Source of the DNA: Thalia democratica
Lineage: Eukaryota
DNA length: 64,000 nucleotides
Assembly: GCA_965202585.1 (NCBI GenBank)
Contig: OZ241831.1
Location: forward strand, 60,884,001-60,948,000
Reading direction: 5' to 3'
Below are positions 1 through 64,000 of this stretch, in pieces. The position numbers and the translations under genes were made by a program. The notes beneath the pieces are model-generated. The model made no database searches. It saw nothing but the letters and a program-made list of their open reading frames with translations, and was not told where the DNA came from. How positions within the stretch are numbered: position 1 is the first letter of the stretch; each line of letters starts with the position of its first letter.

Positions 1-1556
1 GAATTTTTAAAATCGCCATTTGAATAAATTATATATATATATATATATATACATTTTTAATATTTTTTATATTGCTTTCTATTGAACACAAATATTGCCG
101 ATGAAAGCATGTAGTGCGCTGAAACACCTGTACAAGAAAACAAAAACATGTAAATTAGTGATAAAAAAAACAACGGATTAAAACAATCAACTTAATTAAG
201 ATTGACTTTTATACTATACAAATATCATAGTTGTAAGCATGATTACGTAGTTTATAAATATAAAAACCAAGTTTTTAGTTTAGTTGTTTGTTTTAATTCG
301 TTGTTTTTTTTTAACAGATATTACACAACATACTAAAATAAATAACAAGGTATTTCTACATTAGATTTACTAAGATAATCTTAATACTATGTGTTATTAC
401 CAAGTAGCTTAAGATTGCTTGATCATAAAAATTATTTTATAATTTTTTGCTAAGTAATCAATAAAGTTAAAAGTTCATGATTCAGAATTACTTCTTATAA
501 CGAATTTAAATAATTTACTGTAAAAAAGTGTTATTATTAGTATACTATATTGATAGTTTTAAAAGTATTGAATAACTAAAAGTTTCTTTAGGATAAACAA
601 TTAAGTATCATTTAATAATAAAAGTTTTAAGTATTAATTTAAAAATAATAAAGAAATAGTTATGAATGTTTCACAAAGTTCAGATTAAAAGCCACTTTAT
701 TTATTAAGTCAAGTTTACATTAATAAAAACAAATGTTAAGTATATAGCATAATTTTTTTTATGACTATTACCAATTTGTTCAAATATTTCTAAATTTAAG
801 TTTTAAATCATAGATAATTATTTTTGCTATATTTTCACGGGTTTAGTTTTTATTTGAGTATTTACACCAAACAATGTTTCAGTTGAATTACCAATTGTTG
901 TTGAATTCAATAATTTACTAACTGTTTTTTATATTAAATAAAAGTTAATTAGAAACTGAACACATCAGCGGTTAAACAAATTTAAGAAAAATAATCTTCA
1001 AAAAAAGTATACGGATCATATTATAAACAACTAATGCAATAAATATATAATTCTGTTTCCAAGCTTAGAACTTTCTAATCAATTCAGCAATCCAATATTT
1101 TTAAATTTTAGTTTTTTTGTCTTGAGTTAAAAGTTTCTAAAGTCAATGTCGATTTTAGTAACAGAAGGGCGTATTAGGTTAAATGGATCTTAATTTAAGT
1201 AATTTTAAGCTTTTTTTATTTTCAAGTACAGATTTTATTAGTAGTCTATTTTCTATCCTGAGTTATGTTAAGAAATATACAAATGTTAACTTTATAATTC
1301 AGGCATATTGTTCAAAGTGTTTGCGTTACCTCGCGTTACACAAAACCAAAGTTTTTTCTTAATATGTTTTATGACCTAATTTAAATAGTACAAACGTTTT
1401 TATCTTTACTTTTATTAATTACAATCAAAAGTTTCGTCAACAGTTGATGTTAAGTTACTAATCCTTGACGAATCTTTTTTCACGTCAGTCAATGCATTAT
1501 TACGTCCTAGCATCGTCACAAAGGCTTTATAAATCAATATAGCTCATTTCAGACGT

Positions 1557-1629
1557 GCCCGGCTAGCTCAGTCGGTAGAGCGTTGGACTCTTAATCCAAC
1601 GGTCGTGGGTTCGAGCCCCACGTTGGGCG
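1557..1629 (+). tRNA. tRNA-Lys: tRNA-Lys(CTT)
   Basis: GCCCGGCTAGCTCAGTCGGTAGAGC...TTGGA CTCTTAA TCCAA...GGTTCGAGCCCCACGTTGGGCG; full cloverleaf, anticodon CTT, T-run downstream. Confidence 0.96.
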
Positions 1630-2332
1630 CACTTTTTTTATTTTAAGTACAACAAGAGCTAGTTAATTTTAATTATTTAAAGAAAAGTTATTTTCTAAAG
1701 AAAAATTATAACAATCTTACTTCCTACACATAATTAGTCAAAAGTTTTACACTTGTATTCGTTTTTTTTAACTATGTTTTAGTTATTAAGTGTTTTACAT
1801 GATAAAGTTTGTGAAGGTTTTCATACTAACTTTGATTTTTAATTTATTGTTGTACTTACTAAACAAACTATTAAATTACAGTCATTATAAATAAGGAAAT
1901 ACATTGATCAATCAAGTTTTGTTATTAGTATGTTGCATTATATTTATTTACTAAAATATTCTTCAGGTATTTTTTTTTGAAAATTAAGCTATCCACCTGC
2001 TTCTAAAATTTTTAGATAATCGATATTAAATAATGTTTATGCGTCCTAGTTGATAAGGATAGTTAAATCTGTACAATTATTTAAACTTTTATTTGTTGTT
2101 ACTTTGCAGGTCCTAATGTAGTTTAACATTACAATATATTTGATAAAAACTGTTTTCAAAGTTGAATATTTGACACATAGATAGTCACTTAAAGTTTAAA
2201 CAGGGTCTCTATGGAGCTATGGAATAAATAATTATCTATAAATAATTATTAATTAAGTTATAAGAGTGGATGTCTAAAATTTGGCCAAATGAAATTACCT
2301 CATTTATTGTTGATGGTCAACTTCAATAAATA

Positions 2333-2405
2333 TGTTTCCGCCCGGGCTCGAACCGGGGACCTTTCGCGTGTTAGGCGAACGTGATAACCGCTACACTACG
2401 GAAAC
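2333..2405 (-). tRNA. tRNA-Val: tRNA-Val(AAC)
   Basis: Reverse complement GTTTCCGTAGTGTAGCGGTTATCACGTTCGCCTAACACGCGAAAGGTCCCCGGTTCGAGCCCGGGCGGAAACA; anticodon AAC. Confidence 0.96.
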
Positions 2406-3229
2406 TTGTGATAGGGTGCAGTATATTGTGTTTATATACTAATTAAGTGAGTAAGTTTGCGCTTAAAGCTTTTATGTGAAGCTTTCATAGCATCTATCAG
2501 AGATGTTAAATCGCAGAGCACAAAATCCCCGCAGTAGAATAAAAAATAAAAAGCATGGCAATAGAATTAAAATTTCTTATGAAAGCAAAAGCTGTATTTT
2601 ACAAGTTGAGAACATAAAAGTTTCATATATTCAATTACACCAACATATTTAAAAGCATATAGTTTTTATAAGTATGAATGCCTTAAATGTAAGTTTATGT
2701 TTTTTATTTTCATAAGGTTAATTTTATTCACTTTATTGTTAATTTAATCATAACTACCTTTTAACCTTGTAGTAGTAGGTAATGTTTGGTTAGAAAAGTT
2801 AAAGAAAAGTATCTTCCACTTATTTAAATGGTTAATAAACTAAAAACATTGTAGCTTTGGAACTAATCGATGTTAAATTAATTTATTATTTGATTTTTTT
2901 TTCCAAAAATTAGATGCAATAGACAAATTATTTTTTCTTATATCCTACTTTTATCAAATTATTTGAATTTTTAAACTTAAAAATAAAGTTTGATTATTAT
3001 AATTTTTTAAGATTCATTATAAATTATTTTATTAAGACATAGATTTCACTTAAAAGTAATTTGAATATAATTTATTATTTTTGTTTACAAACTTGAAACT
3101 ACTATTTGCTTAGATTAAATCTATTTAAAATTTTTAATGTGACAAATTTATTGAGTCTTTTTTTATTATAATTAGGTAGTTTATCTAAAAAAAAATATTA
3201 TACTTGAAAGTTTTAGTGTACAACTCAAG

Positions 3230-3560
3230 GTTTTTAAAACTAGTTTTGTAAATTAAGCAGAGTTGAAACAAGGTCAGGAAAAGTCAAAAAACTCAGGAAA
3301 AGCAGAAAAAAAAGATAAATAACAAGAATAGTAAGGTTTTTTTTATTAAACAGTCAGGAAGTTTGACTAAATATTAAAAAATACCAGATTTTGTCAGTTT
3401 AAATTCACTGAATTCCTTATATTCAAAAACAAGTCTTTGAATGGTAAAAAATTAATTTAAATTCTTCAAAGTGTGATTAAAATTGAAAAAACTTCCAAGA
3501 ATTTTACAAAATTACTTAATGCCTTCATCTGGTAAAATTAAATGAATATCCTTTATAAAA
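3230..3560 (+). mobile_element. Decayed MITE fragment (AGTCAGGAAA-repeat family, related to 4888-5298)
   Basis: Repeated AGTCAGGAAAA motifs; colinear similarity of 3380-3530 to 5025-5170; no intact ends. Confidence 0.5.
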
Positions 3561-4372
3561 CTGCAAAATGTTTCTATTAAAATTTTTTTAAACTATCCTA
3601 CTAGAACAAACAGTTTTTGTAAGCAGTTTGATAATCTGTAGCATTTTTTAGTAAAACAATGATAATACACATAAGTTTGTTTATCTAGCATATGTTAGAA
3701 TTGAATCGTTTTTCGTTTAAGTAAATAAATAATTTCATTCTAATTAAACACTAGGTTTAGTGTTTTGGGTAATAAGTTTATGTTTATAATTTACCTCATT
3801 ATAATTTTTTCAAAATTGTTTAAATTTTTAAAATAAATTATAAAAGAGGTGAACTTCATGGTTAAGTTTAATTATTTATAGTTTATTGTAGAATAGTTGT
3901 TTTTTAATATTTTTTACATAAATAAGGGTAAAATATTTACTACTAATTTTATAAATATTGATAAACTGAAATATAAAATTGAAGGCTTTATTAATTCCAA
4001 GTGTTTGAATATGTATTATATTATTTGTTTAAATTGATAATTTGATTTAGAAAAGTCAGGAAAATTGTAATAAAAAGTCAGGAAATTGTTTAAAGAGTGG
4101 ATAATAACTATAAAAATTCTGTACTTTGACAATTAAGGCAATTAAAACCTTAGCAAAGCTGAAATTAGATATAATTTAAAAAAAAACTACATTTTTTAAC
4201 AATAAACCTAAAAAACCTGAAATTCTTAACAAGTTTACAAAGTTGGGTAATAAAATTTAACTTGATTCAAAAATATTTCATATAAATAAGTTTTTTTTTT
4301 ATCAACAAAAAAAAATTTTTTTCATAAAACGCATTTCAATAAACTTAAGTGTTTTTCAATGGCTTATGCTAT

Positions 4373-4762
4373 CAGGGTTGCCACTTTACCTGGAAATCTG
4401 TTTTTACCTGGAAACCTGATACTTAACAACTAAGGCAAAAAAAACCTGGAATTTGAGAAATTTTTAACCAAAGACTTAGAAAAACATTCAGTTTTTAACA
4501 ATTTCAGCATGTTAAGTAGTACAATTTTAACTTGACACAAAAAAACTATCATATAAATAAGATTTCAATTAAAATTTTTTAGTTATAATACACATTTTAA
4601 TTAACTTTATAGTACATATACAATGTTTTTTTATTATTTAACACAGTTTTTTATATTAGACATAACTTTAAACTGAAAATAAACCAAAATACATGTAATT
4701 TTAAAAGCCTTGTAGAGATTTGAAAAACCAGGAAAAATTTATAAACATGAGTGGCAACCTTG
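4373..4762 (+). mobile_element. MITE with CAGGGTTGCCAC terminal inverted repeats
   Basis: CAGGGTTGCCAC...GTGGCAACCTTG; internal ACCTGGAAA repeats; similar copies at 6659 and 8309. Confidence 0.75.
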
Positions 4763-4876
4763 TACTATTCCAAACAGTTTATTACAATAAATTTAACTTT
4801 AAACTAAAGCTAGACTCTAAAATGTGTATTTTTGAAGACATTTTGAAATCATGTAAAAAATTTAAATAAAAATCAG

Positions 4877-7800
4877 GTGGCTATTCTCAGGGTTGCCACA
4901 TAGTCAGGAAAATTCAGGAAATCAGGAAAAACTAAGAAAAATGACAAAAGTCAGGAAAATTCAGGTCAAAATGGGGGGTTTTAGAAAATATTCAGGAAAA
5001 ATTCAGGAAAAAAATTTATAAAAACCTCAGATATTGTCAGTTCAAATTTATTTATTTCCTTTTATTTCAAAGCCTTCGATTAGTGAAAAATTAATTAAAA
5101 ATTCTTTAAAGTCAGACTAAAATTGCAAAATGTTATTTTAATTTTACAAAATTACTTAATTTTCAATGCCTTTTTTAGTAAAATTATAGTAAAAAGTCAG
5201 AAAAATCTTGAAAAAAGTCAGGAAAACTTTAGTAAAATGTCAGGAAAAAGTCAGGAAAAGTCAGGAAAAATTTCTCAGCTTGACTTGTGGCAACCATGCT
5301 ATTCTGTAGTAGTTAAGGTAAGTCTCTAATGGTTTTTTTTTCTTGGATTTACAAATAGTTATTAAGTTACACACTAAACACATTACTTTAGCAGTTACAT
5401 TTTCGTAGGTAACAACCGTTGAAATTATTTTAGATGAAACTCCAGACCAAGAAGATTTACCAACTTTAGATTTTCCACCACCTAAAAAGATGAGGTACCA
5501 GAAATCTTGGGAATCTGTTTATGAGTTAAAAGGTTTTTTATATCTAACAATTTGTAGTATTTAAGAATACACATTTGAGTATTTCAATTTTGATTTTAAC
5601 AACAATTTTTTTTTAATACTGAGCTTTTTTATTAAATATTATAAAGGAAAGTTCTCATGTTTTTATAGAATTAAATTAATTTTTCCATTGTAATTTTTGA
5701 AAAAAAAATAATTTTTAAATAGTTTTTAAAGTATTTTTTGTAATTTTATTTCAATAATGCACAAAAAATTTTATCATCTAAAGTCAAAAATTCCAATTCA
5801 CTTTTTACCTAAAAATTAACATTTTGTTTTAATAATTTAATAATTAACAATACTTTAGCATGACATTTTTTTTACTTTAGTACTAACCTTTGACTACTTT
5901 ATTTAAATAAATATACTTAAAATACATTTTATAATAACAACACACAAATTAAACTGTTAATTTTATTATAAAATTAAAACCAAAATTTGTTAGTATAAAA
6001 CAAAGTTCGCTTCATAGACAAAAATTGAATTTCTAATTTTATTATTTAAGTAAAATGGTTCATAGAGGCCATAAGGCGGTGAGATGGGCAAATTATTTAT
6101 TTACAACAATTTTTTGGTTTTACACCTTACAAATTATCATGATTTTTGTTTGTTAAACAAAAAAAAAAATTTTAATTTTTGTCATAAAATACATTTATTT
6201 GAATATTAAAAACATTTTTCTGACAAATGGTTTGTGGTAATATCAAGAATTCTTTATAAAATTTTTTAGTATATTGCTTTCAAATACAAAAATTAAATTT
6301 TTTTTTACTATTTTATAAACGCTAAGAAGATTAGCTTTGACTGATTTAATTACTAGACAGATCTACTTAGTTTTTTTATTTCAAAAAAGAATTATTTCAC
6401 TGCATTGATTAAATTTATATATAAATTTTTGATAAAAGTTGTGATATAAATAACAATTTTATTATAAGCAAATTTATTATCCCATTTGTAAGCTTAGATT
6501 TATAAGATAGATTTAACTAAAGCTTTTATTAATTGAGAATAAATAAATTAAAAAAAAATTGTTATTTATTGATCTTGTAGTGAAACAAAACTTTAAAAAG
6601 CACGTTTTAAAAGTAAATACATACTTAATTAGCTCAAGTTAAACTGTGATGCTTACATCAGGCTAGCCACTTTACCTGGAAGCCTATAATTTGTCAAATT
6701 AACCCAAAAAAAAACCAGGAATGTTTGTATTTTTGAAAAAAAATCGGAAAAACTTCAAATTAAAAAAAAAACTGGAAATTTTAACATTTTAAGCATTGTC
6801 AGTAGTTAAATTTTCGATTTGACACAAAAATTTATAATATAAATAATATTTTATTTCTTCATCTAAAAATTTTTTATCTACCAACACATTTATTGTAAGT
6901 TTAAAGTATCTTTTTAATGTTGTCATACTATTTAACACAGTATCTTACTTTGAACCTAATTTTCGACCAAATAAAGATTAAAATTGTGAACTTTTAAAAT
7001 TCTGTAAGAATTTTGGAATACTTTGAAAAAAATTTTAAAATACAAGGCAACACTATTACATCTATTAAACTGTTTAGTTTATTGTGAAACGTTTTTGTTA
7101 AATCATTGAAATCTCAATTGTTCACTTATTAATAAAATAAATATTAGATACACAACTTATTTATAAACAAATATTAATAGTGTTTAATGTTTTATTAGTT
7201 ATATCTGTTATGTCAACTATGTGTAATGCTGTTTTACTTATTAGATTGGATTGCTCCAACAAATTGTGAAACTAAAGCTTATTGCAAGTGGTGCAATGTA
7301 GAACTACAAGCAAAAAAGAGCAACTTAAAAGTTTATTCTTATTCTGACCGACATAAACGCGCATCTCCAGTCACAAATAACCACAACTCAATAAATCAGT
7401 TTAGGATGGAAAAATCTTTTAAACAGCAATTCAACAATTTCCTTAAAGAAAACGTACGCCAGACAGAAGTCCGGTTAGCATTGCAACAAGCTCTTCACGG
7501 GAACTTGCTAGCAGGCGAACACCAGATAGATGTCATGAAGACACTTGGGACAGCTCACGAATCAGCAACGCTTAAAAGGAGGAAAGCAAAAATTATTCTG
7601 TGCAATACTCTCGCACCAATTTGCAGAAGACTAATCATAACTGATTTTATGGTGAAGCATTGTTCTTTCTATCTGGATGAGAGTACAGATACTGCTGGAC
7701 AAAGTTTTCTAGGTAAGAAAATTACTTTTAAGCTTTGTTAATTTAATTAAGTTTAAATTTGTTATTAATTTACATACATTCTGTTGAATATAAAAATATT

Positions 7801-10800
7801 TTAATACAAAAAGCTTATTAAATTTAAATTTCAAACATGAAATAAGCTTTAAACACATTGTTCTTTGTTTTATTTTTTTAATATAGATTAATTCTTGTAA
7901 CACGTTAGCTGTAAAAGAAAATATTTTGTTATGCAATGAGTTGGACATTTTTAGATTACTCAGATGTAAGTAGGTTTAATGACAGTTAAAGGAAAAAGTT
8001 TTTATTTTACAGAATTTAATAAGTTAATAAATTAAAATTTACATAAAATTAAAGTTAGAATTACTATGATTTTTTTTAATAATTATACAGTAAACTCGTT
8101 CTAGTAAACTATGTCAGTTTCATTTCTAACATATATTTGATTTTTGTGTTGACTTTTATTTAATAGTTTAAGAAATATGTCAAAATATTGTTGATTTTAT
8201 TTTTCTAATAAGGAGAATGATTTAATTATTATAATATTTATTAAACAGCAAAAATTTTAATTAATAAAGAAAATAATGAATAAATTAGCAATTTGTTGCT
8301 TTAACGAGCAGGGTTGCCACTTCACCTAGAAACCAGGAAAAACATGGAGTTAAAATTTTAGGCATAAAAATACCTGGAATTTTGTACATAAATCTTTAAA
8401 AGACGTTAAAAAACCTGATATTTTCAATAATTTTTACTTTTATAGTAATAAAATTTGGATTTGAATAGAAAATTATACCCTATTTTTCAAAGTTTTTTGT
8501 CATCATCAATTTTTTTTATTAATGAACCATTTATAAAGCAGCTTTAGTGTAGCTTTTCCATGTTTTTATACTCTTTAATACAGTTTTAACATTAAACTTA
8601 ACTATTAACTTTAAACAGACCTTAATATGTGTAATTTTTAAAACGTGGAAGAAATTTAGAAAACCTGGAAAAAATTTTTAAAATACCGAGTGGTTAACCG
8701 GAAGCAGTTTATGTTCAAATGATTATAACAGTTTTCCTTTTATATACAGCGGTTGTAATTACAATTAAAGCTATACTTTCTTAAACTTTTGTTCTACTAC
8801 CTTCAGTTGTTTAACTAGAACAAAGTGGTAGTCCTTTAATTTCACAGATTTTATGTACTTAAAAGTTCGACTATATTTGGTATTTTTTAACTTTCTTAGA
8901 TATCTATTTAAAAAAGCATGAGTAGTAGTTACCAACAGATAATTTTAAAACATTTATATTTTTTTTTATTCCAAAGTATACAGATATAAGTTCTTTTCAT
9001 TCAAAATTTTACAGTTTTTAAACTTATAACAAAAAAATTAGAAAGCTTTATGTTTGAATCACAGGTGTTAGTATTTGTTATCTAAGCAAAATAAAGAAAA
9101 CTTCAGTATCTACATTTTTACACCTCGAAGACCTTGGAAGAGACAAATCAGCGTTATCTATTGCTAACGCATTCAAAAGAGTCTTAAAGATGTATAATGT
9201 TCACTTAAAAAATGTAGTTTCAATATGTAAGTATATATGAACTGTTACTGTTTTTTTCATTTTTGTATTCTAGTTATGTATTTATTAAATAGGTACTACT
9301 AACGTGTTTTTAATTTTAAATTTAGATATTAATAGTAAGTTAATTTTTGTTTATTTCAGCTATTCTCTGTGTATTCTTGCTAACTTTTATAAACTAGTTT
9401 TAATATCTTACAATGATCTATCTTTATTAATAGACTTAATTTAATTTTATTCAATTGTTTAAGAAAAGTATAAATTTAAGCACAAACTGGTCTTATAATT
9501 TAAGAAAAATATTTTTTTTTTTAACTTAGTAAATATATTTTTAGGTACAGACGGAGCTGTTTCCATGACAGGAGTTAAGAATGGAGTAGGACAAATTCTG
9601 AAAAAAGATAATCCCAGGCTTATAACAATATCCTGTACAAATCATGCTTTGCAAAATGCATGTTTAAATGCAACCAAAGCTACAATACCTAATGAAGTAA
9701 GTATTAAAACTATTTTATATAAATTATTAATTCAATTGTTGAATGAGAATTTTAGTAAGCTGCATTTATTCAAGTTACAAAGTTGTTTTTTTATATTTAT
9801 TTATGATAATTTATTTTATCTTATATTTATTTTTAGTATTAAAAAAAACCATTGTTGTTGAATAAAAGTGTGTATACTTTTAAATTAAATAAGGTTGAGG
9901 AGCTTATTAAGAAAACGTTCAACTACTTCAAGTTCTCTAACACAAGAAGAAGTGACTTTGAAAATTTAGGTGTGTGTATGACGGGTGAAATTCCGTTAAA
10001 ATTTAAAGCCTTAAGCAAAACTAGATGGATATCACACTTTCCATGCATTGAAAGAATTTTATTGAATTGGGAAGTACTCAAAGCTTTTTTTAATGAAGTA
10101 GGTATTAAACTATTACTATAAACTTCAAGACGCTTTAATAATTAGAAAAATTATTAGTATAAAACTTAAAACAATCCTGTTTTAAATTATTTAGCATTTT
10201 TACAATTATATTTTTACAAATATCTATAAATTTAAAATTCAATCTGCCCTGAAACTTAGTAATCATATGTTTACTAAGGTAACATTTTATTAAATCAAAT
10301 ATATAATCAGAAGATATATAATAAATGTTTAAAAGCACAAATTAATTAACATAGATTTAATAAGAATATATATCTTTTTGAACAAAACTTTCTTTGTTAA
10401 TGAGCCTTGTTTTATAAGTATTAGTGTTTATTAACTATAATGATGTTTGTTTTCGAAATTTTTATTCTTACCTATAACATTTGTTTGTATATTAGCCAGA
10501 AAGAAGAAGAAACGATTTACATGCTGAAAGTATTCGAAAAATGCTAAATAGCAATAGATTAAATTTTGTTTTTAAATTTATGGGCAAAATTTTAGAGAAA
10601 GTTAGTTTCTAAGACCTATTATCTGCTTAATAATGAATTAACACCCTAAGCACTATAACATAACTAATTTCAATCATTCTAATTTGATTTTAAATGTTTA
10701 TTTTTAATTTCTTATTTTGTAGTCATGCCAAGTTTAGCTGTAAGTATTAAATGTAAAGCAAGACTAAATTTTTACAGTGTAATAATTAATTATTTTTATT

Positions 10801-13441
10801 CATCAGGTAAATTCTGTTAATATTCTTCTACAAAAAAGTAAAGTAGAACCTTTTAAGTTTGGATTAGCAATAACAAAACTTATACAGCATCTAAAAGACC
10901 TCATTTACCAACCAAATTCAAGTAAGCTTAATTTAGATCACAAGGCAACTAAGAATAATTTTTAATTTTAGGCTATTAATAATAAAGTTTCGTTTGATTT
11001 TATATCTACAACATTTTGGCGTAAATAAATATTATTTTTTAATTAGTAACGCAAACAAACGTACAATAACGTTCTTATAACAAAACATTACTAACATTTT
11101 GTTAAAGGTTTAGTAGATTCAAATTTAGATTGGATTTTATACAGAGTAAACGATATGAGTAATTAGTATCAATATTTTATTTTTTTACCAAATTAATTGT
11201 TAAATTATTATTTTACTATATAAACTAAGTTGTAGTTACTAAAATTTACATTTTTTTGTAGCTAACCTTTTGGAAGAACCTATCTTTCATGTAGAAGTAA
11301 ACGAAGTTTATGCAAATTTATCCATTAGTAAGAAGGCAGAGGTTAAACTAATTAAAATTCACGTTGTTTAGTCAATTGGGTTTATTAACAACTAAACTTA
11401 ATTGATTTTTTTAAAAAGGATTTGTTTAATGAGAATAATTTCTGAAATTGTTTTTACTTTACTTGAAAAAATTTTAAGTCAAAATACAAGTTATTATAAT
11501 AACTGTGTTTTTTTTTTACATAATCGTTTTTTTTTTTCAGTAAATTCTCATACTTTACTTAAGTAATTTACTTAATGTTGTGTATTACACGTGAAAAAAT
11601 TTCTGTTAATGACACGCTACGGTTCTAATCTGTAACTAATTTTCCTATAATTCCAACATTTTTATAATTAATTGTTTTAATACAGGTAAAAAATATTTTT
11701 CAAAGTTTTGTTGTAGTGTTTATAATTGAATTGGAAAAAAGAATGCTGCAAAATCTTGAATTTATGGCTCAGTATGAAGTTGTAAACGATGTTAGTTGGT
11801 ATTAAATATATCTTAAAAAATAAAATAACTTATTTAAATATCATTAAAACTTATAATTTTTTAAAGGCCTTAAATAGACGGATGCCGGATATTGAGAAGT
11901 TTTTAGAACATCCAAAAATTAAAAAAGTGTTTGAAGGAAACCACAGAGATACTATCTCACTTCAATACAAAAGTTTGCATGGACGTCATCAAACAAGTAT
12001 CGGTTAGCTAAAGGAAAATAACAATAGTAACGTACTACTTAAATATAAATTAAAATTTTCAGTGTTAATGTTAAACAAGTTTTGTAATTTAGTAAACATT
12101 GTAAATCTACCGAAAACTAAGTTCTGATAAAATAAAAACATGATTTATTATTGTAAGAGTACACTTACAATTGATTATGTACATAAAAAGTTATCAGTTT
12201 ATTCTTAACAGATAAATCAACAAACGTTAACTTTTGGAGCAGTGTTCGCGTTGAATACCAAGAACTTAAGGAGTTAATGATGAAACTACAAACGATACCT
12301 TTTAGTAACGCGCAAATCGAGCGAGACTTTTCCTTGATGAATATCTCGAAAAACAATAGACAATCTAATATGGGCCATATTTTGTTAAACTCCTTAATGA
12401 TTATTAGGTAAGTAAAAATTTAATGTATTTGGATTTATGTATTTTTATTTTAAACTATTTATTTCATAGAAATGAAATTTTAATGTGTTATTTAAACTGT
12501 AAAGTTTTTAATCATTATTTAAATTATTTAATTTTAGTTAAAGTTGGGTATGCAACTCGATGACCGAGAGGTCTTTTTGTGTACCCGGATCCTTGAAACA
12601 AGAAATTTTTGAATTTTGTTTTGTTATTATTCAACAAACCTTATCATTTTGATTTTTACTTTTAAAAAACATATTTTATTATAGGAGACATAAAGGCCCT
12701 ATTAATAACTTGTTTTTTTTAATGTAATCCAATTAAATTGATATTTTGTATTACAACGATTTGTTTTATATAATTTTTTTTCTTTTATTTTAAATATAAG
12801 GGAAGAATAAATGCATAATAAGAATTGAAAAATTTTTTTGCTAAATTTATCGGTATATTATCAGTAAAATTCAATGATATATATCACTAGTAAAAGTTAC
12901 TAGAACTTTTTTAACAAATTTTAGTTTAGGTAGTTTTTTAAATTTTTTATTCTAATTAAAACTATTTGTACAAGGTTAAAAAGCTTGGCATTTGCTTATT
13001 ATTTAAATATTATATAGGTTGTTGTCTTTTTAGATAAAGTAAAGTATAGTGTTAATCTGTTTGTTGAATATTTTTATCATAAATATAATATTGGTAAAGT
13101 ACAAAATTATAACTCAATGTATGGTTTATAAATTACTCTTTTTTATTCAAAGGTTCAATTCAAACATTAGTAATAAAAAATTCCTACAATTACTTTTTAC
13201 ATTCTTAAGCCAATTATTACCCAAAATTATAATAAATTCTATTTTTCTCAGATCAACCTGCAAAAGAATGGAGTTATGCTGTGACAAATTTCCACTTTCA
13301 GATACATTGATAGAAGAAGTTGGTAAGTCTAGTTTGTACAAACCAAGAAGCCAAGATGTCAATGAAATCTTGACAAACGAAGAGTACAGCAAATTTAAAC
13401 CTTCAAATTTGACAATGTTTGCAGCAAACAATGTAATATAA
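4877..13441 (+). CDS. hAT-family transposase (ZNF862/TTF-zinc-finger-like type), multi-exon; 5' end not located
   Basis: Phase-consistent GT-AG exons: [4877-4887 + 5306-5317, split by a MITE], 5409-5532, 7245-7712, 9065-9226, 9545-9696, 9894-10097, 10496-10600 (alternative junction 10101/10500), 10807-10921, 11262-11341, 11686-11790, 11867-12002, 12212-12407, 13252-13441; about 685 aa. Motifs: YQKSW..Y..W..C-x2-C zinc finger, LDESTD (D1), CTDGAVSMTG (D2), CTNH, SKTRW, and C-terminal dimerisation domain FWS...IPFSNAQIERDFS (E). Confidence 0.88.
4888..5298 (+). mobile_element. MITE with CAGGGTTGCCAC TIRs, inserted in a putative transposase micro-exon
   Basis: CAGGGTTGCCAC...GTGGCAACCATG flanked by the direct repeat CTATTCT (7 bp; 8 bp GCTATTCT if the terminal G is counted as target); many TCAGGAAAA repeats. 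Confidence 0.8.
6659..7055 (+). mobile_element. Diverged CAGGGTTGCCAC-family MITE in a transposase intron
   Basis: CAGGCTAGCCACTTTACCTGGAA...AAGGCAACACTA; colinear with 4373-4762; TTACAT on both sides. Confidence 0.6.
8309..8702 (+). mobile_element. CAGGGTTGCCAC-family MITE in a transposase intron
   Basis: CAGGGTTGCCACTTCACCTAGAAACCAGG...GAGTGGTTAACCG; colinear with 4373-4762. Confidence 0.65.
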
Positions 13442-15253
13442 AATTTCAACAAAATTTTTGCGTGTTAAAAAGCAGTTAATTTTTTTCAAAAAAAAAATGC
13501 TTTTCATTTAAAGTCAATTCACTATTTTAAAAACACTTTTACTTGAGTGACTGTTAAAGCATTCTACTGTTTAAATTTGTTGTGACTGTATTTTATTCAA
13601 AAATTTCAAATTTGTTTATTTACAAAGTTTTGTACATTAATTGCTAAAATTTCTTAGACTATTTGTACTTTTTTACATTTTTTGTAGTAACAATAATAAG
13701 TTCAATAATAATCCAACCGTTAATCGCGCTAATTTTTTATCATATGAGTATTATGCTAAATTTCTTTTGCCTTACAAACTTTAAAATTTGTCATTTTCTT
13801 AGTTTTTATTAAGTATTTTTTAATACTTTAAATTGTTATTTTAAATTTCCGTATTAACTTTTGTATTTTTTAAAATTTTTATTTAAAATTTTAGGTTTTT
13901 AAACAAAACATTTTTACTTCAAATCAGCTTTTTTTTTAAACAATTTTCTTTATTTACCAATATAGATTTTTTTAATTGCCATAACTGCTAGTTATTGCGA
14001 TACAAATTAGTTTAAGTCATAGTGCTGTAAACTGCCCTTATGTTATGCACTTGTTCTTTTATTAATAAACATATAAAATTAATCCAAGCTCTTTATATAT
14101 ATATCAAAAAAGTATGTAGAGTATATAGCTTGTATTAGTATAATATTTTGTAGTTTCGAAGGTTTGTATAATTTTTTTAATTACAATATAACCTAGTTTT
14201 TATTTTTTCACAAACTTTGAAACTTGAATTAAATGAATAAACCTAGAAGTACATAAGCAACTTACAAAAATAAATTTCTTTTTAGTTAACTATACTTACA
14301 AATTAAACATTGAAAATGGTTTAAAACTTAAAGATAAATGAAATAAGTAATACTAGTAACCTTTTAGATTTTTTTTCTCTTAAATAAAGTTTTATTTTAT
14401 GAAACAGTTAAAGTAGTTTAACATGAATTCCTTTAAATGTACAATTTCAGTCTTTGCTTTATATCATAGTCATTATTATCTAATAAAATATCTTTTCACT
14501 AAGTTAACATTTTTAGCTGCGAATATTCTTACTGCAAAAGCTTTAGTATAATTAGATTGTTATAAAACTTATAGCAGAAAATATTTTTAATTTAGTTTAA
14601 AAAAGTAAATTAAGCTTAAATCTTTAACAAACCAGTTAAACTGACCTTATTTTTTTTCATTTAATAAAAATTTAAGGTATATAAACAAATAAATTTTTGA
14701 TAAAAATTTTCATAAAAAAAAAAATTGTTAAAATAAGTAAGTAAATTGTAAATTAAACACTTATGTAGTTTTTCACTTTAATAAAATTTTTGCAGGAACA
14801 AAAAAAAAATTTGACTTTAAGAAATATAAGACAAGACGTGAAAGTTAGTTAAAACTTAAAAAATTAACATGCATTATTAAAGTTTTAAAATTAAGTGAAT
14901 TACTTAAGCGTACGATTTTGGCTTATAAATTTCTTTTTTCTTCTAGCTCTCTCACTTTTGGGCTAAAACTTTGCGTCTATTTGTAAAGTTCTTAAATGAA
15001 GAGAATAACTCGAGCGCGCTCCAGCGTACCACTCACTTTTCACTTTAGTTTCTTTTATTTCTCCAAATTTCTCTCAATTTACTATAGAGCTTTAAAGCGC
15101 GTGTTTACAATTAAAACAGCTGTATTTAACTGCCATCTTGACTATACCATGTCTGGCATCTATCATGGTAAATCGTGTTTTGTTTGCATATCTGCAGAAT
15201 AAAAATTAAGCATTAAAAAAACTCAGTGTTTTGAAGTGTTTATATATATATAT

Positions 15254-15810
15254 TAGAGTGCTTATACGGTGACCTTTGTGTTTACAGCTAAAAATTTTTT
15301 ACATTTGGCAATTATCACAAAAGAACCCTGTGCAAAGTTTTAGCCAATAAAAAAAAACTTCCATGTTATCACCATCAGATTTTTTAAAAACTACCCCAAT
15401 GCAATCTGTAATGAACCAAATAATAAGGTCTTAAAGTTTTAAGTGAAACTTTTTCTAGTGGCAATTATCATTAAAAATGGTTCTAAGTAATTTTTTGAGA
15501 AAGTTTTAAATTTCAGGTTTGTTTTTCAAAAAATCAAGAACTGCTTTAATAAATAAAATTTTAATCGTCTTAAATCATGGACAATGTGTTTTGATAATAA
15601 TTGGCACAGAAAAAATTCAAGCTAAAAACTTTAAGGCCGTATTTTTTGGTCCCATACAGATTGCATTGGGGTAGTTTTAAAAAATCTGATGGTGATAATA
15701 TAGAAGTTTTTTTTTATTGGCTAAAACTTCGCACAGGGTTCTTTTGTGATAATTGCCAAATGTAAAAAACTTTTAGCTGTAAACACAAAGGTCACTGTAT
15801 AAGCACTCTA
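15254..15810. mobile_element. Fold-back MITE (TAGAGTG termini, ~160-215-bp TIRs) in a (TA)n tract, hAT-like ends
   Basis: TAGAGTGCTTATACGGTGACC...GGTCACTGTATAAGCACTCTA; ATATATAT on both sides (compatible with an 8-bp TSD, but not diagnostic in a microsatellite). Confidence 0.75.
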
Positions 15811-15996
15811 ATATATATATATATATCAACACTTCAAAATAATTAGTTTTTTAAATGCTTAATTTTTATTCTGCAGATATGCAAACAAAACTCAATTTAC
15901 CATGATAGATGCTATGTAAGCTTCACATAAAAGCTCTAAGCACAAACTTACTCACTTAATCAGTTTATAAACACAATATACTGCACCCTATCACAA

Positions 15997-16069
15997 GTTT
16001 CCGTAGTGTAGCGGTTATCACGTTCGCCTAACACGCGAAAGGTCCCCGGTTCGAGCCCGGGCGGAAACA
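15997..16069 (+). tRNA. tRNA-Val: tRNA-Val(AAC)
   Basis: Identical to the 2333 copy; anticodon AAC; T5 terminator. Confidence 0.96.
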
Positions 16070-16546
16070 TTTTTATTGAATTAACCATCAATAATAGAAT
16101 GAGGTAAATTAATTTGGCCAAATTTTAAACAGCCACTCTTATAACTTATTAGAGGATTATTTGTTCCATAACTCTATAAAGACCCTGTTTTAAACTTTAA
16201 TTGACAATCTATGTGTCAAATTATTTTATACTCTACTTTGAAAATAGTTTTTATAAAATATATTGTAATGTTAAACTACATTAGGACCTGCAAGGTAACA
16301 ACAAATAAAAGTTTAATTAATTGAACAGATTTAACTATCATAGTCAACTAGGACGCATAAAAATAGAAATAAAGCATAATGAAATGAAAACATTAGAATA
16401 CAAAGAAACATTAGAATATTTGTATGATCGTCAATAGTTTTTTTTTCAAACTGTTAATAAATAGCTAAACAATTATCTCATGAGAAATCTTTTACATTTT
16501 TCAAAAGACCAACTATTTACTGTTGTACCTGTAAACTTGTAAACTT

Positions 16547-16883
16547 CAGGTAGGCAACGTTTTCAGTCGGAGGGCCAGATGTTGAAAAATTTAGTCCTTG
16601 GCGAGCCTGAACATTTTAATTTCGTTAATTTCACAAAAAAAATTATCCAATTCGTTTTGACAAAACTATTTCTATGTAGTTTTTTTACTATATCTAGTGT
16701 CAGTTTAAAATCTACCATAAGTTGTACCTAATAACTTTTTTGCTATTCATTTTGAATCTCAGAAAATATAGTATGAATTTCATGCGCTAGATTTATATGC
16801 TTTTGCGGGCCGCAGTTTTACCTTTTGCGGGACGGATTTCACTAAATTTTTGTTAACATTGGCAGGCCGTACGTTGCCCATTG
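16547..16883. mobile_element. Decayed hAT (Charlie-like) non-autonomous element
   Basis: CAGGTAGGCAACGT...ACGTTGCCCATTG imperfect TIRs; GC-rich GCGGGCCGCAG subterminal motifs. Confidence 0.5.
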
Positions 16884-17709
16884 TTACCTAAATCTGTTTA
16901 GTCAATTTTCAAACGTGTTTCTTATACATGTGACAACAACGTTAACTCTAGTTTTTAATTGATAAAATTGCTCTTGTAAAGGCTCTTAAATCTGACCATG
17001 CAGTCAAATTACACTGTTTTTATTTTGTTTTAATATTGAGCATTGACAGTGTTTTAAGTGCATAGAAGAGTTTTACTGATATCATTATAGGAACTCACAC
17101 CAAGTAGTAAATTGTTATTTTTTGTAAACTCAAACATGATTTTAAACGCCGTACAAACGTTTAAAAAAATATTTTAAATTTTCTAAACATGTGTAAAAGT
17201 TTGTATTTAATAATTTTTTTTTTAATATACTTATGACAAAATTTATAGAATAACATTCGATTTTATGTAATAGTATTATTGTCTACTCATTAGTATTTTT
17301 ATTTTGTCAAATTTGTAGAACAAATTTTAGCTCACTATTTTTGCAGAATATCAAAACACAAAAAATTATAAGAAAGAAAAAAATAAACTGCTGTTACACT
17401 GACATATATGAAATAGTTTAGCTGTATAAATTTGAAAATAAAATAACTTAATTTATAGACTTTTTTCATTGTCTTCCACTTATTTAGATAACGTATATTT
17501 GACAGTCCTTAAAGTTTTTGCTCAATTTTGTGCACATTTTGATTATTTTTTAAATATTATATTATAATAACAAATTAAAGTGCTTTTTCTGTTTAATAGA
17601 ACGGTAAAACAATTGTATTGTAAAACTTAGTGTTTACAAATTAAACTTAACTAAACTAGAACCATAAACTTGAACAGTATATAAGTTATTTTATAAATAT
17701 ATATATATA

Positions 17710-17878
17710 AACTTATGTTTCACAAAGCTTTAATTTTTCATAAAGCTTTGATCATCAGCCAGTTAAATTCAAAATAAAAAGCACTGTACTAAACAAAGTG
17801 ATGATCAAAGCTTTATGAAAAATTAAAGCTTTGTGAAACATATGTTCCAGAATTTTTAAAATCGCCATTTGAATAAAT
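17710..17878. mobile_element. Truncated copy of the 201-bp TA-flanked MITE
   Basis: Mirror of 31156-31356 lacking about 30 bp of one TIR. Confidence 0.65.
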
Positions 17879-18083
17879 TATTTAAAAGCCCTTCAAGTGG
17901 GCTCAGTTGAAAGTGTTTAAGTTTAAACATTAACCTTATTTTATATATATATATATATATATATACAGTTTTTGAACATGTTTAATAATTTTTTATATCG
18001 AATTTTAAACTAATGTAATGGTAAGTTATTACAGAATATACTTTAATGAAAAAAATAGCTAACAAAATTTAAAACTAAAAAGC

Positions 18084-18155
18084 CTCCCCGTCGGGAAATC
18101 GAACCCCGGTCGCCCGCGTGACAGGCGGGAATACTCACCACTATACTAACGAGGA
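18084..18155 (-). tRNA. tRNA-Asp: tRNA-Asp(GTC), C61>T variant
   Basis: TCCTCGTTAGTATAGTGGTGAGTATTCCCGCCTGTCACGCGGGCGACCGGGGTTCGATTTCCCGACGGGGAG; anticodon GTC; B-box/T-stem C61 changed to T. Confidence 0.88.
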
Positions 18156-19619
18156 CTTGTAACATTGTGATTTGTTTAGATTATAAACTTAATATGCTTT
18201 AAAATTGTACTTAAGCTTAAGCACACTTGTTTACAAAACAATAAGCACTGAGTTGGCTGTGTATGGTTAAATTTGTATGCACGAATAGTTTGATTTTGTG
18301 TGGTTTATGGTAATTTATTTTTATTACAGTATAGTTATCTGAATTATTCATACTATTAGAACTTTAATGTGTTTTTATTCAAATTATTTAGTATAGCTTT
18401 AAAAATGATAATTTATCAAAAATACAATAATTTGATTTTAGTTAAAAAAAGCGTTGAACTTTTTTTTCTTGTATTCTTTTAATTCTATTTAAAAAATTAT
18501 TTAGTTTCTTCTATTTAAAAAAATCTATAGTGATTTATTTTTGAATAAAAAAGCTTACATTTATTATCATGTTATTAAAAATTAATGCTGCCTAGCTGAT
18601 TACTTTTTAGAGGAATTAATGAAAACACTAACCATTCATGATGTTTGTTTTCTACTTAAAATTTTTATAGTAATTCTATTCATATACGAAAGTGAATACT
18701 TAAATTTAAGTTCAATAAATAAAATTTTACTACCATAAAATTAAATTTAAAACTATACAGTTTAAAAAAAGAAATTAAATATAATAATTAAAGCCCAAGT
18801 TTAAATTTTAGTTTGTACCTATGTTTTCATTAATTTTTAGTTTGTTGTATTTTTATATTTTAACATACAAATAGTGATACCTAGTAATGTTTATTTGAAG
18901 ATAATTACAATACTATTTATATCACTAACTCTTTAGATAGGATATTTTATTATTAAAAAACTTTTTTTTTTGCAAGTTATGATTTGAAAATTGCCTATGT
19001 TATATGATTTTGTATCATAACTGGTTGTAATAAGTTATTTAGATAATTTGAATATTAGAAAATGAAATTTAATAAAACTCAGCTATTAGTAAGATGTTAA
19101 AATTTAAGTTTATTTCAAACTTTTTATCTAGAAGTTAAGATAGCCTTGGTTTAGCAATTGAAAAATTTAAGTTTTACAATAAATATTAAGTTACAGAGTT
19201 TTGAAAAGTTCATATAACTTTGTAAAGTGTTGTTTTAGGGTAGTATGTTTTTCTTAAGTAAGAATTGCTTAGAGAATAACAAAGTTATACATATTCACCA
19301 ATTTAGTTCTGATAACACACTATTAATAACAAGAAAAATCTTTCGAATAGTATGTATTTGGGAGGGAGGCCTTTTACAACGTTTAGAGTTTATGTCTGCT
19401 AACAAGTGCTATCAAATTAAATATTTTATCATTTAAAATATAAGGTCAAAGAAAACTCAAACAACAACTTATCTTGACTAGAGTTAGTATATTAGTTAGT
19501 AATAAATAACATTTGCATGTCAGTTATGGTTTTTTTCGCTTATTTATTGAGCTCTCAATGGTTTTCACAAAATCGGGTGGATTTTGATAGTATACCCTTG
19601 AAAGCAATTGTTTAAAGTT

Positions 19620-19683
19620 GGTTACTAGTTGGTCTGAGAGAATGTTATGTCAAGGGTCTCAGGTTTAAATTTCGGTCGAGCCC
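19620..19683 (+). pseudogene. Decayed tRNA-Pro upstream of tRNA-Lys
   Basis: GTTGGTCT...GGGTCTCAGGTTTAAATTTCGGTCGAGCCC-TTTTT aligns to the intact Pro at 37080-37151; same 81-nt spacing to Lys; anticodon arm lost. Confidence 0.7.
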
Positions 19684-19687
19684 TTTT

Positions 19688-19745
19688 TGACGTCAGTAAA
19701 TTCATTATTACGTCATAGCATCGTCACAAAGGTTTTATAAACTCA
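19688..19745 (+). promoter_or_regulatory. Conserved upstream block of Lys-CTT genes (CRE-like TTACGTCA at about -57 to -50 and TATA-like TTTATAAA at about -30)
   Basis: ATTATTACGTCATAGCATCGTCACAAAGG(C/T)TTTATAAA recurs with minor changes upstream of all 7 Lys genes, including those whose other flanks have diverged. Confidence 0.55.
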
Positions 19746-19764
19746 ACAAGTATAATTCCAACGT

Positions 19765-19837
19765 GCCCGGCTAGCTCAGTCGGTAGAGCGTTGGACTCTT
19801 AATCCAACGGTCGTGGGTTCGAGCCCCACGTTGGGCG
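19765..19837 (+). tRNA. tRNA-Lys: tRNA-Lys(CTT)
   Basis: Identical to the 1557 copy. Confidence 0.96.
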
Positions 19838-20041
19838 CATCTTTTTTGTCTTAATATTTAAAGATAGTTTTCATTTCTCCGTATAGATTTTTTAAGCAAC
19901 AAGGTATTATACCTACTTTTTCAAAGCGTTTTACTTAAAGATAATTTCTTTTTCACTGCTGACTTGAGCTTTACGGCAATTCTAAACTTTTACAATGTTA
20001 TTGGTTGTTTTTTATAATGAAAGCAATATACGTATTTTTAC

Positions 20042-20240
20042 TAGGGTGCTTATTTTTACAGCCACTTTTGATTTTCCGGCTGGATAAAATTTTATGCTTC
20101 GGAGATGTCATAAAAAGACCCTGTGCAAATTTTTAGATGATTTGAAGAAAGTTTTACCGTGGGACCAACCAATTTTCTAAAAACCACCACAATGCAAAAT
20201 GTGTAGAATCCAAATAATGCGATTTAAAAGTATATAAGTG
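20042..20240 (+). mobile_element. Half element related to the TAGAGTG fold-back MITE
   Basis: TAGGGTGCTTAT...AAAGACCCTGTGCAAA...AAAAACCACCACAATGCAA, colinear with the arm of 15254-15810; mirror copy at about 28800-28999. Confidence 0.5.
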
Positions 20241-20342
20241 CTCTATATTTAAACTTTTCTTCGCAAAAAATAATTTTATTTTATATTATAGTTACCCCAT
20301 CAACTTACTAAACAACTTAAGTCAAAAAGTAAGTAACAAAAA

Positions 20343-20413
20343 TGCATTGTCCGGGAATCGAACCCGGGCCTCCCGCGTGGCAGGCGAGAATTCTACCACT
20401 GAACCAACAATGC
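20343..20413 (-). tRNA. tRNA-Gly: tRNA-Gly(GCC)
   Basis: GCATTGTTGGTTCAGTGGTAGAATTCTCGCCTGCCACGCGGGAGGCCCGGGTTCGATTCCCGGACAATGCA; anticodon GCC; compensated T7-A66 pair. Confidence 0.95.
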
Positions 20414-21510
20414 TTGTAAAGTGAGGGCATTGTTGCGTTAATAAACTCAAAATGCTTTTAAAATTGGCATCTGTCCCGTAAAATATTAGCTTTTAAGTAC
20501 AAATTTTAGCTTAAATTGCTTTTGTTCCTTTTAACTATAAGTGCTTTTGTCTTAAAAAGTTGTTTCGTACAACAACCTAACCTAAAATTAATAAATTTTA
20601 TACGGTAGTGGTTGTACATATCATGTATTCAGTAAATTACCTCAAAATTGATTTTTTTAACAAAATAAATTGATCCAATAAAGTAATACTATGTTAACGT
20701 TGCGTGTGTACAAATGCTCTTAATATTTCAAAGTGCTTAAGGGTATCATAAGCTGTTCAATAATAGTGTAATCTAACAAAACTTGTTTGAAATAAAAAAC
20801 ATAATAAATGTTTTTACAATAAGTGAATAATAAAATAAAAGCTATCTTTTATAAAAAATAAAAAATATTTCTGAAGGCAAAAAATAATGCAGTTGTAGAA
20901 ATAAATAAAAAATGTTTGTATAATCAGATGTAAAAAAATATAGTATTTACAACTATTATGTTTTAAAAAAAATATTGACAAACAGTATTGGCTCAACTAA
21001 TGGTTTAAACTAAAATTAACATATATAGTTAGTGCCCCAACTGAAACCAATGAAAGTAAAAAAAATAGTTTGTATGGAAATTAAATCCGTTATAATCCAA
21101 GATGGTAAACTATTTATCACTAAGAGAAAAGCCAGTTATAAACATAAGAAAATCTTGTTGTTCTTATAGCTATGATAAATAGAAATTTATAGAAAGTTAC
21201 GTACAAAAACATGAAATTATTTTACATGCCCACAATTTATAGTGTAGTCTTTTTAGTTTTTGGTTCTTGGCAATAACTCGACAATTAAGTAGTTTAATGC
21301 TATTATTTATTTTGTAAAACGATAATTAAACAAAAGTTATGTGCTATCACTATAAAAATTAAGCAATGATGTATAATTTAATTCTAATACAACCCCAAAA
21401 CAAAAGAAATTTGAGCAAAATCTGTACTTAAAAACAAATGCGTTGTGGCTAGTTGCCAATTTTACATTTAATTTAAATTTATAAATGCAATAAACCTTTT
21501 ATTAGCAGAA

Positions 21511-21580
21511 GCATTGTTGGTTCAGTGGTAAATTCTCGCCTGCCACGCTGGAGGCCCGGGTTCGATTCCCGGACAACGCA
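21511..21580 (+). pseudogene. tRNA-Gly(GCC) pseudogene
   Basis: 1-nt deletion in the D-arm (GGTA-AATTC), G>T in the anticodon stem (GCTGG), acceptor mismatch (ACAACGC). Confidence 0.8.
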
Positions 21581-21995
21581 CTTTTGTGTTACCAATTTTC
21601 TTTGTTTAATTAATTTATTAATAAAGCAGGTCATAGACTAAAATTTCATTTACCCATTAATGGTTTAACAAAACTTTTGTAACGGTATATGCACGTTTAG
21701 TTAAAAATGATAAATAAGTATGTATCGTTACAATTTTCAAACACATAGTGCACAGTTTGTAAGTTTCAAAACTTAGGCAACCCTGATCAAACCAAAAGTA
21801 GTATAAACTGGTTAGCAAATATTTGTAACTTTCTTATCAAACCAACCCAAATATATTTTATAGGAATATTTTATTGGTAAAAAATCCATAACACATCTTT
21901 TTAAACTAAAATAACCTTAAAACAAAATTTAAGTTGGTTGTTGTGTTTAAAAAACCAACAAGAGTTATGATTTCATAAACGTTATTAAAGGGGTG

Positions 21996-22068
21996 CGCCC
22001 AACGTGGGGCTCGAACCCACGACCGTTGGATTAAGAGTCCAACGCTCTACCGACTGAGCTAGCCGGGC
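21996..22068 (-). tRNA. tRNA-Lys: tRNA-Lys(CTT)
   Basis: Identical to the 1557 copy, reverse strand. Confidence 0.96.
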
Positions 22069-22931
22069 ACGTTAGGAACGATCCTGTTGAGTTTATAAGG
22101 CCTTTGTGACGATGCCATGACGTAATTATGAATTTAGTGAGTTCAAATAAGGATCGGATTTTTATGGGTTCACTAGTTGTCGCAAAATTTTGCAAAAATT
22201 GCTTTAGTAATTCAACTTTTTTGTCATTTCTGACGCATAGTTGAATCTTTTTTGTACAATTTTTTGGTAAGGTCTTTTCAAAGATAAAATTAAGAAATTA
22301 TTCAATTTTATTTTTACATGACGTTATTTTTTCATCTTTTTTTAAAGAACATTTTTTATATAAATAGTTTAATTATGGGCTCCCTATTTAAGCAAATCCT
22401 ATAGCTTATTTTTTACCTTTTAAATGGTAAATTTTAATTGTAAGCCCTGATTCGATTACTTTCTAAATAACTGAAATAAATAACTAAAATAAAAAACAAC
22501 CTAACAGATTATCTATATTTTAATATATTATGATTTAGTCTTTTTTATTGACATTTTTACACAGGTACTGATATTTATTAATCAATTTTATTTTAATAAT
22601 GAAACATTTATATTACATTTTCAATTTACCTGCCTACAATAGATAAAAATAGAGCATTACACTTATCTATTAAACAGTAGTGACAATAATAAACACTACA
22701 TACTTAATCCATTTAAGTTTAGTCTAAAAATGTACATAAAATGAACAACAGAGTACTCTAAAACTTGTTTGTTAAATTAATATTGAGAAGCAATAATGGA
22801 AACTATGTTTTTTTTAAAACCAATTTTTATCACACAATAACTTAATTTATTATCATAGTTAATCTTAAAACAAAATATTATTGACTTACACAAAGTTTTA
22901 AGATTAACTGGGATATTACAAAATAAAAATG

Positions 22932-23013
22932 CGTCGTCGGCAGGATTCGAACCTGCGCGGGCAGAGCCCAATTGATTTCTAGTCAATCGCCTTAACCACT
23001 CGGCCACAACGAC
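22932..23013 (-). tRNA. tRNA-Ser: tRNA-Ser(AGA)
   Basis: GTCGTTGTGGCCGAGTGGTTAAGGCGATTGACTAGAAATCAATTGGGCTCTGCCCGCGCAGGTTCGAATCCTGCCGACGACG; long variable arm; anticodon AGA. Confidence 0.96.
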
Positions 23014-23659
23014 TTGTGCCTCATTTCATGTTTAACAGTTTATAAAGCTGTTATTTGTAAATAGCTTACTAATAATTTTGTAGCTATACACAAGTTTAAT
23101 TGAGTTTTAGGCTTTTTAAAGCTTGTAGAAAAAGAATATTTCAAACTCAAGTATTCTTGAGTAATTGTTGTTAATCAAGATTAAGTTTTAAACTTTTCCA
23201 ATATCTTTAAATTATATATATATATAGTAATTTCTTAGATTGTTGTTAGAATGTTTCTATGCAACTTGTTTTTGCAGAATTTATTAATTTTCTCAAATTC
23301 ATGTTACACATTTTATTGAACAATTTTTGCTATTTAAATGAAAAAATAGCAACCATTATCAAAATATTTGTTTTAAGAAAATCAAGCACGTAATATATAA
23401 AATACTTATGCATTAGCATCAAAATTGACTATCTAAATTAACTTTGTTTAATACTTCATATTGTGTATGTTTGTAAAATTTGTAAAATATAATTCTATAG
23501 ACTTTATTTTGCTTAGATGATCGGTGAAAGTAACAGCCTAACTATTGTAAGAAAACTTACAGAAAATTATTTATTTTACTTTGAAATAAATAGTTTTGGT
23601 CTTTTTAGACTACGGTTTTTTTATGATACAGTTGTTTCCCCATCCTAGTAAAACTAAGC

Positions 23660-23820
23660 TAAGGGTTGCCAAATTTTTTCCAGGTATTCAAAATTTCTTC
23701 CAGGTTTTTAAAATTACATGTTTGAAGGTCTATTTTTATTATTTAGTTTTATTTTAATTTTAAAGTAAAGAACTATGTTGAATAGAATCACGACATTAAG
23801 AATATATCTTAAAGCTTATT
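23660..23820 (-). mobile_element. 3' fragment of the CAGGGTTGCCAC-family MITE (mirror at about 25225-25385)
   Basis: AGGGTTGCCAAATTTTTTCCAGG...AAAATTACATG matches the 3' end of 4373-4762 in reverse. Confidence 0.55.
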
Positions 23821-23826
23821 TATATA

Positions 23827-25220
23827 CAGTAACCTCTCGTGTCTTTACGCACTCGTGAGTTACGCACTCTCGTTTAGTTACGCATTTTAGAATTCTAACA
23901 AATTCAAAAAATAAAAATTTCAATTTATTTTAATATTGCACAAATTAGGTTTTTTGTATCTTTTCAATTTAGAATAAGTTTTTAGGTGCTAACTATCCTC
24001 CATATATCTTTAGACTTTGTAAACTTATGTTCCTTGACTAATTGATAAACATTTAGTTATACCTCAGTATATCAGAAATTTTGTTAACAATAAGAGATTA
24101 AATTAAAAATCTGAAAGAAATATGACTTTGTTAAATAATGAAAGTATAATGAAATAATGAGAGTTAATAACACAAATAAAGAAAACAAATAAACAATAAA
24201 CCACCCTTGCCCTATATATGAATAAACATCTGAAAAAGAAATTTAATGAAACTTCCTAGCAAAAAGTAGCAGTGATACTTAATAAATATAGAGCTTACAC
24301 TTATCACGAAACTCAATTGCTTTTTTTTAGTAAAAATATCATTAATTTTTAATTTTACTTAAGAAAATTGCATTCAATTAGATCTAAATTATAATTTTTA
24401 GTTTATAAACATAACTTAACAACTTAGTTACAATTATTTCTATTTATCAGTTGTAACATGTAGGATTTATTACTACTTTCAGTAACTGTAATTACAAATA
24501 AGTATTGAATTTTCACTTTGAATTTCACATGTGAAAATTCAATACTTATTTGTAATTACAGTTACTGAAAGTAGTAATAAATCCTACATGTTACAACTGA
24601 TAAATAGAAATAATTGTAACTAATTTGTTAAGTTATGTTTATAAACTAAAAATTATAATTTAGATCTAATTGAATGCAATTTTCTTAAGTAAAATTAAAA
24701 ATTAATGATATTTTTACTAAAAAAAAGCAATTGAGTTTCGTGATAAGTGTAAGCTCTATATTTATTAAGTATCACTGCTACTTTTTGCTAGGAAGTTTCA
24801 TTAAATTTCTTTTTCAGATGTTTATTCATATATAGGGCAAGGGTGGTTTATTGTTTATTTGTTTTCTTTATTTGTGTTATTAACTCTCATTATTTCATTA
24901 TACTTTCATTATTTAACAAAGTCATATTTCTTTCAGATTTTTAATTTAATCTCTTATTGTTAACAAAATTTCTGATATACTGAGGTATAACTAAATGTTT
25001 ATCAATTAGTCAAGGAACATAAGTTTACAAAGTCTAAAGATATATGGAGGATAGTTAGCACCTAAAAACTTATTCTAAATTGAAAAGATACAAAAAACCT
25101 AATTTGTGCAATATTAAAAAAAATTGAAATTTTTATTTTTTGAATTTGTTAGAATTCTAAAATGCGTAACTAAACGAGAGTGCGTAACTCACGAGTGCGT
25201 AAAGACACGAGAGGTTACTG
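23827..25220. mobile_element. Tc1/mariner (pogo-like) terminus mirrored by the palindrome centre, forming a 1.4-kb fold-back
   Basis: TA|CAGTAACCTCTCG ... CGAGAGGTTACTG|TA; subterminal TACGCACTC/GTTACG repeats at 23846-23885. Confidence 0.5.
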
Positions 25221-37151: not shown

Positions 37152-39026
37152 ACTTGTATGAAAGGAAATATTCAACATTATATTTTCCAAAAACTGCTGT
37201 ATATGACGTAATAATCCAGTTGTAAGCTCAATGTTCAGCTGCTGGTTATTCGATTGCTATATTTATGGTTTAAACTTAAGCTTTTACTTGATCAGTTTGA
37301 AGTGCGCTTAAGTACTGTAGACTACATTGTTAAGACTTGTTTATTTTAGTTTTACATAAACTATGTACATCATTTCTGGAGCAATAATTGATTTGATAAT
37401 ACAAAATTTTTAATATATTATTAACAATTTTGTACTGGAAATTCAAGAGCCAAAACAAACTTATTTTAAGACCTAAATGTCAGCACTAGTTTAAAACTTT
37501 CAATAATTTAATCCACTAACCATTTGTGCTTCTGGCGAAATTTGCTTGTGGGTAAATAATTTTCTTTCTATTCGGAGTGCTATGTTGTCCATTACTGCTA
37601 CAGCCTAATAAAAATACTTTGATTTAGTTAACAAATGTTTTAAATAGATCTCAACCGAACAAAATAAACAAAAAGCTGTTTTAATGAAGAAAATAAATTA
37701 TTATAATTTATAATTTATTGATTATAATTTTTAAATGAGTTTTCTTTGAATAATGTTGCATCATTAAATGTTCTGGCAAAAAAAAAACTTTACTATTAAT
37801 ATAAACAAATGGAAATTATTTCATTTTTTACAAAAAAATAGACTTATAAAATGCAGTTAAAATTAAAAAAAAAAAAAAGTTTATAGATTTTTTTATGTAA
37901 AAAAAGTAAAAATATTACAAACTGTTTAGTTCATGTATTTTTACTTAAAAAATATTAAGCTTTAAAAACAATTTACAAGGACATACAATTTTTTAATTTA
38001 CTTTCTTATATCATTAAAAATATTAAAACTATCCTTTAAAATTATAATTCTTGTTTTATATTTAAGTGTGCTCAAATCAAAATAAGACATTGTAAATATA
38101 TGAAATTGTACTTAATGTTGTTTTGCTTACGTACATAATTTCATTATAATTTAGTTTCAGACTGACAAAACTTATAATCAAAAACCTGTTACATGTTTAG
38201 ATTTAATTTTTTTTAGCAATTTAAAGACTTGTTTTTTCATCTATTAAAGAATGTCAACTCTTACAACTATTTGTAAAACTTTATGTCACTTATTTCTAAT
38301 AATAAAAGAGTAACTATAACAGGTTATAAATTTTGTAACACATATACATAATATAATATTTTGTCTTACATATACAAACAAATAATCTATTTATTTAGTT
38401 TTACATACTTCTGATTAAACACAAAAAATATTATTTAGTTTTAGTACTTCACACTAAGAACAATAGTGTTCAGCCAAGAATATTGCATTACAAGAATATT
38501 TCAATTAGCAGATCTTCAGGCACAAGTAAACATATTTACAATAAAAGCATTTGTATACTACAAATTAATGACTAGCAAATTACTAACTAGTAAGTAATAA
38601 ACACTTTTACAATCAATTATATACAAAGAAAAACAAGCAAAAAGTAATCAAAAGTTATTTATAATAAGTAGAACTAAGCAAAGTGTAGTTTTCAATTAAA
38701 AATAAGTTTCAAAATATCAAAGCAACTACAACTACAAACATAGCATAATATAAACAAAATATGTTCTGGACTTGAATACATTTTAAATAAATTACTACAT
38801 TTAAAACTATCAGAAAATATTGGTTTGAAGAAAATTATGATAAACAAATTAAAGGAAATATAAGTCTTATTCTGACAAAAACAATTATTCAGACTTTTCT
38901 ATTTGCAATCCTCAGTTTATGTTGACAAACTTAACTAACTAAATATTTTGAATATGTATTTAGAATATGACCATGTGAAACTGTTTATGATATTAATGTA
39001 TCTTATTGAAAATAAAAACAAAAAAG

Positions 39027-39099
39027 CGACCATGACGGGACTCGAACCCGCAATCCCTCGATTCGAAGTCGAGTGCCTTATCCATTAGGCCACACGGCC
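39027..39099 (-). tRNA. tRNA-Arg: tRNA-Arg(TCG)
   Basis: GGCCGTGTGGCCTAATGGATAAGGCACTCGACTTCGAATCGAGGGATTGCGGGTTCGAGTCCCGTCATGGTCG; anticodon TCG. Confidence 0.93.
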
Positions 39100-40463
39100 G
39101 GTCTATTGTGAAGGGACATACGCGTATATAAATGCCCTTGTTTGGCTGAATACTCTCGAATTAAGCTCTGCATAGCAAGCTGATGTGGGAAAAGTTATTA
39201 CTCACTTTTTTTAATTTCTCTCTTGTTAAAGCAGCTTGCTAGCAATGCTAAGTTTGCTGTTTCTCTATGAGATTGCAGAAGTAAAATTATTTCTTAAATT
39301 TCTAAAACTTATATTTAAATATTATGTAAGGCATTATGGTGTTTAAAATATAATCAATTAATTAATTTTAAAAGATTTTTACTACAAAAATAACCTTTAA
39401 GTTACTTTTCAAACTCGATGGTTTCAATATACTCTTCTGATAGAATTAATATTTTTTAAAATTCATATTATCAAATATAAAATTTACAGCTTTAATTTTA
39501 CAAGACAGTCTAAAATGAACTTTTTTTTTATTAAATTCTGTTTAACTTAAACTAAAACTATTGGCTGATATTACTAACTTTATAAATAAACATTTTTTGA
39601 TGTTCAGAAAGTATAAGTTAGTAGTTTAATTTTTACTTTTTTAAATGTTCATTATACTTCTTTATACAGTTTTCTTAATTAAATTTGATTCTATTGTAAA
39701 ATTAGTTGTAGCTTTATATGTTAAATAGCTTTAACTTTACATAAAACTTCTTTAACTTATAGCATATTTATTTTTTTACAGCTTATTTTACAATTCAAAT
39801 TTATTTACTTCAGTTTAGCAGTTATAGTTACCTTAATTGCAACTATTATATTTTGACATATTTTTAAATAACAGATAAGTTATATTTTCTAAAAAAGCCC
39901 CACTTTAGTAGAAACAAAACTGTAAGAAAAAAAAATGAAATCAATAGTTTACCATTTATATATATATGGTAAACACATGTATTAATATACACAGTGTTTC
40001 AAGCTACAAAGATCACTAAAATAAATTTCTAATTTATTTATAAATAAGCTTGTTTCAAACAACAATGTTTGTAGCATGAAACACAAAACATAGAATTAAC
40101 CTTTATAATATATAAACCTAAAACCTATGTCGAATTTATATTTTTGTAATGTTGACAACAGAGTCCAGTAATAAAAGTTTAAAATAAGTTTATGACTGTT
40201 AATAACAGCACAGAACAATTTTTATGAACTATTATCTTATGCTGCACCAATATAAACTTCACTGTAAAGTATTTTCTTCAAAATACTTATATGCAAAGAA
40301 CATAAAACCAAGTACTTGAAAAATTTGTTTAAAAACTAACACAAATGTAATTCATTAAAAATTTTCTGTTAAAATGAAATTTTCAGTTTTCGAATGTTTA
40401 AATTATAAACTTACGTAATTTACAATTAAATTATAATATTCGAAAATCGAAAAATTTATAAGT

Positions 40464-43219
40464 TTAAATAAAATTTTTTAATATTCTTGACAATTTAATT
40501 GAATTTATAATACTAAAACAAGCATCTAAACACAACAAAATCATACCTAGTACGTTGTAAGCAGGTTCCTGTTGAGAACAAACGAATCTTCTGTTCTTGA
40601 AGTGGTTGGTGATGCTGGGTGTTCTACTGTGCAACTTGCTAATATGAGGTGGCTGGTGCCTGCTGTGAAGCTTCATGTGAGGTTTAACTTGCCTGCTGTG
40701 GTGTTTCATGTGCGGACTAACTTGCCTGCTGTGGAGTTTGTTCCTCATCTTCTGCGTTGTGAAGTTCATCTTCAGCTTTTGAAGTTCTCTGTTCTTCTCA
40801 CCAGCTGATGCTAATAACTGCATGAATAAAACAGTTAAAAACTCATAAAAGAAACAGAACATAAAACGGCTTTGAAACGTATATATCATACATAAAAGTA
40901 GTTATTATAAAAATATTATTGTGTAATTGAAATAAGTGATTATAATTTTATTTTAACTCACCTTTTGCCAGTAACTGTTTGGTGGGATTTGTTGTCAATT
41001 AAGCTTTTTTAAATAATATATAACAGTAGTTTTCAACCTTAAAATTATTCTTTGAATTGTGTAAACCAAATTTTTTTTTGAGACTTAATTTAGTTTAATT
41101 TTTCTTTAATACTTATAATTGGATGTGTTAAAAACAACTAATACTTCATGTATACGGATGATTTATATGTATAAGACAAACTTAGTTTATATTTAAAATT
41201 TTTTAACCAATAAATTATTTAACCATTATTTAAAATATAATCATATTTGAAATTTAATTCAAATTAAAATAAATATTAACAAATTGATACTTTGAAATTC
41301 AATAAATCTAACATAAACATCTAACACATGATTAAGTGATTTCTCATCAAAATATAAGTTTTAATGCCTTTTAACCTTATCTCTTAAAATTGTTATTTTG
41401 TTAGATTTTTATTAAACACTAACCTCACTGTGGCTAGTTTTAACAGACTTGAGTTCTTTCGATTGATCAGTAAGTTTTTGTGACAAAGAAATATTTTCAT
41501 CTTTCAAGCTTGTAAAAGCGTGAGCGTATTTCTTTTCTATTTGCTCTATTTTTTCCTTGTAACTTTCTATGATGTGGTCCTGAAAAAATGTAAATTGTGC
41601 AAGACATTTAATTCAAGAGACTTTTAAAACTTATTGAAACTAAGTTTAATTTTATGAATGTATAATATTTTGTACCTCTACTGTACAACCTATTATAAAA
41701 ATTAGTCTACAGTAAAACATGTATAATGGTTATAAAAAATTTGAAATACCAATTAATCTTTATAATATTTAAAATACAATACATGAGACTAAAGTTAGTT
41801 AAAGCTTCGTTTTTTCAATTATTAACAATTGATAATTATTCTTTTAATTTACTTTTATGAATAATATAATCACATAAATAAAATAAAAAGTTAAGTAAAA
41901 CAACAAATAAAATATAAGTTTTAAAACTAGGTTCATTTAAATAAATTTTATACTTATTCAAAGTGATAAAACTATTATGTTGTATTGAAAATGTAACTAA
42001 AACAACAAACCTTATACAGGGAGTCTTGGGTGGTCTGAAATATCCAAAAGTTCATGGCCCTGGTACAAATGTCCATGATAACATCTGGTTTGTGGCCAAC
42101 CAACGACATGGTCTTGTACCCTTCACTTGGGTTTAGGTTGACACGGACAAACTCGTATTCCTCCCCCTTCATTATGTGGCCACACACTGGACACTTGTGC
42201 TGTTGTACTGTTTGATTGTAAAAAGTATAGTTAAATACTTTATATATGTAGTACAAACTACACACTACGATTGTGTGCTGTTGTACAGTGAAATTATAAG
42301 AAATATTCATAAAAATTTGGTTTTTAAACAATTAAATAAGTAATCGAACAAGAATAGCCTAGAAAAAGCAACATGTGTGTAGTTTAAAAGTATTACAATT
42401 AAAATAAGATGTAACAAAAGCAAATTTACTATGAATATGAGCTTTATTTGAATATATAAGGTATAATAAAGCTTACAAAGCTAGTTTGAAATATTTGGAA
42501 GTGAAAATAAAGCCAAATACAAATATTTTTAATTACTTGGTGATAAAATTATACTTATACAATCAAATTTAGGCAAACATTTGTAGAGCTAAAGAGACAG
42601 GTAAGTAACTAGACAAAATAAAGGTACTTCATAACAATGTAAACAACGTTTTGTATATCTTTCTTATTTTTTAATGTTATGCTTTAGCCAAAATTAAACA
42701 AATAGTTTTTCAATTTGTATTACTTATTTTTAAAGGGTAGGCTTTTCACCTATGAAAAGTTAGAATGCTTTTTGAAAAAACCTTTATACAGAACATTTAG
42801 ACAAAAAACCAATTTTTAATCTAAAATATAGATTCTAAAAATTAAAATTGTTCAGGAAACGTTAGATATATTTTATTTAAAAACAGATTAATTATTAACT
42901 AAGAATATACCCAACTTTGAAATAGTTCACCTTTAAAATGTGTATACAATGGACAGCAAAAAGCTATCAAAAATATAGCTTTTCTAAAACAAATCCTAAA
43001 CAAAAAATACTACCAAATTAAAAACATTCAGAAAACGCGCAATTGAACTCATGCTGCAAAGCACATGTGTGTAGTAAGTAGTAGCAATTCTATTTTCTCA
43101 CCTAAAAACTTATTGCCGTGCTCATTGCAGAAGATGTGTGAGCAGCAAGTCACCCAAGCGTGACCGTTTGACAGCGGCTTGCCACATTCTCTCAAATTGC
43201 ACTTCAGTTCGCAGTCCAT
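40464..43219 (-). CDS. CCNB1IP1: HEI10/CCNB1IP1 meiotic RING-type E3 ligase
   Basis: Exons 43219-43102, 42207-42011, 41579-41424, 40817-(40464, or 40547 if the G|GTATGA donor is used). MDCELKCNLRECGKPLSNGHAWVTCCSHIFCNEHG...CPVC...VRVNLNPSEGYKTMSLVGHKPDVIMDICTRAMNFWIFQ...EKNRELQKL matches the HEI10 pattern (C..C..L...AWVT.CSHIFC..H; L.PSE.YK.M.L.G..P....DI..RA..FW..Q). 3' end uncertain. Confidence 0.9.
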
Positions 43220-43827
43220 TGTTAAAAGTTAATTTTTTTATTTGCTAGTTCTGTGAAGTGGCAAAATATTAACAGTTGCACTTAACAAAAGGATGATTTA
43301 CAATGACGTTTTTATTTAAACAACATTTGGAGTTTTTGATATTAACTATTTAAATAAAAACATTTAAATTTTGCTATTTTTTGAATTAAATAAGTATTTT
43401 TTTTTTCCATTTATAAGTCAGCATTTGATTTTTCAACAGCTAAACTTGTGTAATTTTAAACAAAAAAATAAGCAGTCTTTGCAAATTTGTAAATATTTGT
43501 CATTAAAATTGTTTATTAAACTGATTTTACATTATAATTTCATTGCTATGCTTAAAAAAGCTAATATATTTTATTTATTAATAATATGTTGGAACGTTTA
43601 AATCTTAAAAGTTGTTAAGTTTATAATTGAATTAAGTATTTTTATATTTTTTATCTATTTCAACTTGTAATTAATTTTAAAACAATGCACTTCATAGATT
43701 TAAGCTTAAATAATTATAAACTTTTTTATAAAAAGAAAGTATAAACTTTAAAGGTACAAAATACATTTTTTTAAGTTTAAACTTGTTAAAGGTACTACTA
43801 AAAACACTACAAAAGTACATAAAAATG

Positions 43828-43943
43828 TGTCAGAAGTGGGATTCGAACCCACGCCCACAATTGTGGACCAGAACACTCAGCATTGCATGGCAATGAAGCA
43901 TTACGCTTGAGTCTGGCGCCTTAGACCGCTCGGCCATCCTGAC
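43828..43943 (-). tRNA. tRNA-Leu: tRNA-Leu(CAA) with 32-nt intron (43874-43905)
   Basis: GTCAGGATGGCCGAGCGGTCTAAGGCGCCAGACTCAAG-[intron]-TTCTGGTCCACAATTGTGGGCGTGGGTTCGAATCCCACTTCTGACA; intron at the canonical 37/38 position. Confidence 0.94.
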
Positions 43944-46900
43944 TTGTGATAGAAGCAAATAGTATGCATATATAAAGCATACTGCATTAGTAGCATACAG
44001 TTAATATTAAAATAAACTTGCTTTTGGCCTTAACACAATTATATTGAATGCTTTAAACTTGTTTGAACAGTTGTACTTTTACTAGGATTTTTAGGTATTT
44101 TGTTACTAATTTTGTTTGCAAATATTGAAAACTTAACTTATGAGATATAAATCTAATATATAGTTTTAAAGTTATTATCTTTGAATTACAATTAAAAAAT
44201 AAAAATTTCACTGCAAATGTATGTTGTATTTTATTTCAAAAATGACTAGTGAATAATAAATTAAGCACAGCATACTTTTTTCTTTTAGGACTAATTAAGT
44301 ATTAAGGTTATAAATTTGTATACTTCAAAATGCAATTTGCATAAGAAAGTAATTTTAGTCAATAATTTTAAAAAGACATGTTATGACAAAAACAGATAGT
44401 AATTTTTTAATATTATTGTGCAACAGAAAATATATCACTAAAATTTTTAATAACTTACTATATAATTTAAATTAATGCTTAAAATTAACAATTTTGCAGT
44501 TCATTTGAAAATTTTAATAAAATACTTTATATATCAAGTCTAAACATTTTAATAAAAAATGTGTATAGATAATTTTATATTTTGAAGATAAAAAACCTTT
44601 TAAATATGAAATTATTCAAAGTAACATTTCAATTCTTTTTCATGCACAAAATTTTTTTATACCAAAAACTTTTTTTTAAGACTAAGAAGGTATAAAAGTA
44701 ACTATTCTATGAACAGGTTGTTAAATTAACTTTAAAAGACTTTTTACAATAAATATAATATATTTAAAATACTATTATGTTACTTAGGTTTTACATACTT
44801 AATATTCAATATGACACACTAAAGTGCTTAAACTTACTTATCAGATCTTCTGAAAACTAATTAAAGATTTTATATTTGTAGGAGTTTTCATAATATAAAT
44901 TATGTTTTAAATCTTAATGGACTAAACTTAAATTAATTTAAGCAAGTTTGTTTCTTAAAAAAATTATAAACTAAAATATTTTTTATGCCATGTTGTTAAA
45001 AAATAGAAAACTAAGTATATTTACTTTTTAATGCTTACAAATTTACCTTAGATTATTCAAGAGATACATGAAATAGTACACTTTACTTTTTAGTTGAGAT
45101 TGTAACTGTTCAAAAACATAGGTTTATGATTTGTTGTGTATTTTAGTTTACTTTGCTTAACTTAGACATGTATAAATTTAAGATTGTTTATATTTTTTTA
45201 TAAGCTTCAAATTTAACATGTTACACCTTTTTTTAATTTGCTTTTATTTCGTTTAATTTGCACAAAAAATGTGTACTTATCATCTTGTAAAAAATTGCAA
45301 TACAATTTTAAACTTATTTAGAACATATTTTTTCATGAACTTTTTTCAAAAAAGTTTTTTACACCTTTCCAAGCTAAACATCACTTGCTCATAAGTGAAA
45401 AACCATTTAACTGATGGCAACTTTTACACTAGCCTCACTATTCACAAAAAATATTTTTTAAACGTTAAGCATGTAAGTTACAACACGTGCTAATCTACCT
45501 GCCAGTTCAACAACTAAGGTCATAGGGGGTCTATTTATTTTTATTTTTCTGTTTGATTAAGGGAGGTTACTGCAAGTTGATCTTAATATATATTAAATTT
45601 TTTATATTAGCTATCAAAAGCTTTTTACCCCTCAACAATATAAGCAATCAAAGCTAAAGAGTTCAATAAGTACCTTATGAAAGCAAAAAAAAGTATTTTA
45701 TCATAATGATAATCTATCATGTTATTTTTTATGAATGTTTTGCGGCTCCCATAAGATTCCTATTGTTGCCTCTGACTTTGACTGCTATATCTTAAAAATT
45801 ATTTTGAAATTTTAAAATCTGTTAAAAGCATTTTGCAGCTAAGCAAAAACTGTATAAAATAAGATCAAATTGTGAAAGAAGTGTTTTACCCCCCCCCCCC
45901 TATGCCCTCAAACTAAAAATTAGAATTTTTTACACCACCTTTAATTCTGCTTTTATTTTATTTTTTTAAATACATAAAAATTGTAACACTACATATATTT
46001 CAAACATTTAAAATAATATTCCCTAAACATTTGGTGTTTATGTTGAAAAAAAAAAGGTATTTTTTTTCAAGGAAATTGCATCTAAAAAAATACAGTCGAT
46101 CCATACCTTTGTATTGGAAACTTTTTACATACATGACTACATCTCATAGTTAATTACCAATAAAATCTATCTCTTCCTTCATTTTGTAAGCAATCTTCTT
46201 CAAATTTTCAAAGAAAGTGTATTATTAAATTTCAAAAAGATTGAATGCAGGAATTTTTTCATTTTATAAATTAATTTTTTTATTAAAAAGAAACTACCTA
46301 TTATTTTGTTGTTTTTGGTCTAAAATTTTTATTTTTAAATATTTTTAAAATTCCAGCATTTTAAAGTCTTTTAAATTATAAAAGAAAAGTTTCCTGAAAG
46401 TTTGAGGCTTTTAGCTGAAAAAATGAAGGAGATAATAGATATTAGTGTTTTTTTAAATTTCTGAGAAAATTGACCCTGAAAAATTTGCAGTCCATAATTT
46501 TGTATCTAAAATTTTTTTTATAAATTACAATATCTTTAAAGTTAAACAAGATTTTTTAATTATAAAAAAACTGGCTTGTAGTTTATACTTCAAGTTCATA
46601 TAAGATCCAATGTTATTTTTAGTAAAATAATGTCCGCACCCCCCTATGCCTTTGACAACCTACAAATTTTCTGTGCCCAAACAAAGTTATAAATTGAAAT
46701 GCAGCTTAGTTTCTTTTAGGTTAATACATATAAAGATAAGCTATTACCTTATAATTTATTTCAAAAACCAAGCAAGTATCAATCATAATTTTAGTTAAGT
46801 CAGAATTTTTATATTCATTAAAAATAATACTTTTAATATTCTTAGACCAACTTTCTAATATGTTCCTTTTTATTATTCATTGAAAAAATAGTCATCAATG

Positions 46901-47954
46901 AGTTAACCACTAATCAAAATATATCCTTTAATAATTATTATATGTTGGAACAATTTATTTAGTAATTTATACATGATATTTACTACAAAAAGATTGTGAG
47001 TATACTAGAAAATTGAAAAGTTGTCAAAAACTTACTTAATACTCCAGTAGCATCTTTTAGCATTACAAGTTTAGTAATAACTAGTAATTAACATTATTGA
47101 GTAAGTACAACACTATTTGTTAAAAGGTTTATTTGTAAAAAATTGAAGAAATACAAAAATGTGGTCACTCACAATTATGGTCAAGGGATTGGTGTTGAGA
47201 TATACCTTTTGGTCATCAAGCTACACAACATTTAAGTAGAATTGTTATGTTTGTTTTACCTTAAAAATGTAAATTAGAACCAATATAAATTTTAGTCAAC
47301 AGATTATGTCAATTTAATGGACATGTAACACAATTGTTTATTAAATTGTATCTTTTTTTTCTTTTTAAGCATAAGTTTTTTATTACATTTACTCATTGAG
47401 AGCTTGTGTGTTTACCTCTCCGCCCAACTAAGCTAATGTTGCCATATGTTATAATTAAACTTTTGTTGTTATACATCAGGGGTCGAGGTTAGTTTTATGA
47501 AAGTAAATCTAAAAGCTTATCAACATTGGTTCAATAATAGACAAACTACAGTTTTAAAAAAAGATAAGCAAAAAAAATTAAACTAAAATTATAAAATTAA
47601 AAGTAGTACTTGATTTTAGATGGTAAAAACGCTTTAGCAGAAAAATTTTCAAACCAAGTTAAGCCAAAATTTACATCAAACATTGATGCTTATTTTTATA
47701 ACAAGTAAAAAAGACAAACAATTAAGCAAATTTAAATTTATCAAAAACTTTATTAATTTATAAAGAAATATATTTGACTAATACCATTAAAAGTATTCAA
47801 AACTGCACGTTTTACAAAAACTAAAATCTTTAAAACGGTTTTTCAATCCAAAAAACAGCACAAAAGTTTTTAACAGTTTTAACGCGTTAACCCGCAATAA
47901 AGACTATTCTACTTTTTTTGGTATAAATATTTACTATTTGGCCTCTTAGCAAGC

Positions 47955-48027
47955 GTCTCCGTAGCGCAATGGATAGCGCGCTGGACTTCTAATCCAGAGG
48001 TTCCGGGTTCGAGTCCCGGCGGAGATG
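47955..48027 (+). tRNA. tRNA-Arg: tRNA-Arg(TCT), intronless
   Basis: GTCTCCGTAGCGCAATGGATAGCGCGCTGGACTTCTAATCCAGAGGTTCCGGGTTCGAGTCCCGGCGGAGATG. Confidence 0.95.
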
Positions 48028-49027
48028 CGCCCCTTTTATTTATTGCTTTTAATAATCAAGTTTTGTACTTAAAATTCTAATAAGGTTTGTATTGACCAAT
48101 CAAGTTTTAATATTGCTATCTACTTTAATAAAAGTTGTCGAATAGAAAACAACTACTTTAAACTATGAAAGTTATTTAAAGCTTCTTTTGAATAACAACT
48201 AAGATTTTTGTATAGTTTTGTTTTAAGTGTAAAAATTAGACTTTTTAACTCACATTCAAAAAGATAAATACACATAATTAAAAATAAAAAACTTACCGTG
48301 TAAGAGATTTTCAGTAATGTCTAAAATTCTGAAAAAAACGAAAATAAAGTACGGACAATAAGGCTTACCAAAAATTAACAAACTAGATTTAAAACTAGTA
48401 AAAAGAACTAAACAGTTTTAAACTACTTACTGAGAAAATATTGTTTAAATTTATAAAACAGTTTATAAAAGTTAAAATCTAGTTGTATAAATTATTTTTT
48501 AATAAAAACAAAATTGAATAGTTAAAAACGACAAACTTAGGTTAAAAAAACTTGCAAATAAAAACTGCTAAGCATAGTCATTATCAGGTTAAACTAAAAT
48601 TATTTTTATGAAACTACCAAGAAACTAAACTGTGAAATGTACTTCTAATTAAAAAATATTATTTTATCATAAATATTAATTCTATTGGCTAAAATATAAT
48701 ATTAAAAAAACATTGCAAACTTTGAAGTATAACTTACCGATTTTTATATAAAGTCTTCAATTCTAAGATAGGCATATATTTACATCTAGTACATTATTTC
48801 CGTTAAAATAATTTAAGTTGCTAAGTGTGAGTTCATAAAATGAGGACAGGAAAAAGTTATTCATTTCATTTTTTATCGCTAAAACTATAACCCAAAAACT
48901 GCTTAGAGCACAGAAGTGTAATTTGCAAAGCTTCAATAAAGTACTTAATATCAAGTGCTATTGACACTAGCAACGCGAAAAAGAAGCAATTAACTTTATA
49001 TAGCATAAGTTTAGCAGCTAGACGTGT

Positions 49028-49101
49028 GGCCGGTTAGCTCAGTTGGTTAGAGCGTCGTGCTAATAACGCGAATGTCGCGGGTTCGATCCCCGTACTGGCC
49101 A
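49028..49101 (+). tRNA. tRNA-Ile: tRNA-Ile(AAT)
   Basis: GGCCGGTTAGCTCAGTTGGTTAGAGCGTCGTGCTAATAACGCGAATGTCGCGGGTTCGATCCCCGTACTGGCCA. Confidence 0.95.
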
Positions 49102-49109
49102 CATATCCA

Positions 49110-49181
49110 TCCTCGTTAGTATAGTGGTGAGTATTCCCGCCTGTCACGCGGGCGACCGGGGTTCGATTCCCCGACGGGGAG
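49110..49181 (+). tRNA. tRNA-Asp: tRNA-Asp(GTC)
   Basis: Canonical cloverleaf starting 8 nt after tRNA-Ile. Confidence 0.96.
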
Positions 49182-50766
49182 TTTATCTTTATACTTTTAA
49201 AAGCATTTAAACCTAATTATAGTTTTTTTTTTTATCTATTGTTCTGTATTTTTTTTTGAAAAAACATAAAAAGATATATAGAAAATTGGAAATTTAAAAT
49301 TTTTTGTTATGTGTAAAGTATCATGTTTATATATGTATACCAAGTTATTGACCATCTAACCTTTATTAGTTACTTAATAAAACATTTGTTTAGAGAAAGC
49401 CTAAGTATTCAATCTAAAAATATATTAGATCACAAGAATATAAACTTAATAAATTAATAAAATAAAAACAAAAGTCTTATTTAATTTATTAATTAACATA
49501 TGAATTAAATGCTCAAATCTAATCTTTTTCTACTTTATAAGAATATCTTAACATGCAAATGAAACTAAAAATATAACCAGTTATTTTAAGTTTCAATTTT
49601 TTTTAAAGATCTAGTTGTATAACTACTTTTTAGTTAAGCTTTAAAAATGATGTGAATAACTTACTTTATAATAATGTTTTCAACTAGTTTTTAACAACAA
49701 AAATCATATATTTTTAATAGCAAAAGAACTGCAATCTATACTTTTTTCTAAATACAGATCTAAGAGTTTAGACAGTGGTAATTTATCATACAAAAAAAAA
49801 TTATTAACAATATAAAAAAAAATTTCCAAGTTTTCTAAGCTTTTGACTACGAAACTTAATTAAAAACGATAGTTATACTTTTTATTGTAGCCAAATAATA
49901 ATATTTAGGACTGGGTTGTGTTATTTATGATTCTTACAGGCTACGATCATTATTTTTAAATGCAACCCAGTTTTTTTCTAATTATTAAAAGATTAATTTT
50001 ATACTTTAAAACTTTTATAATTTGTTTTGTTGTATTGATGTTTAATTATAGACTTATATTGAAAGAAAAAAATTGAAGTAAAGCAAAGTGAGTATCATTA
50101 AGTTAATATTCAAAATTTTCCATTTCATTTTAAAACACAAACAAGTGCCTATATAATTTAAAACAAAAACTATTCTATATCTTTGACTTTGTTTTAATTT
50201 TATTATGGACTTTGTAAGTTTTAAAGAAACAGTAGTTTACCTAAATTGAATAAAACTGATAATTGTTAAACTAACTGTTGTGTAAGTAAAAAAAAAAGTT
50301 TAATCTAGATTATTATTTTTATAAATAAAAAGAATCATAAAAAGTAATTGTGTTTAATTGTAAGACAAGTATAAAAAGTAATAATTAATTTAATGGTCTA
50401 ATAAACCAAAAAAAATTAATTAAAAGTTATAAACTTTATGATATAAATTTATTCATGCATATTTATTCATAAGAAAAAGAATTGTAAAACCTCACAATAT
50501 AATTACAGGTTGATTACTAAAAAAGACATAATCAATTAAACATTAAGATGAAACAGTTTACGATAAGATGAAAGAGGTCAGAATTTTCATTTAAAATGAA
50601 AATTCAATTAAGTAAATACTGCAAATTAAACCAGTAAAGTATCTAGTGAACTAGCATGTTACGATTTTTTGCCGAAAGGTTCCTTTGTACACCAGGTCAT
50701 CAGACCATACTTTTTGAGTCGATTGTTGTTTTATTTTTAAATAGCACGTTATGACTTTTTATAACT

Positions 50767-52646
50767 TTAAACTCTTCTAAAGTGTTCAGTTTCTTTGACA
50801 GTTTTTCCATCTTTCAAAAACTCGCTCCTCTGTTTAAATCAATAAAATAATGAACAATAAATATTATATGTATATATTGACAAGCAAACTAACTGCAATG
50901 TATTCATCGTTACCCATGTATTCTCTTTTATGACATCGTCATATGTACTAATTATTTTTTTTATATTAAACAAGACCAAAAAATATATGTTAATAAATAC
51001 ATATTCTATCTAACTTTACTTACGTATACTAACCGCAATGTACTCATCATTGCCCAAGTATTCTCTTTTATGACGTCTTTTTATTCCGTCCATTTCAAAT
51101 TCTGCCCACACGTCAACAAACTCCGATCGTTTTAACTAAAAATTATTGAAAATAAATAATTAAATATTAAGAAACAAAACTAAAAAACTTGACCACGATG
51201 GGACTCGAACCCACAATCTTCCGGTTCGTGGCCGGACGCCTTATCCATTGGGCCACGCGGCCGGTCGAGTGAGAATTAATATTAGCGTATATAATTTATA
51301 GTTAAAAGCGTAGTCTCTTACGTCATAATGCAATTTGCATTTTGGTCGCACATACAGCTTGATGAACTTGTTGTTGTATACTTTTGGTTTTAAGTGCAAT
51401 TTTTACAATTCTTAACTAGTATTTATAGAAAATACAATTATTTTATTGAAAAGAATTTTTTTACTGTATTGATATTCAGTTGCAACTACTGTCTTATTAA
51501 ATCGGAATACCAATGCATTAAAATAGATCCTTTTTGTGTTTTGAAATAGTATAAATATTTCCTAGTTATGTAATGTAGTAATTGCTATCAAATCAATTGT
51601 TTTTTAATTTTTTCATGTAGTGGTTAAAATACTTATTTTTATTTTTTGCCACAAATACTCATTTTAATTACTATTCGGCAGAACTTTCAGAATTAATAAA
51701 ATAAAGATTTGTTTGTTTAAACTTAAAGTCTATGGTCAAGTAGATATGTAGCAATTAGCTGATAGAAATCTAGCAGTTTTGCTGTTCTACAAAGTTGCCG
51801 TAGTTTTTTTTAACTTTAAGTTTGTAAGTGTCGTTAAGAATGTTTAAATCTTCATGAATGTAATGAGTTAAATACAAAAAAGTATATTTTTTAGGGCACT
51901 TAATTAAATTTTTTTTTTCTATAGGTTTTGATTTGAACTGACTACAAAAATCAGGTAAAATTAAAACTATACTGTTGGGTAAACAACTTTACAATAAAAT
52001 TTAACCAATAGTATACTACATATATTAAGATAAAAATTTATTTATTCTCATACTAACATTAACTTGTTTTCCATCCGGAAACTTAATTGTGACGTCATCA
52101 CCGTTGCTAGTGGTAACAATGGTGCACCCGTTTTTCTTCGAGGTTTCCACGTAGCAACCATCACCCTTCTTTTCCATGGTAACAGTAACCTTGGCATCCT
52201 CTTTTTAGTATTGTTTGAAACCTGATAATTTATATTATAAAAAAAAAACATTGTAAGAAGTTTATGAAGTTAGAATAATGCAGGTGTTTTCGATCTTTAC
52301 ACTGAAAACTACTATTAATAATGGTGGTATTAATGTACACTGAAGTTTTACGATTAAATATTGTAATATTATCTTCTAAAATCAAGTAATGTTTATATTG
52401 GTTTTAAAATTTTTCTAAAACTTATGTGTGCAAAGTTACTACCAATAGTTTGGAAATATTAATCTACAAAAAGGTGTTTACTTAAACTATTTATTGTGTT
52501 CTGAAACAAAAAAACTCAACTTTTAAACTGCTTACTTATATCTAAAATATAACAAACATACAGAAAATCAAACCAATCAACCTGTAGGCTTCGCGTTTAC
52601 CTTCAAACTTGTACCTTTCAAAATCACCTAACGGAAGTCCTTCCAT
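50767..52646 (-). pseudogene. FABP/intracellular lipid-binding-protein-like gene, copy A, with nonsense codon
   Basis: Exons 52646-52574 (73 nt), 52221-52058 (164), 51135-51034 (102), 50829-50767 (63); TAC>TAA at 52205-52207 in exon 2, where copy B has Tyr. Confidence 0.8.
51190..51262 (-). tRNA. tRNA-Arg: tRNA-Arg(ACG), U33>C variant, in intron 2 of FABP-like copy A
   Basis: GGCCGCGTGGCCCAATGGATAAGGCGTCCGG CCACGAA CCGGAAGATTGTGGGTTCGAGTCCCATCGTGGTCA. Confidence 0.85.
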
Positions 52647-52995
52647 ATTTGATTTGTGTTTATGTATTGTTAAGATAAAAAATATGTAACAAGCATTTAT
52701 ATACTAAACTGTAACAATAAAATCGGCTAATAGTGGTAAACCTTCCATTTTTATATGTGTATTAATTACTAAAAAAAAATCTAGCTAGTTTTGTCAACAG
52801 CATTGCGAGATGAAATACTTTTTAATGATGTTTCAAACTAATGTGTTTTTGTTTAAGTCTTTACTACTATAAGTATATTTTTTATATTTAACGTTTGTAG
52901 ATGTTTTAAAAATTACTTTTAAATTAATACATAAACTACAAAAAACTACAAAACAACAATACGCACTAAAAATGCATATTTAAAGCACTGTAATA

Positions 52996-53190
52996 CAGTG
53001 CTTCTGAAATGGGGTTCCGCGGAACCCTAGGGTTCTGCGACGCCTCTCAGGGGTTCCGCGAAGCCTTTCGAAATTAAAAAAAGAAAATTTATTTAATTAA
53101 ACATTTTTGTAAAATTAAAATTAGGGGTTCCGCGGAAAAGTTGAACTTTGAAAAAGGGTTCCGCCACTAGAAAAAAGTTCAGAAGCACTG
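52996..53190. mobile_element. hAT (Charlie-type) MITE, 195 bp
   Basis: TIR CAGTGCTTCTGAA...TTCAGAAGCACTG; perfect 8-bp TSD CTGTAATA; GGGGTTCCGCG subterminal repeats. Confidence 0.9.
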
Positions 53191-55252
53191 CTGTAATACT
53201 TATACCTGTATTTTTAAATCACTTATTTGATAGAACTTTAGAAGTGTCTATTTAAATAAAATGCTTTTATTAAGCATGCATTTGTTGTAAACTTCGATAA
53301 GAAAAGCAGACATTAGATATTTTAAATTAAAGTTGAGTTAATTGTTTTTGAAATTTAAACAAACAATATAAAAGCTGAAGAGACTTTTTTTAGTTTATGT
53401 TTTTGTCCTACAAAATTGTTGTACTTATCTGAAGTTGAAATGTTTTCTTCACAAATGTTAACTACTTTTTTTTATTTTTTGAAAATGATTAAGAAAAATA
53501 TACTGAATTTAAATTAAAAACCATGGAAAATACTTTCAATACTTTCAAACTAACTTATAGTAATGTGATAGTGAAGCTTAAAATCAATAATACTCTTTTT
53601 TTCAAAATTCTACACAAAACTATCATCGAAATAAAATAAATATGAAAACATATAAAATGTTATATCACAAACAAAAACAAACACAATTTTGTTAACGGTG
53701 CATAATTGCAAAATAACTGGTGCCGTATTAATTGATAATTTGTTAAGTTTAATTAACTAGTCTTAAGTAAAAATTTAACATATATGCTATTTAATTTATG
53801 TCTATCATAATCCGAAAAAAAGTGATAAAACTAGATAAATTAAATTAGTATAGAAAAACTAAATGTGTCATAGCATATAAAACCCGTATTAAGCATCGTC
53901 ATTTTATGTTATAAATAGCTTTTTAAAACACAAAAAAAGCTATTTGTACAACAGGTCTTACCGTCGCACACCCGTTTTTCTGAAAATAGTTACTCGATTT
54001 TATTCATCTGTATTAGTTAAATAAACTTCGTCTTTTAAGGTTATGTTGTTTTTGCCTAAATTTGTATTGATAATTTAACTTCGACTTTATCGTATACTAC
54101 TTGGAAATAAATTTTTTGAAGTTAACAAAATTTTTTATTCCAAATAGGGTATTAGCTTACTCATTATATTAACGCAGGCCTGGTTTATCTATAAAGTTCT
54201 ATCTTTTTAAAGCTAACATTTTATTAGTACCCTATTTTAAGATCCACTAAAGACTATGTTTATTAATGAATCTAATAGAACTTACTTGTTAAACTAAGAT
54301 ATTTTGTGCTTAAACACTAACTATAAACTTTTACAATAAGTTTGCATGGTTTTGAACTTAATTTTATCGACATAAATAAATTTACCCTATACAAAAACTG
54401 CAAATAATAATACAACAAAATTAGATAAAAAAAGCAACAGAATATAGCTGCGCGTAGCTAAAAGCTAATGAGCAATTTCTTAACGTTATCTTGAAATAAG
54501 TGCACAGTTTCGGCTGACTATGGCGCCAACTGGCGAGAATCGATTTCTTTACACTTTTTCTCAATTATGTTGTAAATAGTAAATATATAATCACATGTTT
54601 AGGTAACTTTATGAGCTTTATATGACGTAATAAGTTTACTTTTATAATTATTTAGTTTTCGCGTTCAGTGTATTGTGAAATCTGTTGAATAAAAAAGTTT
54701 TCACAAAAGATTTAAAAAGTCACAAAGTTTAAAACAGCTGTTTTAAAAAGTTGCGCCAATATGACAAAACTAAAATTGATATAACATTTAATTGACGATG
54801 ATTACAATGAATAATCGTGTGTATATTATATAAGTGCACAACAATTTAAATTCGGACAGTTCAAATTCTGAAAATTCAAATTTTTATTTTTTTAACGGCC
54901 ACTAATCTAAAAGTAAAATTAATTTAACAAAATAAAAAATACATGTTTAGGTTATACTTAATACTTACAGAACATTTTTTTGATCAAAACTTTTTTAATA
55001 CTTTTTGAAATACGGCAAAACTTGTTTAGAAATATATTAATTTTAAGTGATTTTAAACTTCTTTTTGAATAGTAATTATTTTCAGTTTATTTGTTGCTGA
55101 CATAGTCGTATTAATTGAATGTACAACAAGTTTATTAAAAAAATATATTATATTTTGAGTTATGTTAAGTTATACTATATTTTTAAGAATTTGAATTGTC
55201 GGATTTTTAATTGTTATGTAACCATCTTAAGTAAAATGAAAAAAATTTGTTA

Positions 55253-55330
55253 TACAGTGCTTATTCACTTATCCGGACATGTTGGTCAAGATTTTCATGT
55301 AAAGATGTCCGGATAAGCATTTTTCTGGAT
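55253..55330 (+). mobile_element. Probable Tc1/mariner (pogo-like) terminus remnant
   Basis: TA|CAGTGCTTATTCACTTATCCGGACAT...ATGTCCGGATAAG, containing a 13-bp inverted repeat. Confidence 0.35.
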
Positions 55331-55829
55331 AAGTAAAAAATATCACATTTTTATATAAAATAATATAAATACTGTTTGTTATGCAATACATACCAAATAA
55401 TAAAAGCGTTGTATTTAAACAAATAGTATTTATGAGTAAGATGTCATGTTATGACAAATAATAAAAGCTAAGTTTCAGGTTAGCTTAATAACTTAATAAA
55501 ATTAAAACAGAAATTACCGAATTTATTACTCTACAAATGTTTAATGTTTTTATAACGATCACAAGCAAATATGCTGATAAGTGACAATGGTTAATACTAT
55601 ACATATAGTATAAGGTAAGTAATTAGTCAAACAAGTAATTTTAATTAAACAATAAAGATAAAAGATTGAATTTAGTAATTAAGCTAAATTAAATAAGTAA
55701 CAAACTATTAACATCAACGTATAAAATAACAACAACAAAAAAAAGAACAAAAAACTAAAACATAAAACCAATTATAAAATTACGTATAAAAACATAGTTA
55801 GGTTAATTTTAAACATAGCTAAACAGTTA

Positions 55830-56010
55830 AGATTTCAAATATTGTAAAGTGCCTGCGTTTTTCTTAAATTCGGATCTCAAGTTTGACAGTTTACAAATGT
55901 CTACGAATGTAATTTCAACTTTGTCTAGATTGCAGAGTATGCATATTTTGCCTGTTTTATTTTGATTTTGGATAATCTTCCATATATTGATTTTTTTTTC
56001 AATATACGTT
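55830..56010 (-). mobile_element. Highly decayed Penelope-like 3' fragment
   Basis: WKII...KICILCNLDKVEI...LSNLRSEF resembles the C-terminus of the 35930-36345 fragment. Confidence 0.45.
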
Positions 56011-57486
56011 GTCATTTTTGATTTTGTGTGAAAATCTGCTTAATTATTTTTTGTTTTATTCCTAAAGTATGTGCACTAGATTTCCTGAGTTGCACATGAA
56101 AAGCTAAAAAAAAAAGTCTTAGGTGTTTTAAATGGTAGTTTTTTGAGTAATCTTGTTGGAGGGGGCTATAGCCTTTTTTTTAAAGGGGGATATTTGAAAA
56201 AAAAAATTGTAAACCCTGATTTAGAAGGCACATTAATTAAATGCTGACCTCAAAGTTTTACAGTGTCTACTACTGTTTGAAAATTAGAGGTAGCATCATT
56301 TTATCTTGTAATCTAAAAATAACGTAAAACTAACATTCCGATTTTAAGCGTTCGAAGATTTTAAAAAATAATGTTTATATAATTTTGATCATGAACAGCA
56401 GCATTGGCATTGTAATTGTAACAATAAACCAATTAATTGACTATAAAAGATTCACTGTATTTAACTCTTTTAGCAATCACTAAGTTTTTTTTAGTATAAC
56501 TTCAAAGTTGTTTTTGATCAAAATTTATTGTAAAATTTAGGACTAGCAACTGTTTTTAAATTTAGAAATTTTAGAAAAAAAGTTTTATTGAAATTTAAAA
56601 TTTGTCAGAAGTGCCGTATATGTTTTTAAGTGTCAATAAATTTGATATTAAAAACGTTTCTGCTAATAATTTAAAGAATAGCATTTAAAATTTTTACTAA
56701 ATTAGAGCTATTAGTAGTGACACAAGTGATTAAAAATTAAGAAATTTGTTTTTCAAAGTTTTCTTAGCTTTTTGCAACAAAACCGGATTATAAACGATTA
56801 TATCTTTTCATTTTGATAGACTTTATAAATATTTTTTCATTTAATTAAACTTTTCAAATATAAATAAACAAGTTTTTTTTTTTTCATATTTTTTATTCAT
56901 TTAATTATTGATTGTATACTTAATTGTCAAAAGAAAACTAAGTAGGACATAACAACGTCATTAAGTTATTATCAAAAATATTATTTTCTAAATAAAATAT
57001 TGAAATGCATATCGAACTTAAAACATAAACTATCTCATAACTTTAGTATTCAAATTCGAGTTTATATGAAATGATACAGACTTCATGTAAATACTTTAAA
57101 AAAAAGTAGTTTACCTAAACTCAATCAAACTGAAAAATATTTTTTACCACAAACAAAGCTTTTAGATTAGTTATTTAGTCAAGAATATTAATAAAAGTAA
57201 AAGATCGTGTACTTTAATAAATAAATAAACACATATACATCAACTTACACCATTCAAATTGGTTTAACAATTGTATTGATAAAATTACAAACTACTTTGA
57301 AAAAATCGAAACAATCATGAATTGAAAGTTTAGATTAAACCTTCTATAATAAAATGAATTAAAACAAATTTATAAATTATTATAAAAGCAAAATTTAGTA
57401 AATATTGCAAAAATTGATATTTTATAATAAAACATATTACAACGCTAAATAAATTTATAATTAGATAATAAACTGTTTAAAAAAAT

Positions 57487-60331
57487 CTAAGCTCTTCTGT
57501 AGTGTTCAGTTTCAATAACAGTTTTCCCGTCTTTTGAAAATTCACTCCTCTGTTTAAAACAATAAAACATTTAAATTATTTTAGATACATTTGTATTTAG
57601 GCCTTTAACAAGTAATTACTCTAACTAGCAAAAATTACGGAAACGCTTTATCAATGAAAGTAAAGTTATAACTTTTAAAAACTTAAAAAAACAGTAGTAA
57701 TAATAAAACTTTGTTTAATTTTTTATAAATAAAAGAAAAATTTAAGAAAATTATTAAAGTAAAGTATTGATAATAACTTTTTTCCAAGCAAAATTTTTGC
57801 ATCAAAAACTCTGTATAAACAAAAACGTTTATGTTTGATATTGTTTGACTAATGTCCCAATAATTGTGTCTAGTATGAAAGTATTTTCAAAGTAAGTTAA
57901 AGTTTATAAAAAACGGATTTGTGCAAAAAGTTTATAAAGTTAATAGTTATGTAATCGTGACGTAGATTTTTCTTTCTTTATTGAATTTTTATTTGCTTTG
58001 AAAAAACTCAACAAAATTAAAAAAAACTGCAGAAAAAAGTAAAACTATGTATATTTATAGCAACTTTTTAACATTGTTTTTATAATGATATATATAAAGT
58101 TTTGCAGCATTTTAGTTGTAAACAAGCACTTTAATAACAAATTATAATACAATCTGTTTAAATGCATTATACTTGGACCAAAATATACTTATCATTTCCC
58201 AAGTGTTTTCTTTTGTGGCATCTTTTTATATTTTAAATAAAACCAGCATGTAAAAATATATGTTATATAAATAAACTAACTGCAATGTATTCATCATTGC
58301 CCACATATTCTCTTTTATGACGTCTTTTTATTCCGTTCATTTCAAATTCTGCCCACCCATCAACAAATTCCGATCGTTTTAACTGAAAATTAGTGTAAAT
58401 AAATAATTTAACAATAAGAAACGAAATAAAAAGAGTGACCACGATGGGACTCGAACCCACAATCTTCCGGTTCGTAGCCGGACGCCTTATCCATTGGGCC
58501 ACGCGGCCGGTCGAATAAGAATTAATATCAGCGTATTTATATTAAAGTGAAATGCGTAGTCTGTTACGTCATAAAGCGTTTTAAGTTAGTTGGTCGCACA
58601 TACAGTGTTGGTTTTAAGTGTTACAACTATAGTTCTCATGTTTAGTTCAAAAATATATAAATACTTTACTTGAAAAATTCTTTATATAACAATGTTTGAC
58701 TGTATCTTCAGTGAAGTTATAACTAAGTTCTTTTTCCGGTTACATGACAATTCAAATTAGGACAACTCAAATTCCGACAATTCAAGTTCTTGAAAAATTA
58801 GTTAAAAGACTATATCCCAAAAAGTAATACAAGTTTGAAAAAAATAAAAATGTATATGTAGATCTTATTAATATCTACAAGCCGTTTTATATTTTTGGCC
58901 AAACCTTAAATATTTTTAAAAGTATTTTAAAACTACTAAAAATAACTATTCTTTTAACTTTATTTAAGCCATATCTCAAAAAATTCTTAATGCTTTGGAA
59001 AAAGGAAAAAATGGCGTGTAGATAATAAAAGGACCATCATATATATTTTTATATTTGACAAATATACATTACATTTTTAGTTGTGGCCTTTTATTTTTTT
59101 TAAGAACTGAATTTTCGGAATTTGAATCGTCGTGCACCCCTTATTCCAATGGACAATTTATACTTTAATATAAATCTTGTTTTTCTTATAAAGTCGTATA
59201 AATAGTTTTTATAGTTTATTACAAACAGCTAGTTTAATGGCTGTTAAAGTTCTTATTTGGTTAACATAATCTATAAAAAAACAGGTCCATAGTACTTGTT
59301 AACATACCAGTTATATGTTTTTATTATTTTTACGTTTAAAATTGTTTTTATTTTTATTAAAAGCACTTAAATATTTTACGCAGTTGCCACAGTTAAAAAA
59401 AATATGAATATCGAATAAACACTTTTTAGTTTCAACTTAAAATAATAGTGTGACGATAGAAATCTAGAAATTATTAAGATAAAACTTATTAAGTGCATAG
59501 AGTAAACAATATTGTCCATACTATCTAATTAAATTAACAAAATGTAAAATTTAAACAAGTTGAACTTTATATGATAATTTAAAAATAAATAACTTCCCCA
59601 CACTACCACCAACAACATGATTTTCAAATTTAAAGTATTAAAAACTACAATATTTTTTTACTAACATCAACTTGTTTGTCATCCGGAAACTTAATTGTTA
59701 CGTCATCACCGTTGCTAATGGTAACAATGGTGTATCCGTCTTTCTTCCAGGTTTCCACGTAGCAACCATCACCCTTTTTTTCCACGGTAACGGTAACCTT
59801 GGCATCCTCTTTGTAGTATTGCTCGAAACCTGGCAATTAGTATTAGAAGGTACATAAGAAGTTCAGGTAATGAAGTCAGAAAAACGCAGTTGTTTTCAAT
59901 CTTTATACCAAGAAATTTAGACTTTAGACAAAACTACTACTAATGACAAAATTAATGCCATTAGCAGTTTGTGATGAAATTTTCATGTGGAGATTCTAAT
60001 TTTACCTTCTAAAATAAAGCAGTGTAGTTATTGGTAACAAAGTTTTTCTGAAATTTAAGTGTATAAAATTATTAACAATGCTTTGGAATTATTATTTTGT
60101 AATAAAAGTATGAACCTAGATTATTTATCATCTTCTGAAATCGAAAATTCAGTTTTTAAATTACTTATTTATATTTAAAACATACCAAACATAAAAACAA
60201 ACTTAAAAACTATTTTTTTACTTCTGTTTAAAACATACCAAACATAAAAACAAACCCATTAATTTGTAGACTTCTCGTTCACCTTCAAATTTGTATCTCT
60301 CAAAATTACCCAATGGTGGTGGCCCTTCCAT
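57487..60331 (-). CDS. FABP/intracellular lipid-binding-protein-like protein, copy B, 134 aa, intact
   Basis: Exons 60331-60256, 59829-59666, 58382-58281, 57549-57487; intron phases 1,0,0 as in FABP genes. MEGPPPLGNFERYKFEGEREVYKLMG|FEQYYKEDAKVTVTVEKKGDG...KFPDDKQVD|LKRSEFVDG...NGIKRRHKREYVGNDEYIA|RSEFSKDGKTVIETEHYRRA*. Confidence 0.8.
58436..58508 (-). tRNA. tRNA-Arg: tRNA-Arg(ACG) in intron 2 of FABP-like copy B
   Basis: Same body as the 51190 copy, with canonical anticodon loop CTACGAA. Confidence 0.94.
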
Positions 60332-62552
60332 TTTTATCTAATTTAGTAATAATCTGAATAATATTACATTAAGTGTTATTATATTAGGTTTTTACTTAAA
60401 GAATAGTTTTTATATTTCATGGAAAATATTTATGTTTCATATAAACTTCAAATTAATACAAACTATAAAAATGACCTTATGCATAAAAAATGTATGTTTA
60501 AAACATTGTTACTCGTACTTAATAACTGTTTTTTAATGTCACTTATTTATTAAGCTTTAAAAATGTTTGTTTTAATAAAATGATTTTATCAAGCATGCTA
60601 TTGTTGTAAAGTTTGAATGAAAAGCAAACATTTGATACTTCAAATAAAAGTTAAGCTATGTGTTTGTATAAATTTAAACAAATTATTTAAAAGCTGTAGA
60701 CAATTTTTATTATTATTGTTTTTGTCCTACAAAATAGTTGTATTTTTATGAAGTTAAACAGTTTTATTCACAAATTTTTATATATTTTTAAAATGGAACA
60801 TAGAATTTTTCTTTTAAATTAAAAACATGAAATTTTTTTTTTAAAATTAAAATAAAGTAATGTAATAGCGAAAGCATAAAACTAAAAAAAATAACTTAAT
60901 TTTCTAAATTCTATACAAAGCTATCATTGAAATATAACAATTACGCTTAGAAAATCACATAAAATTTTGTATCTCAAAACAGTTTTGTTGGTTTTTGGTG
61001 CACAATTGCAAAATAATTAGTGCAGCTTGATGACCTAATATATCAAAATTTAGTTAATTAGTTTTTACTAAAAATTCAATATATTTGCCATTTAATTCAT
61101 GCTTATAACAATGCAAAACGTTTTGACAAAGCATTTGTTCCTAACTTATGAGTTTATGTAATTTAAGTGATGAATTATTTTTTAATAATTTGTATTTTAT
61201 AAAGATTTAGTTTTATGAAATGATCAATTTTTTACAATGAGTTTGGACAATACGCTTTAGTATAAAAGGTTTATTAGGTATATAAAGTATACAATTAAGT
61301 TTATTAGGTCTTTCTTAAACTACAAAAAAAAAAACAGTATAAGAAATAATTAATAATAATTTTTAGCTTTTTTAATAACAAAGTGGTATACAAGCAGTAA
61401 TTAATAATATTTCAAGCTACATCACTGTAAAATATCTTGAAAAATAAATTCAATAAAAGCTAAACTGCATTAAAAAAGCTCAAACATGTTGAATTTCAAA
61501 ACAAAAATACTTTTATTGTTTTGAAAAAACATAGTGAACTCATGTAGTAAAGCTTTCAAATAAAAAAAACTTTCTGCAAAAACATTCTTAAAATCAATAA
61601 AATAATGATCGATAAAACTAAAAGCAGAAAACTAAATAAAATTTGTTGCTGCTAAAACCGATGATAACAACTTTTTTTTAGTTTTGAACAATAGAAGCTT
61701 TAGCAGGTAACTTTTGCATTTGACATACAAAAAAGTCAGTTGGCTACAAAACCAAAATTGTTTAAAATCTTCGTATCAGGCAAAATAAATCAACGAAATT
61801 AAAAAACAAAACGAATTTGAAGTTAACTTGAAAACTATAACTTTAAATATGTTAAAAGAAAGTAACATGGTTTTTTAAAGCAAAAAAAAAAAAAAGCTTC
61901 ATATAAAAAAATTTGAAACATTGATTAAATAACGAAAAATTTAAAAACTTATACTGTTTACAATCGACTAATTCAACGTTAGTTAAACCGTTTAAAAACT
62001 AGTTTTTTCCGTTAAATTGTTAATAGAAACTGTAAAAAACAACAAAACAGTACTTCTAATCTAAATTTTATGCAAAAAATGAACTGCAATAGTTAAAAAA
62101 CCATCAGTATTAATTGATACAAAAGTATACGCTGTAAAAAGCTGTCAGCTTATTTATGCAGTAAACAAAAATAAAAAAACTTAAAACTTTACAAGTTTGA
62201 AACTATCAGCACTGCTTTCACTCTGCAAATGAAACGCTACTATTGCTGCAAGCCATCCACTTATAACTACAAAGCTCGCTTGTGGCCACACAAAAACGTT
62301 TTTCTCAATTCAGCTCGAGTATTTGCAATCGCGTGATGTGGTCATTTGGTAAAGAGAAATTACAATGAAGTATTTGAACTTTGTGATCGATTACACTGAG
62401 TTTGTTTTTCAACATTGGATTAACTTAATCAAGTTGATTATCAAGTTTTGTGTTTGAAAAATGTAATTATTTTTGTTAGAATTTTTGCATATTTATTGTT
62501 AATTTTTTTTTGTAACTTAAACCTTTTTGTTAACTTATACTTTCGTATAAAC

Positions 62553-62839
62553 CAGTGGTCTCCAACCTTTTGAAAAGCTATGCACACTAAATTACTGATA
62601 AAAAATTATGTACACACTATACTATTAAAATTTAAGTTACTTACAAAAAAGCTGTGTCATAATAAATGTAACATATAGAAACCGTATTAAGCACTGTCAT
62701 TTTACGAAATAAGTAGTTTTATGTGATACAAAAAACAAAAACAGTTTATACCACATTTTCACTTCTGCAATTCTTTTTTTTTCTGCGGAATAAACTAACT
62801 TTTATACACAACACTGTACACAAACCGTGTTGACCACTG
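62553..62839. mobile_element. hAT (Charlie-type) MITE
   Basis: CAGTGGTCTCCAAC...GTTGACCACTG; TSD GTATAAAC/CTATAAAC (7/8). Confidence 0.7.
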
Positions 62840-64000
62840 CTATAAACAACCGTTTTTCCAAAAAATAGTCATTCAGTTTTACTCATCTGTATTTATCAAA
62901 TGAACTTTATACTTCAAAGTTTTTTTGTTTTTCATTTTAAAATGTATTGATACTTTAACTTGGACTTTATCGTAAGTTTATTAAAGTTAAGAAACTTTTT
63001 CAATGTTTACAAGTGCTTTTTCTTAATTAAATTGTAAAAAGTAAATAGTACAGTTACGATCATATGTTTGAGTAAGTTTAGGAGCTTCTAATAATTGTAC
63101 GATGTAATACATTTAGTTATTTAAGCATTTAACTTTCTCATTCACTGTGTTTTGAAATCTGTTGAATTATAATAGTTTTATTAAAAGTCATTATTTATTT
63201 AAAAATTCATACAACTTATAACAGCTATTTTAAAAAGTTGCACAAACAATACACAGTAGACGTAAGTAAAATTAATAAAGAGTTTGATTGATGTATGATT
63301 ACATGAAAAATTTTTCAATGTCTTAAATAAAACGAAAATTGTTTATTGTACCGTTTCTGTTTAAAATCAGTCTAGAAATATTCTTATAAGTTAGCAAAGG
63401 AATACTATTTACATTCTAATTAGACAAAATAAGTAAACTCAAAAAAAACTTTTTTTAAATTATATATGCAGAACAAAATAAACACGTGCACAAAAAACTA
63501 AGTATGTGACCATGAAACAATAGACATATGTTCATGAAAATAAACATTTGCATTTGAACAATTAAAACTGTTGCGTAGAAACATAAAAATTGTTCATTAT
63601 GAAATAAATATGTGCACAACAAAAAAAAAAGAGTGAGCTTTAAAAAAAGTTACACTTTTTACTTTTTAGCTTTTAGTTTTCATAGAATCTTATGTTTAAA
63701 AACAAAATTTTCAAAGTAAAGTTGGCATTTTTAGTCTAATAAAGTTTTAAGCTTTCAAGCAGACACTTTTTTCTACAAAAATGTAATAAAAATAAGAGTT
63801 ATAATTATTAATCAAAATGAGAGAAAAATAATATATTAACATTACGCACGTCTTGGTAGAATTTAAAATTTGTTTTCTACACATCAACAACTTTTTTTCA
63901 AAAGTAATAGAAGCTGAAATAAAATTTTATAAATCGTATTGATTACTTCTTTTATTTTAACTTTAAACCTAATTTAAAGTCGCTTTTAAGGTTTTAAAAA

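Follow-up and report, generated by a model that had tools for sequence, protein, structure and literature searches.

Locus and boundaries of the element

The window, a 64,000-nt stretch of Thalia democratica DNA, contains a hAT element with TIRs, a TSD and an intron-rich transposase gene, together with two empty target sites in duplicated tRNA units (Table 1). For the mitochondrial COX1 of the host, the highest-scoring named matches reach an identity of only about 50%, and the near ones, at 86-91%, are proteins of marine catalogues. The element begins at C2498 (CAGAGATGTTAAA...) and ends at G15155 (...TATACCATGTCTG), and the same octamer, GCATCTAT, stands on either side of it as a perfect 8-bp TSD. 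The TIRs are imperfect, with 10 of 13 bases paired between CAGAGATGTTAAA and CAGACATGGTATA, and a search for subterminal motifs returned AAAGTGA four times, a weak candidate.

At both empty sites in the window (n=2), the left and right flanks of the element surround a single GCATCTAT, and the entire 12.7-kb unit is missing. Given that these sites retain the uninterrupted target, the insertion must have followed the duplication of the tRNA unit. An earlier note on this DNA had described a 12.7-kb mobile hAT element with TIRs and a perfect 8-bp TSD that moved as a unit after that duplication; the ends, the TSD and the further copies agree on the former point, and the two sites with a single target octamer bear out the latter.

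Table 1. Coordinates of the element, its target sites, its exons and the nested repeats in the window
Feature	Position	Strand	Basis or remark
Whole hAT element, 12,658 bp	2498..15155	+	ends set by TSD, empty sites and 20 further copies
Left copy of 8-bp TSD GCATCTAT	2490..2497	.	
Right copy of 8-bp TSD GCATCTAT	15156..15163	.	
5' TIR CAGAGATGTTAAA	2498..2510	+	10/13 bases equal the reverse complement of the 3' end
3' TIR, ending ...TATACCATGTCTG	15143..15155	-	
Uninterrupted empty target site, duplicated tRNA-Val unit	33152..33159	+	
Second empty target site, reversed orientation	15905..15912	-	
E-1, coding part of first exon: ATG and four codons (MNALN), donor GTAAGTTT	2674..2688	+	inferred from sister family
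E0, acidic stretch and conserved N-terminal motif ..YQKSWESVYELK; starts in phase 0, ends in phase 1	5409..5532	+	N-termini of outside homologues, P0113
E1, zinc finger and first catalytic Asp (DESTD)	7245..7712	+	donor from RNA contigs; acceptor AG 7243-7244 inferred
E2, in-frame exon of 162 nt, absent from some transcripts	9065..9226	+	RNA contig joints
E3, second catalytic Asp (TDGA) and CxxH	9545..9696	+	RNA contigs, motifs
E4, TRW motif	9894..10097	+	RNA contigs, motif
E5	10496..10600	+	RNA contigs
E6	10807..10921	+	RNA contigs
E7	11262..11341	+	RNA contigs; joint shifted by 4 bases
E8	11686..11790	+	RNA contigs
E9	11867..12002	+	RNA contigs
E10, hAT dimerisation domain and catalytic Glu (ERDFS)	12212..12407	+	RNA contigs, PF05699
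E11, last coding exon including stop codon	13252..13441	+	RNA contigs
High-copy short repeat nested in intron 1	8300..8690	.	2,964 first-look genome candidates; very high contig depth, loose ends
Related repeat pieces in two upstream introns	about 4190-4870 and 6777-7058	.	similar pieces elsewhere

Transposase gene structure and splicing

The gene model comprises 13 exons and 12 GT..AG introns, spans 10.8 kb and has a CDS of 2052 nt for 683 aa; in the window copy the 13-exon frame has no stop and every splice site is canonical. Transcript contigs were compared over positions 7450-13445 of the window, and two of them, 1,569 and 1,595 nt long, show ten of the intron joints directly; they come from two marine metatranscriptomes. 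After small register shifts all ten introns are GT..AG, their phases agree and no stops occur. The E7 joint, which was first placed at 11337>11682, becomes GT..AG after a 4-base shift, with one mismatch to the diverged contig. E2 is joined at 7710>9063 and 9226>9545, and a further joint, 7709>9542, skips it. At ~97% identity to the window copy, the contigs must stem from other copies or a related population. One protein, P0098, represents a partly spliced product and contains E2; among the 120 matches listed by an alignment-based protein search, no full-length spliced product of the family occurred.

The two upstream introns (E-1/E0 and E0/E1) are supported indirectly, by a sister-family transcript product, P0113, and by conserved splice sites. 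P0113 starts MNQNNH|VPLIEII and is without E2, while the first exon of the sister family, MDQNNH, has the same donor, GTAAGTTT, as the window copy. The E1 acceptor at 7243-7244 was placed by the K|D-W junction, which is conserved in P0113 and all paralogues. A first gene model that began at ATG 7226 (643 aa, 11 exons, 7226-13441) was dropped after the homologue N-termini and the paralogues gave this acceptor and two more exons. A second gene inside the element was also considered and weakly rejected, as tblastx of the 5' 4.7 kb against the upstream regions of paralogues found only E0 and nested repeats, and only short ORFs are present. The 13 exons and at least 12 introns in consistent phase that were originally proposed are supported, with 683 aa against the claimed ~685; the support for splicing comes from contigs for ten introns and from the sister-family transcript product for the other two.

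RNA libraries can hold DNA, and the contigs come without strand or level information, so that the apparently spliced contigs might derive from internally deleted or processed DNA copies and not from RNA splicing. We consider this exceedingly improbable, as all ten gaps are bordered by GT..AG with the reading frame kept, only exon-sized pieces and no contiguous processed copy turned up when the genome was searched with the spliced product, and splice positions are conserved in families with unalignable introns. The large size of the element is probably due to its introns, which hold nested short repeats that would have been gained before the family amplified.

Protein domains and superfamily membership

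The exon translations carry DESTD, TDGA, SCTNH (CxxH), TRW and ERDFS, so that the catalytic residues, CxxH and TRW noted earlier are all intact, and in the family alignment the D, D, C..H and RW columns are invariant. Pfam searches with raw ORF pieces gave sub-threshold matches only, and PF05699 (Dimer_Tnp_hAT) became significant after recutting at the exon borders, when the E10 peptide scored 23.6 bits against a cut-off of 21.4 (E 4.5e-5). In a comparison of the family profile with solved structures, Hermes transposase was the only match (E 3.4e-14). DUF4371 (PF14291) scored 17.6 bits against a cut-off of 32.1 on the natural spliced product P0098, and outside homologues have DUF4371 at or near the cut-off in addition to Dimer_Tnp_hAT.

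Exon E1 encodes a zinc-finger motif, C-x2-C-x13-H-x5-H, that is near-invariant in relatives. The first His is Tyr in the window copy; this change (H77Y) is private to it and lies at a predicted zinc ligand, and the window copy may thus encode a weakened protein. No zinc-finger Pfam model (zf-BED, TTF-type) matched exon 1. Of the two domains that the earlier note had named for a Pfam search, Dimer_Tnp_hAT was accordingly recovered above its cut-off on E10, and the TTF zinc finger was not. An 8-bp TSD, short TIRs, PF05699, the DDE/CxxH/RW signatures and insertion as a unit together place the element in the hAT superfamily, and the encoded transposase is predicted from its sequence to be catalytically active.

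Copies in the genome and recent mobility

About 50 copies of the transposase exons (48-55) are found in the genome, with 98.1-98.7% nucleotide identity to the window copy, and the exon-4 peptide gives ~48 copies at an amino acid identity of at least 93%. They sit on all large chromosomes. The 300-bp 5' and 3' ends each returned 40 scored matches at 98-100% identity, of 278 and 159 first-look candidates, respectively, and element ends outnumber transposase-carrying copies. Divergence between copies is 1.3-1.9%. Perfect 8-bp TSDs that differ from one another were found in 19 of the 21 copies examined, as the earlier note would have expected of a mobile family, and because they differ the family has spread by transposition and not by duplication. 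In this small sample of 19, TSD position 2 is T in 13 copies and position 7 is A in 11, with no central TA.

The intron-rich layout resembles that of host genes, which raises the idea of a domesticated hAT-derived gene, either lying between unrelated repeats or captured by a transposon. A domesticated gene would be single copy and free of TIRs and TSD, whereas here ~50 copies of the whole 12.7-kb unit, gene included, are spread over all large chromosomes, each with TIRs of its own and with TSDs that differ. The empty sites, moreover, are without the entire unit, and the gene itself reaches to 177 bp and 1.7 kb from the element termini. There is hardly any room left for a host gene at this locus. 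Read from these sequence features, the window element is a real, recently active cut-and-paste hAT transposon.

A different question is whether the window copy, or perhaps the entire family, has lost its autonomy, the copies being relics mobilised in trans by another hAT and the open frame of the window copy a chance survival at ~1.5% divergence. Of 11 copies, seven are disrupted by stops or frameshifts or have damaged splice sites, the window copy has H77Y, and internally deleted copies of 8-10 kb also carry TSDs, which means that trans mobilisation does occur. Against this, three to four of the 11 keep both the 2-kb frame open across its 13 exons and all 24 splice sites canonical, spliced family transcripts are present in wild samples, and the copies are merely 1.3-1.9% diverged. 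Loss of autonomy is therefore judged unlikely, and positions 2498-15155 very probably hold a member of a young hAT family of moderate abundance and autonomous type, whose gene is spliced at 12 introns.

Sister families and conserved introns

At least four diverged hAT families in the same genome (32-66% amino acid identity) keep the same intron positions. Exon-by-exon matches were obtained in eight paralogous loci, where the projected acceptors are AG in 58 of 64 cases and the projected donors GT in 57 of 65, and the positions are conserved even where the introns no longer align. One sister family is of a mobile type as well, with a perfect 11-bp TIR, CAGACTTGTCA, and an 8-bp TSD. By comparison of these paralogues, a clade of hAT families in this genome inherited its intron-rich layout from a common ancestor; the layout is not a quirk of the window copy.

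The in-frame E2-skipping transcript form recurs in two families; it is 54 residues shorter between the first and second catalytic Asp, and both zinc finger and dimerisation domain are retained. A repressor of the P element is made by intron retention, and by this analogy it can be speculated, although we think it rather doubtful, that the introns are more than baggage and that the E2-skipping form is a conserved, splicing-made inhibitor of transposition.

Comparison with known hAT systems

The element shares with Ac, hobo and Hermes an 8-bp TSD, short TIRs starting CAGAG/CAGAC, a DDE core with CxxH and RW, and a C-terminal dimerisation domain. It differs from them in its length of 12.7 kb and its 12 introns (there are none in Hermes and hobo and four in Ac), and its similarity to Hermes is at the profile level only. 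Arensburger and co-workers are said to have described in 2011 an Ac-type TSD consensus of nTnnnnAn, to which the T2/A7 bias of the window family is similar (19 copies); the Buster-type target consensus is nnnTAnnn.

The closest named relatives are 'ZNF862-like'/DUF4371 hAT proteins of arthropods, fishes and amphibians (e.g., Photinus pyralis XP_031328721), at 26-40% identity. In common with the window protein they have a length of ~650-690 aa, an N-terminal W..F/LK-D/G-W-L motif and the C-x2-C-x13-H-x5-H finger, and they carry DUF4371 and Dimer_Tnp_hAT. Many of them, in contrast, are encoded by ORFs without interruption, on contigs of 2.2-3.5 kb, and so are probably compact or intron-poor, although some of these contigs may be transcripts.

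BuT2 from Drosophila buzzatii, a Tip-group element, is an autonomous hAT of 2.8 kb with five exons, a 643-aa transposase and deletion derivatives with TSDs (PMC3942097). The window element resembles it as an autonomous-type hAT with a multi-exon transposase and deletion derivatives with TSDs, but has 13 exons over 10.8 kb where BuT2 has five in 2.8 kb. The description of the element as giant and intron-rich holds well against these figures, given that hAT elements usually measure 2.5-5 kb, compared with 12.7 kb here, and that 12 introns stand against four in BuT2 (PMC3942097). A literature search found no account of a comparably intron-rich or large hAT, which is not proof of absence. We contend that the element is a new, oversized, intron-rich variant of the known hAT superfamily, its newness being set against the literature and not against Repbase or Dfam.

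A model for transposition

Nearly the whole element would be one gene, with transcription probably starting no more than about 170 bp from the 5' end. The host would splice a pre-mRNA of ~10.8 kb at 12 GT..AG introns into a 2.05-kb CDS for a 683-aa transposase. This protein has a predicted C2H2-type zinc finger at its N-terminus, then a DDE RNase-H-like core that includes an insertion domain, and a hAT dimerisation domain at its C-terminus. On the analogy of Hermes and Ac, it would bind the ends, excise the element and reinsert it, and an 8-bp staggered cut at reinsertion would leave the TSD, with an Ac-like target preference (nTnnnnAn).

Significance

Cut-and-paste transposons are normally compact and have few or no introns, which is usually tied to expression in new hosts and to efficient replication. 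Nonetheless, a 12.7-kb hAT that needs 12 correct splicing events has recently come to occupy ~50 sites or more. That several diverged mobile families share one exon plan points to a long vertical residence of this transposon lineage in one intron-rich host lineage. These families offer a natural system for studying the effects of intron load, nested repeats and alternative splicing on transposon fitness, as well as how such elements turn into host genes. If the E2-skipping form were an inhibitor, the elements would regulate themselves through host splicing. They also matter for the annotation of this and related plankton genomes, because gene predictors will take them for host genes.

Insertion and spread of the element

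The element, a hAT copy with one transposase gene, ends in an imperfect terminal inverted repeat (TIR) of 13 bp (10/13 bases paired) inside a target-site duplication (TSD). The same octamer, GCATCTAT, stands uninterrupted at two loci, in two other copies of the tRNA-Val unit in the window, and both are textbook empty sites. Because these other copies of the unit are empty, the insertion followed the duplication of the tRNA-Val unit, as the earlier note had held in claiming that the element moved as a unit after the outer duplication. The window is very AT-rich (G+C ~24%) and belongs to a 67.7-Mb chromosome in an assembly of 802 Mb; its 27 clustered tRNA genes form nested duplications and palindromes.

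Coordinates of the element and of related features (window positions unless a genome locus is named)
Feature	Position	Strand or orientation	Remarks
hAT element	2498-15155	+	12,658 bp; first base C2498 (CAGAGATG...), last base G15155 (...CCATGTCTG)
TSD octamer GCATCTAT	2490-2497 and 15156-15163		Flanks the element; perfect 8 bp
Empty target site, single GCATCTAT	33152-33159		Another copy of the tRNA-Val unit; same left and right flanks
Empty target site, single GCATCTAT	15905-15912	inverted	Another copy of the tRNA-Val unit; same left and right flanks
Predicted first coding exon, MNALN, then GTAAGTTT	2674-2688	+	177 bp from 5' end; sister-family comparison
Splice joints 1-5 of ten	7710>9063, 9226>9545, 9692>9894, 10097>10496, 10600>10807	+	RNA contigs
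Splice joints 6-10 of ten	10921>11262, 11337>11682, 11790>11867, 12001>12211, 12405>13250	+	RNA contigs
Short repeat	8300-8690; also ~4190-4870, 6777-7058, 12527-12600		Inside transposase introns
Second bounded hAT family, ~9.2 kb (L022/L023/L028 with L052-L054)	G000:C2:5.92 Mb, C5:12.34 Mb, C9:39.02 Mb		Same 13-exon plan
Further diverged hAT families (L021, L024/L027, L025/L026)			Last two with extra intron in exon 1

Searched against the genome, the 300-bp 5' and 3' ends each gave 40 scored matches at 98-100% identity, of 278 and 159 first-look candidates, respectively. Ten further full-length copies (12,651-13,032 bp) are 98.1-98.7% identical to the window copy, and four of ten more copies fetched by their ends are internally deleted (8.0-10.1 kb). 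Copies with different TSDs, which the earlier note proposed to look for, are thus at hand: a perfect 8-bp TSD flanks 19 of the 21 copies, all mutually different, the remaining two having damaged junctions. It follows that the family has spread by transposition, and recently, and that internally deleted copies are mobilised as well. The TSDs have T at position 2 in 13/19 copies, A at position 7 in 11/19 and no central TA, a pattern that, in this small sample, may reflect the Ac-type target preference rather than the Buster-type.

A tRNA-Val gene (2333-2405) lies 85 bp from the insertion point of the window copy, and another copy (G000:C6:12099308-12112103), whose TSD is imperfect, lies inside a tRNA-Asp-like sequence; this could reflect a target bias to tRNA genes or tRNA-derived repeats, or chance. 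Four copies within 0.7 Mb (G000:C1:96.66-97.32 Mb) agree fully in their exon-4 features, down to a TAA close by, and look like passengers of a local segmental duplication rather than separate insertions. The window copy lacks 25 bp at ~4111, in the first intron; these are present in each of the ten other full-length copies.

Transcripts and gene model

The largest ORF (7226-7741) is similar to the N-terminal 150-180 residues of DUF4371- and Dimer_Tnp_hAT-bearing hAT proteins that are 634-709 aa long, and tblastn guided by these proteins gave collinear pieces over 7.2-13.4 kb. A 282-aa database protein (P0098) is a partly spliced product of the element's family, and the element's transcripts are present in marine metatranscriptomes. 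RNA contigs were placed on window 7450-13445 only; two of them, 1,569 nt long in run X2 and 1,595 nt in run X3, come from two such samples of one study and align to the element in blocks with ten joints. All ten intervals are GT..AG after small register shifts flagged by the alignment, two joints needing a 4-base shift because the contigs are only ~97% identical to the window copy. Exon phases agree across the joints and the exons contain no stops. A contiguous (processed) copy of the spliced product was not found in the genome, where the search gave only exon-sized pieces, and the joints are therefore the result of RNA splicing, not of processed DNA copies. The RNA junction support that the earlier note had asked for is thus at hand for ten introns.

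A gene model beginning at ATG 7226 was rejected as incomplete, since homologue N-termini and paralogues point to exons further upstream. Outside homologues have in common an N-terminal motif (..W..x..F/L-K-D/G-W-L/I..) directly before the zinc finger, of which the first half (MRYQKSWESVYELK) is found at 5490-5531, followed by GT, and the second (D-WIAP...) from 7245, preceded by a pyrimidine tract and AG. The K|D-W junction, in phase 1 and with AG immediately before it, recurs in 8/8 paralogous loci examined. P0113, a transcript-derived protein of a sister family in a marine eukaryote catalogue, begins MNQNNH|VPLIEII..KSWETVFELK|DWIAP.. and is RNA-level evidence of both upstream junctions in that family; the first coding exon at the family's loci is tiny, MDQNNH, and GTAAGTTT comes next. 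The frame stays open 5' of M5490 as far as an AG at 5407-5408, and its peptide there is similar to that of the sister family (VTTVEIILDE in the window, VPLVEIIVDD there). Motif, paralogue junctions, P0113 and GTAAGTTT together point to a predicted gene of 13 exons and 12 introns with a 2052-nt coding sequence (683 aa), the two upstream introns being drawn from the sister family and ten seen in RNA; this agrees with the thirteen exons in consistent phase and ~685 aa of the earlier note.

All 24 splice sites of the window copy are canonical and its frame is open. When exons were concatenated by script to count stops, three to four of 11 full-length copies proved equally intact, the rest being interrupted by a stop or frameshift or damaged at a splice site. 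The window copy has six private amino-acid changes; at codon 77 (7334-7336) it alone has Tyr for the first His of a C-x2-C-x13-H-x5-H finger, a pattern nearly invariant in relatives. Despite the intact frame, this replacement may weaken DNA binding by the protein of this copy.

Exon 2 (9065-9226) is included in one contig (7710>9063, 9226>9545), and contigs of two runs join exon 1 straight to exon 3 (7709>9542). As the exon is 162 nt long, the frame is kept on skipping. P0113, whose family is ~50% identical in protein, has the same skip (..SFLG|TDGA..), and P0098 includes the exon. The skipped form lacks 54 residues between the first two catalytic Asp; we infer that it would be unable to form the catalytic fold while keeping its DNA-binding and dimerisation parts. 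It may be a truncated regulatory isoform, for which a repressor role is purely hypothetical.

The element owes its size to its introns, which total 8.7 kb, against 2.05 kb of coding sequence. The first three (2.7, 1.7 and 1.35 kb) all contain pieces of one short repeat, which has 2,964 first-look genome candidates and is very deeply covered in the metatranscriptome contig sets, and which looks like a SINE or MITE abundant in host transcripts. Its pieces are common to the introns of all family copies and were therefore acquired before the family amplified. An ORF survey and tblastx of the 5' region against paralogue upstream regions gave no sign of a second gene within the element.

As to the mitochondrion, TGA is a sense codon in the COX1 of this genome (G000:C1833:6815-11131), which is only ~50% identical to any named COX1 and 86-91% to marine catalogue proteins; the mitochondrial genome of the host, a marine planktonic animal, is therefore very fast-evolving.

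Family identity

For the family scans, single exon peptides or natural database proteins were used. The exon-10 peptide scored 23.6 bits with the Pfam hAT dimerisation domain (cut-off 21.4), confirming the expected Dimer_Tnp_hAT, and no zinc-finger Pfam model matched the ORF pieces, exon peptides or natural product, so that the TTF finger suggested alongside it was not recovered. The catalytic residues, CxxH and TRW that the earlier note had read as intact are indeed in the exon translations (DESTD, TDGA, SCTNH, TRW, ERDFS; SCTNH being the CxxH), in columns invariant or nearly so among relatives. A profile of the relatives' alignment, compared with all solved structures, matched solely the Hermes transposase (E 3.4e-14). 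Among named relatives, the closest are hAT proteins labelled 'uncharacterised' or 'ZNF862-like' from insects, crustaceans, fishes and amphibians; many are uninterrupted ORFs on 2.2-3.5-kb contigs.

A clade of intron-rich families

The exon-4 peptide detected ~48 copies of the element's family and further groups at 62-66%, 47-54% and ~32% identity, each covering exactly residues 1-68. Eight diverged loci match the window gene exon by exon with the same borders: window exon ends projected on them fall on an acceptor AG in 58/64 cases and a donor GT in 57/65 (10/10 for each in the two closest families), the estimated chance rate per dinucleotide at a fixed place being ~5% at this base composition. 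Nested repeats are all that still aligns between their upstream non-coding DNA and that of the window; intron lengths differ, and exon 1 is further divided in the two most distant loci. The ~9.2-kb family, at ~52% identity, has a perfect 11-bp TIR (CAGACTTGTCA) and different flanks in each copy; of three copies examined, one has a perfect 8-bp TSD and two have slightly damaged junctions. Since this sister family is bounded by TIR and TSD and has the same exon plan, the intron-rich plan has been passed down along a mobile-element lineage.

hAT elements have been described as 2.5-5 kb long, their TIRs as 10-25 bp and their duplications as 8 bp, and the five-exon BuT2 has already been presented as a multi-exon hAT (PMC3942097); the present element has 12.7 kb, 13 exons and 12 introns. 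Full-text searching, with Repbase and Dfam outside the comparison, found no comparable hAT in the literature. The element is a member of the known hAT superfamily, presumably working in a known way. What is unusual is its architecture, 12.7 kb with 12 introns, conserved across sister families, and transcribed and correctly spliced in the sea.
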